This document shows positions 1 to 64,000 of a stretch of 64,000 bases of DNA, piece after piece; within the stretch, counting starts at the first letter, position 1, and every line of letters starts with the position of its first letter. Made by a program: the position numbers and the translations under genes. Origin of the DNA: Shigella phage Shfl2. Under the pieces are notes generated by a model. The model was not told the DNA's origin. It searched no databases and was given only the letters and a program-made list of their open reading frames with translations. The DNA is taken from sequence record HM035025, one strand, 5' to 3'.

Positions 1-2
1 TC

Positions 3-188
3 GGTGGAATTTATGAATATCGTGTAGTTTGCGATACAACAAATAACACTCCATCAGTAATTGATAGAAATGAGTTTGTTGCAACATTCTACATTCAACC
101 GGCTAGAAGCATTAACTACATTACCTTAAACTTCGTAGCAACTGCTACTGGTGCAGATTTCGATGAGTTAACTGGTCTTGCAGGTTAA
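3..188 (+). CDS. 18: Tail sheath protein gp18, C-terminal fragment (5' end outside window)
   Basis: Open frame from window edge ending ...ADFDELTGLAG, stop at 186-188; sits directly upstream of tail tube gene as in T4. Confidence 0.6.
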   Translation, partial: GGIYEYRVVCDTTNNTPSVIDRNEFVATFYIQPARSINYITLNFVATATGADFDELTGLAG

Positions 189-223
189 TACGGTGCATTC
201 TAAAGGCCTGTTTCGGCAGGCCA

Positions 224-231
224 TATAAATA
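224..231 (+). promoter_or_regulatory. Late promoter (TATAAATA)
   Basis: Exact TATAAATA, preceded by small hairpin GGCCTG-N6-CAGGCC (203-220); 73 nt upstream of gene 19. Confidence 0.5.
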
Positions 232-282
232 CACTATATCCTTAATTCTTTAATTCTATATGCCCTAGGTTAAACATAGGGA

Positions 283-290
283 TATAAATA
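283..290 (+). promoter_or_regulatory. Late promoter (TATAAATA) for gene 19
   Basis: Exact TATAAATA 14 nt upstream of gene 19 ATG. Confidence 0.7.
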
Positions 291-304
291 CTACAGAGGC
301 TAAT

Positions 305-796
305 ATGTTTGTAGATGATGTAACACGAGCGTTTGAATCTGGTGATTTTGCTCGACCTAACTTATTCCAAGTAGAAATTTCTTATCTTGGACAAAATTTT
401 ACGTTTCAATGTAAAGCCACTGCTTTACCAGCTGGTATTGTAGAAAAAATTCCAGTCGGATTTATGAACCGTAAAATTAACGTAGCAGGCGATCGTACAT
501 TCGATGACTGGACTGTTACAGTAATGAACGATGAGGCACATGATGCTCGCCAGAAGTTTGTTGATTGGCAAAGCATTGCTGCTGGGCAAGGGAACGAAAT
601 TACTGGTGGAAAACCAGCAGAGTATAAAAAGAGCGCTGTTGTTCGCCAATATGCTCGTGACGCTAAAACTGTAACAAAAGAAGTCGAAATTAAAGGCCTG
701 TGGCCTACCAACGTGGGTGAACTTCAATTAGATTGGGATTCAAACAATGAAATCCAAACCTTTGAAGTAACTCTTGCTCTCGATTATTGGGAATAA
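305..796 (+). CDS. 19: Tail tube protein gp19
   Basis: 163 aa, MFVDDVTRAFESGDFARPNLFQVEISYLGQNF..., same length and order as T4 gp19. Confidence 0.95.
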   Translation: MFVDDVTRAFESGDFARPNLFQVEISYLGQNFTFQCKATALPAGIVEKIPVGFMNRKINVAGDRTFDDWTVTVMNDEAHDARQKFVDWQSIAAGQGNEITGGKPAEYKKSAVVRQYARDAKTVTKEVEIKGLWPTNVGELQLDWDSNNEIQTFEVTLALDYWE

Positions 797-828
797 AATG
801 AATGGGGAGAAATCCCCATCCTGCTTAA

Positions 829-2453
<1,625 letters not shown>

Positions 2454-2454
<1 letters not shown>

Positions 2455-2687
2455 TGGAAGGTTTAATTGAAGCTATTAAATCAAACGACCTCGTAGCCGC
2501 TCGTAAATTATTTGCTGAAGCCATGGCTGCAAGAACGATTGATTTAATTAAAGAAGAAAAAATCGCTATCGCTCGTAATTTCTTAATCGAAGGTGAAGAA
2601 CCTGAAGACGAGGATGATGACGAAGATAGTGATGATAAAGACGACAAAAAAGACAAAGACTCTGACGAAGACGAGGATGATGAATAA
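2454..2687 (+). CDS. 67: Prohead core protein gp67 with acidic C-terminal tail
   Basis: 77 aa, TAATG overlap with gene 20 stop, C-terminus [29 protein letters not shown]; T4 position of gene 67. Confidence 0.8.
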
Positions 2688-3112
2688 TGCTTCTGATCCC
2701 TGAAACTCATGAATTAGTTCTCGAGAATGTCGAAGCACTTATTCCTGAAGCACAGGGTCGCTTTGACGAATTGTCTTCTGCTTTAAATAAAGACGATATA
2801 AATACAATTGTCGAGAATATGCTTGATGATGAAACTGATTTAGCAGTTGCATTAGCTTCTATTAATGAAAATATGCCGTTAAATGAATTCATTGTTAAGC
2901 ATGTTTCAGCTCGTGGTGAAATTACACGTACTAAAGACCGCAAAACGCGCGAACGTAATGCATTTCAAACCACTGGGCTGTCTAAAGCAAAACGTAGACA
3001 AATTGCTCGCAAAGCTACCAAAACGAAGATTGCCAATCCAGCAGGTCAATCTCGTGCTCAGCGTAAGCGTAAAAAAGCTCTTAAACGCCGTAAAGCATTA
3101 GGATTAAGCTAA
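2687..3112 (+). CDS. 68: Prohead core protein gp68
   Basis: 141 aa, basic C-terminus, start overlaps gp67 stop; T4 position of gene 68. Confidence 0.8.
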
Positions 3113-3750
3113 TGAATGAACCCCAATTACTAATTGAAACTTGGGGTCAACCTGGCGAAATTATTGATGGCGTGCCAATGCTTGAATCTCATGATGGAAA
3201 AGACCTAGGTTTAAAACCTGGTTTATACATCGAAGGAATATTCATGCAAGCGGAAGTCGTCAATAGAAATAAACGTCTTTATCCAAAACGCATATTAGAA
3301 AAAGCGGTAAAAGACTATATCAATGAGCAAGTTTTAACTAAACAAGCTCTCGGAGAATTAAATCATCCTCCACGCGCTAATGTTGACCCGATGCAAGCCG
3401 CTATCATTATAGAAGATATGTGGTGGAAAGGAAATGACGTATACGGACGAGCTCGTGTTATTGAAGGTGACCATGGTCCTGGAGATAAATTAGCAGCTAA
3501 TATTCGTGCCGGATGGATTCCAGGAGTTTCTTCTCGTGGATTAGGTTCATTGACTGACACAAATAAAGGTTATCGTATCGTAAACGAAGGATTCAAATTA
3601 ACTGTAGGTGTTGATGCAGTATGGGGTCCAAGTGCTCCAGATGCATGGGTAACTCCTAAGGAAATTACCGAATCACAGACGGCGGAAGCCGATACAAGTG
3701 CCGATGACGCCTATATGGCTCTCGCAGAGGCCATGAAAAAAGCGTTATAA
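3112..3750 (+). CDS. 21: Prohead core scaffold protein and protease gp21
   Basis: 212 aa, same length as T4 gp21, position between 68 and 22. Confidence 0.93.
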   Translation: MNEPQLLIETWGQPGEIIDGVPMLESHDGKDLGLKPGLYIEGIFMQAEVVNRNKRLYPKRILEKAVKDYINEQVLTKQALGELNHPPRANVDPMQAAIIIEDMWWKGNDVYGRARVIEGDHGPGDKLAANIRAGWIPGVSSRGLGSLTDTNKGYRIVNEGFKLTVGVDAVWGPSAPDAWVTPKEITESQTAEADTSADDAYMALAEAMKKAL

Positions 3751-3753
3751 ATA
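3746..3753 (+). promoter_or_regulatory. Late promoter (TATAAATA) for gene 22
   Basis: Exact TATAAATA 27 nt upstream of gene 22 ATG, overlapping gene 21 stop. Confidence 0.65.
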
Positions 3754-3780
3754 TTATTATCTAAACAACAGGACTACAAA

Positions 3781-4590
3781 ATGCTTAAAGAACAACTGAT
3801 TGCTGAAGCGCAAAAAATTGATGCTTCCGTTGCTCTTGATAGTATTTTCGAATCAGTTAATATTTCTCCGGAAGCAAAAGAAACTTTCGGCACTGTATTC
3901 GAAGCTACCGTCAAGCAGCACGCCGTTAAATTAGCTGAATCTCATATCGCTAAAATTGCTGAAAAAGCAGAAGAAGAAGTAGAAAAAAATAAAGAAGAAG
4001 CCGAAGAAAAAGCTGAGAAGAAAATCGCTGAGCAAGCTTCTAAATTCATCGACCATCTTGCGAAAGAATGGCTCGCCGAAAATAAATTAGCAGTTGATAA
4101 AGGCATCAAAGCCGAACTGTTTGAATCCATGCTTGGTGGATTAAAAGAGCTCTTTGTTGAACACAACGTTGTTGTTCCAGAAGAATCAGTTGATGTTGTA
4201 GCTGAAATGGAAGAAGAGCTGCAAGAACATAAAGAAGAATCAGCTCGTCTGTTCGAAGAACTCAATAAGCGTGACGCATATATCAATTATGTGCAGCGTG
4301 AAGTGGCATTGAGCGAAAGTACTAAAGATCTGACTGAGTCTCAAAAAGAAAAAGTCTCTGCTCTGGTCGAAGGTATGGATTATTCAGATGAATTCTCAAG
4401 TAAATTGAGTGCCATCGTAGAAATGGTGAAGAAGTCTAATAAAGATGAAAGCACTATTACTGAGGGTATAAATACTCCTGATACTGAAGCAGCCGGACTG
4501 AATTTCGTCACTGAAGCTGTAGAAGATAAAGCTGCACCTGGTGCAGAAGATATTGTAAGTGTATATGCGAAAGTCGCATCTCGTTTCTAA
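3781..4590 (+). CDS. 22: Prohead core scaffold protein gp22
   Basis: 269 aa, acidic coiled-coil-like composition (EEEVEKNKEEAEEKAEKK), T4 gp22 length and position. Confidence 0.9.
   Translation: MLKEQLIAEAQKIDASVALDSIFESVNISPEAKETFGTVFEATVKQHAVKLAESHIAKIAEKAEEEVEKNKEEAEEKAEKKIAEQASKFIDHLAKEWLAENKLAVDKGIKAELFESMLGGLKELFVEHNVVVPEESVDVVAEMEEELQEHKEESARLFEELNKRDAYINYVQREVALSESTKDLTESQKEKVSALVEGMDYSDEFSSKLSAIVEMVKKSNKDESTITEGINTPDTEAAGLNFVTEAVEDKAAPGAEDIVSVYAKVASRF
4467..4474 (+). promoter_or_regulatory. Late promoter (TATAAATA) inside gene 22, likely serving gene 23
   Basis: Exact TATAAATA within 3' part of gene 22, 134 nt upstream of gene 23 ATG. Confidence 0.55.
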
Positions 4591-4608
4591 TTTTAAAGGT
4601 TAACACAA

Positions 4609-6174
4609 ATGACTATCAAAACTAAAGCTGAACTTTTGAACAAATGGAAGCCATTACTGGAAGGTGAAGGTTTACCGGAAATTGCTAATAGCAAACAAGC
4701 GATTATCGCTAAAATCTTTGAAAACCAGGAAAAAGATTTCCAGACAGCTCCAGAGTACAAAGACGAAAAAATCGCTCAGGCGTTCGGTTCTTTCTTAACA
4801 GAAGCTGAAATCGGTGGTGACCACGGTTACAATGCTACTAACATCGCTGCTGGTCAGACTTCTGGCGCAGTAACTCAGATTGGCCCAGCTGTTATGGGTA
4901 TGGTACGTCGTGCTATTCCTAACCTGATTGCTTTCGATATTTGCGGTGTTCAGCCGATGAACAGCCCGACTGGCCAGGTATTCGCCCTGCGCGCAGTATA
5001 TGGTAAAGACCCAATCGCTTCCGGTGCTAAAGAAGCATTCCACCCAATGTATGGCCCAGATGCAATGTTCTCTGGTCAGGGTGCTGCTAAGAAATTCCCG
5101 GCTCTGGCTGCTAGCACAGAAACCACAGTAGGTGATATCTATACTCACTTCTTCCAGGACACTGGTACTGTGTATCTGCAGGCTTCTGCTCAAGTAACAA
5201 TTAGTGCAAGCGCAACTGATGCAGCTAAATTAGATGCTGAAATTAAGAAACAAATGGAAGCTGGTGCATTGGTAGAAATCGCTGAAGGTATGGCTACTTC
5301 TATCGCTGAACTCCAGGAAGGTTTCAACGGTTCTACCGATAACCCATGGAATGAAATGGGCTTCCGTATCGATAAACAAGTTATCGAAGCTAAATCTCGC
5401 CAGCTGAAAGCTGCTTACTCTATTGAATTAGCACAAGACCTCCGCGCTGTTCACGGTATGGATGCTGATGCCGAACTGTCTGGTATTCTGGCTACCGAAA
5501 TCATGCTGGAAATCAACCGCGAAGTTGTTGATTGGATTAACTACTCGGCTCAGGTTGGTAAATCTGGTATGACCCTGACTCCGGGTTCTAAAGCTGGCGT
5601 ATTTGACTTCCAGGATCCGATTGATATTCGTGGTGCTCGCTGGGCGGGTGAATCCTTTAAAGCTCTGTTGTTCCAGATTGACAAAGAAGCAGTTGAAATT
5701 GCTCGTCAGACCGGTCGCGGTGAAGGTAACTTCATTATCGCTTCCCGTAACGTAGTTAACGTTCTGGCTTCAGTTGATACTGGCATTTCTTATGCTGCAC
5801 AGGGTCTGGCTACCGGCTTTAACACTGATACTACCAAGTCAGTATTTGCTGGTGTTCTGGGTGGTAAATACCGTGTATATATCGACCAGTATGCTAAACA
5901 GGATTATTTCACTGTAGGTTATAAAGGTCCGAACGAAATGGATGCTGGTATTTACTATGCTCCATATGTAGCTCTGACTCCGCTGCGTGGTTCCGATCCG
6001 AAGAACTTCCAACCAGTAATGGGATTCAAAACTCGTTACGGTATCGGTATCAACCCATTTGCAGAATCCGCTGCTCAGGCTCCGGCTTCTCGCATCCAGA
6101 GCGGTATGCCTTCTATTCTGAACAGCCTTGGTAAGAACGCTTACTTCCGCCGTGTATATGTTAAAGGTATCTAA
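4609..6174 (+). CDS. 23: Major capsid protein gp23
   Basis: 521 aa, same length as T4 gp23; strong highly-expressed-gene codon bias (ctg/ggt/cgt rich). Confidence 0.97.
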   Translation: MTIKTKAELLNKWKPLLEGEGLPEIANSKQAIIAKIFENQEKDFQTAPEYKDEKIAQAFGSFLTEAEIGGDHGYNATNIAAGQTSGAVTQIGPAVMGMVRRAIPNLIAFDICGVQPMNSPTGQVFALRAVYGKDPIASGAKEAFHPMYGPDAMFSGQGAAKKFPALAASTETTVGDIYTHFFQDTGTVYLQASAQVTISASATDAAKLDAEIKKQMEAGALVEIAEGMATSIAELQEGFNGSTDNPWNEMGFRIDKQVIEAKSRQLKAAYSIELAQDLRAVHGMDADAELSGILATEIMLEINREVVDWINYSAQVGKSGMTLTPGSKAGVFDFQDPIDIRGARWAGESFKALLFQIDKEAVEIARQTGRGEGNFIIASRNVVNVLASVDTGISYAAQGLATGFNTDTTKSVFAGVLGGKYRVYIDQYAKQDYFTVGYKGPNEMDAGIYYAPYVALTPLRGSDPKNFQPVMGFKTRYGIGINPFAESAAQAPASRIQSGMPSILNSLGKNAYFRRVYVKGI

Positions 6175-6189
6175 TCTTTGACGATTTAA

Positions 6190-6218
6190 GGGACCTTCGG
6201 GTCCCTTTAGTTGTTTTT
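6190..6218 (+). terminator. Rho-independent terminator after gene 23
   Basis: GGGACC-UUCG-GGUCCC hairpin (6190-6205) followed by T-rich tract. Confidence 0.8.
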
Positions 6219-6222
6219 ATGG

Positions 6223-6230
6223 TATAAATA
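6223..6230 (+). promoter_or_regulatory. Late promoter (TATAAATA) for gene 24
   Basis: Exact TATAAATA 27 nt upstream of gene 24 ATG. Confidence 0.65.
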
Positions 6231-6257
6231 AATCATATAAACCAAAAGGAAAGCGCA

Positions 6258-7541
6258 ATGGCTAAAATCAACGAACTTCTGCGCGAATCAACCACAACGA
6301 ATAGCAACTCAATCGGTCGCCCAAATCTCGTTGCTTTGACTCGCGCTACCACTAAATTAATATATTCTGACATTGTAGCAACGCAAAGAACTAATCAACC
6401 TGTTGCTGCTTTTTATGGTATCAAATACCTTAATCCAGATAACGAATTTACATTTAAAACTGGTGCTACTTACGCTGGCGAAGCTGGATACGTAGACCGA
6501 GAACAAATCACAGAATTAACAGAAGAGTCTAAATTAACTCTCAATAAAGGCGATTTATTCAAATATAATAATATCGTTTATAAAGTATTAGAAGATACAC
6601 CATTTGCTGATATTGAAGAAAGCGATTTAGAATTAGCTCTTCAGATTGCAATTGTTCTTTTAAAGGTTCGTTTATTTTCTGATGCTGCAGTAACAAGCAA
6701 ATTTGAAAGCTCTGATAGTGAAATTGCGGATGCTAGATTCCAGATTAATAAATGGCAAACCGCAGTTAAATCTCGTAAACTTAAAACTGGCATTACGGTT
6801 GAATTAGCACAAGATTTAGAAGCAAATGGATTCGATGCTCCTAATTTCTTGGAAGATTTGCTTGCAACTGAAATGGCGGATGAAATCAATAAAGATATTC
6901 TACAGTCTTTGATTACAGTATCAAAACGCTATAAAGTCACAGGAATTACTGATACTGGATTCATTGATTTGAGTTATGCATCTGCACCTGAAGCTGGTCG
7001 TTCATTATACCGAATGGTGTGTGAAATGGTTTCGCATATCCAAAAAGAATCAACTTATACTGCAACGTTCTGTGTTGCTTCAGCTCGTGCCGCTGCGATT
7101 CTTGCTGCATCAGGTTGGTTAAAACATAAACCAGAAGATGACAAATATCTTTCACAAAATGCCTACGGGTTCTTAGCTAATGGTTTACCGCTTTATTGCG
7201 ATACCAACAGCCCATTAGATTATGTAATCGTTGGCGTAGTAGAAAATATCGGTGAAAAAGAAATTGTTGGATCAATTTTCTATGCTCCATATACAGAAGG
7301 TCTTGACTTAGATGACCCTGAACATGTAGGTGCATTTAAAGTTGTAGTTGATCCAGAAAGTTTGCAGCCATCTATCGGTTTATTGGTTAGATATGCTTTA
7401 TCTGCAAATCCTTATACTGTAGCAAAAGATGAAAAAGAAGCAAGAATAATTGATGGTGGAGACATGGATAAAATGGCGGGTCGTTCAGATTTGTCTGTTT
7501 TATTAGGTGTTAAGCTACCAAAAATTATTGTTGATGAATAA
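6258..7541 (+). CDS. 24: Capsid vertex protein gp24
   Basis: 427 aa, gp23 paralog position and length as in T4. Confidence 0.93.
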   Translation: MAKINELLRESTTTNSNSIGRPNLVALTRATTKLIYSDIVATQRTNQPVAAFYGIKYLNPDNEFTFKTGATYAGEAGYVDREQITELTEESKLTLNKGDLFKYNNIVYKVLEDTPFADIEESDLELALQIAIVLLKVRLFSDAAVTSKFESSDSEIADARFQINKWQTAVKSRKLKTGITVELAQDLEANGFDAPNFLEDLLATEMADEINKDILQSLITVSKRYKVTGITDTGFIDLSYASAPEAGRSLYRMVCEMVSHIQKESTYTATFCVASARAAAILAASGWLKHKPEDDKYLSQNAYGFLANGLPLYCDTNSPLDYVIVGVVENIGEKEIVGSIFYAPYTEGLDLDDPEHVGAFKVVVDPESLQPSIGLLVRYALSANPYTVAKDEKEARIIDGGDMDKMAGRSDLSVLLGVKLPKIIVDE

Positions 7542-7547
7542 AACAAA

Positions 7548-7571
7548 GGGACCTTTCGGTCCCTTTTATTT
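7548..7571. terminator. Bidirectional hairpin terminator between convergent genes 24 and rnlB
   Basis: GGGACC-UUUC-GGUCCC flanked by A-rich (left) and T-rich (right) tracts. Confidence 0.75.
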
Positions 7572-8574
7572 AACTTACCAATTCAATCCAAGCCGGACGA
7601 AGTACATCTTGTACCATTTTAACTAATTCCTTTTTAATCAAAGAAGGATTATCCGCTTGAGTTAGAGTAATACCTTCACGAGAAGTTTCTTCCAAAATAT
7701 CTTGAACAGTTAGTCCCATCACCTTTCCAAAATCTTTTGGACCAATTTCGCCAATTTTAGAAATAACGTTATTTACTCGGTTCAGTGTAACGTAGCAAGC
7801 TAAAATTCCCAGCAATTTATTATCAGCTTCTGACAGCTCAACTTTAGCTTTAATAGGCTTATCAGACTTTTTCTTTTCGCTAAATTTAGAGTTCTTGCAT
7901 TTGATGGCTACACGATTGCCATTAGGCATCCAAGAAGGATAACAAGGTTTCAATACATATCCTTCAGCGGTAAATACTTCACCTTTTGCTTCGGCATTCC
8001 AAACGCATTTATTTGCATCAACTAATCCAGCATGGTCTACTGTAAAATTATAATCCTGGACGACAGAATCTAAATCATTTGGCAATTTAATAAGTTCTTC
8101 AAATTTACCACGACCCAAAAGTGGAGCCATTTTAAATTTGAATGTATTACAGAATGATTCCATCATATAATCATCGACATAAGTCACATCACCACTTTCT
8201 GTAGTAACAATAATGTCAAATACATAAAAATCTTTATCACCATAATCGACATTCTTCTGAATGCCAGGTCCAGCGAATTCGCCGAAGACTTGATAAGATA
8301 CAACTGCCGAAGTTTCCATAATATCTTGTACTGCTTTAATGGAATCAGCGTAATTCTTTAGAATAATTTCATACCCAAAGAAATCTTCAGCAGGAAGAAT
8401 CGGTCCAGTACGTTTAGCACAAGTTGCTTTATCGCGTTCAATAATCAGTGAGAAATTTGTGCCATGAATCTTTTCACGAGCTACCCATTCGCCGCCAGTC
8501 AATCCTAAACTGTAAAGTTTTTCAATGAATTTAGAATTGTAATGATTTTCAAGACTGCTATACTTTTTAAACAT
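7570..8574 (-). CDS. rnlB: RNA ligase 2 (Rnl2)
   Basis: 334 aa, nucleotidyltransferase lysine motif context ([10 protein letters not shown]), same length and position as T4 rnlB. Confidence 0.9.
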
Positions 8575-8583
8575 AATTAATCC

Positions 8584-8862
8584 TCAAAATGTAATTTCTA
8601 ACCAATCACCATCACGTTGATCACTATTGACTTTAAAGCTAAATCCTTCTTTTCTCAGCCAATCACCAATTTCTTCAGTAATCAATTTATCGCGAGCAGT
8701 ACAATAATAACTAAAATATGTTTTACCTTGTTCAGCTGCTTTATTAGCAAGTTCCGAAAAATCTTTAATAAAACACTCTAGCTTAAACTGTTTACTTTTA
8801 AGTGCTTTTTCGCGTAATTGATTAGCAAAAGATTCATTTTCATAAAGATCATACTGTTCCAT
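8584..8862 (-). CDS. Hypothetical protein (T4 24.2 position)
   Basis: 92-aa ORF in compact minus-strand operon between rnlB and hoc. Confidence 0.55.
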   Translation of the reverse strand: MEQYDLYENESFANQLREKALKSKQFKLECFIKDFSELANKAAEQGKTYFSYYCTARDKLITEEIGDWLRKEGFSFKVNSDQRDGDWLEITF

Positions 8863-9064
8863 TTTTCACCTTTTTATTAATATGTCTTTTTCTATAGACA
8901 ACTTTTTCTCGAGTCTCAAATTTATTCTTAGCAGTCATAGCTCGAGCCCATAATACAGCCACTTCTTTCGCCTGTAAGTTCAATTCACGAGCAATTTCAA
9001 TGAATGACTTTCCAGACTCATGAAGAGTAAACACCACAACCTCAGTTCTCATAATCAATCTCAT
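8849..9064 (-). CDS. Hypothetical small protein, possible HTH (T4 24.3 position)
   Basis: 71 aa, overlaps downstream ORF by 14 nt; SGKSFIEIARELNLQAKEV resembles a helix-turn-helix. Confidence 0.5.
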   Translation of the reverse strand: MRLIMRTEVVVFTLHESGKSFIEIARELNLQAKEVAVLWARAMTAKNKFETREKVVYRKRHINKKVKNGTV

Positions 9065-9120
9065 GTTATCGAGTTGGTGCCATTATATACATCATTTTCT
9101 GATTGTGTTTTGTGTGCTTT

Positions 9121-9148
9121 CAAAATGAAGAAAGGGGCCGAAGCCCCT
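9121..9148 (-). terminator. Rho-independent terminator after hoc
   Basis: GGGGC-CGAA-GCCCC hairpin (9133-9148) followed on minus strand by U-rich tract. Confidence 0.7.
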
Positions 9149-9152
9149 AAGA

Positions 9153-10283
9153 TTATGGATAGGTATAGATGATACCAGTTTCTAAAGCAGTTTTATGAAT
9201 GATGTATCCATTGCGCGATTCTTGAACATCAACTTCTGGATAGTCTTTCATCATCTTCTGAAGAGTGTAACGATGCAGATAGTATTTACTATCTGGATCT
9301 TCAGTTTTCCAATCTTTACCTTCTTCGGTCATTTTTTGGATTTCATCCATAACCCACCAACCGCACCAGATATAAGCTGAAGTACGATGTGGAAGAGGAT
9401 GAACATAAGGCAATTCACCTTCTGGTTCTGGAGCAACTTTATCAGTTACCTGAACTTGACCTTCTGCTGTGATAGTTTTGCTATCATAATCAGTAGCAGT
9501 AACAGTTGCAGTAACTTCAATAGTTTGACTTCCAATAGATGATGTATCAACGGTGTATACATTAGTTGACCCTTCTACTGGAGAAGAATCTTTCTTCCAT
9601 GAATATTCGATTTGCGCTTCTTCCGGGGCATCAGTGACATTAGCAGTAAATGTAGCCGAAGCATCTTGCTGAACGTTAATAGAAGGAGGAGTCAATGTAA
9701 CCTGTGGATTCATTGTCTTCTTATTAACAGTCAGTGATACTTCATTAGAAGTAACTTCTTTTGTATCGTAATCTGTCGCTGTTACTTGAGCTACGCATTT
9801 AATTCTTTTTACTCCACTTGTAGTTGGAGTATAGCTAAATGTAGCGGAAGTTGCTTCACTAACAGGAGAGTCATCAACATACCATTGATACGTAGCAGAT
9901 GCGCCTGATGGTTGAGAAGCTAAAGCAGCAGTAAATTCAACAGGAGTTCCAATCGCTCCAGCAGCAGGACTATCAGGAGTTACAGCTAAGGTAGTTGTCT
10001 GTGTCTTATTTTGAACTGTGATAGTTGTAGTAGCTTCTGCTGTTTCAGCATCAGTATCTGGAACTGTGTTTGTTGCAACTACTTTAATAGTCTTTTGACC
10101 GGCAGGTCCTTTTAGTACATAACTAAAAGTTGCTTCAGTTCCATCTTGTGGAACATCGTCTACAGTCCAAGCATATGTAATAGGTCCATCTCCAGTTTGA
10201 CCACTGGGTGTAGCAGTAAACTGCTGAGTCTGATCTATAACTCCAGTAGGTGTTTTAGGAGTTATATCAACTGTAAAAGCCAT
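9153..10283 (-). CDS. hoc: Highly immunogenic outer capsid protein Hoc (Ig-like domain repeats)
   Basis: 376 aa, three T/S-rich beta-type modules then conserved capsid-binding C-terminus; T4 Hoc length and position. Confidence 0.9.
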   Translation of the reverse strand: MAFTVDITPKTPTGVIDQTQQFTATPSGQTGDGPITYAWTVDDVPQDGTEATFSYVLKGPAGQKTIKVVATNTVPDTDAETAEATTTITVQNKTQTTTLAVTPDSPAAGAIGTPVEFTAALASQPSGASATYQWYVDDSPVSEATSATFSYTPTTSGVKRIKCVAQVTATDYDTKEVTSNEVSLTVNKKTMNPQVTLTPPSINVQQDASATFTANVTDAPEEAQIEYSWKKDSSPVEGSTNVYTVDTSSIGSQTIEVTATVTATDYDSKTITAEGQVQVTDKVAPEPEGELPYVHPLPHRTSAYIWCGWWVMDEIQKMTEEGKDWKTEDPDSKYYLHRYTLQKMMKDYPEVDVQESRNGYIIHKTALETGIIYTYP

Positions 10284-10292
10284 AAGTTATCC

Positions 10293-10973
10293 TTATTTTA
10301 ATGTTACGAAAGAAGAGTTGCGTGTTTCACGAATTAGAACTGATCCGTCACGATTAATGTAGTAAATTAAGCTAAATAAAGTTTGGTGTGCCGACGCGTG
10401 TTCAAAACTAGTTGGGTGAGATTTCCAATCCGGAGTTTCAGCAATCCACTGGTAAATCCACCAAGGAACCGTGCAGAATCCTGGATTTTTTCCAATCAAC
10501 TGAAGATTCGGACTAAAGTTTTCCGGAAGAGTAAATACAGACGGCTTTTCAGATTCAATAATCTCAGCTACAGTCTGTTCGAATTTTTCTTCAATAAAAG
10601 GAGTATCTTCAATCAAAACATCGGTATTTTCAGGAATTTTATCCGTTTCTACCACTTCAATTTTAATGTCAGATTTAACCGGAGAATCAATCAGAAGTGC
10701 TGCTTCTGGATTGACTTCTTCATCGTCATATTTTAATCCCTCTGCAGCATCAGCAGCATTAATTAAGTCTTTAATAGATAACCCATCAGTCTCTGGCATA
10801 GGTTCACTAGCGAGCTTCTGGAGGGCTTCTTCAATATCATTAACGATATTATCAAAAGATTTATTCTTTTTGACCTTTATACCAAACTGTTCAGCATATT
10901 CAGCTAATTTAGCTTTAGCTTCTTTATTATCATCAAGAGCCTTCAGCTCTGCAATATAATCTTTATCTATCAT
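10293..10973 (-). CDS. inh: Inhibitor of prohead protease Inh
   Basis: 226 aa, position between hoc and seg-type endonuclease as in T4. Confidence 0.75.
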   Translation of the reverse strand: MIDKDYIAELKALDDNKEAKAKLAEYAEQFGIKVKKNKSFDNIVNDIEEALQKLASEPMPETDGLSIKDLINAADAAEGLKYDDEEVNPEAALLIDSPVKSDIKIEVVETDKIPENTDVLIEDTPFIEEKFEQTVAEIIESEKPSVFTLPENFSPNLQLIGKNPGFCTVPWWIYQWIAETPDWKSHPTSFEHASAHQTLFSLIYYINRDGSVLIRETRNSSFVTLK

Positions 10974-10986
10974 AATATTTCCTCAG

Positions 10987-10994
10987 TATAAATA
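10987..10994 (+). promoter_or_regulatory. Late promoter (TATAAATA) upstream of GIY-YIG endonuclease gene
   Basis: Exact TATAAATA 28 nt upstream of the ATG at 11023. Confidence 0.55.
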
Positions 10995-11022
10995 TAGATA
11001 TATTTATTACTCGGAAAATAGT

Positions 11023-11640
11023 ATGTACCACTTTGTATATGAAACAACAAATCTAATAAATGGTAAAAAGTATATAGGAAAACACTCTACTGATGACTTG
11101 AATGATGGTTACCTTGGTTCCGGTAAGGCAATTCAGCAGGCTATAAAGAAATATGGTGAAAACAATTTCTCTAGAACAATACTAAAAGAGTTTAAAACTT
11201 CCGAAGAAGCGTACATGTATGAAGAAGAAATTATAACTCCTGAAATAATAAAAAGCAAAAATTATTATAATATGAAACCTGGTGGAATTGGTGGAATTGT
11301 TATGACTACAGAGGTTATAGCAAAGATGAAAGAATCTTCCGCTAAGAGATTTGAAAACTCACCGGGCACGGTATTAGGTACAACTTGTTACACTAATGGA
11401 ACTAAAAATATTTTTATTAAGCCTGGAGAACTTGTTCCAGAAGGATTTGTAAAAGGGATGGTTCATCCTAATAGAAAGTCCAGAAAAGGATGTAAAGTCA
11501 AACCGACTACCACAGGAACTTTTTGGGTCAATAATGGTGCAATAAATAAATTAATACAACCAGACGGTATTATTCCCGACGGATTTATTAAAGGTCGTCT
11601 CATGAAAAGAGATTCTAAAGGCAAATTTAGTAAGGCATAA
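11023..11640 (+). CDS. segD: GIY-YIG family homing endonuclease (seg-type)
   Basis: 205 aa; N-terminal GKKYIGKH...YLGSG GIY-YIG-like motif and basic C-terminal region; occupies T4 segD slot between inh and uvsW. Confidence 0.75.
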   Translation: MYHFVYETTNLINGKKYIGKHSTDDLNDGYLGSGKAIQQAIKKYGENNFSRTILKEFKTSEEAYMYEEEIITPEIIKSKNYYNMKPGGIGGIVMTTEVIAKMKESSAKRFENSPGTVLGTTCYTNGTKNIFIKPGELVPEGFVKGMVHPNRKSRKGCKVKPTTTGTFWVNNGAINKLIQPDGIIPDGFIKGRLMKRDSKGKFSKA

Positions 11641-11642
11641 TT

Positions 11643-13151
11643 ATGGATATTAAAGTACATTTTCACGACTTCAGTCATGTACGCATCGATTGTGAAGAGA
11701 GCACGTTCCACGAATTAAGAGATTTCTTTTCGTTTGAGGCCGATGGATATAGATTTAACCCTCGCTTCAGATATGGCAACTGGGATGGACGAATCCGTCT
11801 TTTAGATTATAATCGCCTTCTTCCATTCGGCTTAGTCGGACAAATTAAAAAGTTCTGCGATAACTTTGGCTATAAAGCCTGGATTGACCCACAGATTAAC
11901 GAAAAAGAAGAATTATCAAGAAAAGATTTTGATGAATGGCTTTCTAAATTAGAAATCTATTCAGGAAATAAAAGAATTGAACCACACTGGTATCAAAAAG
12001 ATGCAGTGTTCGAAGGATTAGTTAATCGTCGTAGAATTCTTAATCTTCCAACATCCGCAGGTAAATCTTTAATTCAAGCTTTGCTTGCACGTTATTATTT
12101 GGAAAATTATGAAGGTAAAATTCTTATCATTGTTCCAACAACTGCTTTAACAACTCAGATGGCTGATGACTTTGTTGACTATCGTTTATTCAGTCATGCA
12201 ATGATAAAGAAAATCGGTGGTGGAGCATCAAAAGATGATAAATATAAAAATGATGCACCAGTCGTTGTTGGTACATGGCAAACTGTAGTAAAACAACCGA
12301 AAGAATGGTTCTCACAGTTTGGAATGATGATGAATGATGAATGCCATCTTGCTACAGGAAAAAGTATTTCATCTATCATATCAGGTTTAAATAACTGTAT
12401 GTTTAAATTTGGTTTGTCCGGTTCATTGCGCGATGGCAAAGCTAATATCATGCAGTATGTTGGAATGTTTGGTGAAATATTTAAGCCAGTAACGACTTCT
12501 AAATTAATGGAAGATGGACAAGTAACTGAGTTAAAAATTAATAGTATTTTTCTTCGCTATCCTGATGAGTTCACTACTAAATTAAAGGGAAAAACTTACC
12601 AAGAAGAAATAAAAATTATTACTGGGCTCAGTAAAAGAAATAAATGGATCGCTAAATTAGCTATTAAACTTGCACAAAAAGATGAAAACGCTTTTGTCAT
12701 GTTTAAACACGTATCACATGGTAAAGCTATTTTCGATTTAATTAAAAATGAATACGATAAAGTTTATTACGTATCAGGGGAAGTTGATACCGAAACACGC
12801 AACGTAATGAAAACCTTAGCTGAAAATGGCAAAGGAATAATTATAGTAGCTAGTTATGGTGTATTTTCTACTGGTATTTCAGTTAAAAATCTGCATCACG
12901 TTGTTTTAGCGCACGGTGTTAAATCAAAAATCATTGTATTACAAACAATCGGTCGTGTATTACGTAAGCATGGTTCTAAGACAATAGCAACAGTCTGGGA
13001 CCTCATAGATGATTGTGGTGTTAAGCCAAAATCTGCTAATACGAAAAAGAAATATGTTCATTTGAACTATCTTTTAAAACACGGCATTGATCGTATTCAG
13101 CGCTACGCAGATGAAAAATTCAATTACGTAATGAAAACAGTTAATTTATAA
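11643..13151 (+). CDS. uvsW: UvsW DNA/RNA helicase (SF2)
   Basis: 502 aa, Walker A (PTSAGKS), DECH box, T4 position. Confidence 0.9.
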   Translation: MDIKVHFHDFSHVRIDCEESTFHELRDFFSFEADGYRFNPRFRYGNWDGRIRLLDYNRLLPFGLVGQIKKFCDNFGYKAWIDPQINEKEELSRKDFDEWLSKLEIYSGNKRIEPHWYQKDAVFEGLVNRRRILNLPTSAGKSLIQALLARYYLENYEGKILIIVPTTALTTQMADDFVDYRLFSHAMIKKIGGGASKDDKYKNDAPVVVGTWQTVVKQPKEWFSQFGMMMNDECHLATGKSISSIISGLNNCMFKFGLSGSLRDGKANIMQYVGMFGEIFKPVTTSKLMEDGQVTELKINSIFLRYPDEFTTKLKGKTYQEEIKIITGLSKRNKWIAKLAIKLAQKDENAFVMFKHVSHGKAIFDLIKNEYDKVYYVSGEVDTETRNVMKTLAENGKGIIIVASYGVFSTGISVKNLHHVVLAHGVKSKIIVLQTIGRVLRKHGSKTIATVWDLIDDCGVKPKSANTKKKYVHLNYLLKHGIDRIQRYADEKFNYVMKTVNL

Positions 13152-13164
13152 GGGCTTCGGCCCT
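13151..13164 (+). other. Intercistronic UUCG tetraloop hairpin between uvsW and uvsW.1
   Basis: AGGGC-UUCG-GCCCU immediately after uvsW stop and before the uvsW.1 Shine-Dalgarno. Confidence 0.6.
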
Positions 13165-13176
13165 TTGGAGAAAAAG

Positions 13177-13407
13177 ATGTTACTAGAATTTAAACAATTT
13201 CTTTATGAAGCTTCTATTGATGAATTTATGGGTAAAATTGCCTCTTGTCAAACATTAGAAGGTTTAGAAGAACTTGAAGCTTATTATAAGAAAAGAGTTA
13301 AAGAAACTGAATTAAAAGATACTGATGACATCTCTGTGAGAGATGCTTTGGCAGGAAAAAGAGCTGAATTAGAAGATTCAGACGATGAAGTAGAAGAAAG
13401 CTTTTAA
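13177..13407 (+). CDS. uvsW.1: UvsW.1 small acidic protein
   Basis: 76 aa from first ATG (GGAG 7 nt upstream); the track ORF at 13165 begins on TTG. Confidence 0.65.
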   Translation: MLLEFKQFLYEASIDEFMGKIASCQTLEGLEELEAYYKKRVKETELKDTDDISVRDALAGKRAELEDSDDEVEESF

Positions 13408-13462
13408 ATTAAAAAAGGCCCAACCAAAAAGGAAGGGCCAAAACTATAGACTAAAGGTCACA

Positions 13463-13630
13463 CTATAGCAAAAGTTGTGTTTCATTTAATTGTTCTTCCG
13501 AACTTTCTGAAACTGGTAGTTCTTTAATGTAATTATAACAAGGCCCAGGATGTACAGGACCTTTGTCTGTTTCAACAACCAATGCAGAATCGATTGGAGT
13601 TTTACAGACAACACAAATCTTATCTGACAT
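13463..13630 (-). CDS. Small Cys-rich protein (CxxC...C), T4 uvsY.-2 position
   Basis: 55-aa minus-strand ORF not in the supplied track (below size cutoff): MSDKICVVCKTPIDSALVVETDKGPVHPGPCYNY...; late promoter 25 nt upstream. Confidence 0.45.
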   Translation of the reverse strand: MSDKICVVCKTPIDSALVVETDKGPVHPGPCYNYIKELPVSESSEEQLNETQLLL

Positions 13631-13655
13631 GATTGTCTCCTCTAAATTATATATC

Positions 13656-13663
13656 TATTTATA
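13656..13663 (-). promoter_or_regulatory. Late promoter (TATAAATA on minus strand)
   Basis: Plus-strand tatttata; 25 nt upstream of the 55-aa ORF start. Confidence 0.5.
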
Positions 13664-13883
13664 TAACTCTCATATGCATATCAATGCCCATATCTTTGGA
13701 ATAAAAATATTCATCAAGATATCCGGCAAATTTTCCTTTAATATAAAGTACATCTTCACCGCATGGATGGTCGGCCAGGATACGAATATCCTGACGCTTA
13801 AGATTATGCTTTTTCATTAAGAATTGAATTTCCGTTTCAAATTCTTCTTCATAATTAAAAGCATCATCAATGCTATATCTCAT
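13659..13883 (-). CDS. Hypothetical protein (T4 uvsY.-1 position)
   Basis: 74 aa, start overlaps uvsY stop (TAATG). Confidence 0.6.
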   Translation of the reverse strand: MRYSIDDAFNYEEEFETEIQFLMKKHNLKRQDIRILADHPCGEDVLYIKGKFAGYLDEYFYSKDMGIDMHMRVI

Positions 13884-14296
13884 TATTTTCCAGCCTCAAA
13901 TGCCCGCATGTCTTGAATATGCTTAATAGCAAATCCTCGTGATTTGATAGCATCAAGAGCTCCGCTACAGAAATCTAATAAAATTCCCCAATATTGTAAT
14001 GAAGTATCAACCTTTAAAACATCCTTATCAGCTGATAGAACTGTCTTCATTTCTGATTTCTCGTAACGATCCATACTAAATTCATCACCATCTCCTCGTC
14101 CCGAGTAGTAGTCTAATTTAGCTTTAAGAGCAACTTTTTTCTGTGCGTCAATTCTAAGCATTTCCTTTTTAATACTTGAATGCTTATTAAGCCATTTACT
14201 ATATAACATCACATTATTAGCTGCTTCATACTGTAATTTAGTCGAATCTATAAACACATCTTTCTTCAATTCTTCTTGAAGATCTTCTAATTTCAT
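13883..14296 (-). CDS. uvsY: UvsY recombination mediator protein
   Basis: 137 aa, same length and position as T4 UvsY. Confidence 0.9.
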   Translation of the reverse strand: MKLEDLQEELKKDVFIDSTKLQYEAANNVMLYSKWLNKHSSIKKEMLRIDAQKKVALKAKLDYYSGRGDGDEFSMDRYEKSEMKTVLSADKDVLKVDTSLQYWGILLDFCSGALDAIKSRGFAIKHIQDMRAFEAGK

Positions 14297-14336
14297 ATTG
14301 TTCTCTATTCAATTGTTATTGGATGGACTTAGATTC

Positions 14337-14362
14337 ATTATACCACGTTTATACGTGAAGCA
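14337..14362 (-). promoter_or_regulatory. MotA-dependent middle promoter for uvsY
   Basis: Minus strand reads aaTGCTTCA (MotA box) - 13 nt - TATAAT; box overlaps gene 25 stop. Confidence 0.6.
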
Positions 14363-14761
14363 TTATACTCTGTTACTGGAAGCCAGTTGTAGTTTTATCT
14401 GCTCAATATCATCAGGGTTATCGATGACTGAAAAGCGTATTTCTACTATCAGAGTATAATCATCATAAACCGGTATTACATTAACTGCTAATTTATCAAT
14501 ACGTGGCTCGTAGTTTCTTACTGCGCTTTCAATGTTACGCTCAACAGTATCAGCAGTAAGAGGAGTCATATTCTCAAAAAGCTGATCAGATAAATCGCAT
14601 CCAAATTCTGGGTCAAATGGCCTTGACCCTTTCCTAGTTGTAATAATTCCTAAAAGGCTATTTTTAATTGACCTTAATCCAAGAGATCTAGAAACATCTT
14701 TGTCCCAATCCATTTTCATTTCTGGGTCAATGTCAGAATAAAGCTTATTAATATTTGCCAT
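14363..14761 (-). CDS. 25: Baseplate wedge protein gp25
   Basis: 132 aa, T4 gp25 length and position. Confidence 0.9.
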   Translation of the reverse strand: MANINKLYSDIDPEMKMDWDKDVSRSLGLRSIKNSLLGIITTRKGSRPFDPEFGCDLSDQLFENMTPLTADTVERNIESAVRNYEPRIDKLAVNVIPVYDDYTLIVEIRFSVIDNPDDIEQIKLQLASSNRV

Positions 14762-15387
14762 TACAATAGCTCAAAGAATTCTTTGAGTCCTCTTATTACA
14801 TGAGCGTGAGTTTTTCCACACTCTGGACATTTAATTGGAACAGCCAAATAAACAGTAGGCTTTAAAAGCATATCTTTTATAGCTACAATATCTGACTCTG
14901 TGATGATAGAATATAAATCTTCCAACTCTTTTTCATTTAAGTCTTCAATTGGAATGCTTTCCCCGTTAGCATGAATCGTTTCTATACATGATACTATCAT
15001 GTGGGCTATATTTTTATCATCAAAAATTTTAGGGTAATGGAATTTAATTTTAATGTCACCCAGTGTATACCAGAGGTCTTCTGGTGCATCTATTTGTGTA
15101 TGTAATAGATTTATATGGGTTGGTATTTCAGTTCCACAGGTGCACTTCCAGGAGTTTTCGTGATTAACTTCTCCAAGAGAATGCGCCCATAAATGAATCA
15201 ACAGTAGTTCTGATTCTTGGCGGTTTAAATCTTTTGCATTTGTGCATTCTTTGATTAGCTTTTTAACGATCTCTTCTACTGAACCGTTCTTTTTAGCAGT
15301 AATAAGTTCTAGATATTCTTTAAGAGTAAATGCGCGACAGTTGATTATTTTAGAACCAACTCTCACATCAAATTTGTATTCATACAT
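14761..15387 (-). CDS. 26: Baseplate hub protein gp26
   Basis: 208 aa, Cys/His cluster ([10 protein letters not shown]...[10 protein letters not shown]), T4 position. Confidence 0.85.
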
Positions 15388-15408
15388 ATTTAGCTCCTTT
15401 ATTTATCA

Positions 15409-15416
15409 TATTTATA
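15409..15416 (-). promoter_or_regulatory. Late promoter (minus strand) for gene 26
   Basis: Plus tatttata, 21 nt upstream of gene 26 start; overlaps the divergent plus-strand late promoter. Confidence 0.6.
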
Positions 15417-15420
15417 AATA
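15413..15420 (+). promoter_or_regulatory. Late promoter (TATAAATA) for gene 51
   Basis: Exact TATAAATA 17 nt upstream of gene 51 ATG. Confidence 0.65.
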
Positions 15421-15437
15421 GAATAAAAGGAGCATCT

Positions 15438-16187
15438 ATGGCAAACATTATTCGTTGTAAATTACCAGATGGTGTTCATCGTTTTAAACCATTTACGGTA
15501 GAAGATTATCGAGATTTTTTGTTAGTTCGAAACGATATAGAACATCGGTCACCACAAGAACAAAAAGAAATAATTGCTGATTTAATTGCTGATTATTTTG
15601 GAGACTATCCGAAGACTTGGCAACCATTTATATTTTTGCAGGTATTTGTAGGGTCAATAGGTAAAACTAAAGTACCGGTCACATTTGTATGTCCAAAATG
15701 TAAAAAAGAAAAGACAGTTCCATTTGAAATATATCAAAAAGAATTAAAGGAACCTGTTTTTGATGTAGCTAATGTTAAAATTAAATTAAAGTTTCCTTCT
15801 GAGTTTTATGAAAATAAAGCAAAGATGATTACCGAAAATATTCATTCTGTTCAAGTAGATGAAATGTGGTATGATTGGAATGAAATTAGCGAATCAAGTC
15901 AAATAGAACTTGTTGATGCCATCGAGATAGAAACATTAGAAAAAATTCTCGATGCAATGAATCCTATTAATTTAACATTGCATATGTCATGCTGTAATAA
16001 GTATGTAAAAAAATACACTGATATAGTAGATGTGTTTAAGCTATTAGTTAACCCAGATGAAATATTTACTTTTTATCAAATCAATCACACGCTCGTAAAA
16101 AGTAATTATAGCTTAAATTCAATAATGAAAATGATTCCTGCTGAGCGCGGATTCGTATTAAAACTGATTGAGAAGGATAAACAATAA
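15438..16187 (+). CDS. 51: Baseplate hub assembly catalyst gp51
   Basis: 249 aa, AAAGGAG Shine-Dalgarno, T4 position. Confidence 0.85.
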
Positions 16188-17362
16188 TGAGTATGTTGCA
16201 ACGCCCAGGATATCCAAATCTCAGCGTTAAATTATTTGATAGCTACGACGCTTGGAGTAATAATAGATTTGTTGAATTAGCTGCTACTATTACCACATTA
16301 ACTATGCGGGATTCTCTTTATGGCCGAAATGAAGGAATGCTGCAGTTTTATGATTCTAAAAATATCCATACAAAAATGGATGGAAATGAAATAATTCAGA
16401 TTTCTGTAGCTAATGCAAACGATATTAATAATGTTAAAACACGAATTTATGGATGTAAGCATTTTTCTGTATCTGTAGATTCAAAAGGCGATAACATCAT
16501 TGCTATTGAATTGGGAACTATTCATTCTATAGAAAATCTTAAATTTGGCAGACCGTTTTTCTCTGATGCAGGTGAATCTATAAAGGAAATGCTTGGTGTC
16601 ATTTATCAGGATCGCACGTTATTAACTCCAGCAATAAATGCTATAAATGCTTATGTTCCTGATATTCCATGGACTAGCACATTTGAAAACTATTTGTCGT
16701 ATGTTAGAGAAGTTGCTCTAGCTGTAGGAAGTGACAAATTTGTATTTGTGTGGCAAGACATCATGGGAGTTAACATGATGGACTATGATATGATGATAAA
16801 TCAAGAACCGTATCCAATGATTGTCGGTGAGCCATCTTTAATAGGTCAATTCATCCAAGAATTAAAATATCCATTAGCATATGATTTCGTTTGGTTAACT
16901 AAATCAAATCCTCACAAACGTGACCCAATGAAAAACGCTACTATCTATGCGCATTCATTTTTGGATTCTTCATTGCCAATGATTACTACAGGAAAGGGCG
17001 AAAACTCTATTGTAGTGTCAAGGTCAGGTGCTTATTCTGAAATGACTTATAGGAATGGCTATGAAGAAGCTATTCGTCTTCAAACTATGGCACAATATGA
17101 CGGCTATGCTAAATGTTCTACTGTCGGTAATTTTAACTTGACTCCTAGCGTTAAAATTATTTTTAATGATAGTAAAAACCAATTTAAAACAGAATTTTAC
17201 GTTGATGAAGTTATCCATGAATTATCCAATAATAATTCAGTAACACATCTATATATGTTCACTAATGCAACGAAACTGGAAACAATAGACCCAGTTAAGG
17301 TTAAAAATGAATTTAAATCTGATACTACCACTGAAGAAAGTAGTTCTTCCAATAAGCAATAA
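16187..17362 (+). CDS. 27: Baseplate hub protein gp27
   Basis: 391 aa, TAATG overlap with gene 51, T4 length. Confidence 0.9.
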
Positions 17363-17840
17363 AGAAGTTTCTATTCCTAAAATGGGTCTTAAACATTATA
17401 ACATTTTAAAAGATGTTAAAGGCCCTGATGAAAATTTAAAACTTCTTATTGATTCTATTTGTCCGAATTTGTCACCGGCAGAAGTTGATTTCGTTTCTAT
17501 TCATTTATTGGAATTTAATGGAAAGATTAAATCTCGTAAAGAAATAGATGGCTATACTTATGACATTAATGATGTTTATGTATGCCAAAGATTGGAATTT
17601 CAATACCAAGGAAATACATTTTATTTTAGACCGCCTGGAAAATTTGAACAATTTTTAACTGTGAGCGATATGTTATCCAAATGCTTGCTTAAGGTCAATG
17701 ATGAAGTTAAAGAAATTAATTTTCTTGAGATGCCAGCATTCGTTTTAAAATGGGCAAATGATATTTTTACAACTTTAGCAATTCCTGGCCCTAATGGTCC
17801 AATAACTGGAATTGGCAATATTATTGGATTATTTGAATGA
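17307..17840 (+). CDS. 28: Baseplate hub distal subunit gp28
   Basis: 177 aa, overlaps gene 27 3' end in another frame as in T4. Confidence 0.8.
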
Positions 17841-19609
17841 AAAAGCCACAAGAAATGCAAACGATGCGTAGAAAAGTTATTTCAGATAATAAACCAACAC
17901 AGGAAGCGGCTAAATCCGCTTCTAACACTTTATCTGGGCTTAATGACATTTCTACGAAATTGGATGATGCTCAAGCTGCTTCTGAATTAATTGCTCAAAC
18001 TGTCGAAGAAAAATCGAATGAAATAATTGGAGCAATTGACAATGTAGAAAGCGCAGTGAGTGATACTACTGCTGGTTCTGAGTTAATTGCTGAAACTGTT
18101 GAAATTGGCAACAATATTAATAAAGAAATCGGTGAATCGCTCGGAAGCAAATTAGATAAATTAACAAGTTTACTGGAACAAAAAATTCAGACAGCTGGAA
18201 TTCAACAGACGGGAACTAGTTTAGCCACGGTTGAAAGCGCTATTCCTGTTAAAGTTGTTGAGGATGATACAGCTGAATCTGTGGGTCCTTTATTACCGGC
18301 TCCCGAAGCAGTTAATAATGATCCTGATGCTGATTTTTTCCCGACCCCTCAGCCAGTTGAGCCAAAGCAAGAATCACCAGAAGAAAAACAGAAAAAAGAA
18401 GCATTTAACTTAAAATTATCTCAAGCTTTAGATAAATTAACAAAGACAGTTGATTTTGGATTTAAGAAATCTATTTCAATTACTGATAAAATATCAAGCA
18501 TGCTATTTAAGTACACCGTCAGTGCTGCTATTGAAGCTGCTAAAATGACTGCAATGATATTGGCTGTTGTTGTTGGAATAGACCTTTTGATGGTTCACTT
18601 TAAATACTGGTCAGATAAATTTTCAAAAGCCTGGGATCTATTTAATACGGACTTTACTAAATTCTCTAGCGAAACCGGAACATGGGGTCCTTTATTACAG
18701 AGCATCTTTGATTCTATTGATAAAATTAAACAACTTTGGGAAGCTGGAGATTGGGGTGGATTGACAGCAGCTATCGTAGAAGGACTCGGAAGTGTTCTTT
18801 TTAATTTAGGAGAACTTATTCAGCTTGGAATGGCTAAATTATCTGCTGCAATTCTTCGAGTCATTCCTGGCATGAAAGACACTGCTGATGAAGTAGAAGG
18901 AAGAGCATTGGAAAATTTCCAAAATACTACTGGAGCATCTCTCAATAAAGAAGACCAGGAAAAAGTTGCAAATTATCAAGATAAACGAATGAATGGAGAC
19001 CTTGGTCCGATAGCAAAAGGATTAGATAAAATTGCTAATTGGAAAACTCGTGCATCTAATTGGATTCGTGGGGTTGATAATAAAGAAGCACTGACTACCG
19101 ACGAAGAACGTGCAGCAGAAGAAGAAAAATTAAAGCAACTTTCACCAGAAGAAAGAAAAAATGCTTTAATGAAGGCTAATGAAGCCCGTGCCGCGATGAT
19201 TCGTTTTGAAAAATACGCTGATTCGGCTGATATGAGTAAAGACTCAACGGTTAAATCAGTTGAAGCTGCCTATGAAGACCTTAAAAAACGGATGGATGAC
19301 CCGGATTTAAATAATTCACCGGCAGTTAAAAAAGAACTTGCTGCTAGATTTTCTAAAATTGATGCTACTTATCAAGAGCTCAAGAAAAATCAGCCTAATG
19401 CCAAACCTGAAACTTCTGCTAAATCGCCAGAAGCAAAACAAGTCCAGGTAATAGAAAAGAACAAAGCACAGCAAGCTCCTGTTCAACAAGCATCTCCTTC
19501 GATCAATAATACTAATAATGTTGTTAAGAAAAATACTGTCGTTCATAATATGACACCCGTAACGAGCACGACTGCTCCTGGTGTATTTGATGCGACTGGA
19601 GTTAATTAA
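17837..19609 (+). CDS. 29: Baseplate hub / tail length determinator gp29
   Basis: 590 aa, T4 gp29 length and position. Confidence 0.9.
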   Translation: MKKPQEMQTMRRKVISDNKPTQEAAKSASNTLSGLNDISTKLDDAQAASELIAQTVEEKSNEIIGAIDNVESAVSDTTAGSELIAETVEIGNNINKEIGESLGSKLDKLTSLLEQKIQTAGIQQTGTSLATVESAIPVKVVEDDTAESVGPLLPAPEAVNNDPDADFFPTPQPVEPKQESPEEKQKKEAFNLKLSQALDKLTKTVDFGFKKSISITDKISSMLFKYTVSAAIEAAKMTAMILAVVVGIDLLMVHFKYWSDKFSKAWDLFNTDFTKFSSETGTWGPLLQSIFDSIDKIKQLWEAGDWGGLTAAIVEGLGSVLFNLGELIQLGMAKLSAAILRVIPGMKDTADEVEGRALENFQNTTGASLNKEDQEKVANYQDKRMNGDLGPIAKGLDKIANWKTRASNWIRGVDNKEALTTDEERAAEEEKLKQLSPEERKNALMKANEARAAMIRFEKYADSADMSKDSTVKSVEAAYEDLKKRMDDPDLNNSPAVKKELAARFSKIDATYQELKKNQPNAKPETSAKSPEAKQVQVIEKNKAQQAPVQQASPSINNTNNVVKKNTVVHNMTPVTSTTAPGVFDATGVN

Positions 19610-19617
19610 GGAATAAT

Positions 19618-20712
19618 ATGGCAATTGTTAAAGAAATAACTGCTGATTTAATTAAAAAGTCCGGTGAGAAAATTTCAGCCGGACAGAGTACTAAATCAGA
19701 AGTAGCAACTAAAACATACACTGCCCAGTTTCCAACTGGGCGTGCTAGTGGTAATGACACTACAGGGGACTTCCAGGTAACAGATTTATATAAGAATGGA
19801 TTATTATTTACTGCATACAATATGTCATCTAGGGATTCTGGAAGTCTTAGATCGATGAGATCTAACTACTCTTCTTCATCTTCGAGTATTTTAAGTACAG
19901 CTAGAAACACTATTAGTAGTACAGTATCAAAACTATCAAATGGATTAATATCAAACAATAATTCAGGAACAATAAGTAAAGCTCCTGTGGCAAATATTCT
20001 TTTACCGAGATCTAAATCTGATGTTGATACATCATCACATAGATTTAATGATGTTCAAGAAAGTCTTATCAGCAGAGGCGGAGGTACTGCTACTGGCGTG
20101 TTAAGTAATATTGCTTCAACTGCAGTATTTGGTGCGCTAGAAAGTATAACACAAGGTATAATGGCTGATAATAATGAACAGATTTATACGACAGCCAGAA
20201 GTATGTATGGCGGTGCTGAGAATAGAACTAAAGTGTTTACATGGGATTTGACTCCACGTTCAACAGAAGATTTAATGGCTATTATTAATATCTATCAATA
20301 TTTTAACTATTTTTCTTATGGTGAAACGGGTAAATCTCAATATGCTGCTGAAATAAAGGGGTATTTAGATGATTGGTATCGTTCTACGTTAATTGAACCT
20401 TTATCTCCGGAAGACGCGGCTAAAAATAAAACACTATTTGAGAAAATGACATCGAGTTTAACTAACGTTCTAGTAGTTTCAAACCCGACAATTTGGATGG
20501 TGAAAAACTTTGGTGCAACATCTAAGTTTGATGGAAAAACGGAAATATTTGGCCCATGCCAAATACAGAGCATCAGATTTGATAAAACACCTAATGGTAA
20601 CTTTAACGGATTAGCTATTGCTCCAAACCTCCCTAGTACATTTACTCTTGAGATTACTATGAGAGAAATTATCACGTTAAACCGTGCTTCTTTATATGCG
20701 GGGACTTTTTAA
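19618..20712 (+). CDS. 48: Baseplate tail tube cap gp48
   Basis: 364 aa, T4 position. Confidence 0.9.
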   Translation: MAIVKEITADLIKKSGEKISAGQSTKSEVATKTYTAQFPTGRASGNDTTGDFQVTDLYKNGLLFTAYNMSSRDSGSLRSMRSNYSSSSSSILSTARNTISSTVSKLSNGLISNNNSGTISKAPVANILLPRSKSDVDTSSHRFNDVQESLISRGGGTATGVLSNIASTAVFGALESITQGIMADNNEQIYTTARSMYGGAENRTKVFTWDLTPRSTEDLMAIINIYQYFNYFSYGETGKSQYAAEIKGYLDDWYRSTLIEPLSPEDAAKNKTLFEKMTSSLTNVLVVSNPTIWMVKNFGATSKFDGKTEIFGPCQIQSIRFDKTPNGNFNGLAIAPNLPSTFTLEITMREIITLNRASLYAGTF

Positions 20713-21677
20713 TGTATTCTTTAGAGGAATTTAATAATCAAGCAATAAACGCAGATTTCCAACGTAATAATATGTTTAGCTGCGTTTTTGCGACAACTCC
20801 ATCAACTAAAAGCTCTTCGTTGATAAGTTCAATTAGCAACTTTTCTTATAATAACTTGGGTCTAAATTCAGATTGGTTAGGATTGACTCAAGGCGATATT
20901 AATCAGGGAATTACCACGCTAATTACTGCTGGCACACAAAAACTGATAAGAAAATCAGGGGTTAGTAAATATCTTATTGGTGCCATGAGTCAACGCACAG
21001 TTCAAAGTTTATTGGGCTCATTTACAGTTGGTACATATTTAATTGATTTCTTTAATATGGCATATAACTCATCTGGATTGATGATATACTCTGTAAAAAT
21101 GCCAGAGAATAGATTATCCTATGAAACTGACTGGAACTATAATTCTCCTAATATTCGTATAACTGGGAGAGAATTAGACCCTTTGGTTATTTCATTTAGA
21201 ATGGATTCAGAAGCTTGTAACTATCGTGCAATGCAAGACTGGGTTAACGCTGTTCAAGACCCAGTAACTGGATTGCGTGCTTTGCCGCAAGATGTCGAGG
21301 CAGATATTCAGGTTAATCTTCATGCTCGTAATGGATTACCTCATACTGCTGTGATGTTCACTGGATGCATTCCAGTGTCAGTGAGTGCTCCTGAGTTATC
21401 ATATGATGGAGATAACCAAATAACTACATTTGATGTTACTTTTGCGTATAGAGTCATGCAGGCTGGGTCGGTTGATAGACAAGCTGCGCTTGAATGGCTT
21501 GAATCTGCTGCCATAAACGGTATTCAAAGCGTTCTCGGAAATAGTGGAGGTGTTACTGGACTATCTAATTCGCTTTCACGACTTAGTAGATTAGGAGGAA
21601 CTGCTGGAAGCATTTCAAACATTAATACTATGACGGGAATTGTCAACTCGCAAAGTAAAATATTAGGAGCAATATAA
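20712..21677 (+). CDS. 54: Baseplate tail tube initiator gp54
   Basis: 321 aa, TAATG overlap with gene 48, T4 position. Confidence 0.9.
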   Translation: MYSLEEFNNQAINADFQRNNMFSCVFATTPSTKSSSLISSISNFSYNNLGLNSDWLGLTQGDINQGITTLITAGTQKLIRKSGVSKYLIGAMSQRTVQSLLGSFTVGTYLIDFFNMAYNSSGLMIYSVKMPENRLSYETDWNYNSPNIRITGRELDPLVISFRMDSEACNYRAMQDWVNAVQDPVTGLRALPQDVEADIQVNLHARNGLPHTAVMFTGCIPVSVSAPELSYDGDNQITTFDVTFAYRVMQAGSVDRQAALEWLESAAINGIQSVLGNSGGVTGLSNSLSRLSRLGGTAGSISNINTMTGIVNSQSKILGAI

Positions 21678-21680
21678 CAA

Positions 21681-21711
21681 TGGGGACCTTTCGGTCCCCA
21701 TATTTTTATTT
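21681..21711. terminator. Bidirectional terminator between gene 54 and convergent early ORF
   Basis: UGGGGACC-UUUC-GGUCCCCA hairpin followed by T-rich tract. Confidence 0.75.
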
Positions 21712-21996
21712 ACGGAATGAAATAAAAGCAGCAACTGAAGCAACTAAACTGTCTTCAATATAAACTTCAATTTTTACCGGAGCTTCTGACTCAAATTTAC
21801 CTGTTACTACACCTTGGAAAATGCTTTCAGTCTGCTCTGGCTTTGAAAAATTTTCAGAAGGAAAAATTCCGAACTTTTTATCTGTTCCAAAAATTTTGAT
21901 AAATTCATCATAAACTGCTTCATTAAAAGCATTATCAGCAGGAATAACGCCTTCAACTACAAGTTCTTGACCTAAAAAGCGCAAAGAAGATTTCAT
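21706..21996 (-). CDS. Hypothetical early protein
   Basis: 96 aa, driven by strong early promoter and GAGG Shine-Dalgarno. Confidence 0.55.
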   Translation of the reverse strand: MKSSLRFLGQELVVEGVIPADNAFNEAVYDEFIKIFGTDKKFGIFPSENFSKPEQTESIFQGVVTGKFESEAPVKIEVYIEDSLVASVAAFISFRK

Positions 21997-22004
21997 TTTG
22001 TGTT

Positions 22005-22057
22005 CCTCATGTTATGTCAGTAAAATTACTATAACACAACACGAGGGACTTGTAAAC
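22005..22057 (-). repeat. 53-bp early promoter-leader cassette, copy A (50/53 identical to 37859-37911)
   Basis: cctcatgttatgtcagtaa...caacacgagggacttgtaaac present at both loci. Confidence 0.8.
22028..22057 (-). promoter_or_regulatory. Early promoter (GTTTAC -35, extended -10)
   Basis: Minus strand GTTTAC - 18 nt - TGtTATAGT; the -35 hexamer overlaps the alt stop codon. Confidence 0.65.
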
Positions 22058-24114
22058 TACATCTTGAACTTTTTAGACATTCCGTTGATGTTAACCAAAG
22101 AAGCCAAGATTTGAGAAACTTCGTTTTCCTCTTCTTTTGATTCTTCTACAAGGAATTGATTAAACCCAGCCATTGGACGAACTTCACCAGTTTCCATCAG
22201 ATGATCGCCATCATATACCGATTCTTCTAATTGTTCAGAAGGAGGAACGATTGTGCCTTCGATTAGATACTTGTTATAAGCAGTTTCTTTCATCATGTAC
22301 GTGCTTACTTTATTAATCTTCAACAAAATTCCACGCGGTAAAATAACTTCAGCTTCTGATGGAAATCCTGATAAATGACCTGGAACGATAACTTTGATTC
22401 GCTCAGCCCCTTTAATTACCATACCTACGCTAGTTTCAGCATCTTCATTAGCATATGCAGAATGACTACCCATATGCATTAAATCTTCAGCATCAACGGA
22501 ACCTTCTCCTTCACCAGAAAATACTGCACCGGAATCATCTAGAGCCATATAGTTTTTACCATGCTCACCGAAGATATTTGGTTTAAGCGATGTTGATACG
22601 AAGTTCTTGAAATAGAACATTTTATTTTCAATATTATGACGTAAAGTTTTAAAGGTAACTTCTTGTCCACGGTAAAGTGTAGTTCCCGGAGGAAGAACTG
22701 ATCCTTTGGCGAATGCAGAATCCAGCGTCTCGATGTGTTTAATAGCTCGTTCCATGTATTCTTCACGGGTAGAATCTGGTTTACCCAAGAGGAACGAGTT
22801 CATTTCAACATATGAATCTGCACAATAATCTTCAATTACATCAGACTCAGCCTGAGTCAGTCCTTTTGGAGTTACTTCGGTGCTTGCGTATTCATATGCC
22901 TGAGCAGCAGATTCATTAATCAATTTATAAATGCCATTCATGACAAATTGAATAATAGCTACCTTTTCGTCTGGCGTGGCTTTAGAACCTTTAACTAAAT
23001 CATTGATAATTTTCTTAATAATATCAAAGCTATTAGAAATATTAATGTCAGCGAGATCGCTCAAAATTTTATCGGTTTTATAATCAAAGAATTCTTTATT
23101 CTTTAAATATTCTTGAGAACCTTGATATGTTATATCGCTCTGCAGCTTGATAGATGGATCACGTAAACGTGCATGGGCCAATGCAATATGATTTCGGAAG
23201 CTTTCTAGTTCATAATCATTAGATTTAAAACGAGAAGCACTCCTCATACCACCGATAGCTCCTTTGCCGAAGTTTGAACCAATCTGAATAACGCCAGAGT
23301 TCATTGGTCCTTCTGCTTTATATACCGGAACTTTAGATTCAAACTCTTGATATTTCTTAGCGGCGAAGCTATCACCCTGAAGTGAAGCATCGACAGTAGA
23401 ATATTGAGCTTGTGCTGCTAATCGACGACTAATTTTAGTTTTCTGAATAACAGCTTGATCCGTGCGCTTATCATTTTCTAGAGCAATAGAAGCGGCAACA
23501 GCAACAGCTTTAGGAACAGCATTACCTGTTTTAACGTCTACATAAACATCACCAACCTTTGATTCAACTTTTGTGAATAACTCAGTTGAAATAGGAGGTA
23601 CACCTGGAATGTCTTCTAAATTAGCATTTTTACGATAAACCATAATATATGCATACTTTTTATCATAGTCCCAGATTTCCTTTAAAAGAACATATCGACC
23701 TGCTCCTTTAGTACGTACTAAACGGTCAGCAATAACTTGCATTTGACGAGCAGCGCCATTTGTTTTACTTTTTAGTACGCGGAATAGGCATGCGTCAATT
23801 TTATACTGTTTCATTGTTTGAAGAGCAGTATCAAAAACCGCATTAATGACACCAATTGGATTTCCACCCAAGTTTTTAAGTTTAACTAATGATAGTTTCT
23901 CATTAACACCTATCATTACGATATGCATCATTTTATCGCCTGGCTTAACGTTTTTATTTGTATCACCGCCAGAGGTGTATGTACAAAATCTAAATCCAGG
24001 AAGCACACTTTCTTCACCGGCTTGAATAGCAAAAATTTGAGGTATTTTATGCTTAGGATTTAAGTTAACAACCGGCGCCGAAGCGCCGTCAAATAATTCT
24101 GTAATAAGTTCCAT
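22057..24114 (-). CDS. alt: Alt-like ADP-ribosyltransferase (virion-packaged), paralog 1
   Basis: 685 aa; shares N-terminal region and C-terminal YDGDHLMETGEV motif with adjacent paralog; YRGQ...FVSTSL...EAEVILPRG arrangement. Confidence 0.8.
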   Translation of the reverse strand: MELITELFDGASAPVVNLNPKHKIPQIFAIQAGEESVLPGFRFCTYTSGGDTNKNVKPGDKMMHIVMIGVNEKLSLVKLKNLGGNPIGVINAVFDTALQTMKQYKIDACLFRVLKSKTNGAARQMQVIADRLVRTKGAGRYVLLKEIWDYDKKYAYIMVYRKNANLEDIPGVPPISTELFTKVESKVGDVYVDVKTGNAVPKAVAVAASIALENDKRTDQAVIQKTKISRRLAAQAQYSTVDASLQGDSFAAKKYQEFESKVPVYKAEGPMNSGVIQIGSNFGKGAIGGMRSASRFKSNDYELESFRNHIALAHARLRDPSIKLQSDITYQGSQEYLKNKEFFDYKTDKILSDLADINISNSFDIIKKIINDLVKGSKATPDEKVAIIQFVMNGIYKLINESAAQAYEYASTEVTPKGLTQAESDVIEDYCADSYVEMNSFLLGKPDSTREEYMERAIKHIETLDSAFAKGSVLPPGTTLYRGQEVTFKTLRHNIENKMFYFKNFVSTSLKPNIFGEHGKNYMALDDSGAVFSGEGEGSVDAEDLMHMGSHSAYANEDAETSVGMVIKGAERIKVIVPGHLSGFPSEAEVILPRGILLKINKVSTYMMKETAYNKYLIEGTIVPPSEQLEESVYDGDHLMETGEVRPMAGFNQFLVEESKEEENEVSQILASLVNINGMSKKFKM

Positions 24115-24117
24115 GAT

Positions 24118-26214
24118 TTATCCTTGAACGAACTTGTAAGGCATGTTTGCAATATCTATGCAAGACGCAATAATTCCAAGAGATGATTCTACTTTTTGTT
24201 TAACATTTGATGAAACAAATGATGCAAAGTCAACTCTGTCTTCTATTTCAATATCACCTGTCATTGCAACTACTTCACCAGTTTCCATTAGACGGTCACC
24301 GTCATAAATTACCGATTCGGTGAGTTCTTCGGTGGTCATAACTTCAGCTTGAATGAGTTTTGTATTATTAGACGTGGTTCCGTCATTATTAGAAGCATCA
24401 GTTATTTTATTAACTTTGACCATCAATCCACGTGGTAGAATAACTTCAGCTTCTGTTGCTATTCCGAGACTTCCTGGATATATAACATTAACTTTATGAG
24501 CTCCATCAATTGCCCATCCTATTTGAACTTTAACGTATTCAGGATTTTCTTTATACGCTCTTATTTCGTTTGGATTAATAGTTATTCCTTCTTCATTTTT
24601 ATCAACTGTCAATTCATTACGAGCTTCTGGTTCTAAAAGACCAATACCAGCATGTGTAATTCCAAAACGTCCAAAAATGATAGGAGTTAAAGAAGTAGAT
24701 ACAAAATTTCTGAAATAGAACACTTTATTTTTAACTAGTGCTTCGTATATAGGAGCAGTCATGCTTTGAGCACGATAAACTGTAATGCCTTCTGGTATAC
24801 GGTCACCATTTTCAAAAGCTGAATCTAAGTTATTTATAGCAGATTCAATTTCTTTTTCACTCATTACATCATATCGTTCTGGATTGTAACGACCCAAAAG
24901 AAGATTATTGATGTCAGTATATCCTGAACCACAATACTCTCTAATGCCGCGCTTTTGTGATGGAGTATATTTAGAACCATCACGGGCAATAGTAATATCA
25001 ATCATTGGACCTGCACCAATTCCAGAAAAACTATAAATCATTCGTTTGAGGAATTTAGTTTTTGCTGCGTTCCAGGAATTTTTAGTTATTTCTTCCCAGA
25101 CTTCATCTGGCTGCCCTTTACGAGTTTTATTATGTTTATCAAGCCATTTATCTTTGTATTCTTCAAAGAATTTATTAACAGCTGCTGCGTATTTCTCTAA
25201 ACATTTTATTGAAGTAGTTGGTTCATTTTTAATCGCATTAAGAATTACATCTTTAATTTTTTCAGAAACTTCATTAACCTCACTTTTTGAAAAGAATTTA
25301 TAGTCATAATGAAGTTCATCTGCAGTTCCTTCAGCAATAATTTTTGCTGCTTTAGTTTTAGAAGCTAATGAATTAATTCCAAGCTTCATTTCTTCTGCTT
25401 CGGGAATTAAAGGAGCGGTAGCAGGTTTATTGAAATTAGCTGCGGTAGATTCATACTTCTGGAATAATTCACTTTCAAATCTAGAAGATTCCAATGATTG
25501 ACTTTGCGCAATTGCTCTACGGGAAATTTTAACTTTAACGATTACAGCTTGGTCAGAACGCTTATCATTTTCTTGCGCAATAGATGCTGCAATTGCCTCA
25601 TTTTTAGTTACTTGGGCTCCAGTATCTTTATTGATATAAACATCACCGACTTTCGATTCAACTTTAGTAAAGAGCTCGGTACTAATTTCCGGAACTCCTG
25701 GAATGTCTTCTAGTGATACATTTTTGCGATGTATAAGAATATATGCATACTTTTTATCATAATCCCAGAGTTCCTTAAGAAGGACGTATCTGCCACCTGA
25801 ACGACTACGGATAAGTCTATCAGCAATAACTTGAATTTGTCGAGCTTGACCAGCAGTTTTAGACTTAAGAATACGGAGCATACAGGCATCAATTTTATAC
25901 TGACGCATAGTTTGCATTGCAACAGTAAAAACTGAATTGATATAATTAATTGGGCTTGGACCAAGACCTTTCAATTTAGCAATTGAACCTTTAGCAGTTA
26001 ATGTAAAAGGAACAATATGCATCATTTTATCGCCCATTTTTAAATCGCGATTAGTATCACCTCCAGATGTATAGGTACATAAACGAAAGCCTGGTTGTTC
26101 AATTGCGTCATCAACATGAACTGAAAAAATTTGTGGTATTTTCTTCTTTGGATTTAAGTTTGTAATCGGAAGAGTAGTATCTTCGTCAAATAATTCTGTA
26201 ATGAGTTCCATCAT
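24118..26214 (-). CDS. Alt-like ADP-ribosyltransferase, paralog 2
   Basis: 698 aa, 3 nt upstream of paralog 1; conserved N-terminus (MMELITELFD...), YRAQ...FVSTSL...EAEVILPRG, divergent C-terminal tail. Confidence 0.8.
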   Translation of the reverse strand: MMELITELFDEDTTLPITNLNPKKKIPQIFSVHVDDAIEQPGFRLCTYTSGGDTNRDLKMGDKMMHIVPFTLTAKGSIAKLKGLGPSPINYINSVFTVAMQTMRQYKIDACMLRILKSKTAGQARQIQVIADRLIRSRSGGRYVLLKELWDYDKKYAYILIHRKNVSLEDIPGVPEISTELFTKVESKVGDVYINKDTGAQVTKNEAIAASIAQENDKRSDQAVIVKVKISRRAIAQSQSLESSRFESELFQKYESTAANFNKPATAPLIPEAEEMKLGINSLASKTKAAKIIAEGTADELHYDYKFFSKSEVNEVSEKIKDVILNAIKNEPTTSIKCLEKYAAAVNKFFEEYKDKWLDKHNKTRKGQPDEVWEEITKNSWNAAKTKFLKRMIYSFSGIGAGPMIDITIARDGSKYTPSQKRGIREYCGSGYTDINNLLLGRYNPERYDVMSEKEIESAINNLDSAFENGDRIPEGITVYRAQSMTAPIYEALVKNKVFYFRNFVSTSLTPIIFGRFGITHAGIGLLEPEARNELTVDKNEEGITINPNEIRAYKENPEYVKVQIGWAIDGAHKVNVIYPGSLGIATEAEVILPRGLMVKVNKITDASNNDGTTSNNTKLIQAEVMTTEELTESVIYDGDRLMETGEVVAMTGDIEIEDRVDFASFVSSNVKQKVESSLGIIASCIDIANMPYKFVQG

Positions 26215-26234
26215 ATCCTCTCTAGTGTTTATTC

Positions 26235-26242
26235 TATTTATA
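26235..26242 (-). promoter_or_regulatory. Late promoter (minus strand) upstream of Alt paralog pair
   Basis: Plus tatttata, 20 nt upstream of paralog 2 start. Confidence 0.6.
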
Positions 26243-26247
26243 AAATT

Positions 26248-26265
26248 AAAGGCCCGAAGGCCTTT
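26248..26265. terminator. Tetraloop hairpin AAAGGCC-CGAA-GGCCUUU
   Basis: Perfect 7-bp stem with CGAA loop, immediately after the 62-aa ORF stop on minus strand. Confidence 0.55.
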
Positions 26266-26452
26266 AGTAATCTAGTGGTAAGAGAGTACGATATATTTCA
26301 AACTTTGGTCCTTTTTCATAGGCATCAAATGTTTCTGTAAATTTATTATAAGCGTATGCATCTACAAATTCGAGAATGACTTGTGATACAGAAGTAGAAA
26401 CATCTCCACCTTCTTTTTGAGCAATGACAATTGTTTCTAAGTAAGCTTTCAT
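26264..26452 (-). CDS. Hypothetical small protein
   Basis: 62 aa, start overlaps gene 30 stop. Confidence 0.45.
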   Translation of the reverse strand: MKAYLETIVIAQKEGGDVSTSVSQVILEFVDAYAYNKFTETFDAYEKGPKFEIYRTLLPLDY

Positions 26453-27912
26453 AGACCAGTTACCTCATGAAAATCACCAAATACATCCTCGAATGTATTA
26501 GCTTTAGTTTTATCTTCACGTAAACGAATCGCAATCGGAAGAAATAATTTAACGTAATCAGTGCGGCCATCAGATTTTAACCAACCGTTGCATTCGCACT
26601 CTAGAATTTTTCCAATATAATAATTTTGGTTTTCCATAATGCGAGTACGGTCAAGCTCATGTGATTTTACGCCGGCTTTATCTTTTAAGCCTGAACCAGC
26701 ATTTACTTTAATTTTTCCACACTCTGACTCAAGAATAAATCCACCCGCTTTGGTAGGGTCTTTACGGTGAGGATAAATTCCTACAATTTTTAAATCAACA
26801 TCAATTACTTCTTTAAATTTATAAAGATTTTTTGAACGAGCATTTTCCCATAATCCATCGATATTTTTGAGAATAATACCTTCAAGACCTTGGTCAATAT
26901 ACTTTTTATAAATTACCTTAGCTTCATCTAGGTTATTTACTATCTGGTTTTCAATTAAAATTACTTTATCATAACCTGATGTCATTTGTTCTAGTTTAGA
27001 AAAACGTACATCATATTTCAAACGAAATGCAGGAAGACCGTATATTTCTACCAACGGGACATAATCCCAGACCTGAAACTTCATGCATTTGGCTTCTTTT
27101 TCGGAAATGGTTCCTTTTAAGGATTTATTGGCGATTCCATTAGAAGCAGTACGAGATTCCGCTACTTCGGCGAATTCTTTAGCTTTACTAATTTCAGGAT
27201 AAGCATCAAAAAGAAAATCTAGGCCTTCTGGTTCCTTTTTAACTTGCTCATGGTATACCAATTCGCCATCAATTAACACACCTTCTGGATGAATCTGACG
27301 AGCTTCAGCAGTCATTTTAATTAACTCTTCCTTAAGAAGATCTAATCCTAGATATTCATTACCAGCTCGTGATAAAAGACGAACATCATCTAATTCATCA
27401 CCTCTAACTTCAGCAAAACACCGAGCTCCATCTGCTTTTAACTGCGCAAAGGCTGGAAACTTGATATTCTTATTAATGCCTTTTTCATCATAAGAACTTG
27501 CCAGCATTTGAGGTTGTTCAGGAATTAAACCTGGCCAAACTTTGTTTGCAATAGATACTGAAGCACCGCATTCAAGGTCTCGCATCATCACTCGACGCAA
27601 AACTTCAACATCATCTTTTTTACCGTCAGCAATATATCCAGTCAATTCCTCAATTGCCGCATTTCCAGTCAATTTCCGAGTAGCTAATGTGAATTCAATG
27701 AAGTCAAGCATATCGGTAAGAGTCAACATTCCAAAACTCTGGGTAGCAATACCAGGTTTAGGCCATTTCTTGATATAATACTGTAACCCACGAGAATAAG
27801 TCAGACGATATACTCGTTTAAGCAATTCATTATCTTTATTCTTTTCAAGAATTGCTTGCTTCTGCTTAGTTGAACCAATAGATGCTATTTCATTCAGAAT
27901 TTTAAGAATCAT
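26449..27912 (-). CDS. 30: ATP-dependent DNA ligase gp30
   Basis: 487 aa, same length as T4 DNA ligase, T4 position next to alt. Confidence 0.95.
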   Translation of the reverse strand: MILKILNEIASIGSTKQKQAILEKNKDNELLKRVYRLTYSRGLQYYIKKWPKPGIATQSFGMLTLTDMLDFIEFTLATRKLTGNAAIEELTGYIADGKKDDVEVLRRVMMRDLECGASVSIANKVWPGLIPEQPQMLASSYDEKGINKNIKFPAFAQLKADGARCFAEVRGDELDDVRLLSRAGNEYLGLDLLKEELIKMTAEARQIHPEGVLIDGELVYHEQVKKEPEGLDFLFDAYPEISKAKEFAEVAESRTASNGIANKSLKGTISEKEAKCMKFQVWDYVPLVEIYGLPAFRLKYDVRFSKLEQMTSGYDKVILIENQIVNNLDEAKVIYKKYIDQGLEGIILKNIDGLWENARSKNLYKFKEVIDVDLKIVGIYPHRKDPTKAGGFILESECGKIKVNAGSGLKDKAGVKSHELDRTRIMENQNYYIGKILECECNGWLKSDGRTDYVKLFLPIAIRLREDKTKANTFEDVFGDFHEVTGL

Positions 27913-28178
27913 TGTTCATCCTTTAGAGTTTGGTTTACAGCTCTATTATAAATCAATTCATCATTAAGCTCAGGCAAAGACTTATGATATGTAGTTCTAA
28001 CTTTATTTCCTTGCATCCAGTGCTTGACGTAAATGAAACCTTGCTCTACACATTTTTTAAAAATTCGTTCGTCTTTTTGAGCTCGGAATTCTGGATTGCA
28101 TCTAAAAAATTGATTTACGTGACCGTAATCACGTGTAGTATTACCTTCATTTTCATAAATAGTGTGAACAACAAACAT
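27909..28178 (-). CDS. Hypothetical protein
   Basis: 89 aa, coupled start/stop overlaps in operon. Confidence 0.55.
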   Translation of the reverse strand: MFVVHTIYENEGNTTRDYGHVNQFFRCNPEFRAQKDERIFKKCVEQGFIYVKHWMQGNKVRTTYHKSLPELNDELIYNRAVNQTLKDEQ

Positions 28179-29047
28179 TAGAATGCTCCTTGGAAAATAT
28201 TATCACCACTACCACTAGTAAGTCTATTAAAATACCCTGCATCACCAGGCTTAGTATAACTCCACGTATGAAATGGATTCATATGATACGGGTGTGTATA
28301 ATATGGATTATATGGATGTGTATAATATGGATTATACGGATTAAATCCAGGAGTTCTCCAGGTAGTGTTCCAACGAAAAGAATCGTTTTTAACCATCTTC
28401 TCAATTACATCTTTTATAGCTTTTTCACTATCAAAACTTTCTTTATTTTCCTTCGGTGAAAAAAGCTTATTTTCTACATCATTCCATGTATAAACTCGCT
28501 GCGCAGTTTTTGGAATATTGTCACGCTCTCCTCGAGCCATCCAATAAACAGGAACATTTAATATTTCACTCGCATGATCGCAGTGGTAAGCAAGATCGTC
28601 AATGTAACAAATTACGTTATATTTCTCTTTTGCCTTTTTGAACAACTCTTCTTTTGAAGAATCATGACCACACATCATTACTTCTGAGAAGGCACCAGGA
28701 AAAAGAGCATTCAAATTAAATTGACGATTCAACAGAGCGTCAATAGAATCACCCAATGCTGTAACAGCTACAAAATTATAATCTTCTTTTAATTTGTTAA
28801 TTACACACAGTGCATCTTTATATGGAGACAAATAACGAATAAAATCTGATCGATTATATTTTTCAATTAACTTGACACCAAGTTCTTCATCACAATTAAA
28901 GAGTTTACCCGGAGAAATAAATTTCTCATCTTGGATCATTTTTAAAATATGTTCTAACGGAAGATTATATTTCTGAGCAAAATAAGGAAGGCCTGATTGC
29001 CAGCTTAAACATACTCCATCAATATCAGTCAAAATAGTAGGCTTCAT
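28178..29047 (-). CDS. HAD-superfamily phosphatase / nucleotidase-like protein with C-terminal Pro/Tyr/His-rich tandem repeat
   Basis: 289 aa; N-terminal DIDGV (HAD motif I-like); C-terminus NPYNPYYTHPYNPYYTHPYHMNPFH. Confidence 0.65.
   Translation of the reverse strand: MKPTILTDIDGVCLSWQSGLPYFAQKYNLPLEHILKMIQDEKFISPGKLFNCDEELGVKLIEKYNRSDFIRYLSPYKDALCVINKLKEDYNFVAVTALGDSIDALLNRQFNLNALFPGAFSEVMMCGHDSSKEELFKKAKEKYNVICYIDDLAYHCDHASEILNVPVYWMARGERDNIPKTAQRVYTWNDVENKLFSPKENKESFDSEKAIKDVIEKMVKNDSFRWNTTWRTPGFNPYNPYYTHPYNPYYTHPYHMNPFHTWSYTKPGDAGYFNRLTSGSGDNIFQGAF
28293..28340. repeat. Tandem direct repeat, 2 x 24 bp
   Basis: tgtgtataatatggattata(t/c)gga repeated head-to-tail; encodes the PYNPYYTH repeat on the minus strand. 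Confidence 0.85.
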
Positions 29048-29508
29048 AGAGAGTCTCTTAATAGGTTTAACACATCAATAAATTCAGCTTCGGTTAGTAT
29101 TGTATCATCTTTTGTTAGACCACTAGCCATGCTGTGCTTCAAAACTTTTCCTTTCGAGGCTTGTAATGCATCGCGAAAGCCCTTGTTTTGGAACGCTGCT
29201 TCAAAATATGCATTTGTGTATAATTCTTTCCACGCCGGGGAGTATCTTGAAAACGGAACTCCAATCCAGAAGAGGGTCCCACGGTCCTGAGCTCTTGCAT
29301 AAGACCTTCCAGCTTGTTGGGCGGCAAGCCCGGATAATCCAAATATACGACGTTGTTGTTCAACATTTTTCACCTTGCATCCTTGGAGGAATCCTTCAAG
29401 ACCTCCAAATTGAATACCATCCATGACGAAAGGCCATTGGGCGAAATTGCTTAATGCACATGATGGCCATCTAAAATTGCTTCTAATCTCTAACTCAGAC
29501 ATTTTCAA
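29044..29508 (-). CDS. NADAR (YbiA-like) domain protein, putative ADP-ribose-processing enzyme
   Basis: 154 aa; LSNFAQWPFVMDG...LEGFLQGCKV resembles the NADAR signature FSNFAAWP..VDG...EHYFQAQK as I recall it. Confidence 0.6.
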   Translation of the reverse strand: MKMSELEIRSNFRWPSCALSNFAQWPFVMDGIQFGGLEGFLQGCKVKNVEQQRRIFGLSGLAAQQAGRSYARAQDRGTLFWIGVPFSRYSPAWKELYTNAYFEAAFQNKGFRDALQASKGKVLKHSMASGLTKDDTILTEAEFIDVLNLLRDSL

Positions 29509-29701
29509 TACTTATAATTTCAACATCAGCCCAATGACCATAGCAAGGAAGACGAAATTCAACTGGCCAGTTAGGGTCCTTTTCTAATATAATAGACTGA
29601 ACTTGTGGCTCTTCATATTCATCGGTATACGGACCTTTATACGTTACTTTATATGTGACCTTAATGTACTGAATTCCAAAAATCTTATTAATTATATTCA
29701 T
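29495..29701 (-). CDS. Hypothetical protein
   Basis: 68-aa ORF in compact operon. Confidence 0.5.
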   Translation of the reverse strand: MNIINKIFGIQYIKVTYKVTYKGPYTDEYEEPQVQSIILEKDPNWPVEFRLPCYGHWADVEIISIENV

Positions 29702-29895
29702 ACTAATTCCTTTAATCCATAGATGGGAGATAATTCATCACCCATACGAAGGTCTTCATTTCCATCTACCCAGGAAACAATATAAGCCTCTTTTATTTGA
29801 ATACCACTCCATTTAAATGGAGGTAGAACCTTAGAAATTAATCCAGGTATACCAACTCCCTTTAATTCAACAGTTTGACCCAAAAAGAATTTCAT
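29698..29895 (-). CDS. Hypothetical protein
   Basis: 65-aa ORF, overlapping stop/start. Confidence 0.5.
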   Translation of the reverse strand: MKFFLGQTVELKGVGIPGLISKVLPPFKWSGIQIKEAYIVSWVDGNEDLRMGDELSPIYGLKELV

Positions 29896-30182
29896 TAGAA
29901 CCTCATCTGAAAGCCGTGTGATTTAACATTACCACCGCCAATATCAGAAATGTTAATTTCACTCGCAATTGAAGGGTCAATGTCAATTTCACGATTGAGT
30001 TTAGTGATAGCTAAAGTATCACGCCCATTTACTGTACGGAATTCTAAAGGACATACCACATCAACGTAATTTTTAATCGATTCACTGGTAGGTTGCAAAT
30101 GTGCAGGAAGGTCTTTGGGCGCCTTAGAGAAAACCACTTCACAAAAATTTTTGCGGGTATCAAAATAAGTAGTCATAAACAT
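29895..30182 (-). CDS. Hypothetical protein
   Basis: 95-aa ORF, GAGG Shine-Dalgarno after hairpin. Confidence 0.5.
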   Translation of the reverse strand: MFMTTYFDTRKNFCEVVFSKAPKDLPAHLQPTSESIKNYVDVVCPLEFRTVNGRDTLAITKLNREIDIDPSIASEINISDIGGGNVKSHGFQMRF

Positions 30183-30198
30183 AATATTTTCCTCAGTA

Positions 30199-30214
30199 AG
30201 GGGCCGAAGCCCCT
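30199..30214. other. Intercistronic tetraloop hairpin AGGGGC-CGAA-GCCCCU
   Basis: Same hairpin sequence as at 9133-9148; T-rich tract only on the plus-strand side. Confidence 0.6.
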
Positions 30215-30223
30215 CATTTTATT

Positions 30224-30589
30224 TTAAATATCAAATTCGTTAAGAACTACATCAAAGATTGCTTCGAGATGTTCAGGTTTAGCTCGGTTACTCAGGATAT
30301 GACGAATCCAAGTTTTAACCAGAAGTTTACGATTAACACCGTTCCAGCAAGGATGAGTACCTAAATCACGCTGACGGAAATCATCATCTAATGCAATTTT
30401 GAAGTTGGAACCTTCCATCGTGATTGAAACCGTGATGCCATTTTCAAATCGCATATAAACGTAGTTAGGAGTCATATACTGCTCAATTTCGCATACTGAT
30501 CCATTTTGATGTTTCCAAAGGCAGATGGTATCAATAGAACCTGCAATACCATTAGAAACATATTTACGTTCAAAGTTAATGTAGTTCAT
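30224..30589 (-). CDS. Hypothetical protein
   Basis: 121-aa ORF preceded by early promoter. Confidence 0.55.
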   Translation of the reverse strand: MNYINFERKYVSNGIAGSIDTICLWKHQNGSVCEIEQYMTPNYVYMRFENGITVSITMEGSNFKIALDDDFRQRDLGTHPCWNGVNRKLLVKTWIRHILSNRAKPEHLEAIFDVVLNEFDI

Positions 30590-30615
30590 TTTTATTCTCC
30601 GAGATGTTTAATTGC

Positions 30616-30646
30616 GGTACAGGTATATAATATCATATCCTGTACC
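30616..30646. repeat. Inverted repeat GGTACAGG-N15-CCTGTACC spanning a promoter -10
   Basis: Perfect 8-bp arms flanking tatataatatcatat. Confidence 0.7.
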
Positions 30647-30655
30647 AAAGTAAAC
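30627..30655 (-). promoter_or_regulatory. Early promoter (GTTTAC - 17 nt - TATTAT)
   Basis: Minus strand GTTTAC at 30650-30655, TATTAT at 30627-30632. Confidence 0.6.
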
Positions 30656-30657
30656 AA

Positions 30658-30990
30658 TTATTTTACTACTTTCCAATGCTTCATGTCAAGTTTACCAACT
30701 TTTTTCATCTTCTCAATTAAGCGTTCGGCACGTTGGCGAGCTGTAACATAATACCATTCACCTAATTCATTTTGTTCAATTTTTCCAACGATTACTGTAT
30801 TCAATTCATAAATCCAACCGGTAAAGAAATTATGAACTTGAATTGTAAAGGTGAAATCTGTTCCCATACCTTCTGTTGTTTCTACTTCAATAATATCACC
30901 TTCAACTGCCATTAAGAACCACATAGTTTCATCATATGCACCGTTGAAGCATTTAGTTTTAACCGCAGCGTTCAGATTAATCGTTTTCAT
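30658..30990 (-). CDS. Hypothetical protein
   Basis: 110-aa ORF preceded by early promoter. Confidence 0.55.
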   Translation of the reverse strand: MKTINLNAAVKTKCFNGAYDETMWFLMAVEGDIIEVETTEGMGTDFTFTIQVHNFFTGWIYELNTVIVGKIEQNELGEWYYVTARQRAERLIEKMKKVGKLDMKHWKVVK

Positions 30991-31017
30991 TTTATTCTCC
31001 TTTGTTTGTGTAAGATA

Positions 31018-31047
31018 ATACTATCACAAAGGAGCTATACTGTAAAC
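31018..31047 (-). promoter_or_regulatory. Early promoter (GTTTAC - 18 nt - TGaTAGTAT)
   Basis: Minus-strand match upstream of ORF starting at 30990. Confidence 0.55.
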
Positions 31048-31065
31048 AACTTTATGCAATCTTTG

Positions 31066-31096
31066 GAAAATAAAAAAGGACTCCCGAAGGAGTCCT
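31066..31096 (-). terminator. Rho-independent terminator
   Basis: AGGACUCC-UUCG-GGAGUCCU hairpin followed on minus strand by UUUUUAUUUU. Confidence 0.75.
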
Positions 31097-31100
31097 CAAC

Positions 31101-31277
31101 TTATGCTTTCTGCTTACCAAAACGAGAAGCATCATCTCGAAGAACCGCACGTGCTCGGCGCATGATCTTCTCAACAGTTTGATTGATACGAGAGTTCGAC
31201 CCACGCTTGTAGCCAGCGCGTTTAGAATCACCAACTTTCTTTTCAACTGCTTTCTTTGCTTTAACTTGTTTTGCCAT
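31101..31277 (-). CDS. Small highly basic protein (58 aa)
   Basis: MAKQVKAKKAVEKKVGDSKRAGYKRGSNSRINQ..., Lys/Arg-rich; start chosen at the second in-frame ATG (track ORF extends to 31319). Confidence 0.4.
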   Translation of the reverse strand: MAKQVKAKKAVEKKVGDSKRAGYKRGSNSRINQTVEKIMRRARAVLRDDASRFGKQKA

Positions 31278-31522
31278 TATAAATTCTCTTTTAAATGAAA
31301 ATGCAGGACTTATTGGCATTGCCTGCGCAAGCCCTCAAGGGGAACATAGGTTTTTGGGTATTTAACGACCAGGATAACCATAAACCCGTCATCATTCACA
31401 TTCAAGAGGTACACCATAAAACTGCCGGGGTCTTAAAACTATAATGATTCGTAAATCATTAATCAGACAGTTCGATGGCTCCTCGATTTTAGCTCACACT
31501 AAGGCAGTGAATCTCCAATAAA

Positions 31523-31771
31523 TTACTTCAATGTTACCACAAAGTGACGAACTGCTTTTCGTGCAGCAGAAGCCAAAGGCTTAGCATATTTAAGTTCATC
31601 TTTTTCCTGAAGCTCAGCAGCTAATGCAGTTTGAGCAGGATTCAGATGTTTGAAATAACGCAGGATTTCAAGAGCTTCGGCTTCAACATCAATAGATGCG
31701 CCATAGTTTTCGTGACCATTATTCCATGCGTTTCGTTGCAGTTCAAGAGCGTGTTGTAATTGTTTAATCAT
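31523..31771 (-). CDS. rIII: rIII lysis inhibition accessory protein
   Basis: 82 aa, same length and position (upstream of gene 31) as T4 rIII. Confidence 0.8.
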   Translation of the reverse strand: MIKQLQHALELQRNAWNNGHENYGASIDVEAEALEILRYFKHLNPAQTALAAELQEKDELKYAKPLASAARKAVRHFVVTLK

Positions 31772-31910
31772 TTAAAAATTCTCGTTAGAGATTAAAACCC
31801 GGTAGTCACGTTCTTCTGAATTTCATCTTCTTTCGACAGATCTCTCAGTTGTAGACTACCACATAGAATTGTTCGGTTAACTTATTATTCCGACACCCAA
31901 TTCATATTAT

Positions 31911-31918
31911 TATTTATA
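31911..31918 (-). promoter_or_regulatory. Late promoter (minus strand) upstream of rIII
   Basis: Plus tatttata; 139-nt leader to rIII ATG. Confidence 0.5.
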
Positions 31919-32254
31919 TCACTTATAAAGACACGGAATAGCTTTATAGTGACAGGTAACAAATTTTTGTTTAATTTCCTTTGGCTGCTTAAGACCCAGA
32001 GCTACAAAAGGATGCGGAACGTTTCGAATTTGACCAACTGGAAGAGAAGTCAAATCACCAACTTCGCAGAAACCTTCAGGAACATCAGGACCAACAGAGT
32101 GAACTACACACAGTTCAGGAACTTCACCTTGGACACGTTTACCAATAATAAGTCCTGATTCTGTAACTTCTTCATCACCGGCTTGCGCAGGTTCAGAAAC
32201 TAAAATAACATATTCACCGACAGCACGAATTGGTAGCTGTTGTACTTCAGACAT
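31919..32254 (-). CDS. 31: Co-chaperonin gp31 (GroES analogue)
   Basis: 111 aa, same length as T4 gp31. Confidence 0.9.
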
Positions 32255-32284
32255 CGTTTTTCCTTTTTGTTAACAGATGAATTA

Positions 32285-32309
32285 ATAATAACAAATAATT
32301 CTTAAAGCA
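32285..32309 (-). promoter_or_regulatory. MotA-dependent middle promoter for gene 31
   Basis: Minus strand aaTGCTTTA - 12 nt - TATTAT. Confidence 0.55.
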
Positions 32310-32310
32310 T

Positions 32311-32619
32311 TTATTTACCAATAAATTGGAGCAAATGCTCAACTTTCATACCATTAACGGAAATCAATTTGTCAATAGAAAAACCTCGCCATGCACCAAG
32401 CTCAACATCAAATACTGGAATCATGTCAGTAGATTCTTTCCGAGTAGATTCAGTCAATTTACCAGTTTGCATGGTTGGCATAAAGTCTGCATCACGAGTA
32501 CCTTTCATAGTACGAATAGTACCATCAGACTTTTCAAAAACTACGTTTGAAATACCCATGGACAATTTAGTTTTCAAAATTTCACGAATTGCTACTTTCT
32601 GTTCAGTTGTCAGTTTCAT
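32311..32619 (-). CDS. Hypothetical protein (T4 31.1 position)
   Basis: 102-aa ORF. Confidence 0.55.
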   Translation of the reverse strand: MKLTTEQKVAIREILKTKLSMGISNVVFEKSDGTIRTMKGTRDADFMPTMQTGKLTESTRKESTDMIPVFDVELGAWRGFSIDKLISVNGMKVEHLLQFIGK

Positions 32620-32856
32620 TTATTTACCTATTACAGTTTTAATATGAGTTGTTCCACGTTCTTTAAGAGTGGAAAGCAACTTTTGGCATTTTTCTAAATC
32701 AGATTTCCAACTATACGGCCTATCAATACAAACCCATTCTGACTTATAATACTGTTTCCATTTAGAGAAAAAATATTTCTTATACTCTACAGCAAATGAA
32801 ATGTTCTCGTTAGAATAAGAACTAATTGCTGTGAGCTGTACCAAACGAAATTTCAT
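32620..32856 (-). CDS. Hypothetical protein (T4 31.2 position)
   Basis: 78-aa ORF. Confidence 0.5.
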   Translation of the reverse strand: MKFRLVQLTAISSYSNENISFAVEYKKYFFSKWKQYYKSEWVCIDRPYSWKSDLEKCQKLLSTLKERGTTHIKTVIGK

Positions 32857-33437
32857 TATTCACCACAGAATTCGTTGATATTTTCCCAATTTAACTTATT
32901 CAAGTTTTTCTTAGGAACATTAAACACTTCAATACCCGCATTTCGCAGAATATCATCCCAGCCAGGTTTATTTTTATCGTATGTTTCGCAATAAACCAGC
33001 TTTTTAATTCCAGATTGAGCTATCGCTTTTGCACAATCTGGGCAAGGAGAAAGTGTTACATACATAGTAGCACCTTCAATTGAAGAACCATTTCGCGCAG
33101 CAAACAAAATCGCATTTAGTTCAGCATGAATTTCATTTTTAGACGACCATTCAGAGTGAGCATTACGATGTTCTTTCGCCAAGACAAAACGATCAGTTGA
33201 ACCAAATGATACACATTCAGGCTTATGACCTTGAATGATAGTATGTTTAGGCTTATTCAGCAACCAACCTTGCTCAGCAGCATAATCGCAGCAATTCACA
33301 CCCCCGGCAGGTGAACCATTATATCCGGTAGAAATAATACGTCCATTCTTTTCAATTACCGCTCCTACCTTCCAGGAGCAACATTTTGATTCTTGTGATA
33401 CTAAATATGCAATTTGAAGTACTGTACTCGCTTTCAT
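32856..33437 (-). CDS. cd: dCMP deaminase
   Basis: 193 aa, zinc-binding deaminase motifs HAELNAI and PCPDC, T4 Cd length. Confidence 0.95.
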   Translation of the reverse strand: MKASTVLQIAYLVSQESKCCSWKVGAVIEKNGRIISTGYNGSPAGGVNCCDYAAEQGWLLNKPKHTIIQGHKPECVSFGSTDRFVLAKEHRNAHSEWSSKNEIHAELNAILFAARNGSSIEGATMYVTLSPCPDCAKAIAQSGIKKLVYCETYDKNKPGWDDILRNAGIEVFNVPKKNLNKLNWENINEFCGE

Positions 33438-33772
33438 TTCATAATCACCAGATAAGCAGATTTAGCAGTTTCAACACGATAAATTTCGTGACGAAGTTTA
33501 GTTATACTTTTAATAACAGAACTAATTATATTCTGCCCATCTTTAAAGCGGTTTTTCTTATCAATAAAAATTGCACCAACCATCTTTTTGTGAAGCTCAA
33601 CCGGATACTTCGTCACAATAATAGCATCATACACAGAAGGATGAATACTATTCACTAGAGTATCATTCATTAAAGTTATTCTAATGAACTGTGCTGTTTC
33701 AGAGTCAAGCGCTCTATGATCACCAGTATCATTTTCAAGACAATTATCAATTATATCAGTTAAATTCATCAT
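33434..33772 (-). CDS. Hypothetical protein
   Basis: 112-aa ORF, overlapping stops/starts. Confidence 0.5.
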   Translation of the reverse strand: MMNLTDIIDNCLENDTGDHRALDSETAQFIRITLMNDTLVNSIHPSVYDAIIVTKYPVELHKKMVGAIFIDKKNRFKDGQNIISSVIKSITKLRHEIYRVETAKSAYLVIMK

Positions 33773-34005
33773 AGTACGCCATACACCCTTTGTGCTTCAA
33801 CTAATCCATCAAAATCCAGTTTAAGATGTGTTATTTGATCACCATCACCTGGATTCACAATTACTAATACTGAACGAGGAGTTTCGGTAATAACACGAAC
33901 CGATGTTTCAGGAAATCGTTCAGAAACCTTATTTACCAATTCCTGAGCAAATAGTTTAACTTTTTCTTGGAATTCTTTAACAGTAATTGGTTTTTCACTT
34001 AGCAT
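33769..34005 (-). CDS. Hypothetical protein
   Basis: 78-aa ORF. Confidence 0.5.
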   Translation of the reverse strand: MLSEKPITVKEFQEKVKLFAQELVNKVSERFPETSVRVITETPRSVLVIVNPGDGDQITHLKLDFDGLVEAQRVYGVL

Positions 34006-34526
34006 GTTGATCCCAGCTCCTTACTTTCAACGTTTTTAACTAATTTGACAGAAACTAATTCGGCATCTTGGGTAATCATTACCGGGCCTTCTTCATACTC
34101 TTCAAGATATTCTAGAGCTTTCTTTTTAGCTTCTTCCTTCGTATCAGTTTGAGCATAGATATAGAACATACAACCAGTAATACCTACTACTTTCCACTTA
34201 ATTTCTTTATCAGTTTTAATTTCAAATTTACTGATAGAGTCATCTTTTTGAACTTCTTCGAAAAAATAATATTCTGACATATAAGTAATTGAAAATAACG
34301 GGCTATCTTTATAAGATTCGCCCATTACATCAACAGCTTTATACCAGCAGTCATCAATTTCACGTTTAATGCTAATAACATTTTTCGCAGAATCTATTTT
34401 TACTTTAAATGAATTTTCCCCAATAAACTTGACAATTCGTTTATTAGCCCCGCAAGTTTCATTAAAAATATCTTTATATCCAGCTTTAAAGCGATAAACC
34501 TTATCTTCTTCAAACCATTTGCTCAT
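33999..34526 (-). CDS. Hypothetical protein
   Basis: 175-aa ORF preceded by early promoter. Confidence 0.55.
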   Translation of the reverse strand: MSKWFEEDKVYRFKAGYKDIFNETCGANKRIVKFIGENSFKVKIDSAKNVISIKREIDDCWYKAVDVMGESYKDSPLFSITYMSEYYFFEEVQKDDSISKFEIKTDKEIKWKVVGITGCMFYIYAQTDTKEEAKKKALEYLEEYEEGPVMITQDAELVSVKLVKNVESKELGSTC

Positions 34527-34547
34527 TTCAATTTCCTCATTTGTTTT

Positions 34548-34576
34548 GGTAGAGCTATAATATCACAACTCTACCG
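34548..34576 (-). promoter_or_regulatory. Early promoter (GTTTAC - 17 nt - TATTAT)
   Basis: Minus-strand match in 62-bp intergenic gap. Confidence 0.6.
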
Positions 34577-34588
34577 TAAAGTAAACTG

Positions 34589-34864
34589 TTAAATTGCCTT
34601 GAATTCTGATGTCTGTGATTCAAAACGAATATCGCCTTTGATGACTAGCTCAGCATCAAGACCGAATACGACAATGATATGTGCGGAACCTGGATACAGC
34701 GTAATGGCAATAGAATCAACCTGGTCTGGAAGCAAAGTATTCAATACATGAGTCACTTGAGCATGAATTCGAAGCTCGGCTGCGTTATCAAGCTTTTCAA
34801 ACATATTATTAGCGATAATTTGGCTAAACACTACTTCTACGATTTTAGAATAAGTCGGAAACAT
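34589..34864 (-). CDS. Hypothetical protein
   Basis: 91-aa ORF. Confidence 0.5.
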   Translation of the reverse strand: MFPTYSKIVEVVFSQIIANNMFEKLDNAAELRIHAQVTHVLNTLLPDQVDSIAITLYPGSAHIIVVFGLDAELVIKGDIRFESQTSEFKAI

Positions 34865-34866
34865 AT

Positions 34867-35067
34867 TTACCTCGCATAATTTTCTTCAAGCCAATCAATA
34901 ACATCCAACGCATTATCAAAAGTTGAACCATCTACTTTGTCTTCTGTTTCATAATCAAGAACATCTAAGCCTACTCTTCCATCAACAATAGGCCATAAAC
35001 AAAATAGATATTTCTTTTCTTTTTCAATTTTATCACAAAGACGATAAATCTTTTCTATATTATTCAT
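34867..35067 (-). CDS. Hypothetical acidic protein
   Basis: 66-aa ORF. Confidence 0.5.
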   Translation of the reverse strand: MNNIEKIYRLCDKIEKEKKYLFCLWPIVDGRVGLDVLDYETEDKVDGSTFDNALDVIDWLEENYAR

Positions 35068-35256
35068 AAGTTTTCCATGGTAAAGGCAGTTTAGTTTTCT
35101 TTACTGTTAGTTCAATATCAGGATTCTTTTCTCTTAATTTAAGGCATTCCTCCCAAGCTCTGATTTCACTAGTGAATACACAAAATTGCCCATTACTAGT
35201 ACCGACTAAACCACTATTTACAATAATAATAGCCCAAGTTTCATGATGCCACGCCA

Positions 35257-35257
<1 letters not shown>
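35060..35257 (-). CDS. Hypothetical protein
   Basis: 65-aa ORF, start overlaps pseT stop. Confidence 0.45.
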
Positions 35258-36482
<1,225 letters not shown>

Positions 36483-36485
36483 TTA

Positions 36486-36716
36486 TTATTTCTCAACCAA
36501 TGATTGAATATAATCATGCAGGTCTTTAGATGCTTTACCCCACTTATTTTGGTATTCATTTTTAAGATTAGCCCGAGATTGAGCTAATAAAACATCATTA
36601 GTTGGAGGTAAAGATTCTAACCGTTGAATCTGGCGTCCATAAATCATTGCAGCCATCTCGGATTCATAAATCAATCCTTTGAGATGTTCAAATTGATGCC
36701 ATGAAATCATTTGCAT
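36486..36716 (-). CDS. Hypothetical protein
   Basis: 76-aa ORF. Confidence 0.5.
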   Translation of the reverse strand: MQMISWHQFEHLKGLIYESEMAAMIYGRQIQRLESLPPTNDVLLAQSRANLKNEYQNKWGKASKDLHDYIQSLVEK

Positions 36717-37006
36717 TTATCCTCTTTTAACTCTTGACGATAATAACATATCATAGTTTTCTGATCATGTACATATCGTTTTACATCATTAAGCCAAATG
36801 CGAAATTCCTGGGAATCTTCAAATGGCATACCGACCCAAGCTTTACCATCAATAACTTTAACTTGCCAAGATAGTTTAGCTTCATCATATGACTTTATTT
36901 GTACAGGCCAATTAGGATGAACTGTTTCTTTCTTTACTTCTAGAGGCTTTGTCGAACAACCAACTAGAAGACCAATAGATAATATTACTGCTGATAGTTT
37001 AATCAT
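36707..37006 (-). CDS. pseT.2: Outer-membrane spanin (lipoprotein), Rz1 equivalent
   Basis: 99 aa, signal peptide with lipobox LLVGC (MIKLSAVILSIGLLVGCSTKP), overlaps upstream i-spanin gene. Confidence 0.65.
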   Translation of the reverse strand: MIKLSAVILSIGLLVGCSTKPLEVKKETVHPNWPVQIKSYDEAKLSWQVKVIDGKAWVGMPFEDSQEFRIWLNDVKRYVHDQKTMICYYRQELKEDKCK

Positions 37007-37356
37007 TTAGAAAGGTCCTGGATGTCTTCTGCGAACTTGTTGAAGGAGTTGTTGATTTGTTTTTCAACCAATCCTGGCTTATGAGCCACCACATCCGCCT
37101 TCTTTGCGTCTTTGCGCAGTTTTTCATTTTCACGCTCAATAGCAGCAATTGCCTCACGATTTTTATTATTCATCGCATCAATATAATTATACTGAATTCG
37201 CAAATTATTTAATGCTAAAGCGTTTTCATTGGCCGTTTTTGTAATTTCTACAACAGACGTTTCTAATCTTTCAATTTTATTTTTTAAAATTAAAGAAGTT
37301 CCGCCCAATGCAATTACAATTAATAGCAAGCCTGCTGTCGTATTACTTAATTGCAT
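37003..37356 (-). CDS. pseT.3: Inner-membrane spanin, Rz equivalent
   Basis: 117 aa, N-terminal TM helix (AGLLLIVIALGGTSLIL) then coiled-coil periplasmic domain. Confidence 0.65.
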   Translation of the reverse strand: MQLSNTTAGLLLIVIALGGTSLILKNKIERLETSVVEITKTANENALALNNLRIQYNYIDAMNNKNREAIAAIERENEKLRKDAKKADVVAHKPGLVEKQINNSFNKFAEDIQDLSK

Positions 37357-37853
37357 AAAGTTTTAATAACCTCTATAATATCGTCTTGAGAAAGACCGTT
37401 AATTAAAATATGATGTTCAGCAGGAGATTTAGAAATTTTAAAGCATGCCTCAACATCTTCTGCCATATCTGATGCGCTACGATTTGGATTACTAATTCCA
37501 AGACGATGTTTTCCCGTCAAAGGATTAACGATGATATAGCATTTACAGTTGTTAATATGAACATTAGGTTGAGTTTGATTAATGAACACATCACAATCAT
37601 ATTTCGCAAGCTGATTTTCTAAAAAGACTTTCATCTCCTCAACTGCATCAGGAAGCATATCACGGGCTTGCTCAAGACGACGATTTCGATATTCTTTAAT
37701 GGTCGTTTTCCGCTTGACTTGCTTAGCTAAATCTTTCTTAAGATCGGTGATATATCCAACTCGACGATTTCCTTTAAATACAGAAATCCCATCTGTAGTA
37801 TCACCGTATGCTTCAACGACCATTTCAGTAGTAATAAGCTGTAAATCCATCAT
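37347..37853 (-). CDS. alc: Alc, inhibitor of host transcription
   Basis: 168 aa, position between spanins and rnlA as in T4. Confidence 0.8.
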   Translation of the reverse strand: MMDLQLITTEMVVEAYGDTTDGISVFKGNRRVGYITDLKKDLAKQVKRKTTIKEYRNRRLEQARDMLPDAVEEMKVFLENQLAKYDCDVFINQTQPNVHINNCKCYIIVNPLTGKHRLGISNPNRSASDMAEDVEACFKISKSPAEHHILINGLSQDDIIEVIKTLCN

Positions 37854-37858
37854 AAAGT

Positions 37859-37911
37859 CCTCATGTTATGTCAGTAAGACTACTGTAACACAACACGAGG
37901 GACTTGTAAAC
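37859..37911 (-). repeat. 53-bp early promoter-leader cassette, copy B
   Basis: 50/53 identical to 22005-22057. Confidence 0.8.
37882..37911 (-). promoter_or_regulatory. Early promoter for alc
   Basis: Minus strand GTTTAC - 18 nt - TGtTACAGT; the -35 hexamer abuts the rnlA stop. Confidence 0.6.
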
Positions 37912-37914
37912 AGC

Positions 37915-39502
<1,588 letters not shown>

Positions 39503-39510
39503 AATAAAAT

Positions 39511-39524
39511 GGGCCTTGCGGCCC
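39511..39524 (-). other. Hairpin GGGCC-GCAA-GGCCC between nrdB and denA
   Basis: Perfect 5-bp GC stem followed on minus strand by AUUUUAUU; possible attenuating terminator. Confidence 0.5.
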
Positions 39525-39529
39525 ACTCC

Positions 39530-40699
39530 TTAAAAATATTTTTTAAAACTCATCATAACTTTATCATCAACATCATTATCAATCTGCGCAACAAGGTAAG
39601 ATGACAGTTCTACTTCTTGCGGTGCAGATTGAACATTATCAGAATTAAGATATTCACGAATCCAAGGATACGGATGTTTAACCGGAGCATCAGTAATTGG
39701 GCATGGAAGACCGCACTGTTTCATACGAGATACAGTTAAGTAATCAATAAAGCTCCACATGCTATTTGTATTTAATCCAGGAACATCGCCATCTTTAAAT
39801 AAATGAACTGCCCAGTCTTTTTCTTGACGGTTAACTTCCATGAAAATATCAACTGCTTCTTGTTCACATTCTTGGGCAATTTTAACCCATTCATCACCAT
39901 CAGTGCCAAGTTGAAGTTGACGAATAATATATTGGGTGCCTTTAAGGTGAAGCTGCTCATCACGTGCAATGAACTTCATAATCTTGGCATTACCTTCCAT
40001 GATTTCCATGTTCTTATGGAAGTTAAAGGTACATGCGAAAGATACATAAAAACGAATAGCTTCCAATGCGTTGATTACGTGCAGGCAGAGGTAAAGAGAT
40101 TTCATTAGTGCTCGTTTAGTACATTCAACAACTTTGCCTAACTCTTCTTTACGAAATCCTTCTGATAAAATTCCTTCATAATCTTCAACCGCATTCTGAT
40201 ATTCACGAGTCTTAACTAGAACATCATCGTAATAGCGACCAATGGACTCGGCACGTTTCATAATAGCTTTATCTAATACAATCTCGTCAAATACTTTTGA
40301 CGGATCAGTATAAAGATTTCGCATGATATGAGTATATGAACGACTGTGAATAGTTTCACTAAAAGTCCATGTAGCAACCCATGTATCAAGACTTGGGTCT
40401 GAAATTAACGACATAAGTACAGCAGACGGCGCACGACCCTGAATGCTATCCAAAAGTGATTGATACTTCAGGTTATTAGTAAAAATATCTTGCTGATATT
40501 GAGGAAGCTTGTTAAATTGTGCAGCATCCATCATCAAGTTTACTTCTTCAGGACGCCAGAAAAATGATAATTGCTTTTCGGTTAAATCTTCAAAAACTTT
40601 ATGACGTTGAATATCATAACGCGCAATACCGAGACCTGAACCGAAGAACATAGGTTCTTTTAAAACATCAACTGGATTTGTATTAAAAACTGTGCTCAT
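39530..40699 (-). CDS. nrdB: Ribonucleotide reductase small subunit (intron-less)
   Basis: 389 aa in one uninterrupted frame. Confidence 0.95.
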   Translation of the reverse strand: MSTVFNTNPVDVLKEPMFFGSGLGIARYDIQRHKVFEDLTEKQLSFFWRPEEVNLMMDAAQFNKLPQYQQDIFTNNLKYQSLLDSIQGRAPSAVLMSLISDPSLDTWVATWTFSETIHSRSYTHIMRNLYTDPSKVFDEIVLDKAIMKRAESIGRYYDDVLVKTREYQNAVEDYEGILSEGFRKEELGKVVECTKRALMKSLYLCLHVINALEAIRFYVSFACTFNFHKNMEIMEGNAKIMKFIARDEQLHLKGTQYIIRQLQLGTDGDEWVKIAQECEQEAVDIFMEVNRQEKDWAVHLFKDGDVPGLNTNSMWSFIDYLTVSRMKQCGLPCPITDAPVKHPYPWIREYLNSDNVQSAPQEVELSSYLVAQIDNDVDDKVMMSFKKYF

Positions 40700-40750
40700 A
40701 AATTTTCCGCTTAGTTAATAGATAGTGACTCGTCCGTGAGTCAAATTATA

Positions 40751-43015
40751 TCATAATTTACAGGATGAACAATCTTCAGCTTTTGGAGTTTCTATTTCAT
40801 AATCATCAGTACCAGAACCATCGCGGGTATTATGATAATAGAAATTTTTTCCGCCAAAATACCAAAAATACAAAAGGTCATCAATCATTATTGACATTGG
40901 AACCTTTCCTTTTGGAAAAATCTGCGGGTCATAATATGTATTTGCTGAAGCTGATTGACATACCCATTTAAGCATAATAGCTACCTGCGTAAGATAAGGT
41001 TTATTACCTTTCTTAGCTAATTTCCACGTATAATCATAGAGGTCTATGTTATGCTCAATATTGGGCACGACTTGATTAAAGGAACCCTCTTTTGATTCTT
41101 TAACAGAGACTGGTCCACGTGGAGGCTCGATACCGTTTGTACTGTTAGAAACTTGGGAAGATGACTCACATGGCATAAGTGCTGATAATGTGCTATTACG
41201 GATGCCAAAGAGCTTAAGGTCTTCCCGCAGCGACGACCAGTCACAAACGTATTTTGGAGCTGCGATTTGGTCAATCTTTTTATTGTACCAGTCGATAGGT
41301 AATTCGCCTCGAGACCAACGAGTGTCTGAATAATATTCGCAAGGTCCTTTTTCTTTGGCGAGCTTAATGGATGCTTTAATGAGTCCATACTGTAATCTCT
41401 CAAATAGCTCATGTGTTAAATCGTTAGCGTCTTCATAAGAAGCAAAATTACTTGCCAGCCAAGCTGCATAGTTAGTAACACCTACACCGAGATTTCGACG
41501 CTTTTTAGCTTTTTCTGCTTCAGGAACTGGATATCCTTGGTAGTCCAAAAGATTATCAAGAGCACGAACTTGAACTTCTGCCAATTCATTAATTTTATCT
41601 TGGTCTTGCCAATCAAAGTTATCTAACACAAATGCAGATAACGTACACAATCCAATTTCAGCATCAGGACTATTCACGTCATTTGTTGGAATAGCAATTT
41701 CACAACACAAGTTGCTCTGACGAATAGGTGCCTTTTCACGAATAAATGGAGTATAGTTATTCGTATTATCAATGAACTGTACATAAATCCTTGCTGTTCC
41801 TGAGCGTTCAGTCATTAGCAATTCAAACAGTTCACGGGCTTTAATACGCTTTTTACGAATATTAGGGTCTTTTTCTGCGGCTTCATATAATTCACGGAAA
41901 CGGTCTTGGTCTTTAAAATAAGAATAATAAAGCTCACCACCCATTTCATGTGGACTGAACAAAGTAATGTAGTCGTTCTTTCCAAAACGTTCCATCATTA
42001 GGTCATTCAGTTGAACGCCATAATCCATATGACGAATACGGTTTTCTTCTACGCCTTTGTTATTTTTCAAAACGAGAAGATTTTCAACTTCCAAATGCCA
42101 AATAGGATAATAAGCAGTAGCAGCGCCGCCACGAATTCCACCCTGTGAGCATGATTTAACAGCAGTCTGAAAATGTTTCCAAAAAGGAATAACACCAGTA
42201 TGACGTACTTCACCTGTACCAATCTTAGAACCTTCGGCACGAATCATACCAACGTTAATACCAATTCCAGCGCGTTTGGAGATATATTCAACAATTGAAG
42301 CAGAAGCTTTGTTAATAGACTTCAGCGAATCACCTGCTTCAATAACAACGCATGAACTAAACTGCCGAGTTGGAGTACGACAGCCAGCCATAATAGGAGT
42401 TGGTAATGAAATCTGTCGAGTAGATACCGCTTCATAAAAACGAATAACGTGTTTTAATCTATCAACAGGTTCATCTTGATGCAATGCCATTCCAATAGTC
42501 ATAAATGCAAACTGTGGAGTTTCATAAATTTGACCAGTGGTTTTATCTTTAACGAGATATTTTTCTTTTAATTGCATCGCCCCGGAATAAGTAAATTCCA
42601 TATCCCGCTCGTGCTTAATTTTTGATTCTAAAAATGTAATTTCTTCTGCTGAATATTTTGACAGCAGTTCAGGGTCATATTTACCTTCATTTACACAGTA
42701 AGAAATATGGTCAATAAATGAACGTGGTTCATATTGTCCGTAAACATGCTTACGAAGAGCAAACATTAAACAGCGAGCGGCTACGTATTGATAATCAGGC
42801 TCTTCAACTGAAATAGAATTCGCAGCAGCCTTAATTACAATGGTTTGAATGTCATCAGTGGTCATTCCATCACGGAGATATGATTTAATATTTTCATATA
42901 ATTCATAAGGATCTACAGATGTTCCTTCGGCTGCCCAAGATAAAACTTTAATAATTTTTTGCGGGTCAAAGCTCTGAGAAACACCACTACTTTTGATAAC
43001 ATTAATTAATTGCAT
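40751..43015 (-). CDS. nrdA: Ribonucleotide reductase large subunit
   Basis: 754 aa, ATP-cone N-terminus, T4 NrdA length. Confidence 0.97.
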   Translation of the reverse strand: MQLINVIKSSGVSQSFDPQKIIKVLSWAAEGTSVDPYELYENIKSYLRDGMTTDDIQTIVIKAAANSISVEEPDYQYVAARCLMFALRKHVYGQYEPRSFIDHISYCVNEGKYDPELLSKYSAEEITFLESKIKHERDMEFTYSGAMQLKEKYLVKDKTTGQIYETPQFAFMTIGMALHQDEPVDRLKHVIRFYEAVSTRQISLPTPIMAGCRTPTRQFSSCVVIEAGDSLKSINKASASIVEYISKRAGIGINVGMIRAEGSKIGTGEVRHTGVIPFWKHFQTAVKSCSQGGIRGGAATAYYPIWHLEVENLLVLKNNKGVEENRIRHMDYGVQLNDLMMERFGKNDYITLFSPHEMGGELYYSYFKDQDRFRELYEAAEKDPNIRKKRIKARELFELLMTERSGTARIYVQFIDNTNNYTPFIREKAPIRQSNLCCEIAIPTNDVNSPDAEIGLCTLSAFVLDNFDWQDQDKINELAEVQVRALDNLLDYQGYPVPEAEKAKKRRNLGVGVTNYAAWLASNFASYEDANDLTHELFERLQYGLIKASIKLAKEKGPCEYYSDTRWSRGELPIDWYNKKIDQIAAPKYVCDWSSLREDLKLFGIRNSTLSALMPCESSSQVSNSTNGIEPPRGPVSVKESKEGSFNQVVPNIEHNIDLYDYTWKLAKKGNKPYLTQVAIMLKWVCQSASANTYYDPQIFPKGKVPMSIMIDDLLYFWYFGGKNFYYHNTRDGSGTDDYEIETPKAEDCSSCKL

Positions 43016-43332
43016 AAGTCCTCAACTTGAAAATCGTCTTTAAACAATCGGTTAACTATATGAGCTATTATATCACCATGACACGGCTTTGGTTTACATG
43101 TGCATCCTAGCCTCATTCCACGTAAAGGCTCTAAATGTGCTTTAGTTATTTCTCCGGATTTAATTCGACGTATAAAATCTTTTTTGAATAATTCAATGGC
43201 AGCCTCCCGGCTGCCAGCATCTTTACCGACGTAATTTCCCCAAAATGTACCACGGTGAATATTAACATCAAAGTCGGATTTATATTTATTCACTACCTGG
43301 CATAGACGGCCCGCGCGGTGATAATTCGTCAT
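43006..43332 (-). CDS. Hypothetical protein with Cys/His cluster
   Basis: 108 aa, motif [12 protein letters not shown]; stop overlaps nrdA start. Confidence 0.55.
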
Positions 43333-43561
43333 ATTGTTTTTCCGTTAAAACAGTAATATCATAGTAACAATCTGAAGAAGTTTTAACTGTAGAAATTTTA
43401 TTATCAAAATACTCACGAGTCATTTTATGAGTATAATATTTTTTGCCATAAATGATAATAGGCTGTTCTGGTCCTGGAACTTCTAACTCGCTTGGATTAG
43501 GAAGTGTAAAAAGAACGACACCAGAAGTATCCTTAAATCGTAAAATCATATATCCTCTCAA
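43286..43561 (-). CDS. Hypothetical protein
   Basis: 91-aa ORF. Confidence 0.5.
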
Positions 43562-43572
43562 TTAAATTAAAA

Positions 43573-44433
43573 TTACACCGCCATCTTTCCTTTCAATACA
43601 CCGTGGGACTGATAATCTTTGAGAACGAAATCCCGTGCTGTCATATATTCAGTTAACCAATACATTTGAGTTTCAGTATCGCATTGACTGAATCCATTAG
43701 GCCAATTAATACTGAGTTTGCATAGATCCATAGGAGTTCTATTTAATATCTCTTTGCATTGCTCAATATGGTTAGAATAAATGTGTGTATTACCACCCGA
43801 GAATACCAAATCGCCCGGAACTAGTTCACACATGTCAGCAACAATATGCAAAAGAGCAGCATAACTCGCGATGTTAAATGGAAGACCGAGGAAAACATCT
43901 ACCGAACGTTGATACCATTGGAGGTCAAGGTATCCGTTACGCACATTAAACTGATAGAACATATGACAAGGAGGTAATGCCATCTGCTTGAGTTCAACTG
44001 GATTCCATGCCGACACAATTTGACGCCTATCGTTGGGAAATGTTTTAATACGATTAACAACTTCTACAATTTGATCTACACCACCAAAATCACGCCACTG
44101 TTTTCCGTAAATTGGACCAAGTTCACCGCTATGATAACCTAAGTCTTTGGCCTGGTTTTCGTAGTTTTCATCCCAAATTGTTTTTCCTGCAATTAAAGAT
44201 CCATGAGTACGTTGACGTAAATCATTTACGTTAGTACTTCCTGATAAGAACCACAACAACTCAGAAATACATGCATTCCAGGCGAGCTTCTTAGTCGTTA
44301 CTGCAGGAAAACCTTTAGTTAAATCCCAGCGTAATTTAGTACCGAACAAAGCAATTGTTCCTGTGCCTGTTCGGTCATCAGTTTCATAGCCATTTTCAAA
44401 AATGTCTTTAATTAAATCTTGGTATTGTTTCAT
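43573..44433 (-). CDS. td: Thymidylate synthase (intron-less)
   Basis: 286 aa contiguous; active-site Cys context PCHMFYQF. Confidence 0.95.
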   Translation of the reverse strand: MKQYQDLIKDIFENGYETDDRTGTGTIALFGTKLRWDLTKGFPAVTTKKLAWNACISELLWFLSGSTNVNDLRQRTHGSLIAGKTIWDENYENQAKDLGYHSGELGPIYGKQWRDFGGVDQIVEVVNRIKTFPNDRRQIVSAWNPVELKQMALPPCHMFYQFNVRNGYLDLQWYQRSVDVFLGLPFNIASYAALLHIVADMCELVPGDLVFSGGNTHIYSNHIEQCKEILNRTPMDLCKLSINWPNGFSQCDTETQMYWLTEYMTARDFVLKDYQSHGVLKGKMAV

Positions 44434-44477
44434 TTAGTACCTTATATAAATTATAATACATTTTATGAAGCTAATAA

Positions 44478-44837
44478 TCAATACGGTTTAGCATCAAATT
44501 TTCTTTCGATTTCAGGAGTGAAATATAATTCTTTACCACGTTTGGAAAAACGACCAATAATATGATAATTATTCTCATCAAACGTGATATTACCAATATC
44601 CATAGCTTTCAACCAAATATCGATATTTCTATCTAGTTTTATATCAAAATTCCAATACGGAGAACTATTACCAAAAATACTACAAGCGGATTCAGTGAAA
44701 CAACTGCTATAAATCTTGTCTTTAGGAACTACTAATTGATAGACGCCTTTAATAAACTGAGGACCCTGCCATTTTGGTTGTTTCGCGTCTTTTTCTAATA
44801 GAATAGGGTAATAATTAAAATTCATATTTTCCGCCAC
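44478..44837 (-). CDS. Hypothetical protein located between frd and td
   Basis: 119-aa ORF, no motif recognised. Confidence 0.5.
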   Translation of the reverse strand: MAENMNFNYYPILLEKDAKQPKWQGPQFIKGVYQLVVPKDKIYSSCFTESACSIFGNSSPYWNFDIKLDRNIDIWLKAMDIGNITFDENNYHIIGRFSKRGKELYFTPEIERKFDAKPY

Positions 44838-44845
44838 GTGTTATT

Positions 44846-45675
<830 letters not shown>

Positions 45676-45685
45676 ATTATTTTCC

Positions 45686-45928
45686 TCAAACAGACTTTTT
45701 CACAATTTTCCAATCAGCTTTAAACTGTTCAACGTCAGAATGGTAAATCCAGAATCCTGCGCTTTCTCCATCCTCATAAAGAGGGCATCCATCACATCCA
45801 TCTTCCCATCCCATACCACGTAAAAGATGTTCAGCTTTTTCAACAAGTTCAGAATCTTTACCGATAATATTAAAATACCATTTACCTCTAACTTCTGAAT
45901 CTTTGATGCTCTGGCGTTGTAATCTCAT
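45686..45928 (-). CDS. Hypothetical protein
   Basis: 80 aa from internal ATG downstream of the early promoter (track ORF extends to 46024). Confidence 0.45.
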   Translation of the reverse strand: MRLQRQSIKDSEVRGKWYFNIIGKDSELVEKAEHLLRGMGWEDGCDGCPLYEDGESAGFWIYHSDVEQFKADWKIVKKSV

Positions 45929-45954
45929 TTTTATTCTCCTTAGTTGATAGGGTA

Positions 45955-45984
45955 ATAGTATCACACTACTACCCTTCTGTAAAC
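45955..45984 (-). promoter_or_regulatory. Early promoter (GTTTAC - 18 nt - TACTAT)
   Basis: Minus-strand match; the -35 hexamer overlaps stop of upstream ORF. Confidence 0.5.
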
Positions 45985-46364
45985 TACTTTTTGAAAGTTT
46001 TTCGCAAAAGTTCAATAATTTCATCTACATTGTTTTCGTCTACAATGCAGTGAATTTTTGTTACGCCAGAAACCAGGTCTTTGACTTCATCTTTTTCAGA
46101 AGTCGGTTCTTTATACTCACGAAAACAATGAAATTCGTCTTCGCAAATTTCTAAAAGTCTATCTTTGAGGTAAAAATGCTTTCCATTTGCGCATTCAATG
46201 TGTTTTACTGCTTTATATCCATTAGCGACGGAAACTTCTTTAACTTCAAACCATCCGCCATTATCTCGAATAGCTTTAACGATTGATGAATTAGAACGTG
46301 GGCTATAATTAATAAATGTATCAATAAGTCTTGGAACAAGTTCATACTTTTTGCCAATATACAT
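45984..46364 (-). CDS. Hypothetical protein
   Basis: 126-aa ORF. Confidence 0.5.
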   Translation of the reverse strand: MYIGKKYELVPRLIDTFINYSPRSNSSIVKAIRDNGGWFEVKEVSVANGYKAVKHIECANGKHFYLKDRLLEICEDEFHCFREYKEPTSEKDEVKDLVSGVTKIHCIVDENNVDEIIELLRKTFKK

Positions 46365-46407
46365 TACGTTTCCTCATTTTAATAGGGGCTTGATAGCCCC
46401 TTGATAA

Positions 46408-46638
46408 TTATTGTTCAATCAGTCCCATGTAAAATTCTGCGTCTTCAGAATCCATGCCATCACAATATTCATTAGCCATAAAGCGGGTGAGGTCTTCAAG
46501 AGGACCTTCAATGACAATAGAAAAATTGCAATAATTGGGATCATCGTGAATACTTGTGATACTAAGTTCAGGATAACGATTACGAATAATTTCTTCGATA
46601 TATTCAAAATCAACGATGTCAATATCAACTTTAGCCAT
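46408..46638 (-). CDS. Hypothetical acidic protein
   Basis: 76 aa from ATG preceded by AAGAGGA (track ORF extends to 46701). Confidence 0.45.
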
Positions 46639-46730
46639 ATTATTTTCCTCTTTAATCATCAGCAGTATTGCCGATAGTTGTATAGTACCATGGAAGGACA
46701 AGGATGTAAACCGTTTTGTGAAAAAATTTT

Positions 46731-46761
46731 TGAAATAAAAAAGGGGACCTCTAGGGTCCCC
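46731..46761 (-). terminator. Rho-independent terminator after gene 32
   Basis: GGGGACC-CUAGA-GGUCCCC hairpin followed on minus strand by UUUUUUAUUU. Confidence 0.8.
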
Positions 46762-46783
46762 AATTAATTAATAATATAATCTA

Positions 46784-47692
46784 TTAAAGGTCATTCAAAA
46801 GGTCATCCAGGTCCGTGTCATCAGCACTAGATGAACTGCCAGAGCTTGAGCTCATAAAATCATCTTCAGTTTTTGTATTGAAGTCATCAACATTGAATGC
46901 ATCCAAATCATCAGCAACTTTATCAGCTTTCTTAGCAGCAGTTGCAGCGGCACCGCCCATCACAGCAGTTCCCATAACTTGACCGAATTTAGTATTCAGT
47001 TCTTCAAACGATTTGAATTTATCTTTAGAAGTCATTTCAGAAAGGTCAACCATTTGTTCGAACAGTTCTTTCTGGAAAGATTCATCATCAATGTTTGGAA
47101 TCGCGGATTGATTCAGGAATTTAGATTCATCGTAGTTACTAAAACCAGAAACTTGTTTAACTTTCAGTACAAAGTTAGCACCTTCCCACGGACAAGTTAC
47201 ATCAACCGGAGTTTCACCCATTTCAACATCAACCGCAATCATCGCGTTGATTTTATCCCAGATTTTCTTACCGAAACGATATTTAAATACTTTACCTTCG
47301 TTTTCTGGAGCAGCTGGGTCTTTTACTACAAGAATGTTAGCCCAGTAAGAAGTTTTACGTTTAACAAGGCTGTACTCTTTATTGTCAGTGTTGTACAGAT
47401 CATTTTTACTAATGTATTGACATACTGGACAAGAATCGTAATCACCGTGGGTAGATGAACAGTTTTCAATATACCATTTACCATTTTTCTTGAAACCGTG
47501 ATTTACAAGAATTGCGAATGGTGCTTGTTCATCATTTTTAGACGGAAGAAAACGAATTACTGCTTGACCGTTACCCGCATTGTCGAGTTTCAGTTTCCAC
47601 TCGCCTTTATCTTCAGAAGAAAAACCACCTTTATTTCCAGCCAGTTTAGCCATTTGTGCAGCGAGTTCAGCAGTAGATTTACGTTTAAACAT
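46784..47692 (-). CDS. 32: Single-stranded DNA-binding protein gp32
   Basis: 302 aa, acidic C-terminal tail ([22 protein letters not shown]), Cys/His zinc site context. Confidence 0.97.
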
Positions 47693-47775
47693 TTTTATTT
47701 CCTTTTTAATTTAATTAACAGTTGGTGCTATGACGATGTATGACCTCATAGCTGGTCAGTGAGATAATTATAATC
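47693..47775 (-). promoter_or_regulatory. Gene 32 5' leader / translational operator region
   Basis: Minus-strand leader ends UUAAAUUAAAAAGGAAAUAAAAAUG, the A/U-rich tract that gp32 binds cooperatively in T4. Confidence 0.55.
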
Positions 47776-47783
47776 TATTTATA
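47776..47783 (-). promoter_or_regulatory. Late promoter (minus strand) for gene 32
   Basis: Plus tatttata, 83 nt upstream of gene 32 ATG. Confidence 0.55.
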
Positions 47784-47791
47784 ATAAGCAA

Positions 47792-48445
47792 TTAATACTT
47801 GCAGGATTTCACAGTTTCAATAAAAACTTTTTTAGCTTCCTGTGAATCAATATTTAAAATTTTTCTATAAGCCTTTAACTTTATAGAATAATTATTCCAA
47901 ACTAAATTATCAGTCTGTTCATCATGTTTATCAATTATATTTAAAAACGAATCAAGCAAGATAAACGTCTCAAACGAAATTATGTTCGATTGCAGAAGTT
48001 TAAAAATATAACTTGATTGAACTTTTGGATTATACTCAAAGATTTCTTTAAAAGCAGAAACTTCAACTTTTTTACTAAAATAATAAATGTTGCGAATATC
48101 TTCTTCAAACTTAAATTTAATTTGCTTTAAGCGTCCGATATATTCACGATAAAACACAAGTGCATCAGCGTCAGAGATGTCACCAATCCAAGCATCCTGG
48201 TTAGCAACCAGATTGCTTATAAAGATTAAAGCAAGTTCCTTTAATTTATATTTTTCTGATAACTTCTGGAAAAAATACTTATCCCTTCGCTTTTGATAAG
48301 CGGCATCAGACACCCGCATGCACCAATTATACTTAATTACATCATACTTTCCATTCATATGTTGTTTTATCATTAAGTATAATTTATAAACTGATTTACC
48401 ATCAATGTATCTTTCACCACCAGCAGGCATGCGGAGTTTAATCAT
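47792..48445 (-). CDS. 59: Helicase loader gp59
   Basis: 217 aa, T4 gp59 length and position. Confidence 0.9.
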   Translation of the reverse strand: MIKLRMPAGGERYIDGKSVYKLYLMIKQHMNGKYDVIKYNWCMRVSDAAYQKRRDKYFFQKLSEKYKLKELALIFISNLVANQDAWIGDISDADALVFYREYIGRLKQIKFKFEEDIRNIYYFSKKVEVSAFKEIFEYNPKVQSSYIFKLLQSNIISFETFILLDSFLNIIDKHDEQTDNLVWNNYSIKLKAYRKILNIDSQEAKKVFIETVKSCKY

Positions 48446-48780
48446 AGCAGAAAGTCTAACGTATTCGTTTTTTCACATCTAACAACAGAAGGGCGTAAAA
48501 GATTTTCGTCAATAGCTTCTGACTGAATTTTTTCAATTATACCCGAAGGAATAAATTTAGCAAATTGAGTTTCAGGAATAGAGTTTTCTTCCAAGAATGC
48601 TGTTGTAGCTTCAAGATAACTCATTCCAAACTCTTCTACCATTTTTTCAATAATAAATCCATTTTCTTGACGATCAAGAAGCTTTGCTATTTCATCCTTT
48701 TCTTTCTTAATTGAAAGTTCTTTTTCTGAAAGACCGGTCTCATCGACCGGGCGAATATCATTTAGAGAAAACTGTGTCAT
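48442..48780 (-). CDS. 33: Late transcription co-activator gp33
   Basis: 112 aa from first ATG (track ORF begins on TTG); acidic protein between dsbA and 59. Confidence 0.85.
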   Translation of the reverse strand: MTQFSLNDIRPVDETGLSEKELSIKKEKDEIAKLLDRQENGFIIEKMVEEFGMSYLEATTAFLEENSIPETQFAKFIPSGIIEKIQSEAIDENLLRPSVVRCEKTNTLDFLL

Positions 48781-49027
48781 AAAGTTCAACTACCTCTTCA
48801 GTTTCAGCTTCAAACACATCACGGTTATCTTTATGATATAGAGCCAAAAGACGATTAAACATCTTGCCATCAACACCAAGTTCATCTTTGGCACGAATTC
48901 GAATATCTTTAATCAATTCATTATAACCGGAAATTTTCAGTTTATGATCAGATGCTTCTTTAATAAATTTAGCCAAGTCTTCGCCATGGATAGCTTCATC
49001 AAATTCAACCATTTCTTTTTTAGCCAT
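48758..49027 (-). CDS. dsbA: DsbA, dsDNA-binding late transcription enhancer
   Basis: 89 aa, T4 length and position. Confidence 0.8.
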   Translation of the reverse strand: MAKKEMVEFDEAIHGEDLAKFIKEASDHKLKISGYNELIKDIRIRAKDELGVDGKMFNRLLALYHKDNRDVFEAETEEVVELYDTVFSK

Positions 49028-49035
49028 TATTCACC

Positions 49036-49953
49036 TCAAAATTCATTAATGCTATTAGTTAATTTAGAAAGACCCGCTTTTACAAAATATGAATAAATTT
49101 TGCCACGCGGTGGTAATTTATATGAATTATAGTAATTCACAATGTTTGAAGCAATATTATCAGGAATATAATCAAAATCAATTAGAACTAAATTTTCTTT
49201 ATAACGATTATATTCAGATTCTGTGAGAAGCACCTTAGCTTGCTCACGGTCATTAGCAATAGCTTCAACGATTGAAGTTTTCATTGAAGGAGTTCGTTCA
49301 CCTTCAACTTTGGTAAACCAAAAGTCAGATCGTACTTTAACTGAAGCAACGTTATCCTTTTTGTCGCCTTTAAGGATTTTAGTCATACAATCAATTTCAG
49401 CAGAACCGCTTTTAATTTTAACCCATTTCTTATGCATCGGCGACCATTGCTTAACATTTGGGTATTTGTGAAGCTGTGTAAAGTCACCATCCGATGAAAT
49501 GATTAAAATCTTATGTCCTTCTAAAGAGAACTTTTTAACAAGAACAGCAATATGGTCATCTGCTTCATACTTATCAATATCCATAACAATGTATGGCATA
49601 TAAGCTTTCAATTCATCTATAACTTTATGACTGGATTCAAAATAACCTTCCCAATCCCAAGTAGATTCTTCTCGTGCTTTTCCACGGTTTTTCTTATAGT
49701 AATAAGCGAAATCACGACGCCAGTATCCAGATTTCGCGTTATCGATACACAGTACAATTTTAGTGTATCCAAGAGCTTTTGCTTTTTTGACATTAAACTT
49801 AATTGAGTTCAATATCAAATGACGAACCATTGATAAATTAATTTTTTCTTTATCTGGGAAGTTTACTAGAGCAGTCGAAAGTGCAATTTGACTAAAGTCA
49901 ATTAAGCAGATTCCTTCTTTGTAATCTTCATCCAGCATCATTTCTAAATCCAT
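49036..49953 (-). CDS. rnh: RNase H (5'-3' flap exonuclease)
   Basis: 305 aa from ATG with GAGG Shine-Dalgarno; begins MDLEMMLDEDYKEGICLIDF. Confidence 0.93.
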   Translation of the reverse strand: MDLEMMLDEDYKEGICLIDFSQIALSTALVNFPDKEKINLSMVRHLILNSIKFNVKKAKALGYTKIVLCIDNAKSGYWRRDFAYYYKKNRGKAREESTWDWEGYFESSHKVIDELKAYMPYIVMDIDKYEADDHIAVLVKKFSLEGHKILIISSDGDFTQLHKYPNVKQWSPMHKKWVKIKSGSAEIDCMTKILKGDKKDNVASVKVRSDFWFTKVEGERTPSMKTSIVEAIANDREQAKVLLTESEYNRYKENLVLIDFDYIPDNIASNIVNYYNSYKLPPRGKIYSYFVKAGLSKLTNSINEF

Positions 49954-49982
49954 ATGAACCTCGTTCAATTAGTGAGATTTCT

Positions 49983-50012
49983 ATTATATACCATCCGAAT
50001 CTTAAAGTAAAC
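49983..50012 (-). promoter_or_regulatory. Early promoter for rnh
   Basis: Minus strand GTTTAC - 18 nt - TATAAT. Confidence 0.55.
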
Positions 50013-50015
50013 AAG

Positions 50016-50023
50016 TATAAATA
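50016..50023 (+). promoter_or_regulatory. Late promoter (TATAAATA) for gene 34
   Basis: Exact TATAAATA 34 nt upstream of gene 34 ATG, back-to-back with the rnh early promoter. Confidence 0.65.
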
Positions 50024-50057
50024 CTTATTATTGAAAACACAATAGGAGCCCGGGAGA

Positions 50058-53000
50058 ATGGCCGAGATTAAAAGAAAGTTCAGAGCAGAAGATGGTCTGG
50101 ACGCAGGTGGTGATAAAATAATCAACGTAGCTTTAGCTGATCGTACCGTAGGAACTGACGGTGTTAACGTTGATTATCTAATTCAAGAAAACACAGTTCA
50201 ACAATACGATCCAACTCGTGGATATTTAAAAGATTTTGTAATCATTTATGATAACCGCTTTTGGGCTGCTATAAATGATATTCCAAAACCGGCAGGAGCT
50301 TTTAATAGCGGACGCTGGAGAGCATTACGTACCGATGCTAACTGGATTACAGTTTCATCCGGTTCATATCAATTAAAATCCGGTGAAGCTATTTCGGTTA
50401 ACACTGCAGCTGGTAATGATATTACATTTACTTTACCATCTACTCCAATTGACGGTGATACTATCGTTCTCCAAGACATTGGAGGAAAACCTGGAGTTAA
50501 CCAAGTTTTAATTGTAGCTCCAGTGCAAAGTATTGTAAACTTCAGAGGCGAGCAAGTACGTTCAGTACTAATGACTCATCCAAAGTCACAGCTAGTTTTA
50601 ATTTTTAGTAATCGTCTGTGGCAAATGTATGTTGCTGATTATAGCAGAGAAGCTGTAGTTGTAACACCAGCGAATACTTATCAAGCACAATCAAACGATT
50701 TTATCGTACGTAGATTTACTTCTGCTGCACCAATTAATGTTAAACTTCCAAGATTTGCTAATCATGGCGATATTATTAATTTCGTTGATTTAGATAAACT
50801 GAACCCACTTTATCATACAATTGTTACTACATACGATGAAACGACTTCAGTGCAAGAAGTTGGAACTCATTCCATTGAAGTCCGTACATCGATTGACGGT
50901 TTCTTGATGTTTGATGATAATGAGAAATTGTGGAGATTGTTTGACGGGGATAGTAAAGCACGTTTACGCATTATAACGACTAATTCTAATATTCGTCCAA
51001 ACGAAGAAGTTATGGTATTTGGTGCGAATAACGGAACAACTCAAACAATTGAGCTTCAGCTTCCAACTAATATTTCTGTTGGTGATACTGTTAAAATTTC
51101 CATGAATTACATGAGAAAAGGACAAACAGTTAAAATCAAAGCTGCGGGCGAAGATAAAATTGCTTCTTCAGTTCAATTGCTGCAATTCCCAAAACGTTCA
51201 GAGTATCCACCTGAAGCTGAATGGGTGACTGTCCAAGAATTAGTTTTTAACGGTGAAACTAATTATGTTCCAGTTTTACAACTTGCTTATATAGAAGATT
51301 CTGATGGAAAATACTGGGTTGTACAACAAAACGTTCCAACTGTAGAAAGAGTTGATTCTTTAAATGATTCTACTAGAGCAAGATTAGGCGTGATTGCTTT
51401 AGCTACACAAGCGCAAGCTAATGTCGATTTAGAAAATTCTCCGCAAAAAGAATTAGCAATTACTCCAGAAACATTAGCTAACCGTACTGCTACAGAAACT
51501 CGTAGAGGTATCGCAAGAATAGCAACTACTGCTCAAGTAAATCAGAACACCACATTCTCTTTTGCTGATGATATTATCATCACTCCTAAAAAGCTGAATG
51601 AAAGAACTGCTACAGAAACTCGTAGAGGTGTTGCTGAAATTGCTACGCAGCAAGAAACTAATGCAGGTACTGATGATACTACAATCATCACTCCTAAAAA
51701 GCTTCAAGCTCGTCAAGGTTCTGAGTCATTATCTGGTATTGTAACCTTTGTATCTACCGCAGGAGCTACTCCAGCTTCTAGTCGTGAATTAAATGGTACA
51801 AACGTTTATAATAAAAACACTAATAATTTAGTTGTTTCGCCTAAAGCTCTGGATCAGTATAAAGCTACTCCAACACAACAAGGTGCAGTAATTTTAGCAG
51901 TTGAAAGTGAAGTAATTGCTGGACAGAGCCAAGAAGGATGGGCAAATGCGGTTGTAACGCCAGAAACGTTACATAAAAAGACATCAACTGATGCAAGAAT
52001 TGGTTTAATTGAAATTGCTACACAAAGTGAAGTTAATACAGGAACTGATTATACTCGTGCAGTCACTCCTAAAACTTTAAATGACCGTAAAGCAACTGAA
52101 AGTTTAAGTGGTATAGCTGAAATTGCTACACAAGTTGAATTCGACGCAGGCGTCGACGATACTCGTATTTCTACACCATTAAAAATTAAAACTAGATTTG
52201 ATAGTACTGATCGTACTTCTGTTGTTGCTCTATCTGGATTAGTTGAATCAGGAACTCTCTGGGACCATTATACCCTTAATATTCTTGAAGCAAATGAGAC
52301 ACAGCGTGGTACACTTCGTGTAGCTACACAAGTTGAAGCTGCTGCAGGAACATTAGATAATGTTTTAATAACTCCTAAAAAGCTTTTAGGTACTAAATCT
52401 ACTGAAGCACAGGAAGGTGTTATTAAAGTTGCAACCCAGTCTGAAACTGTGACTGGAACGTCAGCAAATACTGCTGTATCTCCAAAAAATTTAAAATGGA
52501 TTGTGCAGAGTGAACCTACTTGGGCAGCTACTACTGCAATAAGAGGCTTTGTTAAAACTTCATCTGGTTCAATTACATTCGTTGGTAATGATACAGTTGG
52601 TTCAACACAGTCGTTAGAATTATACGAGAAAAATAGCTATGCAGTATCACCATATGAATTAAACCGCGTATTAGCAAATTATTTACCGTTAAAAGCAAAA
52701 GCTGCTGATACAAATTTATTGGATGGTCTAGATTCATCTCAGTTCATTCGTAGGGACATTGCGCAGACAGTTAATGGTTCACTAACCTTAACCCAACAAA
52801 CGAATCTGAGTGCCCCTCTTGTATCATCTAGTACTGCTACATTTGGTGGTTCAGTTTCGGCAAATAGTACATTAACTATTTCTAATACTGGAACGGCAAC
52901 TCGTCTGATTTTTGAGAAAGGACCTCAAACTGGAACTAACCCAGCACAGACGATGACTATCAGAGTTTGGGGAAATCAGTTTGGTGGCGGTTCAGATACA

Positions 53001-53927
53001 ACACGTTCTACTGTATTTGAAGTTGGTGATGAAACGTCTAATCACTTTTATTCTCAACGTAATAAAGCTGGGAATATAACGTTTAGTATCAATGGTACTG
53101 TGATGCCGATAAATGTTAATGCTTCGGGTTCTTTGAACGCGAACGGCGTTGCAACATTTGGTAGTTCAGTTACTGCTAATGGTGAATTCATCAGCAAGTC
53201 TGCAAATGCTTTTAGAGCAATAAGTGGTAATTATGGATTCTTTATTCGCAATGATGCCGCTAATACCTATTTTATGCTCACTGCATCCGGTGATCAGACT
53301 GGCGGATTTAATGGATTACGTCCTTTGGCTATTAATAATGCATCTGGCCAAGTAACGATTGGTGAAGGCTTAATCATTGCCAAAGGTGCTACTATAAATT
53401 CAGGTGGTTTAACTGTTAACTCGAGAATTCGTTCTCAGGGTACTAAAACATCTGATTTATATACTCGTGCTCCTACTGCTGATACAGTCGGATTCTGGTC
53501 AATTGATATTAACGATTCAGCCACTTATAACCAATTTCCGGGTTATTTTAAAATGGTTGAAAAAACTAATGAAGTGACTGGGCTTCCATACTTAGAACGT
53601 GGCGAAGAAGTTAAATCTCCTGGTACACTGACTCAGTTTGGTAACACACTTGATTCGCTTTACCAAGATTGGATTACTTATCCAACAACTCCAGAAGCGC
53701 GTACCACTCGTTGGACTCGCACATGGCAGAAAACCAAAAATTCTTGGTCAAGTTTTGTTCAGGTATTTGATGGAGGTAACCCTCCTCAACCATCTGATAT
53801 CGGTGCTTTACCATCTGATAATGCTACAATGGGGAATCTTACTATTCGTGATTTCTTACGAATTGGTAATGTTCGCATTATTCCTGACCCAGTGAATAAA
53901 ACGGTTAAATTTGAATGGGTTGAATAA
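50058..53927 (+). CDS. 34: Long tail fibre proximal subunit gp34
   Basis: 1289 aa, same length as T4 gp34; internal repeated TATETRRG / ITPKKL-type motifs. Confidence 0.95.
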   Translation: MAEIKRKFRAEDGLDAGGDKIINVALADRTVGTDGVNVDYLIQENTVQQYDPTRGYLKDFVIIYDNRFWAAINDIPKPAGAFNSGRWRALRTDANWITVSSGSYQLKSGEAISVNTAAGNDITFTLPSTPIDGDTIVLQDIGGKPGVNQVLIVAPVQSIVNFRGEQVRSVLMTHPKSQLVLIFSNRLWQMYVADYSREAVVVTPANTYQAQSNDFIVRRFTSAAPINVKLPRFANHGDIINFVDLDKLNPLYHTIVTTYDETTSVQEVGTHSIEVRTSIDGFLMFDDNEKLWRLFDGDSKARLRIITTNSNIRPNEEVMVFGANNGTTQTIELQLPTNISVGDTVKISMNYMRKGQTVKIKAAGEDKIASSVQLLQFPKRSEYPPEAEWVTVQELVFNGETNYVPVLQLAYIEDSDGKYWVVQQNVPTVERVDSLNDSTRARLGVIALATQAQANVDLENSPQKELAITPETLANRTATETRRGIARIATTAQVNQNTTFSFADDIIITPKKLNERTATETRRGVAEIATQQETNAGTDDTTIITPKKLQARQGSESLSGIVTFVSTAGATPASSRELNGTNVYNKNTNNLVVSPKALDQYKATPTQQGAVILAVESEVIAGQSQEGWANAVVTPETLHKKTSTDARIGLIEIATQSEVNTGTDYTRAVTPKTLNDRKATESLSGIAEIATQVEFDAGVDDTRISTPLKIKTRFDSTDRTSVVALSGLVESGTLWDHYTLNILEANETQRGTLRVATQVEAAAGTLDNVLITPKKLLGTKSTEAQEGVIKVATQSETVTGTSANTAVSPKNLKWIVQSEPTWAATTAIRGFVKTSSGSITFVGNDTVGSTQSLELYEKNSYAVSPYELNRVLANYLPLKAKAADTNLLDGLDSSQFIRRDIAQTVNGSLTLTQQTNLSAPLVSSSTATFGGSVSANSTLTISNTGTATRLIFEKGPQTGTNPAQTMTIRVWGNQFGGGSDTTRSTVFEVGDETSNHFYSQRNKAGNITFSINGTVMPINVNASGSLNANGVATFGSSVTANGEFISKSANAFRAISGNYGFFIRNDAANTYFMLTASGDQTGGFNGLRPLAINNASGQVTIGEGLIIAKGATINSGGLTVNSRIRSQGTKTSDLYTRAPTADTVGFWSIDINDSATYNQFPGYFKMVEKTNEVTGLPYLERGEEVKSPGTLTQFGNTLDSLYQDWITYPTTPEARTTRWTRTWQKTKNSWSSFVQVFDGGNPPQPSDIGALPSDNATMGNLTIRDFLRIGNVRIIPDPVNKTVKFEWVE

Positions 53928-53935
53928 GAGGTATT

Positions 53936-55051
53936 ATGGAAAAATTTATGGCAGAGTTTGGACAAGGATATGTCCAAACGCCATTTTTATCGGAAAGTAA
54001 TTCAGTAAGATATAAAATAAGCATAGCGGGTTCTTGCCCGCTTTCTACTGCAGGACCATACGTTAAATTTCAGGATAATCCAATTGGAAGTCAAACATTT
54101 AGTGCAGGTCTTCATTTAAGAGTTTTTGACCCTTCCACGGGAGCATTAGTTGATAGTAAGTCATATGCTTTTTCGACTTCAAATGATACAACATCTGCTG
54201 CTTTTGTTAGTTTCATGAATTCTTTGACGAATAATCGAATTGTTGCTATATTAACTAGTGGAAAGGTTAATTTTCCTCCTGAAGTAGTATCTTGGTTAAG
54301 AACAGCAGGAACGTCTGCCTTTCCATCTGACTCTATATTGTCAAGATTTGACGTATCATATGCTGCTTTTTATACTTCTTCTAAAAGAGCTATTGCATTA
54401 GAGCATGTTAAACTGAGTAATAGAAAAAGCACAGATGATTATCAAACTATTTTAGATGTTGTATTTGACAGTTTAGAAGATGTAGGAGCTACCGGGTTTC
54501 CAAGAAGAACGTATGAAAGTGTTGAGCAATTTATGTCAGCCGTTGGTGGAACTAATAACGAAATTGCGCGTCTACCAACTTCAGCTGCTATAAGTAAATT
54601 ATCTGATTATAATTTAATTCCTGGCGATGTTCTTTATCTTAAAGCTCAGTTATATGCTGACACAGATTTATTAGCATTGGGAACTACTAATATTTCAATT
54701 CGTTTTTATAACGCATCTAACGCATATATTTCTTCAACACAGGCTGAGTTTACTGGACAAGCTGGGTCTTGGGAATTAAAAGAAGATTATGTAGTTGTTC
54801 CTGAAAATGCTGTAGGATTTACGATATATGCACAAAGAACTGCACAAGCTGGCCAAGGTGGCATGAGAAATTTAAGCTTTTCTGAAGTATCAAGAAATGG
54901 CGGCATTTCAAAACCCGCTGAATTTGGCGTCAATGGTATTCGTGTTAATTATATTTGTGAATCTGCTTCACCTCCGGATATAATGGTACTTCCTACGCAA
55001 GCATCGTCTAAAACTGGTAAAGTGTTTGGGCAAGAATTTAGAGAAGTATAA
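53936..55051 (+). CDS. 35: Long tail fibre hinge protein gp35
   Basis: 371 aa, T4 position. Confidence 0.9.
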   Translation: MEKFMAEFGQGYVQTPFLSESNSVRYKISIAGSCPLSTAGPYVKFQDNPIGSQTFSAGLHLRVFDPSTGALVDSKSYAFSTSNDTTSAAFVSFMNSLTNNRIVAILTSGKVNFPPEVVSWLRTAGTSAFPSDSILSRFDVSYAAFYTSSKRAIALEHVKLSNRKSTDDYQTILDVVFDSLEDVGATGFPRRTYESVEQFMSAVGGTNNEIARLPTSAAISKLSDYNLIPGDVLYLKAQLYADTDLLALGTTNISIRFYNASNAYISSTQAEFTGQAGSWELKEDYVVVPENAVGFTIYAQRTAQAGQGGMRNLSFSEVSRNGGISKPAEFGVNGIRVNYICESASPPDIMVLPTQASSKTGKVFGQEFREV

Positions 55052-55056
55052 ATTGA

Positions 55057-55080
55057 GGGAGCCTTTGGGTTCCCTTTTTC
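55057..55080 (+). terminator. Rho-independent terminator after gene 35
   Basis: GGGAGCC-UUUG-GGUUCCC hairpin (one G-U pair) followed by UUUUUC. Confidence 0.7.
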
Positions 55081-55082
55081 TT

Positions 55083-55090
55083 TATAAATA
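55083..55090 (+). promoter_or_regulatory. Late promoter (TATAAATA) for gene 36
   Basis: Exact TATAAATA 23 nt upstream of gene 36 ATG. Confidence 0.65.
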
Positions 55091-55113
55091 CTATTAAAAT
55101 AAAGGGGCATACA

Positions 55114-55773
55114 ATGGCTGATTTAAAAGTAGGTTCAACAACCGGAGGCTCTGTCATTTGGCATCAAGGAAATTTTCCATTGAATCCAGCCGGTGACGAT
55201 GTACTCTATAAATCATTTAAAATATATTCAGAATATAATAAACCACAAGCTGCTGATAACGATTTCGTTTCTAAAGCTAATGGCGGTATTTATCTAAACC
55301 GAGTTACCTTTAATCAGGGTATTCAAGTCCCGGGAGCTGGCAATGGTCTGACCGGGATGTTTGTTGGGCCAGGTGATGGAGCAACTTATGATAATGTTAA
55401 CCTTGATATAATATCTTGGTATGGTATCGGATTTAAATCATCTCAAGGAACAGGACCTAGGACAATTGTTTTTAACGTTCGTGACGGTGAAATTTCGGCC
55501 CGTGGTAATATAAATTCACAGCGTCAGGTGCGAGCCGAAGCCGCAGCGCCCATTGCCGCAAATGACCTTACTAGAAAGGACTATGTTGATGGAGCAATAA
55601 ATACTGTTACGGCAAATGCGAACTCTAGAGTGTTACGATCTGGCGACACTATGACGGGTAACTTAACCGCACCAAACTTTTTTTCGCAGAATCCTGCATC
55701 TCAACCTTCACACGTTCCGCGATTTGACCAAATCGTAATTAAGGATTCTGTTCAAGATTTCGGCTATTATTAA
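55114..55773 (+). CDS. 36: Long tail fibre distal connector gp36
   Basis: 219 aa, T4 position. Confidence 0.9.
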
Positions 55774-55781
55774 GAGGACTT

Positions 55782-58700
55782 ATGGCTACTTTAAAACAAA
55801 TACAATTTAAAAGAAGCAAAACCGCAGGTGCACGTCCTGCTGCTTCAGTATTAGCCGAAGGTGAATTGGCTATAAACTTAAAAGATAGAACAATTTTTAC
55901 TAAAGATGATTCAGGAAATATCATTGATTTAGGTATTGCTAAAGGCGGTCAAATTGATGGAAATGTGACTATTGATGGAACTTTACGCGTCAATGGACCA
56001 ATAAACAACTTTGGAAATTTTTCTACAAGTGGTACTATTACGGCAAGTAATATTGTTTCTGCTACAGTATTCAGATCAACATCCGGTTCATTTTATACAA
56101 GAGCAATAAATGATACTGCAAATGCCCATCTTTGGTTTGAAAATACAAATGGCTCAGAACGTGGCGTTTTATATTCAAAACCACAGTCTGAAAATGAAGG
56201 CGTAATTACAATGCGCGTTCGTCAAGGAACCGCAGCAGGGGCTCAAAATTCAGAATTTCATTTCATTTCTACTGATGGCGGTATCTTCCAGGCACGCAAA
56301 TTAACTGCTTTAACTTCTATTAGTACACCAACTATTAGTGTTAATTTAATTAATCACGATTCTAAAGCCTTTGGACAATATGATTCACAGTCATTAGTTC
56401 AGTATGTTTATCCTGGAACAGGTGAAACAAATGGCGTAAACTATCTTCGTAAAGTTCGTGCTAAATCAGGTGGCACTATGTGGCATGAGCTTTGTACTGC
56501 TCAGACTGGCCAGGCTGATGAAATGTCATGGTGGACCGGTAATACTCCTCAGTCTAAACAATACGGTATTCGTAATGACGGACGAATGGCTGGACGTAAT
56601 AGCCTTGCATTAGGTACATTCACTACAAATTTCCCGTCTAGTGATTATGGCAACGTCGGTGTAATGGGCGATAAGTATCTTGTTCTCGGTGACACTGTAA
56701 CTGGCTTGTCATACAAAAAAACTGGTGTATTTGATCTAGTTGGCGGTGGATATTCTGTTGCTTCTATTACTCCTGACGGTTTCCGTAGTACTCGTAAAGG
56801 TATATTTGGTCGTTCCGAGGACCAAGGCACCACATGGATTATGCCTGGCACTAATGCCGCTTTCTTGTCTGTTCAAACGCAAGCTGATAATAACAATGCT
56901 GGAGACGGCCAGACGCATATTGGGTACAATGCTGGCGGTAAAATGAGTCATTATTTCCGCGGTAAAGGCAAAACTAATATTAATACTCAGGAAGGTGTAG
57001 ACGTTAACCCAGGTATATTGAAGTTAACCACCGGCGGTGAAAGTATTAGCTTTAATGCCGCAACTGGAAGTATTAATTCTACATTAGCTTTTCGTCTTAA
57101 TAAAGGCATAATTATTGATGGACCTGATAATCAGGGATTCCAGTTTAACGCCCCGACGGCTGCAGATGGTACTAGAAGTATATACTGGAACAGTGGTACT
57201 CGCGCAGGTCAAAACAAAAGCCCTGTTACAGTTAAAGTGTGGGGTAATTCATTTAACACATCTGGCGATCGTGCTCGTGAAACGGTTTTTGAAGTAGCTG
57301 ATGGACAAGGTTACCATTTTTATTCTCAACGCGTAGCTCCTGCACCTGGTTCGACTGTCGGGCCTATTCAACTCCGAGTTAATGGTGGTTTATTAACTTC
57401 AGGTAGTATTGTTACTTCTGGTTCTATTACAACCGAATCAAGCTTAGTTGCAAATAATGGATTGTCTGTAAATGGACAAGCTAAATTTGGCGGAACAGCA
57501 AACGCACTAAGAATTTGGAACGCTGAATATGGTGCTATTTTCCGTCGTTCAGAAAGTAACTTTTATATTATTCCAACCAATCAAAATGAAGGCGAAAGTG
57601 GAGACATTCACAGCTCTTTGAGACCTGTGAGAATAGGATTAAACGATGGCATGGTTGGGTTAGGAAGAGATTCTTTTATAGTAGATCAAAATAATGCTTT
57701 AACTACTATAAACAGTAACTCTCGCATTAATGCCAACTTTAGAATGCAATTAGGACAAAATGCTTATATAGATATTGAGGCTTCTGATGGAGTTCGTCCA
57801 ACAGGTTGTGGTTCATTTGCATCTCAGAATGACGTAAACGTCAGAGCTCCAATTTATATGAATATAGAGCGTACTGCTACTTCTGAATACATTCCTATTG
57901 TTAAACAACGGTATGTAAAGGGTGATAGTACTTATTCTATTGGCACCTTAATTTCTCAAGGAGACTTCCGCGTCCATTATCACCAGGGTACTAGTACTAC
58001 CGGCACTGATTTAAGTTGGGAATTCCGTCGCACAGGCGATTTCCGCGCGGCAGGTAAAATTATTGCTGGTGCTGCTACTCTTGGCACTGATGGTAATATT
58101 ACTGGCGGTTCTGGTAACTTTGCTAACCTGAATACCACATTAAATCGTAAGGTAAATTCCGGATTTGTAACATACGGTGCAACGGCCGGATGGTACAAAT
58201 TCGCTACAGTAACGATGCCACAATCCACTTCTACGGTCTTCTTTAAAATAGCCGGTGGTTCTGGATTTAATAGCGGATTATTCACACAATGCAATATTGC
58301 TGAAATTGTTTTACGTACTAGTAATGAAAGACCTGCTGACTTAAATGCTGTATTATATACAAGAACATCTGGACTGTATAGCGCAGCATTTAGAAATATT
58401 GCAGTTAACAATGTCTCTGGAAATACATATGACATTTATGTTTATGCTGGAACATATTGTAATCAACTAGCGTGTGAATGGTCATGTACCGAAAATGCTA
58501 CTGTTAGCGTTATTGGTATTAACTCATCTACACAATCACCTATAGATGCTCTTCCAGATACAGCAGTTAACGGTCAAGTTGCTAATGTTCTTAATAACTT
58601 GGTTGATCGTGGTAAAGCAAAACGTTATGTAGCAGAATCTGAAATTGCTATTAATAACCAAACGGGTCTTCGTATTACGAGTAATTCTGATAGATCAGGT

Positions 58701-59717
58701 TCTAATTCCGTTTTATTTCGAAATGACGGTGGAAGCTTCTATATTTTACTGACTGACAAAAACTCTTCAGACGGCGATAATAAAGCAACTGAAGGCGATT
58801 GGAATGGAAAACGACCGTTTTCAATCGATATGACTGCTGGTACTGTTCGTCTTGGCGAAAATACTTCTTTTGATAAAGATATTACTATTAATGGAAACAT
58901 TAATTCACGAGTTAAAGCTGCCGGACAATGGAGTGTTAGCTTTTCTGCTATTTCAGATGTGACTCGCGACAATTCTGCATTCTTAGCGAATACGGGTGGC
59001 ATTTCCAAGACAAGTCAAGCTTATTACCCGCTATTTTCTGGATACAGTTTTTTAACTGACGCGGGTTATCTTCAATCGTTTGAGTTTGGATGGTTAGGTG
59101 TTTCTGGTACTTGGCGCCAAGGCATTATTCGCATGCGTGGTGACAACCCATCGGGGCAACAGGCTCGTTGGACTTTTGATATGGACGGAACATTTTATGC
59201 TCCTATACTATCATGCGGATCTGCGAGAGCATTCGGTGTCAATACATCAAATGGTCTCGGTGGAAATAGTATAACATTTGGTGATAGCGATACTGGTATT
59301 AAGCAAAATGGCGATGGATTATTAGACATATATGCGAACAACGTACAAGTATTCCGTTTCCAAAACGGTGATTTGTACTCATACAAAAATATAAATGCTC
59401 CAAACGTTTATATTCGTTCTGATATTCGTTTAAAATCCAACTTTAAACCTATCGAAAATGCACTTGATAAAGTTGAAAAACTTAACGGTGTCATTTACGA
59501 TAAAGCTGAATACATCGGTGGAGAGGCAATTGAAACTGAAGCGGGTATTGTGGCTCAAACGTTACAAGACGTTTTACCAGAAGCTGTCCGTGAAACAGAA
59601 GACAGCAAGGGTAATAAAATACTCACTGTTTCTTCTCAAGCCCAGATTGCTCTTCTGGTTGAAGCTGTGAAAACACTTTCTTCTCGTGTAAAAGAACTTG
59701 AATCTAAACTTATGTAA
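55782..59717 (+). CDS. 37: Long tail fibre distal subunit gp37, T2-type with C-terminal intramolecular chaperone domain
   Basis: 1311 aa; conserved N-terminus [13 protein letters not shown]...; C-terminal ~110 aa [32 protein letters not shown]... resembles the autoproteolytic chaperone domain of phage fibre/endosialidase proteins. Confidence 0.9.
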
Positions 59718-59719
59718 AA

Positions 59720-59735
59720 GAGGGCTTCGGCCCTC
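59720..59735 (+). other. UUCG tetraloop hairpin GAGGGC-UUCG-GCCCUC between genes 37 and 38
   Basis: Perfect 6-bp stem; no downstream U-tract, so probably a partial terminator or RNA-stabilising structure. Confidence 0.55.
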
Positions 59736-59747
59736 TAAGGATTTTTA

Positions 59748-60539
59748 ATGGCAATTGTAGGTGTTCCTGGCTGGATTGGTGAATCTGCCGTGAATGAAAC
59801 AGGACAGCGTTGGATGGATGCTGCAATGAGAGCAGTTCGTGTTTCAGTTCCCGGTTGGATGAGTTCAATGGCTGGGCAATCTAAAGAAGTATATTATAGC
59901 GTTGGTGCTAGCAATTCTTACAATAAAGACACACTAATAAATTGGATAAAAGCCCAAGGCAGTACTCCTGTTGTTATTACTATTACAGGAAATATTGTTT
60001 CTCAATCTACTGGTGTTCCATGCTTAGATTTTCCTAGCTCATTAACTAATGCGTATGTTACCTTAAATATTAATAGCGGGGTTCATGTATTAGGTCGGGG
60101 AGGAAATGGCGGAAGTAACTCTGCTGGTGGAGCAGGAGGAACTGCAATAAATAACGGAATTGGAACTCGTTTAAGAATAAACAATAATGGTATTATTGGT
60201 GGTGGCGGCGGTGGCGGCGCAGGTGCTAGATACAATCCTTTCCCTCAAATGGATATGAAATTTGGCGGCGGAGGAGGTCGTCCATTTGGTGCTGCCGGTG
60301 CAGCCGGTGGCGGCGCAGCGGCAGCATCTGCCGGTACAATTTCTGCTCCTGGTAAAGGCACTGTTTCTGGTGTTCACCATGGAGGAGATGGTGGAGATTT
60401 GGGAGCTGCTGGCAAATCTTCATATATTCAAGGTGGTACTGGAGGAACTGTTCACTCGGGTGGTGCTGCGGGCAAAGCTGTTACTGGTAATGCTCCAACT
60501 TGGACTAAAGTTGGTACAATATACGGTTCAAGAGTATAA
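59748..60539 (+). CDS. 38: Receptor-recognising adhesin gp38 (T2/T6 type)
   Basis: 263 aa; conserved N-terminus MAIVGVPGWIGESAVNETGQRWM, glycine-rich tracts (GGGGGGGAGA, GGGGGRPFGAAGAAGGGAAAA) separating variable segments, C-terminus YGSRV. Confidence 0.88.
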   Translation: MAIVGVPGWIGESAVNETGQRWMDAAMRAVRVSVPGWMSSMAGQSKEVYYSVGASNSYNKDTLINWIKAQGSTPVVITITGNIVSQSTGVPCLDFPSSLTNAYVTLNINSGVHVLGRGGNGGSNSAGGAGGTAINNGIGTRLRINNNGIIGGGGGGGAGARYNPFPQMDMKFGGGGGRPFGAAGAAGGGAAAASAGTISAPGKGTVSGVHHGGDGGDLGAAGKSSYIQGGTGGTVHSGGAAGKAVTGNAPTWTKVGTIYGSRV

Positions 60540-60570
60540 TTTTGAATAAATATCCTTAAAAGGAGGGTCT

Positions 60571-61227
60571 ATGGCAGCACCTAGAATATCATTTTCGCCC
60601 TCTGATATTCTATTTGGTGTTCTAGATCGCTTGTTCAAAGATAACGCTACTGGGAAGGTTCTTGCTTCCCGGGTAGCTGTCGTAATTCTTTTATTTATGA
60701 TGGCGATTGTTTGGTATAGGGGAGATAGTTTCTTTGAGTACTATAAGCAATCAAAGTATGAAACATACAGTGAAATTATTGAAAAGGAAAGAAATGCACG
60801 CTTTGAATCTGTCGCCCTGGAACAACTCCAGATAGTTCATATATCATCTGAGGCAGACTTTAGTGCGGTGTATTCTTTCCGCCCTAAAAACTTAAACTAT
60901 TTTGTTGATATTATAGCATATGAAGGAAAATTACCTTCAACAATAAGTGAAAAATCACTTGGAGGATATCCTGTTGATAAAACTATGGATGAATATACAG
61001 TTCATTTAAATGGACGTCATTATTATTCCGATTCAAAATTTGCTTTTTTACCAACTAAAAAGCCTACTCCCGAAATAAACTACATGTACAGTTGTCCATA
61101 TTTTAATTTGGATAATATCTATGCTGGAACGATAACCATGTACTGGTATAGAAATGATCATATAAGTAATGACCGCCTTGAATCAATATGTGCTCAGGCG
61201 GCCAGAATATTAGGAAGGGCTAAATAA
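60571..61227 (+). CDS. t: Holin t
   Basis: 218 aa, single N-terminal TM segment (VAVVILLFMMAIVWY) and large periplasmic domain, T4 holin length. Confidence 0.93.
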   Translation: MAAPRISFSPSDILFGVLDRLFKDNATGKVLASRVAVVILLFMMAIVWYRGDSFFEYYKQSKYETYSEIIEKERNARFESVALEQLQIVHISSEADFSAVYSFRPKNLNYFVDIIAYEGKLPSTISEKSLGGYPVDKTMDEYTVHLNGRHYYSDSKFAFLPTKKPTPEINYMYSCPYFNLDNIYAGTITMYWYRNDHISNDRLESICAQAARILGRAK

Positions 61228-61500
61228 TTATTTGTTCGTATACATCTCTAGATATCGATATACACCCTCAAAACCCTCGTTGAATTCGTCGATGAGGGTT
61301 TTCTTATCTTCTTGAGTTAATTCAGAAACAATTTTACGGAATGAATTCTGATTTAACTTTCTACCTTCATGCGTTACTCCAATCTCATTCAGAAATGCAA
61401 TAAAATTAGCACGATTCTCAACAATATCTTCTCTGGAAAATTTAATCAAAATAGACGCAACAGTAATAATTTCACGAACTGTATCAATATTTTTATTCAT
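61228..61500 (-). CDS. asiA: Anti-sigma-70 protein AsiA
   Basis: 90 aa, T4 AsiA length; convergent with t, no intergenic space. Confidence 0.9.
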   Translation of the reverse strand: MNKNIDTVREIITVASILIKFSREDIVENRANFIAFLNEIGVTHEGRKLNQNSFRKIVSELTQEDKKTLIDEFNEGFEGVYRYLEMYTNK

Positions 61501-61512
61501 TAACTATACCAC

Positions 61513-61665
61513 TCAATTAGTTGACTTTGTTATAATATCATCAGACGCTTGATTTGTAAACTGGTCTGTGTTATTTTCTTCAAAAATTTTTTCTACGAAT
61601 TCCTTGAACGACTTACGTTCCTGAGCTACATTATGCTCGATTACTTTTTCAAGATTATGACTCAT
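61513..61665 (-). CDS. Possible 50-aa ORF translationally coupled to arn
   Basis: Not in the track (below size cutoff); ATG overlaps arn stop (ATGA); MSHNLEKVIEHNVAQERKSFKEF...; contains the asiA early promoter. Confidence 0.3.
   Translation of the reverse strand: MSHNLEKVIEHNVAQERKSFKEFVEKIFEENNTDQFTNQASDDIITKSTN
61532..61561 (-). promoter_or_regulatory. Early promoter for asiA
   Basis: Minus strand GTTTAC - 18 nt - TATTAT, about 30 nt upstream of asiA ATG. Confidence 0.6.
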
Positions 61666-61940
61666 TCGAAATAATCTTCAATTTCATAATCATGGACGTA
61701 AATCATTATAGTTTTTAATACATCATCAATACTTTTTCCTGGAGCTGGAATTACGTAAAAATATCCTGCTTTTGAAAGGTCTTTATAAGTTCCAATCAAG
61801 AAATCATTATTCTCGAGATGTAATTCTTCAACTAATTCATTAACAATTGAGTGGTATAAATTTGGTAGAAACTTATATAGCTTTTCTAGAATATCAATTT
61901 TGATTGTGTATTGAACCACAGACTGAGAATCAATAATCAT
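61662..61940 (-). CDS. arn: Arn, anti-restriction protein (McrBC inhibitor in T4)
   Basis: 92 aa, acidic, T4 Arn length and position between asiA and motA. Confidence 0.7.
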   Translation of the reverse strand: MIIDSQSVVQYTIKIDILEKLYKFLPNLYHSIVNELVEELHLENNDFLIGTYKDLSKAGYFYVIPAPGKSIDDVLKTIMIYVHDYEIEDYFE

Positions 61941-62023
61941 AGACCTTCCCCTTATGTTTCTGTTTACGATTAGAATCTTTAAACGCTTTCTTCTTATCTT
62001 TATGAACAGAAGCTTTATTAAAA

Positions 62024-62242
62024 TTATGTTTTGCGACTAAATTGTTCATAGTGCTGAATTACCTCTCTCAAACATTTGCATGTGAATGAAAACTTTTTAG
62101 CTACACCACATTCAAATATGTGTTCTCTTAAATCACGTGTATCAGTATATCCCATCTCAACGATAAAATGCCGTATTAGATTTTTATCTTTATCATTGAG
62201 AGAATTAAAATAATCGGATTTTGAATTAATTTCCCTGGCCAA
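62024..62242 (-). CDS. Hypothetical protein
   Basis: 72-aa ORF. Confidence 0.5.
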   Translation of the reverse strand: MAREINSKSDYFNSLNDKDKNLIRHFIVEMGYTDTRDLREHIFECGVAKKFSFTCKCLREVIQHYEQFSRKT

Positions 62243-62522
62243 ATTGAATCACCTTCAGTTGACGTTTTAATTCTTTTATCATTTCTTCGTTCATCACAAT
62301 ATAAAGATCGCGTAAAGCAGGTTTTAGCATTCCATTTACTGGAGAACTAAATGGACATACATAATCTTTTCCTACAAGCTTTTTGGTAAATTCCATATCA
62401 CAAAATTTAAATGCTGGCTCATTCGCATAAATTCCCCAATTAGTTGACATCATTTTATTGGCATATTCCAGTGCCTGGATTTGATTCATAATTCCATCGA
62501 TTTGAAACTTTTTAATATTCAT
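62226..62522 (-). CDS. Hypothetical protein
   Basis: 98-aa ORF. Confidence 0.5.
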   Translation of the reverse strand: MNIKKFQIDGIMNQIQALEYANKMMSTNWGIYANEPAFKFCDMEFTKKLVGKDYVCPFSSPVNGMLKPALRDLYIVMNEEMIKELKRQLKVIQFGQGN

Positions 62523-62983
62523 TAGTAAAGGTCCTCAGAGTAAAGTTCTTTTTCACTACCACCACGTTCAATACGTACTTGTCCAGCGTAAGTTGCAATA
62601 ATCATTGCTTCTTCACGTGTCCAATAATTACTATATTGGTCAATAAACCCTTGGTCATCATCACAAACTTGTTGAGTAACTAATTGAGGTTTAACTACAT
62701 CTAAAACTTCTGCCATATCTTTAGAATAATGACGAGCACCTGGAATAACAAGAGTTCGTCCATCTTTTAATTTAAAACGGTTGGCTGCGCAAACAATCCG
62801 TCGTTGATACTTTTGGTTTTTATCCCAATATGCAGTCTGCCAACAGATTTCAGGAACTTCTTTCAGAATATCTTCTTCTGTGCATTTATAACCATGCGCT
62901 TTAAATTTTTCAACAAGACTTTCTGGAGTTTCACGAGATAAAGGAACATTCAGCATTTTTAAACGATTAATAAATGGGTTCAT
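62522..62983 (-). CDS. Hypothetical protein
   Basis: 153-aa ORF, stop/start overlap with neighbours. Confidence 0.5.
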
Positions 62984-63309
62984 TTAAACCATCCTTTAAT
63001 ACGTTGCCACAAAGTTTTCTGCTGAGCTTTGTTAACACCAATTGAACGAATAACCGGTTGAGATTCCTGGAATTCTTTATAATCGGCAAGGTAAATTTCA
63101 TAAGCTGCATCTGTAAAGGAACTTATCGCTGCCATGAAATTATTGCGAATACCTACTGGAGCATCTTTACTTTCACGAATAATCATGTATTTGCCAGTCT
63201 TAATCTTTACGATGGTTCCAAGATAAGCTCCATGGTACCAGATATCCCACCCCTCTTGAGTGGGTTCTGCACAACGACGAAGTTCATTGATAATTTCTAA
63301 CTTGTTCAT
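62980..63309 (-). CDS. Hypothetical protein
   Basis: 109-aa ORF. Confidence 0.5.
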
Positions 63310-63319
63310 TATTTATTCC

Positions 63320-63955
63320 TCACAGTTCAGATGCTACGGTGATTACTGCTTCAATGTTTTCTGCCGAACGTTTAATGTCAAGATACACATTACCGTTTTT
63401 AGCGATTTTACATGACATTCCGATATCAGTAAATTTCTGAATATGATGTTCCATCATTTTGTATCCAAAAATTCGCATGTTTCCATTGTTGTTAATTTCA
63501 AAATTGCGAATTCCATGAGTGCGTTTTTCTAAAATAGCGAGATAGTTACTGCGATAAGTTTCAACTTTTTTAAGAACAAATCCATTTTCATCTAAAAGTT
63601 TTAACATGAAGTCTTTATCTTCTTCCATATCAGAAGTAATCTCGCGAGCTTTACGAGTTGCTCGTTTTTTCAGTAGTTCCGGAGCATTTTCCTGTGCGTA
63701 TAAAGTTGCTGCATTTGAAATAATATCCTGAGCTTCACCAGTAATGATTAATCCATCACCAGATTTCTCCACCAGGCCTTTTTTAATCAATACCCCAATA
63801 TTACTATTAACTACTGCGTTACCTAAATCTGGATGCACCTCACGAACTTCTGCAGCTGTAATGAAATCTTTCTTAGCAATGGTAATTAAAATCGCAGCAG
63901 TTTTTTCATTCAGAACATCGTTAGAAGCTTTGATGATGTAAGTTACTTTAGACAT
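63320..63955 (-). CDS. motA: MotA middle-transcription activator
   Basis: 211 aa, T4 MotA length; basic linker KKRATRKAR between two domains. Confidence 0.9.
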   Translation of the reverse strand: MSKVTYIIKASNDVLNEKTAAILITIAKKDFITAAEVREVHPDLGNAVVNSNIGVLIKKGLVEKSGDGLIITGEAQDIISNAATLYAQENAPELLKKRATRKAREITSDMEEDKDFMLKLLDENGFVLKKVETYRSNYLAILEKRTHGIRNFEINNNGNMRIFGYKMMEHHIQKFTDIGMSCKIAKNGNVYLDIKRSAENIEAVITVASEL

Positions 63956-64000
63956 TTTCTAATCTCCGTAATTCTGTATCAGTAGTTGATAGTTGTATAG

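Follow-up and report, generated by a model that had tools for sequence, protein, structure and literature searches.

In T2-type phages, gp38 is the adhesin at the tip of the long tail fiber and the C-terminus of the distal fiber subunit gp37 is removed, background that a first-pass annotation of the DNA studied here had invoked and that is stated in the literature (PMC3157838, PMC6851490, PMC7917993). In T2 and T6, cleavage of the gp37 C-terminus is followed by capping of the fiber with gp38 (PMC3157838). The mechanistic template is the tip complex of Salmonella phage S16, a gp37 trimer capped by a gp38 monomer with a polyglycine-II sandwich, in which three conserved tryptophans dock the adhesin onto the trimer (PMC6851490); S16 gp37 is cut at DLNVS^SDRRIKK (PMC7917993). 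The conserved C-terminal segment of gp38 has a structural role in closing the β-helix, and receptors are common to related gp38 sequences (PMC12032242). The receptors of T2 are FadL/OmpF (PMC8594841).

Here, we compare these systems with the distal tail-fiber locus of Shigella phage Shfl2, contained in a 64,000-nucleotide stretch of sequence record HM035025 (henceforth termed the window). Both of its proteins were previously deposited and annotated under their correct names, Shfl2 gp37 and gp38, such that nothing about their identity is new, and textbook accounts of T-even phages already cover the architecture, the cleavage mechanism and the adhesin fold. The analysis adds a chimeric gp38, a receptor prediction, four linked positions in the adhesin, a mosaic gp37 and a divergence island. 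Taken as a whole, the locus is very probably a mosaic, T2-type distal fiber module with a self-cleaving gp37 and with gp38 as tip adhesin, for which the nucleoside channel Tsx is predicted as primary receptor.

The fiber gene cluster and its transcription signals

As given in the first-pass annotation and matched exactly by the open reading frames, gene 37 (55782..59717, + strand) encodes a 1311-aa distal long-tail-fiber subunit with a precursor mass of 140.6 kDa, and gene 38 (59748..60539, + strand) a 263-aa adhesin of 25.6 kDa that was assigned to the T2 type by Pfam and PDB matches. The two proteins are identical at every residue to Shfl2 YP_004415140.1 and YP_004415141.1, respectively, and gp37 falls into PHROG 1699, "long tail fiber protein distal subunit" (E = 0). 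Genes 34, 35 and 36 lie upstream of gene 37, and gene 38 is located directly between gene 37 and the holin gene t (60571..61227), an order also found in T2, T6, S16, RB18, Bas43 and AV114. Compared with T4, T2 and T6, the flanks of the locus are at least 95% identical, whereas the region from about 56,000 to 60,500 either does not align or does so at 65–80% identity. The locus is thus a divergence island with sharp edges, a profile that supports the earlier proposal of a hot spot for receptor specificity.

Exact matches to the T4-type late promoter box, TATAAATA, occur at 50016, before gene 34, and at 55083..55090 (+ strand), 31 nt upstream of the gene 36 ATG; none is present between genes 36, 37 and 38. 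Judged from T4, the box at 55083 is the probable start of a late transcript covering genes 36, 37 and 38. A terminator-like hairpin (55055–55076) is located just upstream of this box. Between the two genes, a second hairpin (59719..59736, + strand; AGAGGGC-UUCG-GCCCUCU, a 7-bp stem with a UUCG tetraloop, −13.4 kcal/mol) begins 2 nt past the gene 37 stop codon and is followed by the Shine-Dalgarno sequence AAGGA (59737–59741) and the gene 38 ATG. T2, RB18 and AV114 carry the very same hairpin sequence, while T6 and S16 have hairpins of different sequence at the matching site. Such an element may act in mRNA stability or partial termination.

A mosaic gp37 with a C-terminal chaperone

Residues 1–840 of gp37 (55782..58301, + strand) constitute a shaft region shared with T4 gp37 at 66% identity by BLASTP. 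This portion amounts to 64% of the protein, in good agreement with the earlier description of its N-terminal two-thirds as typical gp37. Inside the shaft, a gp34-like trimerization module is apparent from a Pfam Gp34_trimer match at residues 493–617 and a match to PDB 4UXE at residues 464–659. Comparison of identities with relatives further delimited a recombinant patch at residues 641–960 (57702..58661, + strand), where identity to Kha5h, in other respects the nearest relative, is only 58–82%. Up to about residue 763 the patch is nearest to 310Ecol104PP/FJ1 (ca. 85%), and residues 763–960 are 97.5% identical to UFV13/Phaginator. By these alignments, gp37 is shown to be a recombinational mosaic in which a T4-like shaft, stretches of other gp37 lineages within Tequatrovirus and a T2-type tip are joined.

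The BLASTP alignment with T4 gp37 does not extend past residue 840, so that no homolog of the T4 needle (T4 residues 785–1026) was found, and the T4 needle structure was not among the PDB matches of gp37. None of the seven HxH motifs of the T4 needle (at 883, 915, 929, 966, 980, 989 and 998) occurs in the window gp37. Its single HxH, HYH at 732, matches T4 HYH742 outside the needle, where T4 has eight such motifs in total, and it contains 10 histidines versus 24 in T4. The lack of a His-rich needle noted in the first-pass annotation is thereby borne out. In place of the needle, residues 841–1212 (58302..59417, + strand) form a T2-type distal region that has no T4 counterpart and ends in the docking tip for gp38. 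T2 matches residues 1151–1212 at 98% identity or more, and the protein aligns with the S16 gp37 tip from residue 1157 onwards (6F45_A, E 8e-12).

The remaining 99 residues (1213–1311; 59418..59714, + strand; 10.8 kDa) constitute an intramolecular chaperone (IMC) domain of the Peptidase_S74 family, with a match to PF13884 at residues 1213–1270 (56.5 bits, E 3.5e-15; curated cut-off 22 bits). The first-pass annotation had anticipated an autoproteolytic chaperone segment of about 110 residues and quoted a peptide that is present from residue 1210; the domain and its catalytic dyad were found, while the length is corrected to 99 residues (S1213–M1311). The Ser-Lys dyad S1213/K1218 lies in SDIRLK at the start of the domain, a motif also present in gp37 of T2, T6 and S16, and alignments place it in register with S16 SDRRIK and with (A)DLRAK of MYRF (7dc3, E 1e-3). 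Autocleavage is therefore predicted at R1212|S1213. As 158 of the last 160 residues are identical to T2 gp37, we infer autoproteolytic release following gp37 trimerization.

By homology, gp37 would be made as a 140.6-kDa precursor in which the C-terminal chaperone drives trimerization of the β-helical tip and then cuts itself off via Ser1213/Lys1218, between R1212 and S1213. If docking proceeds as in the S16 structure, a single gp38 monomer would attach via W9, W22 and W37 to the trimeric tip (...NVYIR) exposed by the cut, leaving the distal variable loops of gp38 to contact the receptor, presumably Tsx.

Gp38 architecture and the predicted receptor

Gp38 belongs to PHROG 2056 (E 1e-101) and matches both PF21721 Gp38_N (residues 1–42, 64.6 bits, E 8e-18) and PF05268 GP38 (residues 47–263, 233 bits, E 4.8e-69), each with a curated cut-off of 25 bits. 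Residues 8–261 match the S16 gp38 crystal structure 6F45_D with an E value of 8.7e-48. Single-sequence AlphaFold2 models were unusable, with pLDDT values of 34.8 (gp38) and 47.2, and the folds were consequently assigned by homology with solved structures at the sequence level. At that level, the comparison points to the layout of a β-helix with a polyglycine-II sandwich. The attachment domain (residues 1–45; 59748..59882, + strand) is of the T2 subtype, with 98% identity to T2 versus 67% to T6, and W9, W22 and W37 are invariant in an alignment of the window protein with gp38 of Bas43, Kha5h, T6, T2 and S16 (six phages). The specificity domain (residues 116–242; 60093..60473, + strand) consists of Gly-rich motifs, at about 116–131, 151–157, 173–181, 212–216 and 238–242, that alternate with variable segments; this placement comes from the alignment with T2, T6 and S16 that the first-pass annotation had proposed as a check. 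Glycine accounts for 61 residues of gp38 and for 47 of the 127 residues in the specificity domain, and its codons cause a bump in GC content to 0.49 at 60000–60499. A conserved C-terminal segment (residues 243–263; 60474..60536, + strand) is 83% identical to T2, the value also obtained for residues 241–263, and 70% to T6. Since identity to T2 falls to 22–40% within residues 161–240, the earlier picture of conserved termini and glycine-rich tracts around variable segments holds.

A T4-type arrangement, with a gp38 that serves purely as assembly chaperone and is missing from virions and with receptor binding by the C-terminus of gp37 itself, would fit several database records in which gene 38 homologs are labeled "distal long tail fiber assembly catalyst" or "tail assembly protein". 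These labels, however, represent annotation transferred from T4 by gene position. Similarity to T4 gp38 or to the T4 gp37 needle is zero, with no BLASTP match between the two gp38 proteins at E values up to 10. Given that gp38 strongly matches both the adhesin family and the S16 crystal structure, and that the gp37 C-terminus appears to be a self-cleaving chaperone rather than a binding tip, this arrangement has next to no probability.

Within the adhesin architecture, the variable segments depart from T2. Residues 161–185 are 72% identical to T6 versus 40% to T2, and by this comparison gp38 is a chimera whose attachment domain is T2-like and whose variable segments resemble those of T6. The T2-type label of the first-pass annotation accordingly applies to the architecture, the gp37 tip and the attachment domain, but not to the variable segments. 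Over its full length, gp38 is 97.7% identical to that of Bas43 TadeuszReichstein, 97.0% to AV114/AV115 and 84% to Bas39 FriedrichMiescher. Tsx is given as primary receptor of Bas43 and Bas39 in the BASEL supplementary table (PMC8594841), and its recognition by AV114/AV115 has been shown experimentally (PMC10844046). Because its gp38 is 97–98% identical to adhesins of phages that experimentally require Tsx, we consider it likely that the primary receptor of Shfl2 is Tsx, as in T6, rather than the FadL/OmpF of T2.

Four linked positions call for caution. N163, K171, H211 and D214 of Shfl2 gp38 differ from all experimentally typed Tsx binders, which carry H/I/Y/N, and the same sub-allele is found in RB18 and UFV13. 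The positions are located in or next to the hypervariable segments HVS2 and HVS3, the latter at its border with GRM4. In the variable segments of gp38, one substitution can be enough to change the receptor or to widen receptor use: Q206L in RB68 changes it from OmpF to OmpW (bioRxiv 10.64898/2026.04.02.716166), and the three residues separating T6 from PST are enough for a change in specificity (PMC3157838). With one to three HVS changes thus reported to suffice, an otherwise identical module might bind a receptor other than Tsx, or not Tsx alone, if the sub-allele redirects or broadens binding, e.g., to OmpA, another β-barrel or a loop variant. Yet Tsx-dependent phages have the same residue at the other 123 of the 127 positions in the specificity domain, Bas39 gp38 remains Tsx-specific at only 84% identity, and Trojet et al. 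describe one HVS set in nearly all Tsx binders despite small differences (PMC3157838). We regard a receptor other than, or in addition to, Tsx as unlikely. That the sub-allele is a natural specificity variant, suited to a different Tsx loop variant (e.g., of Shigella) or to an added or switched second outer-membrane protein, is distinctly doubtful. Our literature search returned no receptor mutant plating or virion mass spectrometry for Shfl2, no receptor for RB18, and no experiment with tsx mutants for RB18 or UFV13.

Host range might in addition be set by the mosaic patch in the gp37 shaft, through LPS/O-antigen contact or fiber geometry, such that gp38 alone would not account for differences between Shfl2 and its relatives. 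The patch is the part of gp37 that diverges most from the nearest relative and is built from two other lineages, the protein is the sole member of its 90%-identity cluster, and a receptor-prediction preprint reports k-mers specific for porins in Gp37 as well as in Gp38. On the other hand, gp38 swaps alone fully switch the porin specificity of T6-like phages. Residues 641–960 are distant in sequence from the tip, which in the T2 type is capped by gp38, and the mosaicism may reflect mere recombination between repeated fiber modules with linkage to gene 38. A contribution of the gp37 patch to host range thus appears very unlikely, and specificity for Tsx conferred by gp38 remains the preferred reading.

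The locus raises no new biological question and represents an ordinary receptor-recognition module of a T4-like phage. Its practical use is small but real: it indicates the probable receptor of a Shigella/E. coli phage of the therapeutic type, which helps to compose cocktails whose members use different receptors and to foresee resistance by loss of tsx. It is also a clean natural case of module shuffling, in which a T2-type tip and attachment domain are joined with T6-type binding loops.

Comparison with known systems

Shfl2 shares with T4 the operon position of the locus, the gp37 shaft and, at 96–99% identity, gp34, gp35 and t. It differs from T4 in lacking the HxH iron-binding needle and any gp37 homology past residue 840, and the gp38 proteins of the two phages are unrelated. 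The C-terminal domain of gp37 resembles the endosialidase-type chaperones (PF13884: K1F endosialidase, T5 pb1, MYRF) in its position, its trimeric fiber context and its Ser-Lys dyad in S-D-x-R-x-K. Unlike in these proteins, the cut in Shfl2 gp37 would not complete a self-sufficient spike but expose a surface on which a separate adhesin docks.

Phage S16 recognizes OmpC. Its tip complex (PDB 6F45) aligns with that of Shfl2 over residues 8–261 of gp38, a span covering the three tryptophans as well as the Gly-rich motifs, and the gp37 cleavage motifs are in register. S16 belongs to the genus Gelderlandvirus and infects another host, its gp38 is 48% identical to that of Shfl2, and its gp37 has 749 aa with an IMC of 112 aa.

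The variable segments of Shfl2 gp38 are of the T6/Tsx kind seen in Bas43, Bas39, AV114/AV115 and JK38, all experimentally Tsx-requiring. T6 itself differs in its gp37 (994 aa), which is unrelated to Shfl2 gp37 except for the first 68 residues and the IMC, and in the other subtype of its gp38 attachment domain. With T2 (AP018813), Shfl2 shares the gene order 36-37-38-t, a nearly identical gp37 tip and IMC with SDIRLK at the equal place, the gp38 attachment domain and the hairpin between genes 37 and 38. The two phages diverge in gp37, which is 63% identical overall and only 18–50% over residues 51–200 and 851–1100, and in the variable segments of gp38; T2 uses FadL/OmpF as receptors, whereas Tsx is predicted for Shfl2.

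Layout and transcription of the fibre-tip locus

Genes 37 (55782..59717, plus strand, 1311 aa) and 38 (59748..60539, plus strand, 263 aa) lie exactly where the first-pass annotation had placed them, as judged from ORFs and translations, and the C-terminal peptide it had quoted is found in gp37. Upstream are g34 (50058..53927), g35 (53936..55051) and g36 (55114..55773), and the holin gene t (60571..61227) follows downstream of g38. Exact-sequence look-up returned full-length identity to YP_004415140.1 (long tail fiber protein distal subunit) for gp37 and to YP_004415141.1 (tail fiber protein; host specificity / receptor-recognizing protein gp38) for gp38, both of Shfl2. This identifies the phage as Shfl2 or one identical to it. 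The best nucleotide match in the local phage collection (Kha5h, JLBYU24 and Kelasse) reaches only 93.4% because the Shfl2 record is absent from that collection. NCBIfam holds a model for neither protein. Three antisense ORFs within g37/g38 (151, 89 and 95 aa) were dismissed, having neither a PHROG match nor family support. In the neighboring proximal hinge connector gp35, residues 58-126 (54107-54313) match Pfam ILEI (PF15711; E 1e-8, 36 bits, cut-off 27), the interleukin-like EMT inducer, a surprising label to find on a phage hinge protein.

Exact copies of the late-promoter box TATAAATA occur at 50016-50023, 42 nt upstream of the g34 ATG, and at 55083-55090, 31 nt upstream of the g36 ATG, with a terminator-like hairpin and T-run (55055-55076) between g35 and the g36 promoter. 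Since no exact box was found between g36, g37 and g38, these three genes look like a single late transcription unit. One mismatch away from the box, AATAAATA (60545-60552) sits in the 31 nt that separate gp38 from holin t and might act as a weak late promoter of t. The g37 stop codon is separated from the g38 Shine-Dalgarno sequence by a hairpin with a perfect 7-bp stem capped by a UUCG tetraloop (59719-59736, -13.4 kcal/mol); T2, RB18 and AV114 have the identical element. In T6 and S16 this site is occupied by hairpins of other sequence, so structure rather than sequence seems to be conserved; the element is probably an mRNA-stabilising or attenuating hairpin of the 'C(UUCG)G' type known from T4. 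Across the whole 64-kb window no Rfam family reached its gathering score, so neither a tRNA cluster nor a group I intron is present. Group I introns occur in the nrd/td genes of some T-even phages. A DNA repeat search across the locus yielded nothing beyond short, weak repeats, which reflect glycine-codon runs and fibre motifs.

gp37 and its C-terminal chaperone domain

The N-terminal two-thirds of gp37 had been described as typical, and T4 gp37 indeed aligns over residues 1-840 at 66% identity, with nothing aligning beyond (BLASTP). The reported lack of a His-rich needle was likewise borne out: the T4 needle HxH set (positions 883, 915, 929, 966, 980, 989 and 998) is missing, and the single HYH732 of Shfl2 corresponds to T4 HYH742, outside the needle. 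Total histidine content is 10 in Shfl2 gp37 versus 24 in T4 gp37. Residues 464-659 are the known trimerization module common to gp34 and gp37. This segment (57171-57758) matches Pfam Gp34_trimer and PDB 4UXE/5NXF; together with the S16 gp37 tip 6F45_A (residues 1157-1309), such gp34 fragments make up the solved-structure matches to gp37, and the T4 needle was not among them in the structure database search. Being homologous to the C-terminal gp34 trimerization domain, the module shared by g34 and g37 could be a substrate for intra-genomic recombination.

The C-terminus had been noted as chaperone-like, in agreement with a Pfam Peptidase_S74 match at residues 1213-1270 (56.5 bits, cut-off 22). 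This intramolecular chaperone domain starts with S1213-D-I-R-L-K1218, a Ser-Lys dyad motif also present in gp37 of T2 (S1243), T6 (S882) and S16 (S638). A search with the last 149 residues alone found S16 gp37 (E 8e-12) and, at E 1e-3, the autoprocessing domain of MYRF (7dc3); in both alignments the motif falls in register. S16 gp37 is cut at DLNVS^SDRRIKK (PMC7917993), and alignment to this site predicts a cut at NVYIR1212^S1213DIRLK; we infer cleavage here by homology. Such a cut would free 99 aa (10.8 kDa) from the 140.6-kDa full-length chain and leave a mature chain of 129.8 kDa. C-terminal processing of gp37 is documented for T2 and T6 (PMC3157838), and 158 of the last 160 residues are identical to T2 gp37. 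Single-sequence AlphaFold2 gave unusable models for both gp37 residues 1134-1311 (pLDDT 47.2) and gp38 (pLDDT 34.8); the folds of the gp37 tip and gp38 are assigned by homology to the solved 6F45 chains.

gp38, the probable tip adhesin, and its predicted receptor

The 25.6-kDa gp38 scores 233 bits against Pfam GP38 and 64.6 bits against Gp38_N, and also matches PHROG 2056 (tail fiber protein; host specificity). Its residues 8-261 match the S16 gp38 crystal structure 6F45_D (E 8.7e-48); entry 9v85, a GFP-gp38 fusion, is matched as well. A T4-type reading, in which gp38 is a chaperone, was rejected since the protein has zero similarity to T4 gp38. Across a six-phage alignment (Shfl2, Bas43, Kha5h, T6, T2 and S16), W9, W22 and W37 are invariant; these tryptophans are described as slotting into the gp37 trimer at three equivalent pockets (PMC6851490). 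Glycine-rich motifs at residues ~116-131, 151-157, 173-181, 212-216 and 238-242 (47 of the 127 residues in 116-242 are Gly) account for a local GC rise to 0.49. The proposed architecture of conserved termini, glycine-rich tracts and variable segments is mirrored in identity to T2, which is 98% at residues 1-45, 83% at 241-263 and 22-40% at 161-240. Against T6, identity is 67% at residues 1-45 and 72% at 161-185. This regional pattern shows gp38 to be a chimera that combines a T2-subtype attachment domain with T6-like binding loops. The attachment domain matches the T2-type gp37 tip, as lock-and-key pairing (PMC3157838) would predict.

By tblastn, gp38 is identical at 99.2% to RB18 and UFV13, 97.7% to Bas43 TadeuszReichstein, 97.0% to Mosigvirus AV109/AV114/AV115, and 84% to Bas39 FriedrichMiescher and JK38. 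Tsx, the outer-membrane nucleoside channel, is the primary receptor of Bas43 and Bas39 (BASEL supplementary table, PMC8594841) and is recognised by AV114 and AV115 (PMC10844046), while the receptor of JK38 is given as Tsx/Kdo (bioRxiv 10.64898/2026.04.02.716166). Because these typed near relatives use Tsx and closely related gp38 adhesins have been concluded to share a receptor (PMC12032242, PMC3157838), we predict with reasonable confidence that Tsx is the primary receptor of Shfl2. The prediction carries a caveat, as gp38 differs from all typed Tsx binders by four linked residues (N163H, K171I, H211Y and D214N), and there are documented cases in which one to three substitutions in the variable segments switched or broadened specificity (PMC3157838; the 2026 preprint). 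Residues 116-263 are identical to RB18; our literature search found no published receptor for RB18, UFV13 or Shfl2. In the Krischvirus AV108 (OR352938), taken as the closest comparator outside the Tsx group and reported to be OmpA-dependent, an 80-aa ORF is all that follows g37 at the g38 position (L008, its deposited record, 19887-20126), with no gp38 adhesin there, in agreement with the preprint's placement of Krischvirus gp38 ~55 kb from g37.

Mosaicism and comparison with known fibre modules

The first-pass annotation had singled out this locus as the likely seat of receptor-specificity differences. The flanks share at least 95% of their nucleotides with T4, T2 and T6, and identity collapses between ~56,000 and 60,500; this profile supports the inferred hot spot. 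AV114 (L007, its deposited record, 4501-5292) carries the same gp38 allele (97%), gp37 tip and chaperone domain, and intercistronic hairpin; the presence of one tip module in both Mosigvirus and Tequatrovirus indicates exchange across genera.

In 50-aa windows, gp37 is 94-100% identical to that of Kha5h except at residues 651-950 (58-82%); identity to T2 is 98-100% at residues 1-50 and 1151-1300, and 18-50% at 51-200 and 851-1100. The divergent patch is composite: residues 641 to ~763 are nearest to 310Ecol104PP/FJ1 (~85%), and residues 763-960 share 97.5% identity with UFV13/Phaginator. Over residues 641-763 (57702-58070), none of the phages deposited in the local collection exceeds ~86% identity, and among ~15 billion proteins gp37 stands alone in its 90%-identity cluster. 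This particular mosaic is unique to Shfl2. In Kha5h (KT184312; L005 2989-3001), a strictly lytic T4-like phage, gene 37 bears a 13-bp annotation, 'attP, prophage attachment site (type 2851)', which is almost certainly spurious.

Our analysis bears out the first-pass observation and supports its reading. It adds a precise predicted cut site, the T2/T6 chimeric gp38, a mosaic map of gp37, and a Tsx prediction that is qualified by the four residues. The mosaicism is ordinary T-even fibre shuffling that introduces no new element, and as a T2-type distal fibre module the locus is textbook material, already known and deposited under the correct names.
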